A DNA stretch of 64,000 bases from Promethearchaeati archaeon SRVP18_Atabeyarchaeia-1 (GTDB lineage: Archaea; Asgardarchaeota; Atabeyarchaeia; Atabeyarchaeales; Atabeyarchaeaceae): positions 96,001-160,000 of the forward strand of contig CP147779.1 of NCBI GenBank assembly GCA_037308085.1, read 5' to 3'. Positions within the stretch are counted from its first letter, which is position 1. Each line of letters begins with the position of its first letter. Below, in pieces: positions 1 to 64,000 of this stretch. The notes beneath the pieces are model-generated. The model did no database searches, was not told the DNA's origin, and saw nothing but the letters and a program-made list of their open reading frames with translations. Both the position numbers and the translations under genes were made by a program.

Positions 1-19
1 TAATCTCTTTTTCATCCAT
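1..19 (-). CDS. 5' end of a gene running off the window (MDEKEI...)
   Basis: ATG at 19 on the minus strand with a G-rich RBS-like run upstream; only 6 codons visible. Confidence 0.4.
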
Positions 20-275
20 AATCTTGTGTCCCCCCCATAAATCCTAGTTCCTGTGAGCAGAGTCAATATAGGTCGTCAGTACTTATGCCGCTAGAATCTA
101 GCTGTTCTCGACCTTATAAGGGTAGCAGCAATCTGGTATTGATCGCCTTATGAATCCTCTGCAGGTTCCAACCACAACTTGTACTGCTTATAGCTAGGGC
201 TTTTCACTATTTGACTGCAACACTGCGATCAAAGCAACGATACCCAACACCAACGCCTACTGGAAACGCCCCCGT

Positions 276-545
276 TCAAGTCGCACACGATTGAAAAGTA
301 ACGTTCACAGGCTCTCCGGTCACAAAAGCGTTCTTCTACAGCGCCGTGGTGAGCTTAAACCCGCCTTGCTCATCAACTACCTCCGCGACGAGGGGCGTGC
401 CAGCCGAAGATGGCCTGAGACTCAAACCCGAAACGCACACCATCCCCACAACAACAATCACAGCGGAAACCAAAACCGCACGCGCCCTACCGGAAATCAA
501 ACAATCCCCTCCCTCAGTAAAGGCACGCTTGCTATAGCCACTCAA
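276..545 (-). pseudogene. Truncated secreted protein gene with in-frame amber stop
   Basis: Signal-peptide-like N-terminus; reading through the TAG at 336-338 gives FKLTTAL*KNAFVTGEPVNVTF, an Ig-like 'LxK..Y/F..GEPVNVT' strand pattern, then TGA. Confidence 0.5.
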
Positions 546-559
546 ATTCCCTTGCTGGC

Positions 560-799
560 TTACTCTTCTCCAACTTTGCTTTTCTCCCGCCTCTGTTTCC
601 TCTTGGCTTCCAGCTCACTTGTCCCGTCTGCGGCTTTGCTCGTAGTTGTTTCCGCTTCCAAGTCGATGCCAGTGCCGTACTCTTTCATAAGGGAACGAGC
701 CAGCGCCTCACTTAACTTCTTGGTTATTTCATCCATCTCTTTGCCCTTTTTAGCCTGCCCGGGACTACGAGTTTCTTCTTCTTTCTCATTGCCCGACAT
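560..799 (-). CDS. Small charged hypothetical protein (79 aa, MSGNEKEEE...)
   Basis: ATG at 799 preceded by GGAGG and a TTTATAT box near 845-852; the upstream part of the 192-aa ORF looks non-coding. Confidence 0.6.
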   Translation of the reverse strand: MSGNEKEEETRSPGQAKKGKEMDEITKKLSEALARSLMKEYGTGIDLEAETTTSKAADGTSELEAKRKQRREKSKVGEE

Positions 800-1091
800 T
801 ACGCGATCCTCCAATATTGACGCAATGTACTGGGAAGCGCCTTTGATATAAATGATTTCATCGCGATGCGCCTTTCTTCTTTCTGACGAAGGAAAGGCAC
901 ATGACGAAGATGAAGGCGCACACGATGAGTTGAACGATCCGTACTGCAAAGCGCCCAACAAGAGCAAGGCAAGAGGGAGTAGACATGCAAGCCTTTGTTC
1001 CTCAGGCGGACTCGCACCGGGAGCTGCGAGAAAAGTGAAGCAGAAGCTGGTCCATCCGATATCCGAGTCAATCCAGGGTAGCGAGCCAAGG

Positions 1092-1099
1092 AAAAAAAA
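1092..1099 (-). terminator. Oligo-T terminator after the secreted protein gene
   Basis: T8 run on the minus strand ~40 nt after the stop at 1142. Confidence 0.5.
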
Positions 1100-1141
1100 G
1101 AGGGAAATTAGAGTTGCCATTTTGAATGCTGCGATCAACTA

Positions 1142-2311
1142 CTATTTCATGTTGTGTCCAATCAGCTCGAAGACAAAGAACTCTGTGTTGGGCACATAAG
1201 GTGCCATGAACTGCAGCACTATCTTATCACCATAGTAGGTCTGAGCCACTTTGGTATCGCTGTAAAGAAGCAGAGATAATACACTGCCGTCCCTGGAGCC
1301 ATTGGTTGAAATAAGATCGGCCGACACAAGACCACACTTGTGACAGAGACCATTCTTGTCGACAGCGTAAAGCAATGCCTGGTTGAGCCATGAGTGGCTA
1401 GCATTGTATCCCGCCGGGTGTTCGTACAACTCTAGTCTATATAGCCTGTGATCGGTCAGAGCTGGCGCAGTATTCAGATTATGGTAGACGGCGACATCGC
1501 TTTCTGGGGCAACCAAGTTGTGGATGTTGAGCAAGCCTTCGTCAGCATAAGCGCTACCGTTCCACACTAGAAGATTGGGACACCCACCGCCCGTAATAGG
1601 GGTGTTCTGGTAACACTTGAACTCGGTGTACTCTGTATATGAGGGAGTATAATACCAAGAGAACCACCCGTAAACCCCCCAGGTCGTCTTGAGAGTTATG
1701 GAGGCTATCAATGAATTATACTTCTGTACTCTAATCAATGTTGTGAAGATTAGGTTGTATTCCTTAGTTTTGTCGTTGAAATTGTAGTTCCATATGGCGG
1801 GAGCTCCCCAATTCAGTAGGAGCATGTTTGGATTAACCTGGATCCCTGGATACGTGACCGTGTTGGTAGCCGAGAATGTAGGGTTCGCACCTATCGTTGC
1901 TGTGATGCCGTACGAGTATGATCCGACGCTTGTCGTTGGCTGATAAGCAACAGCTGTGCAATAGCTGGACATATCAATTCTGACCTGACCTGAGGCTATC
2001 CGTCCTGTCCCTGTTCCTTGGTTCACAGATGGATTCATGTCCACACTAACGTAAACAGCGTAGTAGTCATAGCTGGGATCGCTAGAAGGGAGATAATCAA
2101 CCATCCACTGAAGGGCCATATGACCAACATAGTATGTTTGACTCGCCCACAGGAACCATTCGGTGTCATAGTAATCCCTTGGGAACCCGCCCGACATCGT
2201 GTTGCTTACCCACAGATTATAGTTTGTGTCAGCTCTAACTGTTGTTACTTCGAGTGCTGCCATGCTTGAGAACATTAGAAGAATTATTGCTGTAGCTACC
2301 GCTTTTCTCGT
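1142..2311 (-). CDS. Secreted beta-rich protein (~389 aa); central region resembles beta-pore-forming toxins; C-terminal 'GGGCPxLxVWNG' domain
   Basis: Signal peptide (M)RKAVATAIILLMFSSMAALEVTTVRA; Ser/Thr/Tyr-rich alternating strands; best start by context is ACG at 2311. Confidence 0.7.
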   Translation of the reverse strand, partial: TRKAVATAIILLMFSSMAALEVTTVRADTNYNLWVSNTMSGGFPRDYYDTEWFLWASQTYYVGHMALQWMVDYLPSSDPSYDYYAVYVSVDMNPSVNQGTGTGRIASGQVRIDMSSYCTAVAYQPTTSVGSYSYGITATIGANPTFSATNTVTYPGIQVNPNMLLLNWGAPAIWNYNFNDKTKEYNLIFTTLIRVQKYNSLIASITLKTTWGVYGWFSWYYTPSYTEYTEFKCYQNTPITGGGCPNLLVWNGSAYADEGLLNIHNLVAPESDVAVYHNLNTAPALTDHRLYRLELYEHPAGYNASHSWLNQALLYAVDKNGLCHKCGLVSADLISTNGSRDGSVLSLLLYSDTKVAQTYYGDKIVLQFMAPYVPNTEFFVFELIGHNMK

Positions 2312-2375
2312 TTTTCCTTCCCTCTCCTCTCTTAGTACGCGGATCTGTCCGCGCCCGAACCTCCTCTTTCTATTA

Positions 2376-2442
2376 GGATATATATAATCCTTGCGGTATA
2401 GCGGTATAACAGTAAAGTATAAGACAAAAGGCTTAAAATAGG
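2376..2442. promoter_or_regulatory. Divergent promoter region with GCGGTATA x2 direct repeat
   Basis: TATATATAA at ~2379-2387, TTAAAATA at ~2433-2440, GCGGTATA at 2393-2400 and 2401-2408. Confidence 0.5.
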
Positions 2443-2498
2443 GACAGATACGTAGACCACAACAAGGAAGAAAGCACCAGACAGGAGCCACCCGCACC

Positions 2499-2684
2499 TT
2501 GAGTAGAGTACATGAGACTATAGCGCACACTGGCAAGCAGAAGACATCGTTCACCGTCGATCAGGATCTCTGGAAGAAGTGGATCCTCTTTGTCGTGGAC
2601 AAACGTGGTTCTGCGCGCAAGCTGAGTCAGGAGCTTGAAGTAGCTATGAACGAGTACATGAGGAACCATAGGAGAGACAAGTAG
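2499..2684 (+). CDS. Ribbon-helix-helix (CopG-like) DNA-binding protein
   Basis: KQKTSFTVDQDLWKKW...SARKLSQELEVAMNEYM: beta strand followed by two helices. Confidence 0.75.
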   Translation: MSRVHETIAHTGKQKTSFTVDQDLWKKWILFVVDKRGSARKLSQELEVAMNEYMRNHRRDK

Positions 2685-2975
2685 GGACTCGAGCTATTCT
2701 GAGTCTGCCTTTCCTTCAATATCAGTGAGGGCTGGCAGCCTTTTCACGCCCCGATAAGAAAGAGGGCAGAAATTGTCTACTCCTTCTCAAAGAGCTACTC
2801 AGCAGCCGGCGACCGGGCAGTCACTAAGTTTTCTGACTGCAAACTTCATTTAACAATCTTGAATCTAATGTGTGTCCTGCCGGCGGGAAGTTGGAGATCA
2901 TTCTACCTTGTTCGGATTAGGAAATCCATTGAGTCCTGGTGAACTACCGATAATAGGCTTCGAGAGTCCTTGATT

Positions 2976-3476
2976 ATGGAAAAATATGACAAACAAGATC
3001 AGAGATTGATGGCAACTTGGGCTGCAGACTGTGCCGAAAGAGTACTTCCATTTTTTGAGAAGGCATATCCGAAGGATGATCGGCCCCGCAGAGCTATCGA
3101 GGCATGCAGAACGTGGGTTCGGACAGGCATGTTTAAGATGGCTGATATACGCGGAGCCTCTCTTGCAGCTCATGCCGCCGCCCGCGAAGCGAAAGAGAAT
3201 AGCGCAGCTTGTTTTGCTGCGCATGCCGCAGGTCAAGCGGTGGCAACTGCGCATGTTCCCGAACACGCCTTCGGCGCTGCTTATTATGCTCTTAAAGCCG
3301 TTGCGGCAGCTGACCCTGATAATGCCGAGGTTAAGATTGCCAAAGAACGACATTGGCAATCACGGCGTCCTCCAAAAAGCCTAAGGCAAGAAGTCCTAAA
3401 CAAGATAATAATCCAAAAACATGGCGACAGAATTCTCATCAAGATACGAAAAGGCAAGGATACTGAGGTACGATGA
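2976..3476 (+). CDS. Imm5-like putative immunity protein
   Basis: WAADCAERVLPFFE..P.DDRPRRAIEA..W...AAHAAAR...AAHAAGQAVATAHVPEHA.GAAYYA family signature. Confidence 0.8.
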   Translation: MEKYDKQDQRLMATWAADCAERVLPFFEKAYPKDDRPRRAIEACRTWVRTGMFKMADIRGASLAAHAAAREAKENSAACFAAHAAGQAVATAHVPEHAFGAAYYALKAVAAADPDNAEVKIAKERHWQSRRPPKSLRQEVLNKIIIQKHGDRILIKIRKGKDTEVR

Positions 3477-3851
3477 GCTCGAGAAATTCGTAACCATATC
3501 TTTAGAGAAGTTGCCTGACAAGGAAGACTTTCTCCCCACAGGAAAAAGCCGATACCAGGCTGCTGCCAGCGCACGCCTTGCCGAGGGGAAAAACCAAGCT
3601 CAGGAAAACTACTTGTGGTTCGGCGGTCTTCCCTAAGGAAGGAGAGACAAGGATTCTTGGAACCCAGATCCCCTGCCGAGTGTGTGATGCAGTTTCGCCA
3701 TACCTTGCAGACCGTGTCTCGGAAACCCCTTGATTTCAGCTTGGGGTAACCTACTAGTCTCCATATGATTGGAGCCATTGTGTCCTTGAAGAAGCTAAAA
3801 CCTGCAACCACATCCAAGCACGCGCCGAATCTGAATACTTCAGGTGACCCG

Positions 3852-4348
3852 TCAGCTATCCGGGAGACGACCGCGTCTCACCTTCCTTGTCAGTTTAGGC
3901 AGTGACTGCAATTCACTGCCGATTACGTGTACTCCGCAAGCCGGGCACGTCCCTTTGACATGCACCCACTCCAGGAAGTCATCCCGATGAGCAGCACCCC
4001 CGCAACTCGGGCAAGACGCAATCGAGTCGCCCCTATACAACTTCTTCCTGCATACAATGCACACACCAACCCCTCCCGCCCTTCATCTAGGGGCGTAGTG
4101 ACATCCTCGACTGCTTCCCCATCCTCAAATACCTTCGCCTCCCCCATCCTCACCTGCTCATTGATGAACCCAAGCAGGAACCCCACCCCAGAAAACAAAC
4201 CCAAACCACCAACGAGGAAAGCGAACACCTCCCCCCCGAATTTGCCCCTCACAACGGTAGGTGGGTAGCACACGACGACGAACAACCCGAACAGAACCAG
4301 CATGACTCCTGCAAAAAGAGGGAACAATCGAAGCGACCCATCACTCAC
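3852..4348 (-). pseudogene. Two-TM membrane-anchored RING-like zinc finger protein, frameshifted
   Basis: TM helices (ORF 3923-4495) join CIVC..CPSCG..AH...EW......CPAC (ORF 3852-4064) if one GT is removed from GGTGTGTGC at ~4060-4067. Confidence 0.7.
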
Positions 4349-4597
4349 CTCACCCAAGAAACCCGCCTCTTCACACGAGAGATCAGCGTACCCATACAAA
4401 AACGTTTTCCAGCCTGCGCATCTCTCTCCCTCTCGGATATAAATGAGAAAAACCCTCCGTACGAAGGCGCCCCGAGGATCCAAACCACAGCGCATCCTAA
4501 TCCGACCAATCGCGTCAGCGATCCCTAGACTGAGATGAGTGTGTCCCGCATCCCGCTATTTGCTCAGTCTCAGCTCGAGGTAGAATACTGATTCTCA

Positions 4598-4617
4598 GAC
4601 CCATGGTGACCCATGGT
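4598..4617. repeat. 10-bp tandem duplication GACCCATGGT x2
   Basis: Read directly at 4598-4607 and 4608-4617. Confidence 0.85.
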
Positions 4618-4701
4618 ATAACCGTTTCTGTCTCACGGACAAAGTTGAGTGGTTAGGGTGAATTCGCCTCAGACAGTGCTACCCATGAGAACGGAGAGCA
4701 C

Positions 4702-5360
4702 TCAGCGTCTTCGCCTAGTTGCGTCCCTCGCAGCGACGGCGAACACAGCCGCCACCGCACCCACTGCCAACGCGACAATAATGGCATTCAGCACAGAGTC
4801 TCCATGTGAAGAGGATTGAGACCCAAATATGTTGCTGGAGGTCAAGGTAAGGTAAGGTTTTCCCAATAACCCCACTTCACCCAAGTCTCCGACTTGACTC
4901 TCAGCCCAGTATCCACATCATACCACGTTCGGCTGAGATAGTCATAATAACGCACCTCGATATACGCCACACTTCTCTCTAAGCCCGTAACCAGCATTGT
5001 CATCGTACCATTTATCCGGAGATCTGAGCCCGGCCACAGTGGATCGCCCCTGCCCAGGTTAGGCATGACCAAGAACATCCAATCTGAGCCGCTCGAAAGA
5101 TTCGCCGTCCATTGGTATTCATGGACCTGATCCCCGACAAACTCCGTGAAGTTAAAGTGAACTATGGACCCTACCACACCAGTTATCTCGACACGCTGTC
5201 TACAAGTAATATTGTTCAGAGTCCAAGCACAAGTGTATTCCGCCCATTGCCCTGCCTGCACACCGACCTCGCCATAAGTCACGGCACTTGAAACCACCGA
5301 TACCGCCGTACACCCAATCAGAATCGAAACCACCAGAAACAGGCAAACGCCCCGCCTCAC
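4702..5360 (-). pseudogene. Secreted protein with C-terminal TM anchor, frameshifted by a 5-bp duplication
   Basis: Signal peptide, VGVQAGQWAEY and WYDVDTGL motifs; ACCTT x3 at 4844-4858; removing one unit joins NLTLTSSNIF to a TM helix and RRRR tail (217 aa). Confidence 0.8.
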
Positions 5361-5548
5361 TACCGTTTCTCCTCACTCTCCCCGCAAAGCCTGACCAAAT
5401 ACAACACGCATATCCTTCGTGTTCCTGAGTATAAATGTCATCGGTCTACAGCACAAGAAAGCCTTCCTGCCCGAAAAGGGGAAGCAGAAAACGATCCTTT
5501 CCAAAGACCTGTGCAGCCTTTTAATACTCCCACCCATGACACACTACC

Positions 5549-7315
5549 ATGTCCCAAACTCCACACACCAACACGCCACACAGCCACCCACAACCGCCAA
5601 CAAACATGCAACTGCAGATGCAGGAAGATCCAGACGAAACCATAAGGAATACTAGGAGTAAGAAAAGAGGAAGGAACAAGAAAGCAAGGGGCAAACCAAG
5701 AAAAGAGCTACCAATAGCAGGAAGTGAGCTATTCGCGAAATGGAAGGCTGGGAGATCAGCAGGAGACCTCTCAAAGGAATATGGCGTAAGCCCCGGAACA
5801 ATCCGGAACCGGTTAAAGGAATGCGACAAGGAATCCTATGCTAGCATAGCTAGGAGCAGGAAACCTCCCAGAAGCAATGGGCGAAGAAGAGAACTGCCAA
5901 TACCTAACTCAGAACTCTACGAACAATGGAAGAATGGGGAATCAGCCGAAACCTTGGCAAGAAAGTACAGGGCCAGCCGCCAAACCATTTCGAGGAGACT
6001 AAGAGAGTACAATGAACAGGAATACGGCGAAATAGCCAAGAGAAAGATAGCCACTTCAATCGCTGAGCGGAGGAAGAATATTCCAGTAGCACCAGCTAAA
6101 CTCATGGATAGATGGAAGAGTGGTGAATCAGCAGGCAAACTCGCGCACCAATTCAATGTTAGCCGCTCAACCATCACCAAAATACTGGAGAAGTACGGTG
6201 ACAATGACTACCGGCGAATGGCTAAGGAGAGAATGACCAGAGGAAAAGCGAAAGAAATACCGATATCTGAAGCCTCCGACCGGTGGAAGAAAGGCGAAAG
6301 GATCAAGGACCTCGCAAAGAGGTACGGGGTTAGCTTCGGAGCAGCTCGGAGGAAACTAATGGAGAACGACGAAAATGCGTACAGGGAGATAGCAAGGATC
6401 AACAGGGCAAGAAGAGGGAAGGAGAAACTTTCAGTATCAGACGTCAAACTGTTCCAGTTGTGGAAGAACGGCAAATCGACAAGAGCCCTAGCAAAGAAGT
6501 TAGGAGTAAGCCGTCAGACGATTTCGAGAAGACTAAAGGAGTATAATGCACAGGAATACAGTGAAGTGGCCAAGAAAAAAATCGCCGCGAAAATCTCTGA
6601 AATTGCGAAAGAGAAAAAGATCTCGATACCTACTGATGAGTTGTCGAAGCTGTGGGAGAACGGGAAGTCAACAGCGACTCTGGCAAGAGAGAACAAAGTA
6701 AGTCGACAAACCATATCAAGGATACTAATCAAGCGGAACAGAGCGGAGTATCAAACAATAGCCAAGCACAGAATAATCACTGCAAGGACGAAAGAACTAC
6801 TGATACCAATGCCTGAACTTTTCGACCGATGGGAAAACGGAGAATCACCAGAAAAACTCGAAAAAGAATGCGGAATAAGCTACAGACAAATCCTGAACAA
6901 ACTGAGAGCATATGACAAAGACAGGTACAAGAAGAACGCCGAAAGAAGAGGACTAGGTTCCATCAGAGCAAAGAATTGTGGAGTCGACAGCCTATTCGAA
7001 CTGAACGTCGGAAGAATTCTGGAAAGACACGGCATCTTATCCAAGAGAACTACGCTGAAGTTCGGCAAACATAATTACCGCCCAGATTTCCTACTACTTG
7101 AACGCAACACAATAATCGAAGCAATGGGGCTTTCCTTCGACTGGTATTGGAGGCGCAACAAACAAAAGACAAGAGACTATCTCCACCACAAGTACAAAGT
7201 AGTCGCTGTAGTGCCCACCGGGCAAGTATACTGGAAAGCAAAGGGATATCTCAGCAGGAAAGTAAAGATACTCAAGTACGCGGAATTCGAGAGATTCGTG
7301 TCGACATGCCTATGA
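5549..7315 (+). CDS. Seven tandem HTH repeats fused to a C-terminal PD-(D/E)xK (Vsr/DUF559-like) nuclease
   Basis: Repeat 'L...W..G.S...LA....VSRQTI.R.L' with Trp at aa 65, 127, 189, 246, 305, 369, 428; C-terminal SLFE...YRPDF...IIEAMG...YW; start may be 5606 or 5618. Confidence 0.85.
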   Translation: MSQTPHTNTPHSHPQPPTNMQLQMQEDPDETIRNTRSKKRGRNKKARGKPRKELPIAGSELFAKWKAGRSAGDLSKEYGVSPGTIRNRLKECDKESYASIARSRKPPRSNGRRRELPIPNSELYEQWKNGESAETLARKYRASRQTISRRLREYNEQEYGEIAKRKIATSIAERRKNIPVAPAKLMDRWKSGESAGKLAHQFNVSRSTITKILEKYGDNDYRRMAKERMTRGKAKEIPISEASDRWKKGERIKDLAKRYGVSFGAARRKLMENDENAYREIARINRARRGKEKLSVSDVKLFQLWKNGKSTRALAKKLGVSRQTISRRLKEYNAQEYSEVAKKKIAAKISEIAKEKKISIPTDELSKLWENGKSTATLARENKVSRQTISRILIKRNRAEYQTIAKHRIITARTKELLIPMPELFDRWENGESPEKLEKECGISYRQILNKLRAYDKDRYKKNAERRGLGSIRAKNCGVDSLFELNVGRILERHGILSKRTTLKFGKHNYRPDFLLLERNTIIEAMGLSFDWYWRRNKQKTRDYLHHKYKVVAVVPTGQVYWKAKGYLSRKVKILKYAEFERFVSTCL

Positions 7316-7464
7316 AAGTTCCAACAGAAACACGCCTTTGCTCACAGAAAATGCCTATGCAGGGAGCAGTTTGCCCTAGAAACCTGTCTCGTCTTCAACT
7401 TCTGAATAGACACCTCCACAAGGAAGAGTGGAGGAGGATCGTCCTTCCGCCAACGACTTCCAAC

Positions 7465-9669
7465 TTACTCCTTCTCATAGTATTCCTCAGCAGTAGGTGG
7501 CCGCGGGTCCAGTCCCCTACGCTTCCTGATCTGGCCAACTATGTCAACCTGCATGCTCTCAGGCACGGGCTGCCAGTGGCTGAATTGTGAGGCCCAAAAA
7601 GCTCTGCCCTCCGTCGCTGATCGCAGTTCCTCTGCCAGCCCGAAACTCTCCGCTACAGGCAGGTTGGCTTTGACGATCATCATCTCTTCTTCGGTTGGGA
7701 TATCTATAACGCGACCGCGCCGCCTCTGAACGATAGAGATGACGTTACTAACAAAATCTGACGGCACCTTACACTCAAACGTCATAATCGGCTCCAGGAG
7801 CTTGGGATCAGACAGGAGGAAACAACACCAAATCGGTCTCCAAGTCATTGGCAATATTTGTGCAGGTCCCCTGTGCACAGGGTCTTCGTGCAACTCTAGG
7901 TCTGTGATGTTTACTTTGAGTCCGTAGGCGTGTTCTTTGGTTAGGACGCTGTCGTCTACGGCGTCTCTGAAGCCTGCTTTGACTTGTTCTATGACTTCGT
8001 CTACGTATTGTCTTCCTTTGACTTTGTTGACTAGGATGTTGGTGTCTTCTACTGCTACTACGTTGCGGCTGTCTTCGGTTGGCCAGTGGTACTGGTTTTT
8101 GAGTATTTGGTGGCGTTCGTCTTTAGATTGCATGTCGGTTAGTTTTTCTTCTTTTATTGCTTGTATGATTTCTTCTGGTAGTTTTTCGAGTGTTACCCAG
8201 CATCTGTTGTGCTTGTTTGGTGATTTGCCGAGTATGGGTCTTCCTTCGTAGTTTTTGGTTATGGTTTCTCTGTAGATGACTATGGGTTTGCTGGTTTTGA
8301 CTTTTAGTCCTGCTTCTTGCATGCGGTAGGCTGTGACTTCGAGGTGTAGTTCGCCCATTCCGCTGAGGAGGTATTCTCCTGATTCCTTGTTTATGATGAA
8401 TCGGAGGTTGGGGTCTTCGAGTGTTAGTTTATGGATTACTTTCTCGAATTTTGGTAGGTCTTTGACGTCCACGGGTTCGACTGCTACTGTGACGACTGGG
8501 TCTGAGACGTATCGTAGGCCTTCGAAGGGTTGGGTTTCTTGGCCTTGTTCCGCGATTGTTTCGCCTACTCGGATGCCTTGGATGCCGGCGATGGCGGCTA
8601 TGTTTCCTGCTGGGATTTTGTCGACTATGACTCTGTCTGCTGCCATGGACATGTAGACTTGCTGTATTGTTCCGTCTCCGTGGTAGGTGACGAGCCTGAT
8701 TGGTTTTCCTTTTTCGACGGTGCCGCTGAAGACTCTTCCGATGGCTATGACGCCGCGTTGTGGGTCTACTTCGATTGTGGATACGCACATGAGGAGTGGG
8801 CCGTTGGGGTCGACGGCTGAGACTGATTTGCCGAGTTCGCTGTTTGGGTCGCCTGGCCAGATTACGGGGGCTCTGTAGGATTGGGCTTCGACTGGGTTTG
8901 GTAGGTGTTGGATGAACATGTCTAGGACGGTTTCGTATAGGGGTGCGTGCTTGGATAGTTCTTCGAGGTTTCCGCCTTCTTGGTGGGCGGCGAGTATTTC
9001 ATTGAAGGTTACTCCTCTTGCCTGCATGTGGGGGTAGTTTGTTCCCCACTTGTGGAGTGCTGCGCCGAAGGCGACTCTTCCGTCTTCGACTGATACTTGC
9101 CAGTCTTTCTTGTGCTCTGCGGGTGCGTATTTCTCGATGAGTCCGTTTGCTTTCTTTATGATTTTGGCGAACTTTTCCTGGATGGATGTGGAGGTTAGCC
9201 TGAGTTCCTTTATTAGTCGGTCGACTTTGTTTATGAAGAGGAGTGGCTTTACTCGTTCTCTTAGTGCCTGCATTAGGACGGTTTCGGTTTGGGTCATGGG
9301 GCCTTCTACTGCGTCGACTACGACGAGGGCTCCGTCGACTGCTCTGAGGGAGCGTGTGACTGCTCCTGAGAAGTCGATGTGTCCTGGTGTGTCTATGAGG
9401 TTGACTAGGTATTCGACGCCCTTGTAGGTGTGGGCGAGGGATACGTTGCTTGCGAATACGGTCATTTGCCGCTTCTGTTCGAGTTCCCATGAGTCCAGGA
9501 AGAGCTTTTTGCCGGCTGTCTCCTCGCTGATTATTCCGGCTGCGGCGAGTAGGCTGTCGGATAGGGTGGTCTTGCCGTGGTCTACGTGGGCTATGATGCT
9601 TGTGTTTCTGATCCTCTGTCTCTCATTCATCAGTTTCACTATTTCGTCCACTTGCTTGTATCTTCCCAA
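7465..9669 (-). CDS. fusA: Archaeal elongation factor EF-2, possibly a second paralog
   Basis: AHVDHGKTT, DTPGH, NKVD, GMGELHL, HEDPVHRG; TTG start with GGAGG; G2 is RQMT rather than RGIT. Confidence 0.95.
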   Translation of the reverse strand: MGRYKQVDEIVKLMNERQRIRNTSIIAHVDHGKTTLSDSLLAAAGIISEETAGKKLFLDSWELEQKRQMTVFASNVSLAHTYKGVEYLVNLIDTPGHIDFSGAVTRSLRAVDGALVVVDAVEGPMTQTETVLMQALRERVKPLLFINKVDRLIKELRLTSTSIQEKFAKIIKKANGLIEKYAPAEHKKDWQVSVEDGRVAFGAALHKWGTNYPHMQARGVTFNEILAAHQEGGNLEELSKHAPLYETVLDMFIQHLPNPVEAQSYRAPVIWPGDPNSELGKSVSAVDPNGPLLMCVSTIEVDPQRGVIAIGRVFSGTVEKGKPIRLVTYHGDGTIQQVYMSMAADRVIVDKIPAGNIAAIAGIQGIRVGETIAEQGQETQPFEGLRYVSDPVVTVAVEPVDVKDLPKFEKVIHKLTLEDPNLRFIINKESGEYLLSGMGELHLEVTAYRMQEAGLKVKTSKPIVIYRETITKNYEGRPILGKSPNKHNRCWVTLEKLPEEIIQAIKEEKLTDMQSKDERHQILKNQYHWPTEDSRNVVAVEDTNILVNKVKGRQYVDEVIEQVKAGFRDAVDDSVLTKEHAYGLKVNITDLELHEDPVHRGPAQILPMTWRPIWCCFLLSDPKLLEPIMTFECKVPSDFVSNVISIVQRRRGRVIDIPTEEEMMIVKANLPVAESFGLAEELRSATEGRAFWASQFSHWQPVPESMQVDIVGQIRKRRGLDPRPPTAEEYYEKE

Positions 9670-9971
9670 AGCTTTGGCCTCCGATGTGATGGAGAATGAA
9701 CATGTTCTTTGATTAGGATAGGTTGGTAGAAACGCTCAGATCGGTTGTAGGTTGCTGGTTCCGGTCTATGGGCGTAAGAGTATTTTGGATTGAAAGGAAT
9801 TAAAGTTGTGTCATATAAAGGTTTTTCTTAGGATTTCTATACAGTCACATCGGTTTGTGAGGCTTATCGGTGTTCGCCTTGGTGGGTCGTTATTCGTTCC
9901 GCGGTAGACAGGCGTGTGTTAATCAGTGGGTAGTAGTTATTTGGCTATTGTCTGTGTAGGATGGCTTTTGG

Positions 9972-12284
9972 ATGTGTTCGCTCCTGATGCAGAGGGCTGA
10001 GGTTCTTGTTACTGGAGTAGTTCAAGGAGTGGGGTTCCGCCCTTTCATCTACAGGATTGCAGTGAAGGGTGGCCTTACCGGCTACGTTAGGAACCGTGGC
10101 GATGCCGGGGTTGAGATACTGGTTGAGGGCAGTAGAAGTGATATTAACAGGTTTGTGAAGGATATTCGGGAGTTGAAGCCCCCGCTTGCCGACATCTATG
10201 ACCTGAAGGCGAGTCTTTCGGACATCGTCGAGAGGGCTTACCGGGATTTTGCGATTCGAGATAGCACGGCTGAGAGGCAGCATTCTGGGTCTGTGATTCC
10301 TCCTGACGTTGCTATCTGTGGGAGGTGCGCAAGTGAGCTTCGGGATCCTAATGATAGGAGGCATGACTACTTCTTCATAACTTGCACTGATTGTGGCCCG
10401 AGGTATTCTACGATCCTTGGCCTGCCGTACGATCGGCCTAACACGACGATGCAGGAATTTGAGATGTGTGAAAGGTGCAGCGCGGAGTATGGCAGCCCCG
10501 CGGATAGAAGGTTCCACGCCCAGACGATCGCGTGCCCTGATTGCGGGCCGAGGGTTTATCTGCTTGAGAAGGACGGCTGCAGGGTTGACTGCAAGGATCC
10601 TGTGAGGGCTGCGGGGAGGCTGATCGAGGAAGGGTATGTGCTTGCCGTGAAGGGAAATGGCGGGTTTCATATCGCGACGTCCACGTTGAGGAGCGGGCCT
10701 TTGGAGAGGATTCGGAGGGTTAAGCACCGGTCTCAGAAGCCCTTGGCTATAATGTCACCCGGTACTGGTAGGGTCAGGTCATTCGCTAGGGTGAGGGAGT
10801 ATGAGGAGAGTCTACTTACTTCTTACATGAGGCCGATAGTGCTGCTTGACAAGGGTGAGGATTACTTCTTGTCGGATCTTGTCGCGCCGGGCCTGCATAA
10901 TGTTGGTGTCATGCTTCCGTACACTGGCTTGCATCTCATGTTGTTTGATCAGGTCAGCGAGCCTGCATTTGTGATGACGAGTGCAAATCCGCCCGGCGAG
11001 CCCATAGTGATCGAGGATGAGAAGGCAGTTCGGGAGCTGGGGGGAAATCCTGCTGATTACTTCCTCGTGCACAACAGGAAGATAGCCCAGAGGTGTGACG
11101 ATTCCGTGGTTAGAGTCACTCCCTTTGGGACGCACAGTATCATAAGAAGATCAAGGGGGTTTGCTCCTACCCCCATTCAGCTACACGCTGATGCCGAGTT
11201 TACCACGCTGGCGGTTGGGGGAGAGTACAATGTCACGTCTTGCTTGCTGCTCAAGAGCAAGGCTTTCATTTCACAGCACATAGGCGATGTGGAGAAGCTT
11301 GAGACGTATGAATTCCATAGGCGGGCTGCAAGACACATAGTCGACCTGACGAACGCTAAGGTTGATCTTGTTGCCTGCGACTTGCATCCGAGGTTTGCTA
11401 CCACTGCGCTTGCGAGAGAGTTTGGAGAAGAGTTCAAGGTTGATGTGGTGCAGGTTCAGCACCACCATGCGCATGCCGCGTCTCTTATGGCTGAATACTC
11501 TCTTCCTGAGATGGTTGGCATATGCTGTGATGGAGCTGGATACGGAAGTGATGGAAATGTTTGGGGGGGCGAGTTACTCTACTGCAGTGATGGTGGCAGG
11601 AAATTCGAGAGGGTTGGACATCTGCAGGAACATCCGATGCCTGGCGCTGACCTGGCAGCGGTCTATCCGCTCAGGATGCTGGGCGGCCTGCTTCGTGGGT
11701 ATCCGGAGGTTGCCGAGCGCTTGCTGAGCTCAGCGAGTAGGCATTTTCCTCATGGGGAAGCCGAGGTTGACGTGGTGATGAAGCAGCTGAAGGCTGGAAG
11801 AAACCCTTTGACCTCAAGTTGTGGGCGCGTCCTGGACGCTATTTCCTCTTTGTTGGGTATTTGCTATGAAAGGACGTATGAGGGGGAGCCTGCTATGAAG
11901 CTTGAGTCGGCGGCGCTGAATGGTGAGGACAAGCTTGAACTCAAGCCAGAGTTGGACTCTGCAAACATTATTCGGACAGACAACCTTGCGTTGGCGATAT
12001 TGGAGAACATTGGGAAGGCAACCATTCAGGACCTTGCCTGCTCCGCACAAGCATACATCGCTAGGAGCCTCGCCGAGGTTGCGTTAGCCGAAGCTGACCG
12101 GCTAGGGGTAGGGCGCATTGGGTTCACTGGAGGCGTAGCATACAACAATTCCTTCTGCTCAATTATCAGACGGATAGTCACTTCGCGTGGGCTTAAGTTC
12201 AACTTGCACAACTTGGTTCCTCCGGGGGATGGAGGGCTCGCTTTCGGTCAGGCCGTCGTTGCAGGTTACGGATCGATGATGTGA
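9972..12284 (+). CDS. hypF: Carbamoyltransferase HypF
   Basis: GVVQGVGFRPF acylphosphatase domain, two Cys zinc fingers, QHHHAH, PPGDGGLAFGQ. Confidence 0.97.
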   Translation: MCSLLMQRAEVLVTGVVQGVGFRPFIYRIAVKGGLTGYVRNRGDAGVEILVEGSRSDINRFVKDIRELKPPLADIYDLKASLSDIVERAYRDFAIRDSTAERQHSGSVIPPDVAICGRCASELRDPNDRRHDYFFITCTDCGPRYSTILGLPYDRPNTTMQEFEMCERCSAEYGSPADRRFHAQTIACPDCGPRVYLLEKDGCRVDCKDPVRAAGRLIEEGYVLAVKGNGGFHIATSTLRSGPLERIRRVKHRSQKPLAIMSPGTGRVRSFARVREYEESLLTSYMRPIVLLDKGEDYFLSDLVAPGLHNVGVMLPYTGLHLMLFDQVSEPAFVMTSANPPGEPIVIEDEKAVRELGGNPADYFLVHNRKIAQRCDDSVVRVTPFGTHSIIRRSRGFAPTPIQLHADAEFTTLAVGGEYNVTSCLLLKSKAFISQHIGDVEKLETYEFHRRAARHIVDLTNAKVDLVACDLHPRFATTALAREFGEEFKVDVVQVQHHHAHAASLMAEYSLPEMVGICCDGAGYGSDGNVWGGELLYCSDGGRKFERVGHLQEHPMPGADLAAVYPLRMLGGLLRGYPEVAERLLSSASRHFPHGEAEVDVVMKQLKAGRNPLTSSCGRVLDAISSLLGICYERTYEGEPAMKLESAALNGEDKLELKPELDSANIIRTDNLALAILENIGKATIQDLACSAQAYIARSLAEVALAEADRLGVGRIGFTGGVAYNNSFCSIIRRIVTSRGLKFNLHNLVPPGDGGLAFGQAVVAGYGSMM

Positions 12285-12303
12285 GGAAAGTTGCGATCAA
12301 GCC

Positions 12304-13428
12304 ATGAGGGAACTTTCGCGAGTTGATGGGGGAAGGAATCGGCGCGTTTTGTTTATCCCTTCGCACACCATCTGGTTGCTGAGCGACAGCGACGTCCAGG
12401 CCCGCCTCGATATTTCGCGAAGTTATCTGCGAAGCACGGGTAGCACATTGATCGGCTTGGAAGTTCTGGAGAGAGAGGAATCCCTCTCAGACAGGAATCT
12501 CAGCGTGCAGGTCTCGGCGATGAGCCGCGCGAGAAGGGAATTGTCACACATGGGAGCGGAGCCAGTACTCTCAGTTCACGCACCTTACGTTCCGATAGAG
12601 AAGTTCGATCTGGCGTCCGACTCAAGCGAGACCAGAAGGAGCACGGTTCAGGCTGTCACCAGATGCGCAAAGCTGGCTGAAAGCATAGGGGCACGCGTTG
12701 TAAATACTCACCTTGGAGGGATAGTTCGAACCAGGAGTAATGCAAGCTTCAAGGATCCATCTGCCAAGGAGGTCTTGCTCGGCAGAGTTAAGGACTCGTT
12801 GGTCGACATAATTGGCGGGATCGAGCAGCATGACGTCACGTTGGCGATGGAGAACGTACCATATCCCCTGGAAGAGACACCTAAGTATTCGCCAGTAGTC
12901 GGCATCTTTCCAAGAGACTTCTCGGAAATCTTGAAGACTATTGGCTCAATGAACATTGCTGTCACGGTTGATTTCTGCCATCTCTGGATAACACACAAGA
13001 CTATGAAGGAATTTTCGACCATCGTCGATTCGCACCGTGCAGGTGGCAGAGTCAACGCTGCTAGCTATCACGGTTTAACTTGCTATGAGGCGGACTCAAT
13101 CAAAGCGCTCGCAGTGAACCCTTTCGAGGCTTTCATCAAGCCATTGCGTGAGAGAATCATTCACATTCATGTTGCTGACTCAATTGGGACTTATGTCCCC
13201 GGAACCAGTAGGGTGTCTGAGGGAGAGCCCCTGGGCGAAGGAGATCTCGATCTTTGTGCGTTTGCTGATTCGCTGAGGCAGATCGAGTCTTGTTCGCCAA
13301 ACGGTAAGTCGATCATGATAGTACTGGAACCCAAGGAAGCAGATTTTGCCAAACCGTTGAATGCACTGAGAAGCTTGCTTAGATTAGATAATCTAATAAA
13401 AACCGAGATATACCAGAAAAAAGGATAA
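12304..13428 (+). CDS. Xylose-isomerase-like TIM barrel (sugar phosphate isomerase/epimerase, AP endonuclease 2 family)
   Basis: SVHAPY, NTHLG, MENVP, VDFCHL, HIHVAD, LGEGDLD, IVLE. Confidence 0.85.
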   Translation: MRELSRVDGGRNRRVLFIPSHTIWLLSDSDVQARLDISRSYLRSTGSTLIGLEVLEREESLSDRNLSVQVSAMSRARRELSHMGAEPVLSVHAPYVPIEKFDLASDSSETRRSTVQAVTRCAKLAESIGARVVNTHLGGIVRTRSNASFKDPSAKEVLLGRVKDSLVDIIGGIEQHDVTLAMENVPYPLEETPKYSPVVGIFPRDFSEILKTIGSMNIAVTVDFCHLWITHKTMKEFSTIVDSHRAGGRVNAASYHGLTCYEADSIKALAVNPFEAFIKPLRERIIHIHVADSIGTYVPGTSRVSEGEPLGEGDLDLCAFADSLRQIESCSPNGKSIMIVLEPKEADFAKPLNALRSLLRLDNLIKTEIYQKKG

Positions 13429-13469
13429 ATCCTCAGATGAGTTCGTCGAAAGTCTAGCTAGTTGCACTG

Positions 13470-14657
13470 TCAGTCCGCCCTGTCACATGCCTTCGCTCCG
13501 CCGTTCTTCTTCATCATTCCTCCCCTTCTCTTCTTTTCCACCTCCACCTTAAGCCTCTCCACCTCGTCTCGCGGTACCACCAAGTACCTATGCTTACTTC
13601 CTCTGCCTTCCTCCACGAGGCTAGCCTGAACCTTGCCCTCACAATGCCAGCGGGATAGCGTACCACGGGGAATCGCTAGCGTTTTCGCTACCTCCGCGAA
13701 TTCCATACCCTTATTCTTGATCCGCGCAACCTCCTTCGCCCTCCTAACAAGATCTTTCTCAAGCCTGTCCAGTTCATCAGCAGGAATAAGATAGCGATCA
13801 TGAAGAGCCTCAGCGCTATCGCAGCTTCTCACACCAACACGCCTGACGCAACCTATCTTACACCACTTGATAACAGTTGTAGAACTCAACCCCAACCTGC
13901 CAGCAACCTCACGCGGTGTAAGAAACTCCGACCGCCAACTCTCCAACTTCGCCCGAATTCGCTCAACCTGCTGCAATCCGTTGGCAACCTTCCACGAAAA
14001 CCGAGATATTCCACCGCGAACTAGAGCATCCCTACCAAAAGACAAGATTGAAACCGTCCTCCCACCACGACGACTAATGCTAACACTTGCACCCCCGGCA
14101 ACCAACCTGTTAGTATAGTCGGAAATGAAGTCGACTAAGAACGGGAACGTGGTCTGACTGAAACTCCATTCCACTTTCAGCCAACCAAAGATGGATCTCC
14201 TCAGACCATCTAACTTGGCAGTCACATTTCCATCCCCATCAATTAGACCCGCAATGAATGGGATCTCCAACCCCTTGCTTATCATCCACCTCAGACCCGC
14301 ATGGCTATCCAAGGACGTAACCGCAGTCTTATCACAAAAGAAAGAAATGACGTTCACACCAGTTGACCACACCTCTATCGCGCGACCTCGCCTTATGGAA
14401 TACATGTGAGGAATGAGCCCAGCACGCTTAAGCATCTCAAAAACCCTACTGGCAATCACCTTCTCATTTCCCTGCAAGCTAAACCCAACTATCTGCGTGG
14501 ACACACCCTGTCTTTTCTTCAGGTAACCATCGGCAAAGTACAAGCCAAGAAGGTAAGCCCTCTCCTCACCCGAGAGAATATCAACGTTCATTGCAAGTCT
14601 GTAATGAGAACGTTTGGTCGCGTCCGAAATGCCAAAGTAATCATTATCATTAGTCAT
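13470..14657 (-). CDS. Free-standing double-motif LAGLIDADG endonuclease with two C-terminal MerR/Xis-like HTH domains
   Basis: AYLLGLYFADG and FIAGLIDGDG; FLTPREVAGRLGLSSTTVIKW and MEFAEVAKTLAIPRGTLSRW. Confidence 0.85.
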   Translation of the reverse strand: MTNDNDYFGISDATKRSHYRLAMNVDILSGEERAYLLGLYFADGYLKKRQGVSTQIVGFSLQGNEKVIASRVFEMLKRAGLIPHMYSIRRGRAIEVWSTGVNVISFFCDKTAVTSLDSHAGLRWMISKGLEIPFIAGLIDGDGNVTAKLDGLRRSIFGWLKVEWSFSQTTFPFLVDFISDYTNRLVAGGASVSISRRGGRTVSILSFGRDALVRGGISRFSWKVANGLQQVERIRAKLESWRSEFLTPREVAGRLGLSSTTVIKWCKIGCVRRVGVRSCDSAEALHDRYLIPADELDRLEKDLVRRAKEVARIKNKGMEFAEVAKTLAIPRGTLSRWHCEGKVQASLVEEGRGSKHRYLVVPRDEVERLKVEVEKKRRGGMMKKNGGAKACDRAD

Positions 14658-15098
14658 GTCAAAGCATCTCCGCCAGGAGAGAAGAGTGATTTGACCCAAC
14701 AATACAAGGCGACCCCACCGAGCCTAACCAGAGAGGAGCAAGAGGAAAAGAGCAACGTGGACCAGCGTGCAACCCAATCTGAACATATCCTACCTTTTCT
14801 TTCAGTATGAAGACCACGGAGGCTGAACCAAAACTCATAAGCATAACGACCCAGTAACAGGTTAACCGCGAGGCTATAAGAACCCACGTCAACATTGAAA
14901 AACAAGAAGACGCACCACAAGACAAGGATCATTCACTGACCACCACAGGTGGGCTTCATATCGTCTGAAAAGGTGGTTCATATACATGTCCACAAAGACC
15001 CAGACAATACTAGAAAAGACAAGAAATAAACCGACTAGATCTACAAAACGAGGAAAAAGACTTTGATAGCCCATTGAATAACTCAAAAGCCCGTTCAA
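14654..15098 (-). pseudogene. Degraded membrane protein gene fragments
   Basis: Two overlapping hydrophobic ORFs joinable by removing 1 nt near 14932. Confidence 0.35.
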
Positions 15099-15204
15099 GC
15101 TCCATGAATTGATTAGGGAGAGCTAGCTGGCGCTAGCCGAATTGCATGTTCTTTCGGTTTCTGCGAATAAACGGTTAAATATGTGTGGGGGTTCTGCTTG
15201 TACC

Positions 15205-15432
15205 ATGTGCTTAGCAATACCGGCTAGAGTGCTGGAAGTGAAAGGGGATTCAGCTAAGGTAGATTTCGGCAATGGTACGGTGAGAGCGGTAAACGTGGCG
15301 CTGCTGGATAATGTGAGAGTCGGGCAGTATGTTATTGTCCATGCCGGCTTTGCAATTCAGGTAATGGATGAGCGTGAAGCAAAGAAGACCTTGGATCTGT
15401 GGGAAGAGATGCTTCAGGCTCCTCTGGACTAG
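15205..15432 (+). CDS. hypC: Hydrogenase assembly chaperone HypC
   Basis: MCLAIPARV N-terminus, GQYVIVHAGFAI. Confidence 0.97.
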   Translation: MCLAIPARVLEVKGDSAKVDFGNGTVRAVNVALLDNVRVGQYVIVHAGFAIQVMDEREAKKTLDLWEEMLQAPLD

Positions 15433-15566
15433 CGGACGCGACCAAGCGGCAGCCTGCGCGGGTTTGGTTAGGCGCTGATGAGTGTCAATCCGTGGATGAT
15501 GATGTTGATCGTTTTGGTGCTGATTTCCTTTTTGTATCGAGGGCATGTGTGATAGGTGGTAGGCAA

Positions 15567-16265
15567 TTGCGGAAAGTGATAAAGTCGGTCGAAGGGGAAT
15601 CGCTGGATATTGAGCTCGATGCCGACCTGCTGAGGGAAAACGAGCGGATCGCTGAGGAGAATAGGCAACTTCTGAGTTCGCATGGGGTTGTAGCCATCGA
15701 CGTGATGGGGTCTGTTGGGTCCGGCAAGACCACGCTCATAGAGCAGATTGTCCAGAGAATCAAGGGGAAGTACAGGGTGGCCGCGCTGGATGGGGACCTG
15801 AACACGACCATCGATGCCGACTTGATTGGTAGACACGGCGTCGAGAGCATTCAGATCAACACGGGGAAGGAATGCCACCTGGATGCCAACTTGGTTCGAA
15901 AGGCCTTGAAGGAAATCGACTTGGATAGCATTGACCTGATCATTATCGAGAACGTGGGCAATCTCATATGCCCCACAGACTTCCCTCTCGGGTCATCAAA
16001 GAGGGTTGTTGTTATCAGTGTCACAGAGGGACCTTACATGGTGCTGAAGCACCCCCTTACTTTCGCTAGAGCCGATATACTTGTCATTAACAAGGTGGAA
16101 CTGGCTGATGCGATGAGCGTTGACCCTGGCAAGCTGGAGAGCGATGCAAGAAAAGTGAAGCCGGAGCTCAAGGTTGTTAGGGCATCCCTGAGGAAGGGTA
16201 TAGGCGTAGAAGAAGTCATCCGGGCGCTGGACCTGCCTTCGCTACTCGAGAACCACCGCGCATAA
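15567..16265 (+). CDS. hypB: Hydrogenase nickel incorporation GTPase HypB
   Basis: GSVGSGKTT, NTGKECHLDA, ENVGNLICP; TTG start inferred. Confidence 0.95.
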   Translation: MRKVIKSVEGESLDIELDADLLRENERIAEENRQLLSSHGVVAIDVMGSVGSGKTTLIEQIVQRIKGKYRVAALDGDLNTTIDADLIGRHGVESIQINTGKECHLDANLVRKALKEIDLDSIDLIIIENVGNLICPTDFPLGSSKRVVVISVTEGPYMVLKHPLTFARADILVINKVELADAMSVDPGKLESDARKVKPELKVVRASLRKGIGVEEVIRALDLPSLLENHRA

Positions 16266-16314
16266 GCTTCCGTATTCTCTCACTATATTAGTGATGTTAG
16301 GTGATTGATCAGGT

Positions 16315-16758
16315 ATGCATGAGTTTTCAGTGACCCAGCAGATCGTACAGACTGTTCTCTCAGAGGCGCAAAAGCACCACGCTAAGCGGGTCACCTCAGT
16401 GCACCTCTTGATAGGCAAGCTAACTTTCCTTGGTACGGAGCAAATCAGGTTCTCCTACGGGCTACTCGCTAAGGGAACAATTATGGAGCACTCTAAGTTG
16501 TTTATCGAGGAGACCGAGCCTGTTGTCAAATGCGGCAAGTGCGGTTATGAGGGACCTGCAAAGTACCTGGAGGATCCTGCATTTCATTACTCTATCCCAA
16601 CCCTGGCCTGCCCGAAGTGCGGCAATCAGGTCAGCATCTCTTCTGGAAGAGAGTGCACCATCAAGGACATCGGGATAGTCGCGGATGGGGAAGCAGAGGA
16701 AGATAGGAGAGGAAACGAAGGTGAAAGAGGAGATGGGAGAGGAAGGAAGCATCTCTAA
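16315..16758 (+). CDS. hypA: Hydrogenase nickel chaperone HypA
   Basis: MHEFS N-terminus, two CxxC motifs. Confidence 0.95.
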   Translation: MHEFSVTQQIVQTVLSEAQKHHAKRVTSVHLLIGKLTFLGTEQIRFSYGLLAKGTIMEHSKLFIEETEPVVKCGKCGYEGPAKYLEDPAFHYSIPTLACPKCGNQVSISSGRECTIKDIGIVADGEAEEDRRGNEGERGDGRGRKHL

Positions 16759-16759
16759 G

Positions 16760-17863
16760 ATGGCATTTGACTTCAGGGGCAGGGCGACCGCGGAAAAGAT
16801 CCTCCGGATTATTAAGAGCCTCAACCTACAGATCCAAATCATGCACGTATGCGGTACCCACCAAGATACAATCGTGAAGTATGGATTGGATCCACTTCTG
16901 AAGGAGCGTGGTGTGACGGTGAGGCAGGGGCCTGGTTGCCCCGTCTGCGTCACTACTCAGAGGGAAATCGAGGAAGGGATACGCTTAGCCGAAACGGGCA
17001 AGATCGTGGCAACTTACGGCGATATGATGCGGGTCCCTGGCGAGAAGAAGTCTCTCACGGAAATAAGAGCTTCAGGTGGAAACGTCCAGATAGTGTACAG
17101 CATACAGGATGCGCTGTCGATTGCAGAGAAAAGGAAGGAAGGGGTTGTTTTTGTGGCTGTAGGCTTTGAGACGACTGCTCCGAGCACAGCAGTGACGCTG
17201 CTAGGACACCCACCGGCCAACTTCTCTATACTCAACTGCCACAGGTATGTTCCTCCAGCGCTCCATGCGTTGCTTGATATGGGCGAAGTAAAGATCCAGG
17301 GCTTCATTGAGCCAGGCCACGTGAGCACCATAATCGGACTAAAGCCCTACGAAGAGTTGTCAGCGAAATACGGGATACCTCAGGTCGTCGCAGGATTCGA
17401 GCCCCTAGATGTGTTGATGTCTGTTTATATGCTCGCAAGACAGATAGTAAAAGGAGAAGCAAAAGTGGAGAACGAGTACACGAGAGTAGTTAAATACGAA
17501 GGGAATCCAAAAGCACTTGAAGCATTGCACGAAGTCTTCGAGCCCTGTGATGTTAAGTGGAGAGGCTTCCCAGTGATCCCTAGTTCGGGAATGAAGTTAA
17601 AAGAGGAGTTTGAGGAATTCGACGCGAGGAAAGTCTACGAGGATGAACTTAGAGAGGTTTCCCGGAGGGAATTCAGTGAGCCAAAGGGATGCATGTGCAG
17701 CGAAGTCTTGAGGGGGTTGATTGAGTCGACGGAGTGCCCGCTTTTCTCAGAAGCTTGTACGCCTCAGCATCCTGTCGGTCCCTGTATGGTTTCTATGGAA
17801 GGGGCATGCAACATACTGTTCAAGTACTGTGGGACAGAAACGAAAAGGAAGAGGAAGAAGTAG
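16760..17863 (+). CDS. hypD: Hydrogenase formation protein HypD
   Basis: HVCGTH, GPGCPVC, GFETTAP, PGHVS, GPCMVSMEGAC. Confidence 0.97.
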   Translation: MAFDFRGRATAEKILRIIKSLNLQIQIMHVCGTHQDTIVKYGLDPLLKERGVTVRQGPGCPVCVTTQREIEEGIRLAETGKIVATYGDMMRVPGEKKSLTEIRASGGNVQIVYSIQDALSIAEKRKEGVVFVAVGFETTAPSTAVTLLGHPPANFSILNCHRYVPPALHALLDMGEVKIQGFIEPGHVSTIIGLKPYEELSAKYGIPQVVAGFEPLDVLMSVYMLARQIVKGEAKVENEYTRVVKYEGNPKALEALHEVFEPCDVKWRGFPVIPSSGMKLKEEFEEFDARKVYEDELREVSRREFSEPKGCMCSEVLRGLIESTECPLFSEACTPQHPVGPCMVSMEGACNILFKYCGTETKRKRKK

Positions 17864-17923
17864 TTCAATCTCAGGTCGTTGTCGTGTAGGCAAGTCTACA
17901 TCGACTCGTTGTCCGTGGTGAGT

Positions 17924-18484
17924 ATGGAAATGGGTATCGTTAGAATAGTCATGATGGTTGACGAAAACAAGGATGCATCATGCTACAAGTTGCGGCATGA
18001 GGCAGGAGAAGGAGGAGAAGGGCAGAAGAACAGGTGGGATACGACTTCAGAGGACGAGAAAAACGAGGTTTGCAGTAAGTGCCCACTCGCTTGGAACCGA
18101 GGCTTCTGCGAGGGGAAATTCGGACCAACCTATTCCAGTTTGCCCAGCTTCGCCAAAAGGTTCGGATGCGATATAATCGCGGATATTCCGAAGAGTTATG
18201 AAAAGCGAGTGATATTCTCCCCGCCCCAAGCGCAGAGGCTTCTGGAGGAAGTCGGTCTGCTCCGGGAGAAGCTGAAATTTGAGAAGGATACCGTGTTCAT
18301 ACCGAAGGAAAATGAGAGCCTGCCTGAAGAAAAGATAGAGCAATGGCTGGCTTATACGGTCGGCTTCGACGGGGTTGTCACTAGAAAGATCAATGCGCTG
18401 AGAGTTCACGAGGCGACCTTAACCCAGCTGGAGAATATGGCTAAGACTTGCGTTGAGCATAGTTGTAGCTTCACGTTCTCTTAG
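17924..18484 (+). CDS. Cys-containing hypothetical protein
   Basis: Open 186-aa frame after a GGTG RBS; C, CxxC, C, C, C pattern. Confidence 0.7.
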   Translation: MEMGIVRIVMMVDENKDASCYKLRHEAGEGGEGQKNRWDTTSEDEKNEVCSKCPLAWNRGFCEGKFGPTYSSLPSFAKRFGCDIIADIPKSYEKRVIFSPPQAQRLLEEVGLLREKLKFEKDTVFIPKENESLPEEKIEQWLAYTVGFDGVVTRKINALRVHEATLTQLENMAKTCVEHSCSFTFS

Positions 18485-18504
18485 CAGCTTAGCAATCTAG
18501 TGGA

Positions 18505-19566
18505 TCAGCATATCCTCGGAACAGGGTCTCCAGCAGGAGGAGGCAGAATTCGTTTTCCACCCACCGTTGTCTCGATTACAACTTGACTGTACGACTTGGT
18601 GGCTTCTCCTATTATTGCAGCGTTTCTGCCTTCGTCTGTCCGTTTCAGCGCTTGTAGAACTTCTTCAGCCTTCTGAGCGACAACTGCTATCGCTATTTTT
18701 CCTTCGTTTCCTATCTCTAAGGGGTCGAGGCCCAGCATTTCGCATGCAGTTCGGACACCCTCGCTTATAGGGATGTCCTCCTGCCTGACTATTATTCCAG
18801 TGTCAGATTTCTCGCTCCACTCGTTTAGCAGATTCGCGAGTCCACCCCTTGTCGGATCCTTCATCTTCACTACTCCCCCCACCTGAAGAAGTTTCTCGGT
18901 TAGCTTGTTCAGAGGTCTTACGTCTGACTTTACCTCGCTCTCAAACCCATATCCTTCCCGAAAGGATAGAATCGCTATCCCATGGTCTCCCATAGTTCCA
19001 GAGACGATGATCTTATCGCCGTCCCGGATGTTGGAGTCAAGCAGCCACCGCGAATCGAATGATGGCCGATATTTCTTAGCGATCTCAATGTTCCTGTCTA
19101 GGAACCTGCTTCTGCGTCCGACGCCTGATGTGTTTATGACGCACTTCTCAAGGGAACCTTTCTCAACAACCTTTGTGTCACCAGTTATTACGGAGACGCC
19201 AGCTTCCTTGCATGTCTCCCCCATGCTCTTCAATATACGTTCAAGGTCCTTGATGGGAAAACCCTCCTCAAGTATGAGACCTGCCGCCAATGCTATTGGC
19301 TCGGCGCCCATGACAGCGATGTCATTGACGGTTCCCGATATTGAGAGCCTGCCGATGTCTCCACCTGGGAAAAACAGTGGTTTGACGGTGTGCGAATCTG
19401 ATTTCAAGACGATTCCATCTACAACCCCCGAGTCGTCAAGAGCCTCTAAGGGAACCTCTGCATTGCTTCCACCAAGGTACTTCAGAATATAGCTCTTTAT
19501 GAGCTCCTGCATCACGCTGCCGCCAGCTCCATGTGACATAGTAATATGGCTCAACTGACTTCTCAC
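18505..19566 (-). CDS. hypE: Hydrogenase maturation protein HypE
   Basis: SHGAGG, PLFFPGGDIG, GDTKV, DPTRGG, C-terminal PRIC. Confidence 0.97.
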   Translation of the reverse strand: MRSQLSHITMSHGAGGSVMQELIKSYILKYLGGSNAEVPLEALDDSGVVDGIVLKSDSHTVKPLFFPGGDIGRLSISGTVNDIAVMGAEPIALAAGLILEEGFPIKDLERILKSMGETCKEAGVSVITGDTKVVEKGSLEKCVINTSGVGRRSRFLDRNIEIAKKYRPSFDSRWLLDSNIRDGDKIIVSGTMGDHGIAILSFREGYGFESEVKSDVRPLNKLTEKLLQVGGVVKMKDPTRGGLANLLNEWSEKSDTGIIVRQEDIPISEGVRTACEMLGLDPLEIGNEGKIAIAVVAQKAEEVLQALKRTDEGRNAAIIGEATKSYSQVVIETTVGGKRILPPPAGDPVPRIC

Positions 19567-19733
19567 CTCAAGAAGAACGTCGCGATGCTACCTATAGCAC
19601 AAGTGAGAATTACAAGCCCCAGCAACGTAAATAACCTTTTTTGCACTTCAAAGTAGCCACTCTTGGGGTGCAGGAGTGCAGAGCCCACTCGCTCAATTCC
19701 AAGAAGAGAGAAAAGGAAAGTTGGTTGGCTTAC

Positions 19734-20540
19734 CTAGAGCCTTTGAAGTATTGCGTCGCGCGTGAATTTTCTCGAAGCCACTTTGAAGAGCCCATAGTCA
19801 GCGACAGCAAATATGGCGACGACGGTGAGCACGAAGTAAATGCTCGTTATGGCGCCAACCAAGATCGGAAGGAACGCAATGACTAAGACGGGAACAACGA
19901 CCACGCCACCAAGCTGAGTTGCCTCCATCACCTTGGTGGCCCTAGTTGAGACCCAGACCATGGTCAGTATGCCGAAGAACGCCAATAGCGGATAGAGTAG
20001 AGCCAACTGGATCAGCACGGTGATGTTTGGAAATATCAACTGAAATGCGCCGTTCACGAAGTACCATGACAAGTTTACCACTATCGTCGTTGAGAGAATG
20101 CAGGCATACGTTGTTATGATTGTAGGTATGAAGGACGTAAGTATCTTGCCAAGAAGGATCTCTGAATCTGTTAGAGGCGTTTCTAGAAGCTGTTGTATGG
20201 TCTTCCTTTCTTTCTCACCAGCAAAGCTGTCAGCAGCAATATAGACTGGGAGAATTACTGGAACCATAAGCAACATTTCTGCAAGGAACGCATACAGAAA
20301 GAACAGATATGTACGCTGGCCCAATGTGAAGCCGGGGAAGAAGTCAGGCGGGATAGGCATGCCAGAGGTACCGCCACCAGAAGATATGCCCACAAGTTCG
20401 CCAAGGAACCCATACAACATGGGGATGACAAACCCAAATAGCAGTCCCATTCCGACAAAGCTGTACTTTATGACCCTGCTTCTGAATGCCTCGCGCATTT
20501 CCTTTCTAGCTATTATCATTGATCTCTTGAGCACTGCCAT
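19734..20540 (-). CDS. ABC-2 type exporter permease
   Basis: ~6 TM helices, AADSFAGEKERKTIQQLLETP. Confidence 0.9.
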   Translation of the reverse strand: MAVLKRSMIIARKEMREAFRSRVIKYSFVGMGLLFGFVIPMLYGFLGELVGISSGGGTSGMPIPPDFFPGFTLGQRTYLFFLYAFLAEMLLMVPVILPVYIAADSFAGEKERKTIQQLLETPLTDSEILLGKILTSFIPTIITTYACILSTTIVVNLSWYFVNGAFQLIFPNITVLIQLALLYPLLAFFGILTMVWVSTRATKVMEATQLGGVVVVPVLVIAFLPILVGAITSIYFVLTVVAIFAVADYGLFKVASRKFTRDAILQRL

Positions 20541-20548
20541 ACCTCCAT

Positions 20549-21538
20549 CTACCTGCTTTCATCTGCCTGGCCGACGATCTTCAAGTAGACGTCTTCCAGC
20601 GTCTTCCTTTCTTCTTGCAGTGTCACTATCTTACCACCAAGCTGGAGTATCTTCTGGATAATCTGCGGGTTAGCCTCATTCGGTACGTCTGTCTCATAGC
20701 GAACAGTGTTTCGACTAATCTTGATGTTCTCAATTGAACCTATCTCGGCAAGCTTCCCCGAATCCCCTTTCTCCAGTGCAGAGAGCAGTGTGACCGTGAA
20801 TACCCTTCTTTTCCATAAGGAACCCTCTAGTTCACGCGTTCCTCCTATTGTGGCTATTTTACCCTTGTTTATGATTGCTATCCGATCGCAAATCGATTCT
20901 GCCTCAGGCAAGTTATGGGTGCACAGGAATACGGTCCGGTTCAATTGCTTGCAGAAATTCGCCAGCCAATCCCGGAATGATTTAGCGGTAGCCGGGTCGA
21001 GTCCAGTCGTAGGCTCGTCCATAAACAGGACTTGGGGGTCGTTGATGATCGCCCGAGCTATGCTCACCTTCTGGCGCATACCTCGACTGAAGGTTGCTAT
21101 TCTATCATTTCTTCTCGGCCAAAGCTCCATCATATCTAGGAGCTCTCTTTCTCGACCTTTGATTTCGCTTTCAGGAACACCATAGAGTCTAGCGAAGTAC
21201 TCAAGGTTCTCTAAGGGGGTCATTCGTTCGTAGAGTCCAGCAAGCTCAGGTTCAGGTAGTAGGCCAACAATTGATCTGACCTCATTCGCCTGCGTGGCCA
21301 CGTTATGCCCGTCGACGCTTGCTTTGCCATCATCTGGCCTTATTAGACCGCAAAGAAGTCTGACCGTAGTTGTTTTCCCAGCCCCATTTGGTCCAAGAAA
21401 ACCAAAAATCTCCCCCTTCTTGACGGAAAATGAAACGTGATCCACTGCCATGACATTTCCGAATGCCCTAGTCAGACCCTCAGCGGCTATTATCTCCGAC
21501 AAGTCAACCTCATCTCCATACAAGAGAGCTTCGACCAT
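20549..21538 (-). CDS. ABC exporter ATP-binding protein
   Basis: GPNGAGKTT, FSRGM, MDEPTTGLD. Confidence 0.95.
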   Translation of the reverse strand: MVEALLYGDEVDLSEIIAAEGLTRAFGNVMAVDHVSFSVKKGEIFGFLGPNGAGKTTTVRLLCGLIRPDDGKASVDGHNVATQANEVRSIVGLLPEPELAGLYERMTPLENLEYFARLYGVPESEIKGRERELLDMMELWPRRNDRIATFSRGMRQKVSIARAIINDPQVLFMDEPTTGLDPATAKSFRDWLANFCKQLNRTVFLCTHNLPEAESICDRIAIINKGKIATIGGTRELEGSLWKRRVFTVTLLSALEKGDSGKLAEIGSIENIKISRNTVRYETDVPNEANPQIIQKILQLGGKIVTLQEERKTLEDVYLKIVGQADESR

Positions 21539-21631
21539 AATTTGGATTGGCTTCTATCTACTTTCTGGTTTCACTTACTGAAATAGGCTCTGAGGAAAAC
21601 TTTATATAGCTCCAGGTATATATCTATTACG

Positions 21632-21655
21632 GTAGTTGTAATCGATTACACCTAC
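21632..21655. promoter_or_regulatory. Palindromic operator candidate GTAGTTGTAATCGATTACACCTAC
   Basis: Perfect 14-bp core, 11 of 12 arm pairs; lies between the TATA boxes (~21601-21624) and the regulator start. Confidence 0.65.
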
Positions 21656-21670
21656 AGAGATGAAGATCTA

Positions 21671-22291
21671 ATGGATGAATCCATGGTTTTGAAGGATGCA
21701 GAGAAGATACGCATCAGCCTAGAGCCGCTCAACAGGAAGATACTTGACCTCCTGATCGATAGAGAAATGACGATCACAATGTTGGCCAACTCAATAAGGG
21801 ACAAGGGCAAAAAGGGTGTTCCTGCCCCAACAATTCTGCGAAGGGTCAGAAAACTCGTTGAAGCGGGACTTATCGAACAAACGAGAGTCGGAACTCCCCC
21901 CCAGAGCAAGGCAAAGAACCTCCTCGAGAAGTTCTACAGAACAAAAGCAAACAAGTTCATAGTGGACACAGAAATAAGCAAGGCGAAAGCGAAAGAAAGA
22001 GCTGCCGAACCTAAGGCTCCGCATGACGCTGTCACCATCCTGGAATCTTACGGATACGGTGTTGCCGAGCAAGGGAAGACTGATTTCGCTTCAAAGTTCA
22101 CTGAATTTCAGAGGCTTCTTGAGGAGAAGAGCAGAGTCCTGACGACAAAGAAACAGTCTTCGAAAACAACGGAGAAGGTGGATCCTAGGATCGACCAGAG
22201 CGTTTTCCAGTTGCTTATGGCCCTAGAAGAATCCAAAGATGAGAAAATAGCTAAACTCATTGATGAGATAAAACGCAGCCTCAGAGAATAG
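21671..22291 (+). CDS. ArsR-like winged-helix transcriptional regulator
   Basis: PLNRKILDLL..EMTITMLA...TILRRVRKLVEAGLIE...EKFY. Confidence 0.85.
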   Translation: MDESMVLKDAEKIRISLEPLNRKILDLLIDREMTITMLANSIRDKGKKGVPAPTILRRVRKLVEAGLIEQTRVGTPPQSKAKNLLEKFYRTKANKFIVDTEISKAKAKERAAEPKAPHDAVTILESYGYGVAEQGKTDFASKFTEFQRLLEEKSRVLTTKKQSSKTTEKVDPRIDQSVFQLLMALEESKDEKIAKLIDEIKRSLRE

Positions 22292-22343
22292 GTACTCTAA
22301 TGACAAGCTGATGCGTTGAGAAGACCGCCTTCCCATTTTTGCA

Positions 22344-23018
22344 TCAGCCTATCTCCCTGATGAACTGGGTGACGAATGATGCAAGGTACTTCTGGCGACG
22401 CTTTACCAGTTGCCTTCCCGTTTCGGTGTGGATCGTCTCCCCGAGTTTGAGGAGCTTCTTCTGGAAGTGGTCCAAGACGTATCTGTCGTCGTCTAACTCT
22501 CTGTTTTTCGCGAGCGGATCAGCTGTATCGTAGAGTTCCATGTTCTTTGCCCCGCCATAGGCGAAAGCCATGGCTACCCCAATTGCCCCGCTTATGTCTA
22601 TTCTGTCTGCGTCTTGCAGAATCTTCGCCTCGAGCGTCCCTGGTGTCCTATGCTGGCTGAACCGATGCACTCTTATCGCATATAGGATTTGAGACGCCTT
22701 TTCCTCAGGGTATCTGCATTCTCCAAGTAACTTTTCTGCAATCTTAGCGGACACTTCTGCGTGATCAATTCCTGGGTTTTCTCGCTCATAGCTTCTGCCA
22801 ACATCGTGGAGTAGCGCTGCCGCCTCGACGACCAAAAGGTCAGCCTTTTCTTTCCTACCGATTCTCGCGCACAGCCCGTGAACCCTGACCATATGCGTCT
22901 CGTCGTGCCCGGCAAAGCCATGATGCTTCATCCATTCAAGCGCCTTCTGTTTCAGGCAATCTGTTAGAGACACCGTTTCGTTACCAGTTTTCCGCGCCAA
23001 ACCTGTGATCAGCTCCAA
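22344..23018 (-). CDS. HD-domain phosphohydrolase
   Basis: GHDETH..RV, LLHDVGR, DHA, HRFS, LQDADRID. Confidence 0.9.
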   Translation of the reverse strand: MELITGLARKTGNETVSLTDCLKQKALEWMKHHGFAGHDETHMVRVHGLCARIGRKEKADLLVVEAAALLHDVGRSYERENPGIDHAEVSAKIAEKLLGECRYPEEKASQILYAIRVHRFSQHRTPGTLEAKILQDADRIDISGAIGVAMAFAYGGAKNMELYDTADPLAKNRELDDDRYVLDHFQKKLLKLGETIHTETGRQLVKRRQKYLASFVTQFIREIG

Positions 23019-23236
23019 CTATTGAGAATGAAATCGGGTATATATCTACATTCAAATCCATAGCACGCAGATTCGTGCCCTCAAGCTTTGCTGACGGAAT
23101 CCCGGCAGGTTTACTAATCGACATCGGTAAGGATAAGAACGGCTTTGAACACGATTAATGATAAATAGGATGACGCTCAATTACGGGAAAAGCATACTTT
23201 TCTCGGAAACGCGCAGAGAGGAGAGTTGGATCCTAA

Positions 23237-24004
23237 ATGCTTCACTTCACCTCAAAACTTGCCTTGGGCAAACCAGATGACGCGGTGCACCAGAGGCTCG
23301 TGAAGTACAGTAAGGGAGATTTCGACGGTCCTGTTATCGAACTGGCGGTAAGGGGAAAGACTCTGACCATGAACGGGAGTCCCGAGTACGAGGACGCGAT
23401 TGGATGGATCTTGGCGAGTCTTGCTCCTCCCCAGTTAGAGCTGAGAGTCGCCGGCTCCATAAGATCCAGTGAAAACCACAGTGAATCTCTCAAGGGCGCA
23501 GGACTGGACTTGGAGATGAAAAAGGCGAAGGGAAAGGCGAGATATGAAGTCAAGATTGGCGAGAAAGTCTTGGCGGCCGAGAAACTCAGGGATCTCTACT
23601 TGAAGTTGATGGGGCAATCGATTATCCTCCTTTCCGTCAAGCCAGTCTCCGGGGGGAAGGAGTGGAGCATGAACACGAAGAAAGCCTACCCCAGACCAGC
23701 TGGGAAAGGTGACTTGAAAGGACCAGACACAGACTTCTGCAAAGCAGTGATACCCGTGAGCGAGGAGACAATTCTGCGGGTTCTTTCTGACGTCGTACCA
23801 GACTTCAAGGAAGAGATTCAAAGCCCATTCAAGCAGCTTAGAGTCGCCAACCTCTACCAGATAACCGACGTAATTCTGCCAGAAAACAAGGACAGCCTTG
23901 ATTTCACAGGGGTCAGACTCAAGGCAAAGAGAAAGGGCATTCTAACAAGAAAGGTTGCGGTTGACGGCAAAGAGATTAGCAGAAAAGTGGAGTTCTCTGC
24001 GTAG
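23237..24004 (+). CDS. Conserved archaeal hypothetical protein
   Basis: 255-aa ORF with RBS; VHQRLVKYSKGDF N-terminus and AKRKG.L.R C-terminus. Confidence 0.8.
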   Translation: MLHFTSKLALGKPDDAVHQRLVKYSKGDFDGPVIELAVRGKTLTMNGSPEYEDAIGWILASLAPPQLELRVAGSIRSSENHSESLKGAGLDLEMKKAKGKARYEVKIGEKVLAAEKLRDLYLKLMGQSIILLSVKPVSGGKEWSMNTKKAYPRPAGKGDLKGPDTDFCKAVIPVSEETILRVLSDVVPDFKEEIQSPFKQLRVANLYQITDVILPENKDSLDFTGVRLKAKRKGILTRKVAVDGKEISRKVEFSA

Positions 24005-24120
24005 CATAACATCAGCCCAAGGATTGGAAGATCCATCCTTAAATTACCAGAGGTAATAATATTTTTGAAAATATGTTGAATATGAAAAGATTTTTATCTC
24101 ATTTTCAATAGGAGACAAAT

Positions 24121-24234
24121 AGCAGGCTACCACGGGCTTCGGAATACGAATGGTGGATGGCGGCAATCAGCCAATAACGTCCCGCCAAGCTGTTAATCAT
24201 GTGGTGCTGAATTGACTATGATGGTGTTCAAGAA
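24121..24234 (+). promoter_or_regulatory. Structured 5' leader of mat (candidate cis-regulatory RNA)
   Basis: BRE/TATA at ~24084-24097; hairpins CUACCA/UGGUGG and UGGCGG/CCGCCA. Confidence 0.4.
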
Positions 24235-25458
24235 ATGCCCGAACGAAATATCATGGTTGAGACCGTAAATCAAACTCCGGTCGAGAAACAGCGCGTTGAG
24301 TTGGCTGAGAGAAAAGGAGTTGGTCATCCAGATTCTATCTGCGATGGTTTTGCTGAGGAGTTAAGCAGAAAGCTGTGCTCCCTCTATAGAGAGAAAGTCG
24401 GCTACATTCTTCATCACAATGTTGACAAGCTACTTCTCACGGGTGGCGTTGCCCTACCCACGTTTGGTGGCGGAGAAGTGCTCAAACCGATAATAATAAC
24501 TACTTCAGGTAGAGCGACCCAAGAGCATGACCATGTGAAGTTCTCTATGGCCGACATAGCAAAAGATACTCTCTCTGAATTCGTTAAACGCAATTTCAGA
24601 TACCTGAAGTTTCCTCCCCATATACAACTTGATATTCTTACAAAGCCTGGGTCAATAGATTTGACGAGCCTGTTCATTCGATACCAAAAGACAAAGGAAG
24701 TGCCGGGCGCCAACGACACTAGCTTCGGTATCGGCTATGCTCCTCACAGCGAGTTGGAGAGAGCCGTATTAGCGATAGAGGCGCTAATCAACTCGAAGGA
24801 ACTCAAGAGCAGAAAACCGATGTTTGGTGAAGACGTCAAAGTAATGGGTCACAGGCTAGGCGACAAGCTCTTTTTCACAATAGCAACTCCGCAGATCAGC
24901 TCGCTTGTATCTGGTCCTAAGGAGTACCTTGAGAACAAGGCAAAACTGATTGAGGAGGTAACGAGACTCCTTAAAGCGAAGTGCAAGAGGCAATTTCAGG
25001 CCCAGAATAATACTGCTGACAACGAGAAGGATCCGAATTCTCTATACATCACGGTGACAGGAACATCGGCTGAAATGGGTGATGATGGCGAAGTTGGAAG
25101 AGGGAATCGCGTTAACGGTCTCATTACCCCCAACAGACCGATGAGCTTGGAGGCCGCAGCCGGAAAGAACCCTGTTACGCACGTCGGAAAGATATACAAT
25201 GTCCTGGCTTTCAAGATTGCGAACAGGATCTACCAAGAAGTCGGCGAGGACAGCATCGAGGAAGTTGTCGTAAAACTGCTAAGCGCCATAGGTCAGCCGA
25301 TCGATACTCCACAGATCGCCTCAGCCCAAATAGTACCGAAAGACGGACTCAGGTTGGACGAGATAAAGGGTGATGTCACGTCCATAATCAACGACCACCT
25401 GGAAAAGATAACTGAAATGACTGAAGATTTCATCAAAGGGAGACTCAGAGTCTTCTAA
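24235..25458 (+). CDS. mat: Archaeal S-adenosylmethionine synthetase
   Basis: ERKGVGHPDSICD, ANDTSFG, GEDVKVMG, GDDGEVGRGNR, EAAAGKNP. Confidence 0.97.
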   Translation: MPERNIMVETVNQTPVEKQRVELAERKGVGHPDSICDGFAEELSRKLCSLYREKVGYILHHNVDKLLLTGGVALPTFGGGEVLKPIIITTSGRATQEHDHVKFSMADIAKDTLSEFVKRNFRYLKFPPHIQLDILTKPGSIDLTSLFIRYQKTKEVPGANDTSFGIGYAPHSELERAVLAIEALINSKELKSRKPMFGEDVKVMGHRLGDKLFFTIATPQISSLVSGPKEYLENKAKLIEEVTRLLKAKCKRQFQAQNNTADNEKDPNSLYITVTGTSAEMGDDGEVGRGNRVNGLITPNRPMSLEAAAGKNPVTHVGKIYNVLAFKIANRIYQEVGEDSIEEVVVKLLSAIGQPIDTPQIASAQIVPKDGLRLDEIKGDVTSIINDHLEKITEMTEDFIKGRLRVF

Positions 25459-25659
25459 ATCAGGGATCCTATTTTTCACCCTTCTGCGGAGAAAGCGCCG
25501 AGAACATCCGCGTTAGCGCGACGCAGGGCGGCACCTTTTTTCTCGTATTTGCATACAAAGGTATAAGTATTCAGTTTCGCTCCCCGTAGGAGCACATTCT
25601 ATTATGCTAGTTTGCTTGAGCTACAACGGGCAATAGTGTGCTTGGAAGGCGAATATCGC

Positions 25660-26079
25660 TTGGAGAATGAAGACCTAAAGAAAATCAAGCAAAAGAAACT
25701 TCAGGAACACATGAAGAAGGCCGCGGATGAAGATAGGAAGACTACGGCTGGGGTTAGTGGACCGAAGCATCTTACGGATAAGGACTTCTTTGGAACTATT
25801 AACGGAGCGAGCGTCGCATTGGTTGACTTTTATGCAGATTGGTGCGGACCGTGCAGGATGATGGCCCCCATTATAGATGCACTCACGAAGGAGTATAGTG
25901 GAAAAGTCCTGGTGGCGAAGGTCAACGTCGACGATAACCCGCAGGTCTCCGAGAAGTTTGGAATCACCTCGATACCGACATTCGGTATATTCAGAGGTGG
26001 AAAATTGATGAACACGATTATTGGCGCTGTCGGCAAAGAAGCACTAAAAAGTGCAATTGACAGAGTCATGAAATCTTAG
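25660..26079 (+). CDS. trxA: Thioredoxin
   Basis: DFYADWCGPC, SIPT; TTG start inferred. Confidence 0.93.
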   Translation: MENEDLKKIKQKKLQEHMKKAADEDRKTTAGVSGPKHLTDKDFFGTINGASVALVDFYADWCGPCRMMAPIIDALTKEYSGKVLVAKVNVDDNPQVSEKFGITSIPTFGIFRGGKLMNTIIGAVGKEALKSAIDRVMKS

Positions 26080-26192
26080 GATTTGTGCAAGCAATATCCT
26101 TCTGGAACACTGAGGACAGCTTTCTTCTTTTCCGAGACTTTCCATTTTTTTGGCAGAGCACCTTTAGGCCTCAGAACGCGAGAGCTGGCGAA

Positions 26193-26648
26193 TTACCCCT
26201 CGCAACCAGCTTCATTACCGCTTATCAGCTTCCTCCTAATTCTCTCCGCTATATCGTCGAGAACCCCTCTTTCAGCCGGCTTCCTAAAGGGAGTCCACCT
26301 AGTGTCTTCGTTGGCAGTGCTTGCGCGGGGGATGACGTGAATATGGAAATGAGGGATCTTCTGCCCAGCGGAATCCCCATTGTTCTGCAGGAGGTTGACC
26401 CCATTGACGTTGCCGATGGCTGATCTTGCAGCTACACATATTCGCTTGGATAGTTTGAAAGCTTCTGCAACGAGTTCTTCTGGCATCTCAAATATACTCG
26501 CATAGTGCGCTGTGGGAACGACCAAGACGTGACCATAGGAGATTGGGAATGCGTCCATAAATGCAACTATCTCAGGGCTATCGAAGACGAAGCTTGCCGG
26601 TAGCCTGTGTCCCGCAATGTCACAGAACCTGCAACTTGGAACATTCAT
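26193..26648 (-). CDS. HIT family hydrolase
   Basis: CRFC, GHVLVVP, AGQKIPHFHIHVIPR. Confidence 0.93.
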   Translation of the reverse strand: MNVPSCRFCDIAGHRLPASFVFDSPEIVAFMDAFPISYGHVLVVPTAHYASIFEMPEELVAEAFKLSKRICVAARSAIGNVNGVNLLQNNGDSAGQKIPHFHIHVIPRASTANEDTRWTPFRKPAERGVLDDIAERIRRKLISGNEAGCEG

Positions 26649-26962
26649 TATCAGAACTCTCCTAACTAGCGAGGCAGGGTCAAGCTGCTTTCCTAATAGA
26701 TGTAGTTCGCGGAGTGCATTTATGCATTGTTCAGGCTTTGATCTACGTAGATATTCATAGGCATGCGGGTAGGTATGCGCCCGCTTGCCTATCGTATTGG
26801 TTGCCAACGGACTATTGATAGCCTTTCGACAGAGACTCCGCAATAGTACGCCCAACATGATTGAGACAGAGCTACTCCAGGGACTTCTCCGATAGCGTTA
26901 AATCAAAGAAGATGAACTTAACTTGAATTAGTATATCATTCAATGGAGGAAGATCAAGAAAG

Positions 26963-28669
26963 ATGAGCAAAAAGAGTCCTTATGCTAGTAGACCATGGCT
27001 AAAGAACTATCCTAGTGGCATCAAACCGAATCTCGATTACCCGAACATACCTCTTTACGGACTTCTGGAGATAGCCGCCAAAGACTTCCCTAACAATGAT
27101 GCGACGGTCATGATGGGTAGGATCATGAAGTACAGCGAACTGAAGACGGCCGTTGACAAGATGGCGACTGCCTTTGCGGATCTTGGAATCAAGAAGGGAG
27201 ATACTGTCGCCATATACCAGCCTAACGTTGTGCAGTTTATCATCGGCTATCACGGAGCGCTCAAAGCGGGCGCCAAGGTGACTTGCTGCAGCGCACTACT
27301 TACGCCACCTGAGCTTGAATTCCAGCTCAATGATAGTGGCGCACAGGCAATAATAGTGTTCGACGATCGACCGCGGAAGGGAGGGCAATTTGATACAATT
27401 GCAGCCATCAGAGAGAAGACAAAACTGAAGACGATCATACTCACTGCTCTGAGGGACTTCTTGCCTGGAAAGCAATGGGTTCCGCCGGAGACACCCGGAT
27501 ACTTGCAGCTACTGAACCTTCTTTCCAAATATGAGCCGAACCCTCCAAAGGTAAACATTAATCCGAAGGAGGATATTGCCGTCCTTCAGTACACAGGTGG
27601 AACAACAGGAATTCCGAAGGGCGCGATGCTTACCCACATGAACCTGGTGGCAAATGCCGTTCAGTGTGCCGCATGGAACGCTGCATCGACAAGAGGTAAG
27701 GAGGTTCTTCTTATCAACCTGCCATTGTTCCATATCTACGGTCAGACAGTCTGCATGAACCACGGCATATACATGGCCTGCAAGCTGGTGCTAAACCCCG
27801 ACCCAAGAGACTTCCCGTCCCTATTCTCATTGATCAAGCAGTACAAGCCCTCTTTGTTCCCCGGGATTCCAACGCTCTACATGAGAATGCTGACTTATCA
27901 AGACATGCCCAAGTACGCGGATTCAATGAAGGCTATAAGATTCATGCAAAGCGGGGCTGCCCCTATGCCGCCGGAGACTATCAAGAGATTTGAGGATCTC
28001 ACTGGAGGAAAGATAGGTGAAGGGTATGGTCTTACTGAGTGTAGCCCTGTGACACATTCAAACCCTCTAATTGGCTTGAGAAAGATTGGTTCGGTGGGAA
28101 TGCCTTTCCCGGACACCGACTCCAAGATCATGGACATGGAGACGGACAGCAAGGAAGTTGCACTTGGTGAGGTTGGCGAGTTGGCGATTAAGGGACCACA
28201 GACCATGAAGGGATACTGGAATAAGCCAAACGAGACAGCCAAGCAGCTCAAGAACGAACTTGCTGGCGAGAAGGGACCCTGGGTACTGACTGGAGACTTG
28301 GCAAAGATGGATGAGCAGGGATACTTCTACATTGTTGATAGGAAGAAGGATATGATCGATGTGAGTGGTTTCAAAGTCTACCCGCGTGAAGTTGATGATG
28401 TCCTGTTCGAGTATCCGTCTGTGGCGATGGCAGCGACGGTAGGTGTTCCCGATCCATCTGTTCCAGGAAACGAGAGAGTCAAGGCTTTCGTTGTCTTAAA
28501 GCCAGGCGTTGCGGAGACTGAAGAACTCAAGGAGCAGATAAGGGAATACTGCAAGAAGAAATTGGCACCTTACAAAGTGCCTAAGTTCATAGAGTTCCGA
28601 AAGGAACTGCCAATGACGCTGGTAGGCAAGGTGCTGAAAAGAAAAATACGTGAGGACGAAACAAAGTAA
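26963..28669 (+). CDS. Long-chain fatty acid-CoA ligase family (paralog 1)
   Basis: YTGGTTGIPKG, EGYGLTE, TGD, DRKKDMI, GKVLKR. Confidence 0.93.
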   Translation: MSKKSPYASRPWLKNYPSGIKPNLDYPNIPLYGLLEIAAKDFPNNDATVMMGRIMKYSELKTAVDKMATAFADLGIKKGDTVAIYQPNVVQFIIGYHGALKAGAKVTCCSALLTPPELEFQLNDSGAQAIIVFDDRPRKGGQFDTIAAIREKTKLKTIILTALRDFLPGKQWVPPETPGYLQLLNLLSKYEPNPPKVNINPKEDIAVLQYTGGTTGIPKGAMLTHMNLVANAVQCAAWNAASTRGKEVLLINLPLFHIYGQTVCMNHGIYMACKLVLNPDPRDFPSLFSLIKQYKPSLFPGIPTLYMRMLTYQDMPKYADSMKAIRFMQSGAAPMPPETIKRFEDLTGGKIGEGYGLTECSPVTHSNPLIGLRKIGSVGMPFPDTDSKIMDMETDSKEVALGEVGELAIKGPQTMKGYWNKPNETAKQLKNELAGEKGPWVLTGDLAKMDEQGYFYIVDRKKDMIDVSGFKVYPREVDDVLFEYPSVAMAATVGVPDPSVPGNERVKAFVVLKPGVAETEELKEQIREYCKKKLAPYKVPKFIEFRKELPMTLVGKVLKRKIREDETK

Positions 28670-28750
28670 GAGTGAGAATGGAAACGCAAGACTTGCTCTG
28701 CGGTTCATAGATAAGATGCACAGAAGAACACGAACTTCTCCGCATCTTTC

Positions 28751-29371
28751 TCATTTTTGCTTAGTAATCAGCAACTCAAATGCCTGCAAGACATTCTTCC
28801 CGTCTTTAGCGCTTGTTTCCACGTACTGCATGGGTTTCCGCAGTTTCACTGATACCATGTCTGCAAAAGCGCCAATGTCAGAGGGGCTTATGCTTCTCTT
28901 TAAGTCAGCCTTGCATCCTACGAGAGCATAGGTTTCCGGCGGAGACTTGCTATTCAGTCGGGGAACGACAAGGCTGTCTACAATTTCATTCAATTCGTTT
29001 TGGGACTCTTTTCGGCTTAGATCCAAGGTTAGCATGCACTTCACTGGGACAGATTTCGTTGGAGGAAACATAGTCTTCTGAACCAGCCGATACTCAGGGC
29101 TTCCCGCGTACTCACAGGTTACAACTTGAACCGTCTTGCCACTCACAGATATGCTTTTGCTCTGATAATCCAGAAATCGCTTCATAGTTGTAGTTGCTTC
29201 CCAGACACCTCGAACGAACCTGTTAATGAGTGCTGTTTTGCCGCTGTCTTTTCCTCCAAGAACAGCAATAACAGTATATTCCCTCGCCTTGCCTTCTTTC
29301 AGCCCAGCCAGTACTTGGCCTATTTCCCTCAATGCGCCAAGGCCAATATCGCCCCCGCTCGATGCACCCAT
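28751..29371 (-). CDS. Ras/Rab-like small GTPase with divergent G3
   Basis: G1 GGKDSGKT, G3 EYAGSP, G4 CKAD, G5 ETSAK. Confidence 0.85.
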   Translation of the reverse strand: MGASSGGDIGLGALREIGQVLAGLKEGKAREYTVIAVLGGKDSGKTALINRFVRGVWEATTTMKRFLDYQSKSISVSGKTVQVVTCEYAGSPEYRLVQKTMFPPTKSVPVKCMLTLDLSRKESQNELNEIVDSLVVPRLNSKSPPETYALVGCKADLKRSISPSDIGAFADMVSVKLRKPMQYVETSAKDGKNVLQAFELLITKQK

Positions 29372-29617
29372 TTTCCGACCTCATCTCCGAGGAGCCATTG
29401 TGGCAGTTTCCACTAGTTAACAACAGTTGAGGCTTGTTATATGGTTTTAGCTTTGATCGGGTCTGCGGATTTTGGAAACAAACCCCCAGACATGCGCATA
29501 ATGTTCCCCTTGTGGGCCCTTAAGCCTATTAGATTATTCAATTAATCTATTCGAAATATTAATATGCCTGCTCGAGCAACATCTCGCCCTAGGATGCTTT
29601 TGCAGTCGGGTGAGAAC

Positions 29618-29965
29618 ATGACAGTATTTACCGTGGTGCTGATGGAGGCGCCCTATGGGAGAGAGAGAGCATATACCGCCCTCAGATTCGCGCTGACGGC
29701 GGCGCTTGAAGGTCACAAAGTGAGACTATTCCTGGTCCAAGATGGAGTCTTCGTGGCAAAGAAGGGGCAATCCCCGGACCAATTCCCAAACATGGCTGGC
29801 TTGCTTGAGGATGCCCTAAAAGAGGGGGTTGAGGTCAAGACCTGCACCCCATGCTGCAAAGCGAGGGCTGTGACAGCCACAGACGTCCTTAAGGGCGTCA
29901 GCATGGCGACAATGAGCGACTTGGTAAAGTGGTGCACTGAAAGCGACAAGGTCGTAACTTTCTAG
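29618..29965 (+). CDS. DsrE family sulfur relay protein
   Basis: APYGRERAY.ALR, FLVQDGV, CxxC.KAR. Confidence 0.9.
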   Translation: MTVFTVVLMEAPYGRERAYTALRFALTAALEGHKVRLFLVQDGVFVAKKGQSPDQFPNMAGLLEDALKEGVEVKTCTPCCKARAVTATDVLKGVSMATMSDLVKWCTESDKVVTF

Positions 29966-29977
29966 CCGCCTCGCAGT

Positions 29978-31186
29978 CTAGAGGCACTCGTTGTTGCGCC
30001 GGCGCAATACAGTTGTAGCAACCATGACAACTATTGCAGATACAAGCATTAAGACCGGCGCGAGGAAAAACAGGTACGAGTAGTCATTCGTTGCTTGCAG
30101 AATCAAGGCAAACGAGATCGGTCCGACAAGCGTTCCGATGTCAAGCCCCATTGTGTAAACGCTAGCCAGAAGCCCTCTGTTTCTTGCCGGGCACTTCATG
30201 AGGGCCAGTGTCTGGGACCCGGGAACATAGGTTCCGATGCCGATTCCGTAGATCGGTGCCGCAATATAGAAGTAGGGCGGAAAGCGAGTCAAAAAGACTA
30301 TCATCAAGGCCAGCGACATTGTGAGTAAGCCTGCGTAAGCCATCATGGCTGGGCGCTTGTCAGCCGCTTTCCCAGCCACAACCCTCAGGGCGAGGCTGAA
30401 CACGGCTTGGATTGCCACCCATATTGTTATCTCATAGATCTGGTAGTGTGCATCGCTCAGATAGATCACGAGAAAAGTGTAGAGGCCCATCCAGGCCAGC
30501 GCATATATTATCAACGCAATGAAGGCGATTATGAAATTCCCTTCTTTGAGGCCAGCAATCGACGAACCTTCGCGACTTGGTTTGCGGTCAGCCCCTTTGA
30601 AGATGACGAGCGGGATCAGCGAGATGAGTAGGAAGGACGAAATCATGAAGGTCGCCCGGAAGCCTAGGACATACGCCAAGGGACCGCCGACTGATGGACC
30701 CACTAGGAAACCTATACCAATCATCAGACTCCGCCATCCAAGGGTCTCTCCCAGTTTCCCCTCCGGTGCCTGGTCGACTGCGCTTGCTATTGAAGATGGA
30801 ACGAATGCGGCGACCCCAGTGCCCTCTATCAGCCTGGCAATCGTTACGTGAAGCATGTCCCCTGCATAGAACAGGTTGAAATAAGCGAAAGAGGCAAGAA
30901 GTAATCCGAGTATCATCAGACCCGATCTCGACCATCTGTCACTGGCGATACCTGAGAGTGGCCTAAGCAGAATGGCAGTAATCGATATGCTGCCCACTGC
31001 AATGCCTATCAGCACTTCGTCGCCCGTAATCGTCTTGGCATACCATGGGATCAGGGGAACCACGAGCTGGACAAGTGTGAAGAAGAGCATGGTCGCAATG
31101 TTTACTCGCCATATCAGTGACACCATCCTGATCACCAGCAACTGGCCAAGGCTGAGCCGATATCCAACCTTCCATTTCCAAATCAT
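29978..31186 (-). CDS. MFS transporter
   Basis: ~12 TM helices, GIASDRWSR motif A. Confidence 0.9.
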   Translation of the reverse strand: MIWKWKVGYRLSLGQLLVIRMVSLIWRVNIATMLFFTLVQLVVPLIPWYAKTITGDEVLIGIAVGSISITAILLRPLSGIASDRWSRSGLMILGLLLASFAYFNLFYAGDMLHVTIARLIEGTGVAAFVPSSIASAVDQAPEGKLGETLGWRSLMIGIGFLVGPSVGGPLAYVLGFRATFMISSFLLISLIPLVIFKGADRKPSREGSSIAGLKEGNFIIAFIALIIYALAWMGLYTFLVIYLSDAHYQIYEITIWVAIQAVFSLALRVVAGKAADKRPAMMAYAGLLTMSLALMIVFLTRFPPYFYIAAPIYGIGIGTYVPGSQTLALMKCPARNRGLLASVYTMGLDIGTLVGPISFALILQATNDYSYLFFLAPVLMLVSAIVVMVATTVLRRRNNECL

Positions 31187-31688
31187 GGCTACACTTTTCC
31201 GCGGTCGCTACTGGGCGCCGATTCCTTCGACCCGACATGAGAACCATTTGAACCCAATTATCTCTGTGACAGTCGTCTTTCTGCTAATGGTCTTTGGGAC
31301 GTATTTATATCTCTCCCTCTGAGAGCATCCGTTGATCCTGTTATTGGCTAAGCTGCTTTTTATCAATCCCAGCTGGCGCCTTGTTCTGTTGAGTGGCTTT
31401 TCGGTCCAGGCTGAACTTGCCTGTTCTCGATGCGTTTGTGGTCGTGGCGATCGTTGTCCCAGGAGAGACCATCGTCGTATTTCAAAGTCCTGCTACTTAC
31501 AGATTCACCGCGGTTCGCGCGCCGAGCATCTGGTTTACGGTTTCATATCTTCAGCCTTTCCGAGTCGGGCTGCAGACTTCGATTTCCTCACAAGTATTGT
31601 TGCCCCGGCGATGCGGAAGGTGCTCAGCGGATCATTGTTACCTTGATCTCTGCTTCACACCTGGCGGGGAAGCCGTTGAAGAAGTTGG

Positions 31689-32195
31689 CTAACCTTCCTT
31701 CAACTTCTCCTTCAAGAATTTCCTCCTCTGAGGTTTGCCCATTTTCTCAATTTCGGCTTTGTATTTCTTGTTTATCATTTCTACCCTGCAGTAGTCGTAT
31801 AGCGCATCATATACTGAGGAGGCTTTCTCAATTGCCTCAAAATCGTCTCTTGAAGCGGCAGATATTCCAGTCATCATCGCGTCTAGACCAGCGGCCTGAG
31901 GTGAAAGCTCTGGACTGCCTGTATCAGCGGCCCGGACTATCTCTGCCAATCCGAGCAGAGCGCTGTCCTTGATGCCGTATTTCTCTATTATCGCGTCGAA
32001 GCTGCACTTGTCGCCATGGTGCCCAAGCTCAACGTTTGGGGCGTCATACGGTATTGCTTTTTCCTTCTTGACGACGTCTTCTATTCTGTCTACCGGAACG
32101 AAGAGGAATTTCGCCTCTTTATCCACAAACCGCTTTATTAGCCAAGGGCACGCGGTCCTATCAACGTGTACATACTCCCGTGTTACCCATTTCAT
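31689..32195 (-). CDS. ChrB C-terminal-domain (chromate resistance) protein
   Basis: MKWVTR..HVDRTACPWLIKRFVD, HHGDKCSFD. Confidence 0.9.
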   Translation of the reverse strand: MKWVTREYVHVDRTACPWLIKRFVDKEAKFLFVPVDRIEDVVKKEKAIPYDAPNVELGHHGDKCSFDAIIEKYGIKDSALLGLAEIVRAADTGSPELSPQAAGLDAMMTGISAASRDDFEAIEKASSVYDALYDYCRVEMINKKYKAEIEKMGKPQRRKFLKEKLKEG

Positions 32196-32376
32196 GAGAC
32201 CCACCCGTTTTGGTTCGTCGCTAGCCCCGAAGATGCTCAGCATACACTTGAGCCTTGCCCTGCACAATTCGATCTCCCCAGTTTCTCCAATAATCGCAAG
32301 GAAAGCGCTGCTCGTCCCCCTTGGAGGGTTATGGAGTGGAAATCGCAGGACATCATCCAGATATGCGTTCGGTTTC

Positions 32377-33666
32377 TCAGGACAGGTATTCCAGCGCAAT
32401 CAGGGCGTACGCCTTTGAGCACAAGGTGAGATCTTTCCTAATTACGTATTCGTTCGCCGAGTGGGCTGTCTCAGAGGTGGGCCCCAGAACCACGGTTGGA
32501 ATGCCTAGCTTGTTTCTGATGAATCTTGCGTCTGTCCCTCCAGGCTGGATCATGATGTGTGGTTCTTTTCCCCATGCATCAAATAGGCATTTCTTCACTA
32601 GCCCAACTAAGGGTGTGCCTGGATCTTGATAGGACGGCTCAACGTTTTCGAGAGACTCAACTGTGACACCTTTAATATCCGATTCTCCGATGACTTTCTG
32701 TATTCTTGCCAAGGTTTCCTGTAGGTCGCCCAGCGGTGGTACTCTTACATCAATCTCAGCGATTGCCTCATCTGGAACGACATTCGATTTAATGCCACCC
32801 TTTATCATTCCCGGGCTGAAGGTTAACCGCGTGTAGAGGCGCTGAATCTGCTCGAGGTTTAGCCCGAGTATCTTATTGAACATCGAGTAGAATGGCTTTC
32901 CAGTGTTGAACAGAGTGCTCAGTCTCTGATCGATTTCTATTGCGCTTTGGCTCAGCTCCTCTATCCTTGGTATTATTCTGACTAGTTTGTCAATGGCGTT
33001 TTCCCCTAGGAATGGCATGCTTGCATGCGCTGACCTGCCGGACGCTTTCACCTTGAGTGTCAGGATTCCTTTCTCGGCCACTGCAAATGCTGGCCCCCAC
33101 AATTGGTTGCAGGTTCCTTCACCAACTATGCATGCATCGACGTTCGAGTAGTAGCCCTTCTCGACGAGGAATCCTGTTCCGTATTTCCCCATCGTCTCTT
33201 CGTCAGGAACAAAGTGGAATGTGAGGTTGCCGTTGAGCTCGATATTTTTTTCGACAATCACGGAAGCTGCTTCAAGAGCTGATGCTATTGAGCCCTTCAT
33301 GTCAGCGGCTCCCCTTCCAACTAGCATCGAGCCTTTCAAGGTGCCCTTGTAAGGGTCGCTTTTCCACTCTTCTATTCTTCCCGGGGGAACCACGTCCAAG
33401 TGCCCATTCCAGACGAATGTCTTGGTGCTCGCTCCACCTCGCAGTGAGGCTATAACGTTTACGCGACCCTTGTCGGGCGCAACTGTCTCGACCTTGAAGC
33501 CTTTGCCCAGAAGGTAGTCTTTGACGAATCCAGCTATTTCGCTGACGTCCCCGGGAGGGTTGACGCTTCTGAACCCAATGAGGTCGCAACATAGTTTGAC
33601 TATCTCATCTTCCCGAGCACCTATCTCGTTCAAGACATCTTTGTAGTCGTTCAAAATGGACACCAC
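32377..33666 (-). CDS. M20 (ArgE/DapE) metallopeptidase/deacylase
   Basis: NGHLDVV, GRGAADMKG, DEE, GGTD, AHSANE. Confidence 0.92.
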   Translation of the reverse strand: MVSILNDYKDVLNEIGAREDEIVKLCCDLIGFRSVNPPGDVSEIAGFVKDYLLGKGFKVETVAPDKGRVNVIASLRGGASTKTFVWNGHLDVVPPGRIEEWKSDPYKGTLKGSMLVGRGAADMKGSIASALEAASVIVEKNIELNGNLTFHFVPDEETMGKYGTGFLVEKGYYSNVDACIVGEGTCNQLWGPAFAVAEKGILTLKVKASGRSAHASMPFLGENAIDKLVRIIPRIEELSQSAIEIDQRLSTLFNTGKPFYSMFNKILGLNLEQIQRLYTRLTFSPGMIKGGIKSNVVPDEAIAEIDVRVPPLGDLQETLARIQKVIGESDIKGVTVESLENVEPSYQDPGTPLVGLVKKCLFDAWGKEPHIMIQPGGTDARFIRNKLGIPTVVLGPTSETAHSANEYVIRKDLTLCSKAYALIALEYLS

Positions 33667-33686
33667 CGCAGTTTATGAGTGTTGAT

Positions 33687-34745
33687 TCATAATTGGCTAA
33701 GTAGTTCCCTCAGATATATCTTGTATCTTCCCAGTTTTCCTCCGTAGTTTCCGGCGGAGATCTTGATGACGCCATCCATCTCGTGGACGCTCTTCATTCC
33801 CTTTTTGAGGGCTTTCTTCACGGCATCCAAGGAGACTCCGTCGACCACGATTTCTGGGATTGATTTCACACCGATAGGCACTTTCGTCCTATTCTTGAGC
33901 TTATCCCGTAGAGTTGAGCAGTAGAGATAGTTTGTCGGAGGACCGATTGGCGGGTAATCTTCTGCAGCTGAACCTGAAGGGCAGACGTAGAATGGTGTAA
34001 TTACACCCTCAACTTGCTTTATTGCTTCCAATACTTTTCTGCCAGCTTTTCGACCTGTCTCCACGCTGTCACAGAGCAGCCACAGGTTGCCGCCCGAGAC
34101 GCCGATGCCACATCTTAGGTATCGATCCGTCTTGAAGTCATAGCCCATCATCAGGGGAACGTTGATCGTCTCTCTGCCGTTCTCAGAGGAGAACCATTCA
34201 TAGCCTCCGCCACATTTACCTATCCGCTCTTCAGTATCTATGGCAAGATTGCCCTCGCTTGTCTCCCCTCCTGGATGGGGTAAAGCGAATACTCTGGTTG
34301 TGCTGACTGAGAGAACGTCTTGGCGAATTCTGATGGACATCTCCTTATAGAACCTCTCCAATTGCCTTGGGATGTCTTCGTTTTCATCGAATCTTCCCCA
34401 AAGCTGAACTACCACTCCTTCACGGTTGTCTGGAGTTTGCTTTCTCGTCAGCCATCTCTCTATCCCGCCCTCGATTCTTCCAACGACAACCGAAGGAGTT
34501 GCTGTGCACCTATATGCCGCTAATCGCAACTCGTCGTATTCTATCCCGGGGTTACTCCTATCGCTTGCCTTCAGACCCCTTTCACCGGTGATTAATAGCC
34601 GCACGTACAACCCAGAAAAAGCTTCTGCAAAAGTATCTTCAACATTCTCGTATCCTCCCTTCTCAGCGGGCACTTGGAAGATCTTCCTCCGGATTTTGGG
34701 CATGGCTGGACCAATAGTCTGGCGTATTTGGCCTGGGTTTGGCAA
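33687..34745 (-). CDS. Formylmethanofuran:H4MPT formyltransferase-like protein (Ftr paralog)
   Basis: VEDTFAEAF, EGGIE..TPD.R.G, RIRQ.VL...TT.VF, GVSGGNL, EIVVDG, ISAGNYGGKLG; TATPSVVVGRIEGG instead of canonical TSVIxCxxEAG; alternative start 34703. Confidence 0.9.
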   Translation of the reverse strand: MPNPGQIRQTIGPAMPKIRRKIFQVPAEKGGYENVEDTFAEAFSGLYVRLLITGERGLKASDRSNPGIEYDELRLAAYRCTATPSVVVGRIEGGIERWLTRKQTPDNREGVVVQLWGRFDENEDIPRQLERFYKEMSIRIRQDVLSVSTTRVFALPHPGGETSEGNLAIDTEERIGKCGGGYEWFSSENGRETINVPLMMGYDFKTDRYLRCGIGVSGGNLWLLCDSVETGRKAGRKVLEAIKQVEGVITPFYVCPSGSAAEDYPPIGPPTNYLYCSTLRDKLKNRTKVPIGVKSIPEIVVDGVSLDAVKKALKKGMKSVHEMDGVIKISAGNYGGKLGRYKIYLRELLSQL

Positions 34746-34758
34746 GAAGCGTCAGGGA

Positions 34759-36165
34759 TCAGGGACGATCCTCTAGCTTAGGGTATGTCTTCCATTTTGA
34801 CTGTACCTTCTTGATCATTTCCTGCGTATTCCTCCCTATGTCGCTCCTGTGCCTTAGGGCACCCTTTACATATCGGGTGGCGCCTTCCGCAATACTCTCA
34901 GCCTCTTCAAGAGACTCGGATATTCCGAGGACTGCCAAGGCTCTGGACTTCGTTGTAAGAATACCTTCATCACTCATGTTTACACTTGCCCAATAGTACC
35001 TCGCACCTGTATTCCTCATCCCTTCCTGATCCACCTCGACTCGTTGATTCTCTTTCGGATTCTCTGGATAGCCTTCAGGGACAAGGTACTTGCACACGGT
35101 TGCCCTATTGGCGAACCTCAGCTTCTTGGCACTCAGTGTTTCGTCGACCATGCTCCAATAGATTTCGATTGGATCATCATTTTCGAGTATCGGCAATATA
35201 TTGATAGCTTCTGAGTCACCGAGTCGCACGTTCGCTTCGGTGAGTATTGTTGTTGGTCTCCGCTTAGCCGGGCTTATCCCTTTCATCATCTGAGCGTATA
35301 GAAATCCGTGGTATCGCTCTCCAGTTTCCTTTGCTAGCGCAGAAGTGATGTTCAGTACCATCTGGGCAGTTTCTTCATACTCTCTTCTTGAGAAAAATGG
35401 CATAAGCTGGTCGCTTTGACTGTAGCTACCCATGCCGCCTGTGTTTGGACCTTCGTTGTCTTCGTAGGCTCGTTTATAATCTTGCACACATGGTGCCGGT
35501 ACGACGCTCTTGCCATCGGTGAATGTCTGTATGGTTACTTCAAGTGGGTACAGTATTTTCTCCTCGATTACTACTGATTGGAGTCCTCCTGGCTTGTCTT
35601 TCAGTATGGACTCGACATATTCCTTTGTTTCGTCGGAGTCCGTGAGTTGTTCGCCCGTAAGTTTCACTCCTTTTCCCCCTGTCAGCCCCGAAGGTTTTAT
35701 TGCCAGAGGGATCCCCTTCTTATTCATTTCTTCAATGTAACTGAAAGCTTCAACCGGGCTCGTGAATGAACGGTACTCTGGATAATACAGGATGTTGTGT
35801 TTCCTCATTAGGTCTCTGCAGTAGCTCTTATCTCCTTCTATCATTGCACATGCTTTGACCGGACCGACGCACGGGATCTTGTTTCTTGCCAAAGCGTCGG
35901 CCACGCCAGATACCAAGGGATCCTCGGGTCCGATAACCGCTATGTCGATTCGCTTCTCCACGGCATAGTCAGCGACTACCTGTGGGCTGCTGGTTGCACC
36001 CTTTGCCCCGATCCTGTAGTTTCCTTTGCTGCCACAGAGTTTTGCGATGCTCGGGTTCAACTTGTCGGAAATAACGTAAAGTATTGTTGAAGGACTTGTC
36101 GTTACGCTTTCAGCAATTGCCGCCTCTCTTCCTCCAGATCCGACTAGCAGTACCTTTGTCGCCAA
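34759..36165 (-). CDS. purD: Phosphoribosylamine-glycine ligase
   Basis: VLLVGSGGRE, IGPEDPL, GKGV, QDYKR...GPNTGGMG, HRSDIG. Confidence 0.95.
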   Translation of the reverse strand: MATKVLLVGSGGREAAIAESVTTSPSTILYVISDKLNPSIAKLCGSKGNYRIGAKGATSSPQVVADYAVEKRIDIAVIGPEDPLVSGVADALARNKIPCVGPVKACAMIEGDKSYCRDLMRKHNILYYPEYRSFTSPVEAFSYIEEMNKKGIPLAIKPSGLTGGKGVKLTGEQLTDSDETKEYVESILKDKPGGLQSVVIEEKILYPLEVTIQTFTDGKSVVPAPCVQDYKRAYEDNEGPNTGGMGSYSQSDQLMPFFSRREYEETAQMVLNITSALAKETGERYHGFLYAQMMKGISPAKRRPTTILTEANVRLGDSEAINILPILENDDPIEIYWSMVDETLSAKKLRFANRATVCKYLVPEGYPENPKENQRVEVDQEGMRNTGARYYWASVNMSDEGILTTKSRALAVLGISESLEEAESIAEGATRYVKGALRHRSDIGRNTQEMIKKVQSKWKTYPKLEDRP

Positions 36166-36262
36166 TATCCCTCACCCTCAACTTGCCGCTGTTGCACGCA
36201 TCTTCTGAATTCGCGCGCCGCTCAGCAGACTGAAGCGATAGTATTTTTCTGGCTCGGGCAAT

Positions 36263-37702
36263 TCATTGCGCTCTGCTTCCAAGGGTGGCCTCAAGCAGCT
36301 CCATTTGAGGAGGAGCATTCAAAGGATACTCTCCCGTAAGGCATGCCATGCAGAGTTGGTTATGTGGCAAGCCTATGCTCCTCACAAGTCCATCTATATT
36401 CATGTACCCCAGCGTGTCAGCGCCTACATCTCTCCTGATTTCCTCAATAGTCTTCATGGATGCAATCAGTTCCCGCCTCGTGGGGAAATCTATCCCCATG
36501 TAGCATGAGGAAATGATCGGGGGGCAACTGATTCTTAGATGGACTTTTCTTGCGCCACCGACAGTCTTGAGCAGGTTCACAATAAACTTAGATGTCGTTG
36601 ATCTTACGATGCTGTCATCTATGACTACTATCTCCTTTCCCGCAGTCACAGATCTAATTGGATTTAGCTTTAACCTTACGAGAAGCTCACGATCCTCTGC
36701 CTTGGGAGTAATGAATATCCTGCCGACATAGCGATTCTTCATTAGGCCTTCGGCGAGTGGTATCCCAGACTCTTCAGAGAAACCAGCAGCAGCCGCTCTC
36801 CCCGAGTCCGGAACTGGTATCACATAGTCAGCTTTCACAGGGTGAAGTTTCCAGAGGAATCTGCCCAGTCTCTTCCTTACTTCCCAGACAGCCTTTCCAT
36901 CTATGACGGAGTCTGGGCGGCTAAAGTAGACAAACTCAAACATGCAAAGTGCTTTACGCTGAACGCTGACGGCACGTTCTCGCTCAAACCCTGTTTCGTC
37001 AACCCTAATGATCTCACCAGGGTGTACGTCGCCTATTGTCTTGCCTCCTACTGCCTCCACAGCTGGAGACTCAGAGGCAATCACGTGTGCGTATTGGTTT
37101 ATTGAGCCTAGGCAGAGCGGTTTGAAGCCTCTTGGATCCCTCATGGCGCATAGTTCTCCTTTGTTGCTAAGGAGAATCATTGAGTAAGATCCATCGAGGA
37201 TGCTCATACTCCCTTTGAGTGCTTCGAGGTAGCTTCCTGTCTCTTTTACCTTCGAGGCAATCAACCGAGCAAGTACTTCAGTGTCTGTATCTGTCTTGAA
37301 AGCCTCGCCCTCAGCCTTGAGGGACTCTCTAAGTTGCATGAAATTGCTTATTGTTCCATTGAAAGCCAAAGCAAAATTGGCGTGTGGGGACTGTAGCAGA
37401 AATGGCTGGGCATTGGCGACATTGCTCTCTGAGGTTGTGCTATATCTCACATGACCAATTGAGGCGTTCCCCCCGAGGCTGTCAAGTATCGTCTTGTTGA
37501 ACACTTGTGTAGCAAGTCCCATTCCCTTGTAACCAGTGAGCTCCCCGTGTGATAGATCCTTGAACGTGTAGATGCCGGCGCTTTCTTGGCCCCGATGCTG
37601 CAGAGAGACAAGACCGTTGTAGGTATGGTGGGGAACTGCCTCAGGGTACTTCCTTGAATAGATTCCGAAGACCCCGCAAGACTCCCTAGCCTTCTCGCCC
37701 AC
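36263..37702 (-). CDS. purF: Amidophosphoribosyltransferase
   Basis: ESCGVFG, QHRGQE, GHVRYST, DDSIVR, CMAC. Confidence 0.97.
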   Translation of the reverse strand: MGEKARESCGVFGIYSRKYPEAVPHHTYNGLVSLQHRGQESAGIYTFKDLSHGELTGYKGMGLATQVFNKTILDSLGGNASIGHVRYSTTSESNVANAQPFLLQSPHANFALAFNGTISNFMQLRESLKAEGEAFKTDTDTEVLARLIASKVKETGSYLEALKGSMSILDGSYSMILLSNKGELCAMRDPRGFKPLCLGSINQYAHVIASESPAVEAVGGKTIGDVHPGEIIRVDETGFERERAVSVQRKALCMFEFVYFSRPDSVIDGKAVWEVRKRLGRFLWKLHPVKADYVIPVPDSGRAAAAGFSEESGIPLAEGLMKNRYVGRIFITPKAEDRELLVRLKLNPIRSVTAGKEIVVIDDSIVRSTTSKFIVNLLKTVGGARKVHLRISCPPIISSCYMGIDFPTRRELIASMKTIEEIRRDVGADTLGYMNIDGLVRSIGLPHNQLCMACLTGEYPLNAPPQMELLEATLGSRAQ

Positions 37703-37706
37703 CCGC

Positions 37707-46937: not shown

Positions 46938-48482
46938 CTAATCCCGCTTTTCAGCTTCCTTTTCCCGGCGGGCCCGAGATCGAACTCCTAGGGACCCTCC
47001 GATTTTCTCTAGGTAGGCTTGAATAGGCAGAGCAAAACCTGATTCTCTAGCCAAGCGTTTCGTGAAGCCGGCTTTTCTTGCAATTAGGTCCATGATCTTG
47101 GCGACCCCAGAGCCGAACTGCACGGCGACTTTCTGAACTGGAAGAAGCTCCGTCCGTATTCCTATTCTGGAAGCAACTTGGCGCAAGATGTACTTTCGTG
47201 TAATGCGTTTGCCTTCACTAGATAACTTCAATTGAATTGGGATGCCGAGCGAGAACCTCACGACGGAGGCGTCGAGAAAGGGAGCGAGGATTTGGCTAGA
47301 ACTTGGCGTTCCCAATTGATCATATTGAGGAATGACGTTGCCTAGCCCCACGATGTCGTTTAACATCTCGTTACAGACAGCAGTGTACCCTTCTTTGGCG
47401 AGTGTGTTCTCATACCTCTCGTATCCGCCATAGAGTTCATCGGCGCCCTGACCGTGAAGCACAAGGGTTTCACCCCTATTCACTGATTCCCTGATGGCAA
47501 AGTAGATCGGCAAAGATGTGCTGACAACTATCATATCGGTGCTCTCGACTAGGCTGACGACTCGCGGCAAATTTTCAGCGACATTTTCGTAAGTTACCTC
47601 CGCCTCGGTTAAGGGTATTTGTAGTGTCGATGACATCCGTCTTGCGTTGTAGATGTCCCTGGAGGACCGTGTTCCGGCGCAATATAGTCTGCATTTGACA
47701 CCGAGATCCATCGAGAGCTTCGCTACTACCGAGCTATCAAGCCCACCAGAAAAAAGTATCCCGATTTCCTTGTGTCCGGCAATCATTTTGGCGATTACCT
47801 CTGAGAGAATCGTGACCAGTGACTGAGCTGCTGAGCGCTCGGATAGTCGAATCGATTCTATCCTCATGCCCGAACTAATGGTTCTGACTCCGCCTTGGGA
47901 TATTAAGGTGGGTTGGGTGACGCTCTTGAGGTTCTTAAGGCCAATGTCCCATAGAGGTCTTCGCCTTGATGAGAACGCGATCAGGTGATCATCCTGAGCA
48001 ATGTAAAGAGGTTTCACTCCGATCGTGTCTCTTGCTAGGAGAAACTCGTTGCCCCATTTTAGAGCGAGAGCATACTGGCCATCCAGCGACTCCACTAGTT
48101 TCTTGGAGGATAACTCGATATCGTGGGTCGCATTCATGGTTTTTTCTAGTAGCTGAATCAGCGCGGTGGGCGCATCGGGTTGGTTGAAGATTCTCCCCGT
48201 CACTGCAACGAAGCTGGACTCAGCATCGCCTGCTGCACTGCTAGGCGTTTCGTCTCTGGATGAGTAGGCGATTCCCAGAGCAATAGTCGAAGGCGGCAGT
48301 GATATTGCCTCGAAACCTTCGATGGAGTCAGCCTCAATATACTCGTCCTGCAAGGCTAGTTTCACGTTGTCAATGCCAGAAAAATCGCTGGCGGATATTC
48401 TGAGCATGCCCTGCACTGTCTCTGATACGCTTTTGCCGGTCTTGCTGAAGGCGCCGATCACTATACACGTAGGCAACACCAT
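46938..48482 (-). CDS. Asparagine synthase-related protein
   Basis: LDGQYA, ARDTIGVKPLY, FSGGLDSS, GQGADELYGGY, PFLD, K.A.QFGSG. Confidence 0.9.
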   Translation of the reverse strand: MVLPTCIVIGAFSKTGKSVSETVQGMLRISASDFSGIDNVKLALQDEYIEADSIEGFEAISLPPSTIALGIAYSSRDETPSSAAGDAESSFVAVTGRIFNQPDAPTALIQLLEKTMNATHDIELSSKKLVESLDGQYALALKWGNEFLLARDTIGVKPLYIAQDDHLIAFSSRRRPLWDIGLKNLKSVTQPTLISQGGVRTISSGMRIESIRLSERSAAQSLVTILSEVIAKMIAGHKEIGILFSGGLDSSVVAKLSMDLGVKCRLYCAGTRSSRDIYNARRMSSTLQIPLTEAEVTYENVAENLPRVVSLVESTDMIVVSTSLPIYFAIRESVNRGETLVLHGQGADELYGGYERYENTLAKEGYTAVCNEMLNDIVGLGNVIPQYDQLGTPSSSQILAPFLDASVVRFSLGIPIQLKLSSEGKRITRKYILRQVASRIGIRTELLPVQKVAVQFGSGVAKIMDLIARKAGFTKRLARESGFALPIQAYLEKIGGSLGVRSRARREKEAEKRD

Positions 48483-48603
48483 CTGCCGACGGGTTTGATT
48501 AATAAGGGAATTCAGTTTCTTTAGGTATCTTGATTATTCGTTGCTGGGCTGTCTCCTCGCTTGAAGACGCGCTCGCAACCTAGGTGTCGAGCGAAGGTGT
48601 CAC

Positions 48604-49917
48604 TTGCAGATGTGCGAGAACATAATCGAGTGTGACAAGGGTCTGGTCAAGGAGGCAGAGATTACACCCAGTCTTTTCAAACCTAACTACAAGCGTTGCA
48701 TTCATATGGTGTTGCCAACCGCCTTATCCTTTTTGGGTTTCAGGCTGCCTACCAGAGAATATTCTTCTTTGACTGATACTGCACGCCTAAGAAGAACAAT
48801 GGAAAACAACAGCTGTTTCGACTCAGACAAAGTAATCATGGTTGTAGCAGATTCCGTGGGTATAGAACAGTTTCGAAAATCCAGCTACCTCTCGAATATC
48901 TACAACGAGACAAATGGATTTCAGCTTTCATCGGTATTCCCCACCATCACATCCACAGCTCTAGCGTCAATTCACATGGCCACTCCTCCAGGCATTCATG
49001 GCATCTTCGGTCACAAGATCTTTTTCAAGGAGCTAGGCGCAGTGGTGGACACTCTCAAGATGAGCACTCTGTCTGTTGGAGCCAGGGACTCGTTGATTAG
49101 AGCTGGAATTGACGCTCGCGCGTTGACGTACTGCAGTTCGCCATACGATCTTGTCGAGCAGCAGGGGATCGAGCATGTGGAACTACTCGAAGATGAAATA
49201 GCCGGCACTGGATTGTCCAATATGATCTACAGGAGACAGGTCGCACGTGGGTTCAACAATTTGATTGATGCATTCTCAATGGCCAGACAGGCGCTGGAAG
49301 AAGAGAAAGACAAGAAGGTCATGGTGAACCTATACACTGGAATACTCGATTCGCTTAGCCACAAGTACGGCCCGTACAGCGAGGAATATTCCATTGGCAT
49401 GAGGTTCCTAGACGAGAACATTCGGAGACTAGTTGGAAGCATCAGGGACAGTACCGCCGAGAAGACGACGTTGGTCTTCCTCGCGGATCACGGACAGGAT
49501 CCAATAGACCCGAGACTAGAAATAGTCTTCTCCAGGGATGAGATCGAGAAACTCGGCAAGTTTCTCCGTGCCCCTGCTGGAAAATCAGGCAGAGTCATGC
49601 ATTTCTATGTGAAAGATGGATTTCAGGAGGATACGGTGCATGAACTCAAGAAGAAGGTAGGCGAACGAGGTTACTTGGTTACGTTTGAGGACGCCATTAG
49701 GACCTTCGTGGGCAAAACCATGAATCTGAAGATGAGTAAGATGAGGCTGGGAGACATAATCCTGATCCTTAAGAAGGGAGTGAACGTTGAAATCAGGAGG
49801 GATGAAAGCCAGAACAGATGGGAAGAACCTTTGCGCGGATCGCACGGCTCGATGACGTTAAACGAGCTCTTGGTACCTTTCATCTCTGTGAAGCTATCGC
49901 AACTGAAGAAATACTGA
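48604..49917 (+). CDS. Alkaline phosphatase superfamily nucleotide pyrophosphatase/phosphodiesterase
   Basis: ADSVG, SVFPTIT, DSLSHKYGP, ADHG, GSHGS; start uncertain. Confidence 0.9.
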   Translation: MQMCENIIECDKGLVKEAEITPSLFKPNYKRCIHMVLPTALSFLGFRLPTREYSSLTDTARLRRTMENNSCFDSDKVIMVVADSVGIEQFRKSSYLSNIYNETNGFQLSSVFPTITSTALASIHMATPPGIHGIFGHKIFFKELGAVVDTLKMSTLSVGARDSLIRAGIDARALTYCSSPYDLVEQQGIEHVELLEDEIAGTGLSNMIYRRQVARGFNNLIDAFSMARQALEEEKDKKVMVNLYTGILDSLSHKYGPYSEEYSIGMRFLDENIRRLVGSIRDSTAEKTTLVFLADHGQDPIDPRLEIVFSRDEIEKLGKFLRAPAGKSGRVMHFYVKDGFQEDTVHELKKKVGERGYLVTFEDAIRTFVGKTMNLKMSKMRLGDIILILKKGVNVEIRRDESQNRWEEPLRGSHGSMTLNELLVPFISVKLSQLKKY

Positions 49918-49964
49918 ACCAACTCTTTTCGCCGAGCCTTTCCGCGTCTTCTTCGATTCGAGTT

Positions 49965-50834
49965 CTACTTCCCGTCTTCAACGCCTTTCTTCTTCTGGGT
50001 GACTTTGAATACGTCGGCTATCTCGCTCAGATGCTTCTCCATCAGTGATTCAAGCGGCTCTTCGATTGAGACCTCTTTTTGTGCGAGCCTCTCGCGCTCC
50101 GCTTTTTTTTGAGTTTGTGAAGCCCCCTTAAGAAATTCGACTGCTAGAACCCGACCATTTTCGATAATAACCCGTGGGGTATACTCTTCTGCGAGAAAGA
50201 TCCCGTCTTCCAGAGGGTTTGTGACTTTTCCAACCTTACGCTCAACTTTCTCCTTGCCGAAGACTCTTGTCCTCGACACTGAGACGGCAAACATATCATG
50301 GCCAATAACAATCAGTTCCCGGTCAAAACCTTTTGGTGGCTCAATCGAGCTCAGCCTTTCGACTATCTTGCTCGAATCCATTTCAGTCCTTGAGGGTCCT
50401 GTTTGCATCTGCGGTCCCCGAGGTGGGGAAGTGTATGATGGACTCGCAGATGAGCTTGTCTGCATTGTCGGTTGACGCGGCTGAGCCGCAGAACGAGATA
50501 CCTGCTGCGAAGGGGATTCAGGCGTCGCCACAGCAGGGGCAGCAGTACTCGGGCGTGGTACACTGGGTCTTGCATCAATTTGCCGGACAAAGTCTGGGGT
50601 TTCGCTTTCGTCAACCTGCGTCAGCTTGTATGACAGACCGTGTTCAAGCCTTAAGCTTGAAGCCAAGCGCGCACCAATAAACTTGCTCCGAGTCCTGGCG
50701 TCTTTCCCATTCCATAGTACAATCTGCTTGTCTTCGTCGTTGACAAATATGTAGACCTTGCCACTCTCGACGCTCTCCTTTCTGAATGGAGACTCCTTTA
50801 GCTCTCCGTCCTCAGCGACTTCATACATCCTCAT
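49965..50834 (-). CDS. Gelsolin-domain protein (Asgard 1DGelX-type)
   Basis: VYIFV..IVLWNGKDA..RSKFIGA..A...VDESE..F gelsolin fold, P/S-rich linker, PPKGFDRELIVIG..PRVIIENGRV domain. Confidence 0.8.
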   Translation of the reverse strand: MRMYEVAEDGELKESPFRKESVESGKVYIFVNDEDKQIVLWNGKDARTRSKFIGARLASSLRLEHGLSYKLTQVDESETPDFVRQIDARPSVPRPSTAAPAVATPESPSQQVSRSAAQPRQPTMQTSSSASPSYTSPPRGPQMQTGPSRTEMDSSKIVERLSSIEPPKGFDRELIVIGHDMFAVSVSRTRVFGKEKVERKVGKVTNPLEDGIFLAEEYTPRVIIENGRVLAVEFLKGASQTQKKAERERLAQKEVSIEEPLESLMEKHLSEIADVFKVTQKKKGVEDGK

Positions 50835-50951
50835 TTTGAGACTTCCACCTTTTTCGATGAAGGTAACTCTATGCTTCAAGCGTCCTTTGAAACGTCTGTG
50901 TAAGTTGTCTCTTGGTATGAGCCAGACATGATATTCATTCTTTCCTTCCTC

Positions 50952-51021
50952 GAGGAGTATCTAACCATCCGGTCAGGATCTGGGTGCAGATCCGGCATAC
51001 CGATGATGGTGTATCCTCCTC
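50952..51021 (-). ncRNA. 70-nt nested hairpin at the predicted 5' end of the gelsolin transcript
   Basis: GAGGAG/CTCCTC, ACCATC/GATGGT, CGGT/ACCG, GGATCTG/CAGATCC; TATA at ~51051-51059. Confidence 0.5.
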
Positions 51022-51404
51022 TGCTCTACATACTTAGTGTGTTGATCACTTAATATATTTTTAGCATATGTTTTCCTATTCCTTTACTCATCTAATTTCA
51101 GTTATTAATTAAGTGAAAGAGGAGAAGAGTATCATGGACATGACTTACTACAACGTCATCCTGCTTGGGCCAGGGATCCCCAACATCCTTGATGATCATC
51201 TTCTTAGGACCCGTGGGAAATGCAGCCTTCCGGTTTTCTCGCCTCGCCTTCTTCGTCCTATGTAGAAAAAGGACTGTATTAGGATTAGTCTGGCAATACA
51301 TGCAACTATTAGGCTTTGTCGAGAATAATCTCAGATCGACATAGCTTCGAGTTCTGGATGATTGCTTGGCCCAATTAGGCCGGTTTCCATCAGATTCTGT
51401 TAGC

Positions 51405-53087
51405 TCACTCTGGTCTGGTTTCCTGTTCTCTCAACTCTTTTCTAAGAACTTTTCCTACTAGGGTCTCAGGGAGCTCTTTTCTGAACTCGACGGACTTTGG
51501 TACTTTGTAGGGCGCCAGCGACTTCTTGCAGAATTCCCTTATTTCGTTAGCGAGGTCATCTCCTTCCTTGTACCCGTCCTTCAGCACGACGAAGGCTTTT
51601 ACTCTCTCGTTACCTGGTGTCCGTGGGTCAGGGATACCTATTACTGAAGCCATCAAGACGGCTTTGTGTTCGTACAGTATGTCTTCGACCTCTCGTGGGT
51701 AGACTTTGAATCCGCTGACATCGATCATGTCTTTCTTCCTATCCACTATGTAGAAGTATCCATCTTCATCCATTCTACCTATGTCGCCTGTCTTGACCCA
51801 CCCATCTTTCATTTGATTCTTCGTTTCTTCGGGTTTGTTCCAGTATCCCTTCATGACTTGGGGCCCCTTAACCATTATCTCTCCTTCTTTCCCTACCGGC
51901 ATGATCTTCGTGTCGTCAGCTAGGTCAACGATCTTAACTTCCGTATCAGGGAAGGGTAACCCGACCGAACCGATTCTCCTTTTTCCTTCACCCGTGGGGT
52001 TGCTATGAGTAACAGGTGAGCACTCTGTCAATCCATATCCTTCGAGGATTTTTCCTCCAGTTCTTTTCTCGAAGTCCTTCAGGACTTCTGGCGGCATTGG
52101 AGCCGCTCCAGTATTGCAGATTCTGATTGATCTAAGATCCTTGGCGTAGTCTCCAATATCATCTCGCTCCAAGAGCCGCATGTACACCGTTGGAACCCCG
52201 GGGAACAGGCTTGGTCTAGTTTCGCGAATGAGCCCTAGCAAGGACTTGAGATCTCTAGGGTCAGCGTTCAAAACCATCGTTACGGCATTGTGTATAAGAG
52301 TGTTCATACAAACAGTCATGCCATAGATATGAAACAGAGGCAGATTTGTTAGGGCGGTTTCTTTCCCTCTTTTTACGTCAGGCAGCCAAGCGGCAGTGGC
52401 TACGGCGTTGGATACAAGGTTGTAGTGCGTCAGCATTGCCCCTTTGGGTAAACCCGTGGTTCCACCAGTATATTGAAGCACTGCTACGTCTTCTTTCGGG
52501 TTGACCTTAAGTTTTGGTGGGTTCGGTTTTGCTTTGTTAACTAGGTTTACGAACTGCATCGTGCCCGCTATTTCGGGTGGCGCCGTCTGCGCATCTGGGG
52601 AGTAGTCGAAAACACCGGTTATGATTATGTTCCTGAGTCTAGTCCTATCTTTTATGTTCCTGATCTTCTCAAGTTGCCTATCCCACGCTATGATTGTCTC
52701 TGCGCCTGCATCATTCAGTTGGAATGCCAACTCTCGTTCCGTTAGGAGAGTGCTGCAACTCGTGACTGTCGCGCCTGACTTCATGATACCGTAGTAACTG
52801 AAGAGGAACTGAGGAAAGTTCGGCATAATAATCGCGACGACATCACCTTTCTTCACACCCAAGCTTGCTAGCGCGGCTGCAAGTCTGTCAGCAGTGTCTT
52901 TGAAATCCTTGTACGATATCCTCCTTTTTAAGAAGTATATCGCTGTGCGACTGCCAAAATCCTTGGCCGCTCTATCGAGTAATTCGTAAAGTGGGATCTC
53001 GGGATAGTCTATGTGGGTTGGAACACCTTTGTCGTATAACTTCAACCAAGGCTTATCTGCATAAGGGTTCTCATTTTTCTGGCTCAT
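51405..53087 (-). CDS. Long-chain fatty acid-CoA ligase family (paralog 2)
   Basis: YTGGTTGLPKG, EGYGLTE, TGDIG, GKVLRK; closely similar to 26963-28669. Confidence 0.93.
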   Translation of the reverse strand: MSQKNENPYADKPWLKLYDKGVPTHIDYPEIPLYELLDRAAKDFGSRTAIYFLKRRISYKDFKDTADRLAAALASLGVKKGDVVAIIMPNFPQFLFSYYGIMKSGATVTSCSTLLTERELAFQLNDAGAETIIAWDRQLEKIRNIKDRTRLRNIIITGVFDYSPDAQTAPPEIAGTMQFVNLVNKAKPNPPKLKVNPKEDVAVLQYTGGTTGLPKGAMLTHYNLVSNAVATAAWLPDVKRGKETALTNLPLFHIYGMTVCMNTLIHNAVTMVLNADPRDLKSLLGLIRETRPSLFPGVPTVYMRLLERDDIGDYAKDLRSIRICNTGAAPMPPEVLKDFEKRTGGKILEGYGLTECSPVTHSNPTGEGKRRIGSVGLPFPDTEVKIVDLADDTKIMPVGKEGEIMVKGPQVMKGYWNKPEETKNQMKDGWVKTGDIGRMDEDGYFYIVDRKKDMIDVSGFKVYPREVEDILYEHKAVLMASVIGIPDPRTPGNERVKAFVVLKDGYKEGDDLANEIREFCKKSLAPYKVPKSVEFRKELPETLVGKVLRKELREQETRPE

Positions 53088-53290
53088 AGCTGACAACACA
53101 CCTCTAGTTATGGCAACTTCTGATTACATTTCTCCATTTCAGAAAGATGTTAGTGACATCTCCGCTCGACTGATTCAGATTCGATCAGCAGCAAACCATC
53201 TCTTTGCAGCTAATTCGAAAATATCGAAGATATAAGATGGATCATTAGTGATTTGTCATCTACATAGGTAAGTGCTCCGATCTCTTAAGG

Positions 53291-54646
53291 TCATTTCTCT
53301 TCCTCAAGTTCATCGAGAGCATCCGCAGCCGCCTCGCAGACATAATCGCATTTATCATGTATCATATTCTTTACGGCTGGAACAACTTCGGGGGTAGGCG
53401 AACCTATTTTTCCGAGAGCCTCGACAGCACGCCATCGAACATCGTCCTTCTTGTCATGCAATAGATTTACCAGCGCTCCGATTCCTTTGGCGGCAGGCGA
53501 ACCGATCTTCCCCAATGCTATTGCAGCCTCACGACGAACAATAGCGTCACTATCACTCAATGCTTCCTGCAATCCTGGAACAGCTTCTGCCGCCGCATCT
53601 CCCATTCTTCCTAGTGCTCTTGCCGCTTCTGTGCGGACAGTTTGCTTTCCATCCTTCAGCGCCTCGACAAGAGCTGGAATGCCTTCCACGGCGTCAGCGC
53701 CAACTCCTCCGATCGCCCCAGCTGCTAGGTACCTCACTTCTTCGTTTCCCTCTTTCAGTGCTTCAGTCAGCGCTGGGACGGCATACTTACCTATACTGCG
53801 AAGCCCGTCGGCTGCTTTTCCGCGCACCGCTTCGTCTCTGTCACGCAACCTGGCAGACAAGGCGTTGATTACTTTCGGTTCCTTGAGTTTCGTCTCGCCT
53901 AGAGCTTCAACCGCCGCTCGCCGGACAATTGCACGCGGGTGCACTGAAGCTTTCAATAGGCTTGGAACTGCATCCCATCCTATCCGGGCGAGAGCACTTG
54001 TGGCTCGGTAACGTACTCTCCAATCCTTGTCTTCAAGTGCGCTCATTAAACTTGGAATAGCCTCAGAAGCACCTTCTCCGATCTTCTCTATTGACTTCGC
54101 TGCAGCTGTTCTAACAGTCCAGCTCTCATCTTTGAGGGCTCTGATCAGATCTGGAATAGACTTGTAAGCCTCTCGCCCTATTCTTCCAAGCGCCCCAGCA
54201 GCTTCAGTTCGGACTTCCTCGCTGGCGTCTTTCAGAGCAGTCATCAAGCTGGATATCGCTTCGCCCGTACCAGATCCTATGTCCCCCAGGGTAATTGCAG
54301 CTTGTTTGCGGACCGAGACTTCCTGGTCCTTCAAGAGCTTCGATATCTTCGAGATAGCTTTGGCTGCAGGTTTGCCTATCCTTCCCAATGATCTAGCAGC
54401 TTCACGACGCACGCTCCAGTCTTCATCCTCCAGTCGATCCGTCAATTTGGGGACAGCTGAAGCGGCCTTTGGACCAAGTTCGCCCAAAGCAACGGTGGCA
54501 TTGAAGCGAATAGACCTTATCTCACTTTTCAAGTGCCCGCTTAATTCACCTATTATGCTCGGGTCTTTCTCTGCTCTTGATACAATTACCTCAATCTTTG
54601 CGTCTCTAAGGAGATCTATTAGTTGAGCGGACATTGAGTTACGCAT
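53291..54646 (-). CDS. HEAT (PBS-lyase-type) repeat protein
   Basis: ~13 repeats of 'L.D....VR..AA.ALG.IG..A..AIP.L..AL'. Confidence 0.92.
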   Translation of the reverse strand: MRNSMSAQLIDLLRDAKIEVIVSRAEKDPSIIGELSGHLKSEIRSIRFNATVALGELGPKAASAVPKLTDRLEDEDWSVRREAARSLGRIGKPAAKAISKISKLLKDQEVSVRKQAAITLGDIGSGTGEAISSLMTALKDASEEVRTEAAGALGRIGREAYKSIPDLIRALKDESWTVRTAAAKSIEKIGEGASEAIPSLMSALEDKDWRVRYRATSALARIGWDAVPSLLKASVHPRAIVRRAAVEALGETKLKEPKVINALSARLRDRDEAVRGKAADGLRSIGKYAVPALTEALKEGNEEVRYLAAGAIGGVGADAVEGIPALVEALKDGKQTVRTEAARALGRMGDAAAEAVPGLQEALSDSDAIVRREAAIALGKIGSPAAKGIGALVNLLHDKKDDVRWRAVEALGKIGSPTPEVVPAVKNMIHDKCDYVCEAAADALDELEEEK

Positions 54647-54788
54647 TCCTCCTTCTATTGTCCTACTTATTCGGGGAAGGATGAATCTGTGCATGACGAA
54701 AGACAATCATGATTCAAGATTACGGTGTCATCCATTAGGATTTATCCGGGTGCAGGACAGAGTGAAGTCTCCTCTAGACAGACTCTCC

Positions 54789-55505
54789 CTATGCTATGCC
54801 TAAGTACACTTCTTTCATTCGAGGTTCCTTCCTAAGCTCTTTTGGAGTTCCTCTCATCTCGATTTTTCCTTCCTCGAGAACGTGGAGGTTCTCCGCGACC
54901 TCTAGCGCTAAGACTGCATCTTGCTCGACCAGGAGCGTAGTCGTTCCGGTCTTCTTGATCTCGTTGATGGCTTCAAAGATCCTAGTCTTAACCTTTGGAG
55001 CCAAACCCAGTGAAGGTTCGTCCATTAACAGGAGTTTTGGATTGGCCATAAGCGCACGCCCGATTGCAAGCATTTGCTGCTCTCCGCCACTGAGCGTTCC
55101 TGCTGTCTGTCTCCGCCTGTGTTCAAGAACGGGGAATATCTTGAACACCAACTTCATGAGACTCTTGATTTTGCTCTTGTCCTTCACCGAATATGCCCCC
55201 ATATCAAGGTTCTCCATGACGCTCATATCGGGGAAGAGTCTGCGCCTTTCAGGACAATGAGCTATTCCCTTCCTCGCAATCTCATAGGGTTCTAGCTCGT
55301 CAATCCTCTCGCCCTTAAAAGTGATTGTTCCTCTGTCAATCTCTTCTAGACCGGTGATCGCCCTGAGCAGGGTAGTCTTGCCAGCCCCGTTTGGCCCAAT
55401 AACTGCGTCGAGGGTTTTGCTCTCGACGTTCAAGCTAACATCTTCAAGAGCTCTGGCTTTTCCGTAGTAGTGATAGATCTTCTTTACTTCAAGCAAATTT
55501 CTCAC
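54789..55505 (-). CDS. livF: Branched-chain amino acid-type ABC ATPase
   Basis: GPNGAGKTT, LSGGEQQMLAIGRALM, DEPSLGLAP. Confidence 0.9.
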   Translation of the reverse strand: MRNLLEVKKIYHYYGKARALEDVSLNVESKTLDAVIGPNGAGKTTLLRAITGLEEIDRGTITFKGERIDELEPYEIARKGIAHCPERRRLFPDMSVMENLDMGAYSVKDKSKIKSLMKLVFKIFPVLEHRRRQTAGTLSGGEQQMLAIGRALMANPKLLLMDEPSLGLAPKVKTRIFEAINEIKKTGTTTLLVEQDAVLALEVAENLHVLEEGKIEMRGTPKELRKEPRMKEVYLGIA

Positions 55506-56241
55506 CCTTACCTAGATAAGCTTCCAATACGATCTTGTTATTGGCGACCTCCTTGGGTGGCCCGTCAGCGATCAGCTTGCCCTGATGCATAGCGAGCACT
55601 CTCGGAACAAGTGTCATGAGTTCACGCATCACATGCCCTGTTACAAATATCGTGGCTCCTTCTTCATTCAGGTTTCTAACCAACTTTCCAATATTCTCTG
55701 ATTCCTCACGAGCTAAACCGCTAAAGGGCTCATCAAGAAGAAGCAGCTGGGGATTTGTCGCGAGTGCTCTAGCTATTTCAAGTCTTCTCAAGTCGCCATG
55801 AGGCAAGACTATTGGGGGCAATCTAGCCTTGTCCACAAGACCAACTGAGGAGAGAATCGTACTCGCATATGCATCTATCCCAATATCCTGGGAGACGGCT
55901 TTGCCCCTTGGTGATAAACATCCTACTGTCACATTATCCAGTAGTGTCATGTACCGAAAAGGTCTAACCAATTGAAACGTTCTCGCCAGACCTGTGCCAA
56001 CAACTTGAAAGGGTTTCCATCCAGTGATGTCGACACCATCAAACTTGATAGCACCAGCGCTGGGCTTCTCGAATCCAGATATCAAGTTAAAGACTGTAGT
56101 TTTGCCAGCCCCATTGGGACCTATCAACCCAGCCATGGAGCCACGCTCTATTTCAAAGCTAACATCATTCACCGCTGTTAGTCCGCCGAACTTCTTCGTC
56201 AGATTCTTGACTTCAAGTATGGTCCCCATTACTTGACTCAC
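55489..56241 (-). CDS. livG: Branched-chain amino acid-type ABC ATPase
   Basis: FGGLTAV, GPNGAGKTT, ARTFQ, LEIARAL. Confidence 0.9.
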   Translation of the reverse strand: MSQVMGTILEVKNLTKKFGGLTAVNDVSFEIERGSMAGLIGPNGAGKTTVFNLISGFEKPSAGAIKFDGVDITGWKPFQVVGTGLARTFQLVRPFRYMTLLDNVTVGCLSPRGKAVSQDIGIDAYASTILSSVGLVDKARLPPIVLPHGDLRRLEIARALATNPQLLLLDEPFSGLAREESENIGKLVRNLNEEGATIFVTGHVMRELMTLVPRVLAMHQGKLIADGPPKEVANNKIVLEAYLGKGEKFA

Positions 56242-56266
56242 CGCTCTCAGAGTTGCTTCTCCTTAG

Positions 56267-57340
56267 CTACTTTCCTCTTAGAATCTGCCAAAACTCCTTG
56301 AGGCGTTCAATCAATGGCCTCACAGTCCCATTGGACGCGAATCTCAGAACGATAATCAGCGCTATGGCGAAGATCAAATATGTCACGTCACCGAAACCTC
56401 TCAGGAATTCAGCCAAGAAAATGAAGAAGTAGGCCCCGCCGACAGATCCAAAGATCGTAGCGATCCCGCCCAAGGTTGCCATAACAATCGCGTAAAATGA
56501 ATACAACGTGGAAAATGTTTCGGGGCTTACACCTGTGAAATGGAAAGCGTAGAGTGAACCTGCGATGCCTGCAAAGAAGGAACTTATCATGAACGCAACC
56601 AACTTATATTTCGTCGTGTTGATCCCCGAAGCTTCGGCTGATGTCTCATCATCCCGAATCGCCTTAAAGACCGTTCCGACCCTTGAGTTACTGACGGCGA
56701 TCATGGCTAGAACTGACACTATCATCAAGGCTAACACCACCAAGTACTCGACTACCGGGTCAGGAGACACTGGGGGAACTCGGGACACGCCCCCAGACCC
56801 GCCAAGCCAAGGCGCTAGGTAAACTGACCGGAATAGCTCAGCCAATATCAGAGTAAACGCCAACGTTCCTAATGCAAAGTACGGACCTCGTAACCTCAAG
56901 CAAGGAATTCCAATTATCACACCAAAGAAGACTGCTACGATCGCTCCAAGAAACATGGACACCCACCATGGCTGACCATAATAACGTGCCAAGGCTGAAG
57001 CGGCATAACCTGCTATTCCAAGGAACGCAGCATGACCAAAGCTACTTTGCCCCACAAATCCTGCTAAGAGATCCCAACTCGCAGCAAAAATCACAAATAT
57101 ATTTGCTGTAATGAAAATGCCTAGGTAATACAAGTTACTACTTAACAATGGAAAAACGAAGACAAAGAGCAAACATAAGATAGTCAGTGTTCCTTTGAAA
57201 GTGGAAGCCCAAGGTTTGATGCGCCTCGTTGAAGGCGGTACCTGTTGAAAGAAGTGTTTTACAGCTGTCGGAAGCCACTTAACGAAGTTCTTTGTGGCAC
57301 TCGTAGCATTTCGCACCGACCTGCGGGTCCTCTTTGCCAT
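56267..57340 (-). CDS. livM: Branched-chain amino acid-type ABC permease
   Basis: SFGHAAF, LRGPYFA, AIRDDE..A.ASGIN. Confidence 0.9.
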   Translation of the reverse strand: MAKRTRRSVRNATSATKNFVKWLPTAVKHFFQQVPPSTRRIKPWASTFKGTLTILCLLFVFVFPLLSSNLYYLGIFITANIFVIFAASWDLLAGFVGQSSFGHAAFLGIAGYAASALARYYGQPWWVSMFLGAIVAVFFGVIIGIPCLRLRGPYFALGTLAFTLILAELFRSVYLAPWLGGSGGVSRVPPVSPDPVVEYLVVLALMIVSVLAMIAVSNSRVGTVFKAIRDDETSAEASGINTTKYKLVAFMISSFFAGIAGSLYAFHFTGVSPETFSTLYSFYAIVMATLGGIATIFGSVGGAYFFIFLAEFLRGFGDVTYLIFAIALIIVLRFASNGTVRPLIERLKEFWQILRGK

Positions 57341-57408
57341 TTCACTTATTCCTCCTCAAGAACATGCCTCGGCTTACTGGTTTGTAAAAACCAGGTCGTC
57401 TCCATTTT

Positions 57409-58278
57409 CTATCCAGACTCCTTTTTCCCAAGCAACCCCTGTGGCCTAACTATCAGCACCACCAAGATTACGATAAGTGGAATCAATGCCCCGAAAGCAG
57501 GTTGATCAAGGACGAACGTGCAGAAGTTTCCCGAATATGAGATAACGAAGGCTCCCACTACACTGCCCGGCACACTTCCCATACCCCCGAGAACAACCAC
57601 GGAGAAAGCCGTCAGCAACGTGGTCCAACCCATGTCGGGACTCAAAACAGACGCTGGCACATACAAAACAGCCGCAACACCTGCAAGAAACGCGGATAGC
57701 GCAACCGTTACCATAAGAATCCTGTCAGCATTTATTCCCATAAGCATAGCCGCTTCTCGATCTTGGGCAACTGCTCGAATCGACTTCCCGATCTTAGCCT
57801 TATTGATGAAAAGAGTTACAAAGAGTACGAGTATCATAGAACCGAAGAAAGCAACGACAAACTGTGTTGGAAAAGTAACACCCAACAACGTAACAGTACC
57901 ACTAGCTAGGCCCGGAATAGTCTGATAAGTAACGAGACCTGTTCTGGCCACCTCAGCTACCCTAACAAAGTACTGCATGAAAAACGCCAATCCAAAGGTT
58001 ATGATGACGGCTCCGACAAGAGTCTTTTGAAGAGGTTTGATGAGCGCAAGATACGTAACCCCCCCAATAAGCGTCACTAACAGCAATGAAACCAGCATGC
58101 TTCCAGGCACGCCAAAAAACGGAATGAACCATAGCACTAAGTAAGCAGCAATCAGGTAAAATGCACCATGAGCAAGGTTCAAGATTCCGCCTACACCGTA
58201 AACCAAGGAGAAACCGATAGCAAGCAACGCGAAAATGGCTCCTTGAACCGCCCCATAGATCAGCATTTGCTCGATCAA
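57409..58278 (-). CDS. livH: Branched-chain amino acid-type ABC permease
   Basis: LNLAHGAF, RAVAQDREAAMLMGIN, RPQGLLG. Confidence 0.9.
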   Translation of the reverse strand: MIEQMLIYGAVQGAIFALLAIGFSLVYGVGGILNLAHGAFYLIAAYLVLWFIPFFGVPGSMLVSLLLVTLIGGVTYLALIKPLQKTLVGAVIITFGLAFFMQYFVRVAEVARTGLVTYQTIPGLASGTVTLLGVTFPTQFVVAFFGSMILVLFVTLFINKAKIGKSIRAVAQDREAAMLMGINADRILMVTVALSAFLAGVAAVLYVPASVLSPDMGWTTLLTAFSVVVLGGMGSVPGSVVGAFVISYSGNFCTFVLDQPAFGALIPLIVILVVLIVRPQGLLGKKESG

Positions 58279-58407
58279 TTCGGGTTAACCTCCCATGATA
58301 ACATCATAACATGATAATGATTGACTGCTTGTCGGGAAACGGATAATTCGTGAATGATCCCTAAGTTTCGCTACCTTGTTTCAATCGCTTCTGCCGAGAG
58401 AACATAC

Positions 58408-58415
58408 AAAAAAAA
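58408..58415 (-). terminator. Oligo-T terminator after the binding-protein gene
   Basis: T8 on the minus strand ~45 nt after the stop. Confidence 0.5.
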
Positions 58416-58458
58416 GAAGGAGATTATTTTGAGCTGTCACCAGTCCTCGGTGTCTCTA

Positions 58459-59883
58459 TTATAATTTGTTTATGCCTTGAGGTGGAAGCATCAAAGATCC
58501 TGTCACTATGTAGTTCGGATATAGGGCGCCACCTGACGTGATGCAAGGCTTGTTTCCACCTGACTGCCACTGGGCGAAAATCGGAACGCCGTAGGGCCAG
58601 CCATAACTTAAGTCGTGGCTACGTGTGAACGCTGCTTTGCCAGCGACACCGGTTATTGGATTAGCTTTGTTTATCGTCTCGAGCGCTGCGACTAGCTTGT
58701 AGTTGGTGAATGACTGGGTTTGGTTGATTGCGTATCGTAGCAGGGTAATAGCGTCGTATCCGCCGGCTGAAGTGTATATCGGAACCGCACTAAAGTTGCC
58801 TAGGTAGTGGTCCCAGAATGGTATCGTATAGACGGTCTTGTTGTGTCTCACGAATGTCTGCAATACAACTTCGTACATGCATTTTCCTGCTGTATCGGTC
58901 CAAAATGATTGGAGTTGTGACGGTACATTGATGCCACAAATGAGGCACTGAGGTCTTGTCGCGTTGTACTGTGTGTCCATAAGTACTCCGCCCTGGGCGG
59001 ATATTATGGGTATTACCACTTGGGCTTTCGAACCATTAATCGCGGTCCAGTATCCTGAGAAAGCCGTACTATCCGCTGTCATTGGAAATGCAATGTCCTG
59101 AACTGGAGTAGGGTCCCAGCCAATAGCTCCCATGTATGCTTTCAGCGCGTTGTCCATTGGTACCGTCCAGTCAAGGGCTTCTCTTAGGACAGCCCAGTGT
59201 TTCACCATACTTGTGTTGCCACCGAAAGCCATTGCAGCAATAACGTTTCTCAGAACTGCTAGTTCCGTGATCGCTGATGATCCTAGGGAAGTTGAGTTGA
59301 TCGGCTGGTCTCTGAAGAAGTACTGGTATCTCGAGTGGCTGTCCAAGACGTTTTGGCAGAAGTAGTCTGTGGCTGCACCTGTGCCAATGAATATCAACTT
59401 ATGATCCATTACTGTTTCGATATATGCTTTCAGTGATTCTGTCCTGAATCCGCCAGTCAGGAATTGGGCCCCATCCACTGATATTATCTTTTGCGCAGCA
59501 GCGACACCTTTGCTTGTGTCAAGAAATGCCGCAGCTTCAGATGTGTCCTCGGATATTAGCCCGAAGTAGTAATGTGTTCCGTTGACAACTACGCCACCTG
59601 CAGTATTAATTTCGTACGCTGCAAGCCATGACCCCTGCCAAGATCCTTTACCTGTTGAATCGGTCATGTCGTCAAGGACGCCTACCTTGATTATCTGGCT
59701 GTCTGGTACACCTGTTACCCCTGGAGTCACATATGAGATGCCTCGTTGCGTTAGCAAGATAGCTCCGCCGACGCCTGCTACGGCGATAACGACGACGACT
59801 GCGATTGCGATTATTCTCTTCTGTCCTGTACTCATTCCCATCTTCTTTTCAGTCCTCTCTCTCTCTCTTCCAGATTCGGCCAT
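58459..59883 (-). CDS. LivK-like ABC substrate-binding protein with N-terminal TM anchor
   Basis: IKVGVL, EINTAGGV, GGFRTE, YFFR, YDAI; heads the liv operon. Confidence 0.9.
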   Translation of the reverse strand: MAESGRERERTEKKMGMSTGQKRIIAIAVVVVIAVAGVGGAILLTQRGISYVTPGVTGVPDSQIIKVGVLDDMTDSTGKGSWQGSWLAAYEINTAGGVVVNGTHYYFGLISEDTSEAAAFLDTSKGVAAAQKIISVDGAQFLTGGFRTESLKAYIETVMDHKLIFIGTGAATDYFCQNVLDSHSRYQYFFRDQPINSTSLGSSAITELAVLRNVIAAMAFGGNTSMVKHWAVLREALDWTVPMDNALKAYMGAIGWDPTPVQDIAFPMTADSTAFSGYWTAINGSKAQVVIPIISAQGGVLMDTQYNATRPQCLICGINVPSQLQSFWTDTAGKCMYEVVLQTFVRHNKTVYTIPFWDHYLGNFSAVPIYTSAGGYDAITLLRYAINQTQSFTNYKLVAALETINKANPITGVAGKAAFTRSHDLSYGWPYGVPIFAQWQSGGNKPCITSGGALYPNYIVTGSLMLPPQGINKL

Positions 59884-60398
59884 ATTGGCTTAGGGTGTCG
59901 GTATGTTGGTTTGATGTATAAAACTCTTTCTGTTTACACAACTCCTCGCCGATACGGGCAACGCTTCCCATGATGAGGTTAATGGGGAAGATGAGTCAAT
60001 GATTGGAGCGCCAGATGCTTCATTTGAATTGCCAGACTTCTGATCAAGATTCTCGCAAATCCCCGTTGGCAGTTGGCAGCCAGGTAGTCTTACCAATTGC
60101 ACGATGTTCTCACACCGTACTCCGCATGTCATTTGCCTGGCTATCTGCGTCCAGGTTCCCAGAAAAATCGCTTGGAGGTGATAGCCATAATGGTAAGAAG
60201 GAGTGAGGTGATAATCTGGCTGAAAACTTGGAGGATTGCTGAAGGCTTGGTAAATGTCCTCAAACAGGTAGGCGACTCGCATACCCATTGGTGGGCGGCA
60301 GACAGGCTTGGCGTAATCAGAGACCCGATGGCTGTTGAGCTCTCAAGAGAGATGTTTCTCGGTCTCCAGTGTAGACTTAGATGGACACGGTAGGTACC

Positions 60399-60935
60399 TC
60401 AGGCAAGAAACCTCTCCATAATTATCTCATCGATATAATGACCTTGAAGGTTGAATTGCCTCTTCTTCCTGCCTACTTCCTTAAAGCCGAACTTCCTGTA
60501 CAGTCTTATTGCATGCCTGTTGGTGTGGAAAACACTCAGAGTCATCTTCTCGAACCCTTTTTCGTAAGCGAATCTGAGAAGCGAGTCCAAGAGGGCTGAA
60601 CCGACCCCGATTCCTCGAAACTTGGGGAGGATGGCAATACCTAGTTCGCCGACATGTTTAGATAGATCCCATACCGATTCCTCAATTGAGGCGTAACCCA
60701 CGACTTCGCCGTCAATCTCGCATAATAGCGTCAGGAATCCACTCTCTTCATCATTGCCGCTCCCTGGATGGTTGTTACGATCTAGGGCCTTCTGATCGCG
60801 AATACTGGGTGTATAAAGTCCCTCGTTTAACACCTTGCTATATATTCCCCAGATCTCCGAGAAATCCGCTTCCACTGCTTCTCTGATAGTCGCCCCTTGA
60901 CCCGATTTCGCCAAGTCGTACGCTCTTGGAAGCAA
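60399..60935 (-). CDS. GNAT acetyltransferase
   Basis: FRGIGVGSALL, N..AI.LY.KFGF. Confidence 0.9.
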   Translation of the reverse strand: MLPRAYDLAKSGQGATIREAVEADFSEIWGIYSKVLNEGLYTPSIRDQKALDRNNHPGSGNDEESGFLTLLCEIDGEVVGYASIEESVWDLSKHVGELGIAILPKFRGIGVGSALLDSLLRFAYEKGFEKMTLSVFHTNRHAIRLYRKFGFKEVGRKKRQFNLQGHYIDEIIMERFLA

Positions 60936-61012
60936 AACTAGCAGGCCCCTGACTCTAATAGGAGGCTCTTGACCAGCTTGTCAGAACTCCCTCAGATGAC
61001 CTGAAAAGCCCT

Positions 61013-61360
61013 TCAAAGCCAATCCATTGGGAGCTTTGACAAGGGAATATTCTCCTGCCTTCCCCCAGGCAACTTTCTTCTTATCGTTATCGGCAACACA
61101 TTTGCCTTCAGCTCGATTTCCGCTATCGTAATTGGATCCGCTGCATTTGGCGGAGCCTCCACAAGGATCGGCGCGCCCAAGGAGATTTGGAGGGCCCTCG
61201 AACCAATTATCCTCGACCTCTCGTACTTCGTCAGAGGTAGATTCAGCGCAGTGGGGAGCTCAATCTTTTCCGCAAAGGCCTCAATGCCGGAGTTGCCCTT
61301 ACTAGCTACATTTGCTGGAGCAGACGAATCCTCTTCACTCTCTTTTCCCTGGCTTCGCAA
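61013..61360 (-). CDS. rpoK: RNA polymerase subunit Rpo6 (K)
   Basis: LTKYERSRIIGSRALQISLGAP..LPITIRR. Confidence 0.95.
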   Translation of the reverse strand: MRSQGKESEEDSSAPANVASKGNSGIEAFAEKIELPTALNLPLTKYERSRIIGSRALQISLGAPILVEAPPNAADPITIAEIELKANVLPITIRRKLPGGRQENIPLSKLPMDWL

Positions 61361-61888
61361 CCTCTAGTTTCCCTCCGCCCTTTTTCTCTCCTCCAGCAGT
61401 TCTCCGAAGCTTGAATTCGAGCTATATTGCAGCTAATTGAATAGCCTCTCTGAAGACCCCGACCAGCCCGTGGTATTGTCTATATTGACGGCAACCTGAC
61501 TCAGCGGCTTAATGAAGACCCCCTGTGACGTAGGAAAGATCAGAACATGATATGGCATGCTAGACTCGACTCCACTAAGACCCTAGAAGACTAACTGATA
61601 TGCCCCATTTCATCCTGGAATTCGGCGTTTATGCTCTGCCCTATCAAGAAACGCTTCGGAAGAACGGTTTTCCGTCCAAATACGACGTTTTGAAAGTAAT
61701 CCTCTAAATTATGCTCATGTGTATTTAAATTTTGCTTTTAAGTCTTCCCCACGAGCGCAACCAACTTCCTCGAGAACTCGTGACAGCGGACCGATGTTTT
61801 CTGTTCTAGCGCGTCGTAGATCCGTGGCTCTATCCCCCGAGGAACACGTTGGCAAGTCTCGGGATCAAGGCGGGTTAATTGCTGCAAC

Positions 61889-62380
61889 TCATTCCTTGAA
61901 GACCTTCGACATGAGGTAGGCATCTTCGCCGTCACTGTAATAACCCTTTAGGTTTTTGGAAATTACGAAGCCGAGGCTCTTGTAAAGACTTATCGCAGGT
62001 TCGTTACTCTCCCTTACTTCCAGAACGAACTCGGTCGCGCCATAATCATGCATCGCATCTAAGCCCTTTGCGACCAAGTCCCGCCCGACACCTCGGTTTC
62101 TGTGCTCGTGGAGTACTGCCACCGATACTACGTGTCCTTTTCGTGTTAACCTGAACCCGTAGTTCGATAGGCCTCTTTCTATTCGACACATTATGTAGCC
62201 GACTATTCCATCTTCAACGTTCTCTGAGACTAAGAATGATTTAGGGTATCTCTCATAGAGATCGATGAAGAATCCACTGGGATAGTTTTCGGGCAGGCAT
62301 TTCTTGTTGATTACAGTTACCTGGTCAAGATCCTTTGTCGAGAACTCCCTCGTTCGATAGATCTGGTTTGATTTGCCCAT
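61889..62380 (-). CDS. Ard1/RimI-type N-alpha-acetyltransferase
   Basis: CLPENY, GYIMCRIE, GHVVSVAV, LEVRESN, YYSDGEDA. Confidence 0.93.
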   Translation of the reverse strand: MGKSNQIYRTREFSTKDLDQVTVINKKCLPENYPSGFFIDLYERYPKSFLVSENVEDGIVGYIMCRIERGLSNYGFRLTRKGHVVSVAVLHEHRNRGVGRDLVAKGLDAMHDYGATEFVLEVRESNEPAISLYKSLGFVISKNLKGYYSDGEDAYLMSKVFKE

Positions 62381-62516
62381 TGACGATTTCCTCTGTGCCA
62401 CCAACTCTGATCGAGTTTGCATTGAATGATCAAACGTAAAGCTTTTTAACTATTGCGTTTCTCATTCCTACAACGCGTCGTTTCGTGCTCGTCATTATTC
62501 CTTCACATACTCAGAC

Positions 62517-63722
62517 TTGGGGTCTCCATACATGAGCCTTGAAATGGTGCCATTTTCTGCAAGTGATGCCTATCGCTTGATCTCCTTCACGGATCTGAGT
62601 TCGACTGTCAAAAGATATTTCAAAGTCGAACAGGCACTAATGGACGAGGTTCACGGAGGCATACCAACTTACGTCATCCACAAAGACGGGAACGTCAAGT
62701 CTGGCTTTGAGAAAATGAAGTTAAGGCTTGACGCATTCCAGATTGTGCCTCTACTACGGGAGGCTGAGGACAAGAGCCAGTACGTCCTCAGGATCTTCGG
62801 CATCCGGAAAGCCCCCGGCAAGAACCCTAGAACCAGAGCGAAGACACCTATTCAGCCTATACTGCTCATAGTCACCATCATCACCGTGTCGATCTCCGGA
62901 TATTTCATATCCGACGCTTTCTTCACTTCAACCGGTACCACCGCTTCGCTACCACTGATGTTACTCTCGACAGCTGAGTATGCGGCGTCACTTATGGCCA
63001 TCTTGACAGTACACGAACTGGGTCACGTCATCGCCTGCAAACTGCATCTGATAAAATCAACGCTCCCCTACTTCATTCCTGCGCCACCCTACCTAGGACC
63101 AGGGTTGTTTACTCCTGGCACTTTTGGCGCAGTAATCCTCCAGAAAGAGACCCCTGTAAACAGAGATCACTTGTTCGACCTAGGCATCGCCGGACCTCTC
63201 TCTGGCTTCATAGTAGCGTTCATTGTGACCATCATAGGGCTTTCACCTGGCTTGTCAAAACCCGTCTTTGCTCCACCAGGTGGGGTTGGCATCTATCCTC
63301 CCCCGTTAGTCTACATTATTGCCACTCTTATTCCTGGTCTGTCTGTAGGGGGAACGGCGATCGGTCTTCATCCAATAGCCCAAGCGGGCTTTCTGGGTTT
63401 GATCATAACGTGCTTGAACCTGTTTCCGATCAGCCAATTGGATGGAGGGCACGTGTCGCGAGCAGTATTTGGCTCAAAGTGGTACAGCAAGGCGTCAATC
63501 GTGTCTCTAATTATACTCTTGTTCCTAGGATCCATACCACCTTACTTCTTCCTTCCCTTCGCGATACTGATTATCTTCTTCTCTATTGGAGGAGGGCATC
63601 CAGGACCACTCGACGATGTCTCAAAGATAACCAATGGAAGGAAACTCACAATGATCCTCGGATTCGTGATACTCGTACTATCACTGCCAATGGAGTACCT
63701 AAAGTTGCTGCAGCCCTTCTAG
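62517..63722 (+). CDS. Site-2 protease (M50)
   Basis: HELGH, GTFGA, AGPLSG, NLFPISQLDGG. Confidence 0.93.
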   Translation: MGSPYMSLEMVPFSASDAYRLISFTDLSSTVKRYFKVEQALMDEVHGGIPTYVIHKDGNVKSGFEKMKLRLDAFQIVPLLREAEDKSQYVLRIFGIRKAPGKNPRTRAKTPIQPILLIVTIITVSISGYFISDAFFTSTGTTASLPLMLLSTAEYAASLMAILTVHELGHVIACKLHLIKSTLPYFIPAPPYLGPGLFTPGTFGAVILQKETPVNRDHLFDLGIAGPLSGFIVAFIVTIIGLSPGLSKPVFAPPGGVGIYPPPLVYIIATLIPGLSVGGTAIGLHPIAQAGFLGLIITCLNLFPISQLDGGHVSRAVFGSKWYSKASIVSLIILLFLGSIPPYFFLPFAILIIFFSIGGGHPGPLDDVSKITNGRKLTMILGFVILVLSLPMEYLKLLQPF

Positions 63723-63878
63723 CCAAGAAATCTCCCGGCGGCTTTGGATTTCCATTGATTTCGAAGGCACAAATGGCCATTGGCTCGTGCCCACATCATG
63801 GCAAGGCTTTTTAGATGGTTCGAGGTGCTACATGTCGATTGTAATAGAACGGGTTTTTCTTTGGGAGAGAGCGGATAC

Positions 63879-64000
63879 ATGGATGGATGGAAGAGGCAAC
63901 TTGTGGAGCTAATAGTCAAGAAGAATGGACTTCTTTTTGGCGAATATCAGCTGAAGAGTGGAAGAAAGTCACCATATTTCTTCAACTTGGCGAACGTCGT
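63879..64000 (+). CDS. pyrE: Orotate phosphoribosyltransferase, 5' part
   Basis: [36 protein letters not shown]. Confidence 0.85.

What the first reader, a model, noticed from the sequence alone, without database searches (positions are those of the whole stretch)
5549..7315. Seven-HTH array fused to a PD-(D/E)xK nuclease: a natural modular site-specific nuclease?
Seen: seven 57-64-aa repeats with a conserved scaffold but variable recognition helices (SPGTIRNR, SRQTISRR, SRSTITKI, SFGAARRK, SRQTISRR, SRQTISRI, SYRQILNK), each followed by a basic helix, then an intact-looking SxxE...PDF...IExxG..YW nuclease. It is free-standing, convergent with EF-2 and borders an accessory island. Inference: the layout parallels TALE- or zinc-finger nucleases and modular homing endonucleases. 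Three near-identical helices suggest a repeated sub-site and possibly a readable code.
Basis: partly seen in the sequence, partly recalled or inferred. Interest (0 to 1): 0.75.

Follow-up and report, generated by a model that had tools for sequence, protein, structure and literature searches.

The report
Mobile seven-HTH nuclease gene in Asgard
This Asgard archaeal gene encodes seven tandem DNA-binding helix-turn-helix units fused to a phage-T7-endonuclease-I-like cutting domain, and its small family behaves like a selfish, mobile "homing-type" nuclease gene that comes and goes between conserved genes, here at a recombination hotspot at the end of an EF-2 gene.

Summary
ORF 5549-7315 (+) encodes 588 aa: a disordered basic N-terminus, seven HTH repeats spaced 57-64 aa apart, and a C-terminal PD-(D/E)xK nuclease domain. 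The domain model has pLDDT 90. A family profile hits T7 endonuclease I at E=1e-8. The closest folds are I-Bth0305I, Vsr and Bax1.

The family is tiny: 37 representatives among 1.84 billion proteins, with strong hits only in the three Atabeyarchaeia genomes out of 301 Asgard genomes searched. HTH number ranges from 0 to 7 and grows by internal duplication. S481, E484, D513, E524, G527, Y533 and K540 are invariant, but the canonical lysine (T7 endo I K67) is always missing.

The family looks mobile. Two G000 paralogs are 1.6-1.9 kb single-gene insertions where relatives have 75-80 bp spacers. Many copies are decayed. I found no terminal repeats, integrase or conserved partner gene. In five loci from at least four lineages, family genes or remnants lie at the 3' end of an EF-2 paralog. 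That end carries displaced 3' fragments and a fixed codon-composition switch.

Best reading (0.55): a free-standing homing-type nuclease. Specific cleavage, its target and any "readable code" are untested. Other first-reader notes of this scan flagged the same stretch and neighbouring features.

The parts
5521..5528 (+). TATA-like box (TTTAATAC) about 25 nt upstream of ATG 5549. It suggests a leaderless transcript and supports the 588-aa start.
   Evidence: Read directly from the sequence. The promoter function is inferred, not tested.
5549..7315 (+). Whole ORF, 588 aa: basic N-terminus, seven HTH repeats and a T7-endonuclease-I-like nuclease domain.
   Evidence: The identical protein was recovered in three independent assemblies.
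5549..5698 (+). Residues 1-50: low-complexity, Lys/Arg-rich segment predicted to be disordered. Possibly a non-specific DNA-binding arm.
   Evidence: pLDDT below 50 for residues 1-50. No Pfam match. The basic stretch is conserved in P0003.
5705..5890 (+). HTH repeat 1 (aa 53-114), recognition helix SPGTIRNR.
   Evidence: Positional ortholog of P0003 repeat 1.
5891..6076 (+). HTH repeat 2 (aa 115-176), recognition helix SRQTISRR.
   Evidence: 64% identical to repeat 5.
6077..6247 (+). HTH repeat 3 (aa 177-233), recognition helix SRSTITKI.
   Evidence: Groups with repeat 6 in the repeat tree.
6248..6424 (+). HTH repeat 4 (aa 234-292), recognition helix SFGAARRK.
6425..6616 (+). HTH repeat 5 (aa 293-356), recognition helix SRQTISRR. 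It gives the best-scoring HTH match in Pfam.
6617..6793 (+). HTH repeat 6 (aa 357-415), recognition helix SRQTISRI.
6794..6970 (+). HTH repeat 7 (aa 416-474), recognition helix SYRQILNK. Conserved as the last repeat in P0003 and P0032.
6971..7312 (+). PD-(D/E)xK nuclease domain (aa 475-588), T7-endonuclease-I-like. Invariant residues are S481, E484 (6998-7000), D513 (7085-7087), E524 (7118-7120), G527, Y533 and K540 (7166-7168). M526 occupies the position of T7 endo I K67.
7312..7338 (+). Remainder of the family's conserved C-terminal tail (reads MKVPTETRL), now out of frame after a 1-nt shift that creates the TGA at 7313-7315.
   Evidence: Relatives read SL.K(V/A)P.K.RF in frame. Window sequence.
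3412..3633 (+). Remnant of the 3' end plus tail of another, diverged family member, fused behind the Imm5-like gene (2970-3476).
Evidence: E=1.8e-10 against a C-end/tail profile in a whole-genome six-frame search.
7465..7896 (-). Last 143 codons of the convergent EF-2 paralog. Third-position A+C drops from 0.92 to 0.40 here. This is a candidate exchanged (co-converted) segment and insertion hotspot.
   Evidence: The change point is identical in G000, G002 and L018. Displaced copies of the last 19-41 codons occur in relatives.

Best explanation
The gene belongs to a small, essentially Atabeyarchaeia-centred (Asgard) family of free-standing, selfish nuclease genes of the homing-endonuclease type. 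Proposed mechanism: the seven tri-helical HTH units, each followed by a basic helical linker, bind side by side along a long asymmetric DNA site, likely 50 bp or more. The C-terminal T7-endonuclease-I-like PD-(D/E)xK domain then cuts nearby using E484, D513 and E524, with invariant K540 possibly replacing the missing canonical Lys. Repair of the break from a gene-carrying allele copies the gene, and sometimes neighbouring cargo, into the cut locus. For this subfamily the target would lie in or next to the 3' end of the EF-2 paralog. Shown: the architecture, the fold, the sequence relationship, the invariant residues, variable repeat number through internal duplication, single-gene presence/absence at conserved loci, frequent decay, and recurrent association with a rearranging EF-2 3' end. 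Inferred: sequence-specific binding, cleavage, homing by break repair, and the location of the target.
For: Architecture: seven HTH repeats. The full-length model has pLDDT 84 and shows three helices plus a linker helix per repeat.

Nuclease domain: the model has pLDDT 89.9. The family profile hits T7 endonuclease I at E=1e-8, Bax1 at 7e-6 to 2e-4, and I-Bth0305I at 0.014. All specific fold hits are PD-(D/E)xK nucleases, including I-Bth0305I at Z 8.7 (rmsd 2.5 A over 86 residues) and Vsr at Z 8.3. An atlas structure search recovers a viral Phage_endo_I cluster at TM 0.73/0.69. S, E, D, E, G, Y and K are invariant across 22 diverse members, which argues for a maintained active site.

Mobility: in G000 the paralogs at 992 kb and 1242 kb sit in 1.9 and 1.6 kb inserts between genes that are only 77-80 and 75 bp apart in G001 and G002. 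The site occupied in G001 holds an unrelated gene in G000. The syntenic counterpart of the window gene in the same-genus genome G001 is a decayed stub. Many metagenomic relatives are fragments with mutated motifs. Within G000 every other HTH-type copy is broken, by a TAA stop, by a frameshift or as a fragment. No conserved partner gene was seen, and no integrase lies in the adjacent cassettes.

Distribution: 37 representatives in 1.84e9 proteins. Strong hits occur only in family f1 out of 301 Asgard genomes.

EF-2 hotspot: family genes or remnants lie convergent with EF-2, or with a displaced EF-2 3' fragment, in G000, G001, G002, L018 and L017. The EF-2 codon-composition switch is fixed at 142-143 codons before the stop. 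G001's EF-2 contig breaks 17 codons past that point.

Precedent: I-Bth0305I combines N-terminal NUMOD/HTH modules with a Vsr-like PD-(D/E)xK domain and footprints about 60 bp (PMC3239194).
Against: No binding or cleavage data exist. The residue equivalent to T7 endo I K67 is never Lys in this family, and in T7 endo I mutating that Lys lowers cleavage at least 100-fold (PMC11833611), so the domain could be weak, a nickase or inactive. The insertion boundaries could not be defined at nucleotide level because the intergenic DNA is too diverged. Gain cannot therefore be formally separated from precise loss, although two outgroups share the short spacer. Paralogs within one genome are only 37-43% identical in the nuclease domain, so there has been no recent intragenomic spread. 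The EF-2 composition switch is at the same codon in all lineages. It could therefore be one ancient event, or the work of an unidentified site-specific recombinase, rather than repeated nuclease-driven exchange. This copy has lost its C-terminal tail. No family member was found in the phage or plasmid collections.
Confidence: 0.55

Rival explanations
1. A host DNA-binding protein (a regulator, chromatin organiser or recombination/repair factor). Its tandem HTH array coats or bridges DNA as Cbp1 does on CRISPR repeats. Its T7-endo-I-like domain would be catalytically dead and used for oligomerisation, or would be a structure-specific (junction or flap) nuclease like T7 endo I and Bax1 rather than a sequence-specific cutter.
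For: The canonical Lys is missing family-wide, and it is important in T7 endo I. The closest sequence relatives, T7 endo I and Bax1, are structure-specific nucleases. A weak NCBIfam match to the multi-HTH Cbp1 protein gives 54 bits over three stretches. Sources annotate relatives as regulators. A related subfamily with a different N-domain (the 449-kb type) is conserved across several Asgard families like an ordinary host gene.
Against: Invariant E, D and E plus S, G, Y and K across 24-66% identical members point to a maintained catalytic site. The HTH-array members are dispensable and patchy: absent from orthologous sites in close relatives, and decayed in G001 and in most G000 copies. That pattern is unusual for a regulator or repair factor. 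The Cbp1 score is far below its cutoff of 140.
Confidence: 0.2
2. A stand-alone defence or conflict nuclease (restriction-like or toxin-like) housed in a defence/accessory island. It would use the HTH array to recognise invader DNA and would turn over rapidly under arms-race selection.
For: The neighbours in different lineages are conflict-type genes. These are an Imm5-like immunity protein and RING proteins in the window, HEPN and HicAB modules, and TnpB with AAA_15/AAA_21 ATPases. The family shows rapid diversification, variable repeat number and frequent loss. The HTH-less relative P0030 weakly matches PADLOC candidate PDC-S68 at 3.5e-6.
Against: No PADLOC model matches the nuclease domain of this protein. 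No methylase, immunity gene or other conserved partner was found. Two paralogs sit alone between housekeeping genes, not in islands. A seven-HTH array implies a very long site, which suits a unique genomic target better than broad invader recognition (inference).
Confidence: 0.15
3. The transposase of a minimal insertion-sequence-like element, using a PD-(D/E)xK nuclease as TnsA or the Rpn proteins do.
For: Single-gene insertions of 1.6-1.9 kb lie in short intergenic spacers. One relative is annotated 'transposase-like' by its source. The HTH type is shared with IS630 and IS481 transposase N-termini, seen as weak NCBIfam matches.
Against: No terminal inverted repeats or target-site duplications were found in the inserted segments. 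There are no near-identical copies within a genome. The flanking non-coding DNA does not recur. A PD-(D/E)xK domain alone is not known to carry out strand transfer (general knowledge).
Confidence: 0.05

Closest known systems
Bacteriophage T7 endonuclease I (gene 3; Pfam PF05367 Phage_endo_I; PDB 1fzr, 1m0d, 2pfj)
   Same: It is the closest relative by sequence. The family profile hits it at E=1e-8 with SxxE, H.Y.PDF and E..G aligned. 17 of 22 members weakly match PF05367. The atlas structure match to a viral Phage_endo_I cluster is TM 0.73/0.69. The equivalents of E20, D55 and E65 are invariant.
   Different: K67 is replaced by a small or hydrophobic residue in every member. No member reaches the Pfam threshold. 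T7 endo I is a small stand-alone junction-resolving enzyme with no HTH array. The monomer model folds without domain swapping, whereas T7 endo I is a domain-swapped dimer (general knowledge).
I-Bth0305I and the 'EDxHD' homing endonuclease family (PDB 3r3p; PMC3239194)
   Same: Same design logic: N-terminal HTH-type DNA-binding modules plus a C-terminal PD-(D/E)xK (Vsr-like) domain, with a long (~60 bp) footprint and a selfish genetic lifestyle. It is one of the two best structural matches to the nuclease model, at Z 8.7 and rmsd 2.5 A over 86 residues.
   Different: The catalytic motif differs: EDxHD there, against E...PDF...E..G...K here. I-Bth0305I is intron-encoded in phage recA with two NUMOD modules. 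This family is free-standing, archaeal and carries up to seven HTH units. Sequence similarity is marginal (E=0.014).
Free-standing homing endonuclease genes of T4-like phages (Seg and Mob proteins; general knowledge, see also PMC10055350 and PMC3943268 listed)
   Same: Single genes inserted between conserved genes and present or absent between close relatives. They are thought to cut a conserved neighbouring gene and to be copied by repair, with co-conversion of flanks. Modular DNA-binding modules are attached to a nuclease domain.
   Different: Those enzymes are GIY-YIG or HNH nucleases in phage genomes. This family uses a T7-endo-I-like PD-(D/E)xK domain in cellular Asgard chromosomes. Cleavage and homing are demonstrated there and not here.
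Cbp1/Cbp2 CRISPR-repeat-binding proteins of Sulfolobales (NCBIfam NF040595; PMC3597662, PMC10883916)
   Same: Archaeal proteins built from tandem imperfect homeodomain-like HTH repeats that together read an extended DNA site (abstracts). The weak match is 54 bits over three stretches.
   Different: Cbp1 has three repeats and no nuclease domain. The score is far below the family cutoff of 140. The lineage (Thermoproteota) and role differ.
Bax1 nuclease of the archaeal XPB-Bax1 repair complex (Pfam DUF790; PDB 8gy8, 6p66, 6p4w)
   Same: An archaeal PD-(D/E)xK nuclease domain detectably related in sequence (E 7e-6 and 2e-4) and in fold (Z 7.8). 8 of 22 members weakly match DUF790.
   Different: Bax1 works with the XPB helicase and has other accessory domains. 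There is no HTH array, and no XPB gene lies next to this family.
Engineered or natural modular nucleases (FokI-based ZFNs and TALENs; I-TevI)
   Same: A repeat-built DNA-recognition module is tethered to a separate cleavage domain. FokI appears among the distant fold matches.
   Different: There is no evidence for a one-repeat-one-subsite code. The repeats are far more divergent than TALE repeats (25-55% identity), and variability is not limited to a few specificity residues.

Membership tests
PD-(D/E)xK nuclease superfamily | Core alpha-beta-beta-beta-alpha-beta fold | tested here: met
   The model has pLDDT 89.9 with the order H-E-E-E-E-H-E-H-E-H. Foldseek's top specific hits are all PD-(D/E)xK nucleases. 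VIA gives Z 8.7 to I-Bth0305I, 8.3 to Vsr and 7.8 to Bax1.
PD-(D/E)xK nuclease superfamily | Acidic metal ligands: Asp at the start of strand 2 and Asp/Glu on strand 3, plus a Glu on helix 1 | tested here: met
   E484, D513 (in PDF) and E524 are invariant in 22 members. They align with the SGLE, PDF and ETKG segments of T7 endo I.
PD-(D/E)xK nuclease superfamily | Lys two residues after the second acidic residue, as in (D/E)xK | tested here: not met
   The position is M526 here and A/M/T/V/G/F in all 22 members. The best PDB hit, 2pfj, reads ETAGL where the other T7 endo I chains read ETKGL. Invariant K540 on the next helix is a candidate substitute (inference).
T7 endonuclease I family (Pfam PF05367) | Score above the Pfam gathering threshold | tested here: not met
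   The window protein has no match. 17 of 22 members match only weakly, the best at E=6e-4.
T7 endonuclease I family (Pfam PF05367) | Significant sequence relationship to solved T7 endo I | tested here: met
   The profile of 22 members hits 2pfj_A at E=1e-8, 1m0d_A at 3e-7 and 1fzr_A at 6e-6.
T7 endonuclease I family (Pfam PF05367) | Domain-swapped homodimer with composite active sites; resolves four-way junctions | not testable with these tools
   Needs biochemistry or an experimental structure.
Homing endonuclease genes (functional class, free-standing type) | Presence/absence polymorphism of the gene at an otherwise conserved locus | tested here: met
   Two G000 paralogs lie in 1.6-1.9 kb inserts where G001 and G002 have 75-80 bp spacers. 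The window gene's counterpart in G001 is decayed.
Homing endonuclease genes (functional class, free-standing type) | Degeneration of copies (invasion-decay cycle) | tested here: met
   A TAA-interrupted copy, a frameshifted copy and fragments occur in G000. Truncated copies occur in G001 and G002. Many metagenomic representatives are fragments.
Homing endonuclease genes (functional class, free-standing type) | The enzyme cleaves the gene-less allele at or near the insertion site | not testable with these tools
   Needs cleavage assays on empty-site DNA.
Homing endonuclease genes (functional class, free-standing type) | Co-conversion of flanking host sequence | tested here: inconclusive
   The last 142-143 codons of EF-2 have a different codon composition, and displaced 3' fragments exist. 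The change point is identical in all lineages, so a single old event or another mechanism is not excluded.
EDxHD (I-Bth0305I) homing endonuclease family | Composite EDxHD catalytic motif shared with Vsr | tested here: not met
   The family's invariant residues are S, E, D, E, G, Y and K, with no conserved His-Asp pair at the Vsr positions. The motif definition is from PMC3239194. The fold is similar.
Cbp1 (NCBIfam NF040595) | Score above the equivalog cutoff of 140 bits | tested here: not met
   54.3 bits.
TALE/zinc-finger-like coded repeat arrays | Near-identical repeats in which a few specificity positions carry almost all the variation | tested here: not met
   Repeats are 25-55% identical. 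Across 86 repeats, entropy at recognition-helix positions 23-25 and 28 (2.9-3.4 bits) is matched by surface positions 5, 9, 14 and 15 (3.0-3.4 bits).
Insertion sequences / transposons | Terminal inverted repeats, target-site duplication, near-identical copies in the genome | tested here: not met
   No terminal repeats were found in three inserted segments. Paralogs are 37-43% identical. The flanks do not recur. Exact ends could not be mapped.

The most novel reading that the evidence does not exclude
This is a previously undescribed kind of archaeal mobile element. It would be a free-standing T7-endonuclease-I-like homing nuclease whose long, duplicating tandem-HTH array reads an extended site at the 3' end of an EF-2 paralog. 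Its repeated cutting and repair would drive serial accretion of unrelated cargo genes there, a nuclease-driven gene-capture hotspot. Because arrays evolve by adding, losing and diverging repeats, the family would be a natural, re-targetable modular nuclease system in the closest prokaryotic relatives of eukaryotes.
Probability: 0.25. Interest if true: 0.8.

Novelty: new variant of a known kind. Interest (0 to 1): 0.6.

Why it matters
If the protein is an active site-specific nuclease, it adds a new catalytic lineage (T7-endonuclease-I-like, lacking the canonical lysine) and a new recognition architecture (up to seven tandem HTH units) to the homing endonucleases. It would also be a documented selfish nuclease family in Asgard chromosomes, whose mobile elements are only beginning to be described; the main paper on this genome's elements does not mention the family (PMC11529989).

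The family offers a natural series of arrays with 0 to 7 repeats and clear repeat duplications. That series is a convenient system for asking how multi-HTH proteins build and change long DNA specificities.

The linked EF-2 3'-end hotspot may explain how an accessory island grows next to an essential-type gene. It shows fixed boundaries, displaced gene ends and different cargo in each lineage.

In practice, the family is inconsistently annotated in public data (Mor regulator, transposase-like, AraC-like, LysM, RecB-like nuclease), and that can now be corrected.

Tried and rejected
1. A single-sequence search of the C-domain against Pfam, NCBIfam and PDB found nothing useful. Only the 22-member profile revealed T7 endo I.

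2. Homodimer prediction of the nuclease domain (two copies, alignment A1) returned 'no answer' with scores of 0.04 and 0.01. I draw no conclusion either way.

3. A fold search with the full-length model found only nuclease-domain matches and no solved analogue of the whole architecture. phmmer of repeats 1-4 against PDB found nothing.

I replaced it with a profile search of 301 Asgard genomes.

5. No match in the phage or plasmid collections.

6. I looked for a displaced EF-2 3' end in G000 and for displaced 3' ends of the neighbours of the other two paralogs. None was found.

7. I tried to define the insertion boundaries by aligning filled and empty sites. Only the coding flanks align, and the shared G001/G002 spacer motif is absent from G000.

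8. No terminal inverted repeats or target duplications were found.

9. The 3'-end remnant at 3412-3633 is significant only at the protein level.

10. The Atabeyarchaeia MGE paper holds no text supplement, so I could not check whether this locus is among its 14 listed integrated elements.

11. Tandem Repeats Finder does not see the coding repeats, which are too diverged at 45-66% DNA identity.

12. I considered and rejected the idea that the stop or frameshift lesions are tRNA-type micro-introns, which earlier notes report in this genome. The window's tail shift is a single nucleotide and the 1242-kb copy has an in-frame TAA, neither of which leaves room for an intron. I did not test the 992-kb frameshift for an intron.
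Full report
OBSERVATION. The ORF at 5549-7315 (+) is real and encodes 588 aa. A conserved Trp recurs at residues 65, 127, 189, 246, 305, 369 and 428, which puts seven repeats in register with spacings of 57-64 aa. The repeats are 25-55% identical as protein and 45-66% identical as DNA. That is too diverged for Tandem Repeats Finder to detect. Pfam recognises them strongly as simple tri-helical HTH domains: HTH_28 at 4e-23, HTH_7 at 7e-22 and HTH_23 at 2e-21. The gene is convergent with an EF-2 gene (7465-9669, -) that lies 150 bp away, followed by hypF. A TATA-like box, TTTAATAC, at 5521-5528 sits about 25 nt before ATG 5549. This suggests a leaderless transcript (inference).

THE C-TERMINAL DOMAIN. 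On its own, the last ~130 aa matches nothing in Pfam, NCBIfam or PDB. An exhaustive phmmer search of 1.84 billion representative proteins found only 37 relatives. An alignment of 22 of them has seven invariant columns: S481, E484, D513, E524, G527, Y533 and K540. A profile of that alignment hits phage T7 endonuclease I at E=1e-8 (2pfj) and 3e-7 (1m0d). It hits the archaeal repair nuclease Bax1 at 7e-6 and 2e-4, and the homing endonuclease I-Bth0305I at 0.014. SxxE, H.Y.PDF and E..G align with the T7 enzyme's active-site segments.

The AlphaFold model built from the alignment is confident, with pLDDT 89.9 and pTM 0.82. Foldseek's leading specific matches are all PD-(D/E)xK nucleases: Can2, PspGI, Bax1, T7 endo I, I-Bth0305I, McrC and Vsr. 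The Foldseek-independent search ranks I-Bth0305I (Z 8.7, rmsd 2.5 A over 86 residues), BstEII, Can2, Vsr and Bax1 at the top. 17 of 22 members weakly match Pfam Phage_endo_I and 8 match DUF790 (Bax1), all below threshold. The ESM-atlas structure search independently returns a viral Phage_endo_I cluster at TM 0.73/0.69 over 119 residues.

There is one important deviation. The residue aligned with T7 endo I K67 is never Lys. It is Met here and A/M/T/V/G/F elsewhere in the family. The top PDB hit reads ETAGL where the other T7 endo I chains read ETKGL. In T7 endo I, mutation of Glu20, Asp55, Glu65 or Lys67 each lowers cleavage at least 100-fold (PMC11833611, summarising Declais et al. 2001). Catalysis here must therefore use a different arrangement, perhaps the invariant K540 on the following helix, or be attenuated. 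I could not measure distances in the model.

WHOLE-PROTEIN ANATOMY. The full-length model has pLDDT 84 and pTM 0.45. It shows residues 1-50 disordered; this stretch is Lys/Arg-rich. Seven units follow, each of three short helices running into a long basic linker helix, and then the nuclease domain. The moderate pTM means the units are individually well defined while their mutual arrangement is not. No solved structure resembles the whole.

THE FAMILY. Members carry 0, 1, 2, 3, 4, 5 or 7 HTH repeats, always N-terminal to the nuclease domain. The window protein ties with P0009 for the longest array. Across 86 repeats the hydrophobic scaffold is conserved (G10, L16, A17, T26, L27, L31, Y39, I42). 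The start of the recognition helix (positions 23-25 and 28) is highly variable, but several other surface positions are equally variable.

Within the window's subfamily the repeats show positional orthology. R1 and R7 correspond to the first and last repeats of P0003. R2-R3 and R5-R6 look like a duplicated two-repeat block. This accounts for the three near-identical recognition helices. Arrays therefore evolve by internal duplication, loss and divergence. This HTH subtype occurs in G000 only in the family's own three array-bearing loci.

Sources annotate relatives inconsistently: Mor regulator, transposase-like, AraC-like, LysM and RecB-like nuclease.

ORGANISM AND DISTRIBUTION. Earlier notes of this scan identify the genome as the Asgard archaeon Atabeyarchaeia-1. 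I did not verify that independently. The paper on this lineage's mobile elements does not mention the family (PMC11529989). In a profile search of 301 Asgard genomes, strong matches (E<1e-19) occur only in the three genomes of the window's own family. Weaker matches belong to other subfamilies. One of these, represented at 449 kb in G000, has a different conserved N-terminal domain and no HTH repeats. One metagenomic relative is labelled Njordarchaeota by its source. I found nothing in the phage or plasmid collections.

MOBILITY. G000 holds five C-domain loci plus two 3'-end remnants.

- The paralog at 992 kb lies in a 1.9-kb segment between an acyl-CoA-synthetase-like gene and the next gene. 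In G001 (same genus) and G002 those two genes are 80 and 77 bp apart.
- The paralog at 1242 kb lies in a 1.6-kb segment between a TldD/PmbA-like pair that is 75 bp apart in G002.
- Conversely, the slot that holds a family member in G001 holds an unrelated 313-aa ORF in G000.
- The syntenic counterpart of the window gene in G001 is a truncated stub.
- In G000 the 1242-kb copy has an in-frame TAA, the 992-kb copy is frameshifted near its end, and the others are fragments.
- Many metagenomic representatives are scrambled fragments with mutated motifs.

I found no terminal inverted repeats or target duplications and no recurrence of the non-coding flanks. No partner gene is conserved across contexts. 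There are no near-identical copies within a genome; the paralogs are 37-43% identical. This combination is the usual signature of free-standing homing endonuclease genes rather than of insertion sequences, regulators or restriction-modification systems. The exact protein and context recur in three independent assemblies. Contigs tend to break 1.2-2.6 kb upstream of the gene, which fits strain heterogeneity in the island to its left.

THE EF-2 3' END. To the right of the gene, EF-2 and HypF are syntenic with G002 at 87% and 73% identity. To the left, synteny is lost. G002 has a family member of a different subfamily (about 30% identical) on the same side of EF-2. A 407-aa ORF, a displaced copy of the last 41 EF-2 codons and a 712-aa ORF lie between them.

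An independent metagenome contig (L018) has EF-2, then a 264-aa ORF, then a displaced EF-2 3' fragment. After that come a 79-aa ORF, a HEPN gene and a decayed family remnant. These are followed by a RING-containing gene and a second displaced EF-2 fragment. In L017 a displaced EF-2 fragment abuts the 3' end of a family remnant and is followed by HicAB. In G001 the last 19 EF-2 codons lie on the same contig as the family stub, in convergent orientation. The four fragments found in the first screen begin at EF-2 residue 694-701. The G001 piece covers only the last 19 residues. None of the intervening cassettes encodes a recognisable integrase.

Following two earlier first-reader notes, I measured codon composition. 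Third positions of EF-2 are 90-94% A or C up to codon ~591 and 23-42% thereafter. The maximum-likelihood change point lies 142-143 codons before the stop in G000, G002 and L018. G001's EF-2 contig ends 17 codons past that point.

The EF-2 3' end is therefore a site of repeated, position-specific exchange, and the family is found there in five loci from at least four lineages. Within the window itself, a diverged family 3' end plus tail survives at 3412-3633, fused behind the Imm5-like gene (E=1.8e-10). A weaker one lies at 92.3 kb of G000. This suggests successive arrivals, with the oldest lying furthest from EF-2.

Whether the nuclease itself causes these events is an inference. It would parallel free-standing phage homing endonucleases, which cut a conserved neighbouring gene. 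A fixed change point shared by all lineages is equally compatible with one ancient event or with an unidentified recombinase.

MECHANISM PROPOSED. The HTH array binds a long asymmetric site. For comparison, Cbp1 is described as binding CRISPR DNA repeats with three such units (PMC3597662 abstract), and I-Bth0305I footprints about 60 bp with two modules as a dimer (PMC3239194). The nuclease domain cuts nearby, and break repair from a gene-bearing allele spreads the gene. I put this at 0.55.

The rivals are:
- a host DNA-binding or structure-specific factor with a dead or junction-specific domain (0.2);
- a stand-alone defence or conflict nuclease (0.15);
- a minimal transposase (0.05).

COMPARISON AND NOVELTY. 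The design principle, HTH-type modules plus a PD-(D/E)xK domain in a selfish gene, is known from I-Bth0305I. Tandem HTH arrays are known from Cbp1. T7-endo-I-like domains are known from phages and from Bax1. Three things are new here: the combination, the array length (up to seven units, with visible repeat turnover) and the lineage (Asgard chromosomes). The family-wide loss of the canonical lysine and the link to an EF-2 3'-end hotspot are also new. I class it as a new variant of a known kind.

The TALE-like 'readable code' is not supported by the sequence data. This copy is the most intact in its genome, but it has lost the conserved C-terminal tail through a 1-nt shift.

Noticed in passing
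window 7465-9669 (-), especially 7465-7896; also L012 10476-10598, L018 2245-2334 and 5593-5685, L017 1361-1429, G001 C170:1078-1134: The EF-2 paralog switches abruptly from 90-94% A/C to 23-42% A/C at third codon positions, 142-143 codons before the stop, at the same point in three lineages. Displaced copies of its last 19-41 codons flank different inserted cassettes in relatives. None of those cassettes has a recognisable integrase.
   Followed up: partly
window 13470-14702 (-): A 410-aa free-standing protein between the hyp genes, with LAGLIDADG_3 / Hom_end matches plus HTH_17 and HTH_23. It is a second homing-endonuclease-like gene within 7 kb of the first. It is also present in the independent assemblies L042 and L043.
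   Followed up: no
window 2970-3476 (+) and 1142-2554 (-): An Imm5-like putative immunity protein (PF21805, E=1.6e-43) lies next to a 470-aa ORF with no Pfam match. This may be a toxin-immunity pair in the variable island.
   Followed up: no
window 3852-4064 (-); L018 2468-3946 (-): A small RING-finger ORF (Prok-RING_1, zf-RING_2) lies upstream of and divergent from the nuclease gene. In L018, a beta-propeller-fn3 protein with a C-terminal RING finger occupies the equivalent position upstream of the family remnant. This suggests a partly conserved RING-nuclease gene pair.
   Followed up: partly
G000:C1:449619-450380 (L031); L035, L036: A related subfamily has the same nuclease domain but a different, well-conserved ~130-aa N-terminal domain and no HTH repeats. 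It is present in several Asgard families and behaves like a vertically inherited gene.
   Followed up: partly
L012 10745-12883 (+) in G002: A 712-aa ORF with no Pfam match forms a 2.55-kb single-gene insertion exactly at the EF-2 3' end, bounded by the displaced EF-2 fragment.
   Followed up: no
G000:C1:992470-993682 (-) and 1242049-1243107 (+): Both other array-bearing paralogs are damaged. The 992-kb copy's last ~25 residues continue in another frame, and the 1242-kb copy has an in-frame TAA inside the helix after strand 3. I did not examine whether the 992-kb shift could be a micro-intron.
   Followed up: partly
ESM atlas clusters: The same nuclease fold appears at the C-terminus of HEAT-repeat proteins of Verrucomicrobiota and Kiritimatiellota, and of DUF723 / treble-clef zinc-finger proteins of phages and Bacillota. 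This nuclease domain seems to be combined repeatedly with different repeat or DNA-binding modules.
   Followed up: no
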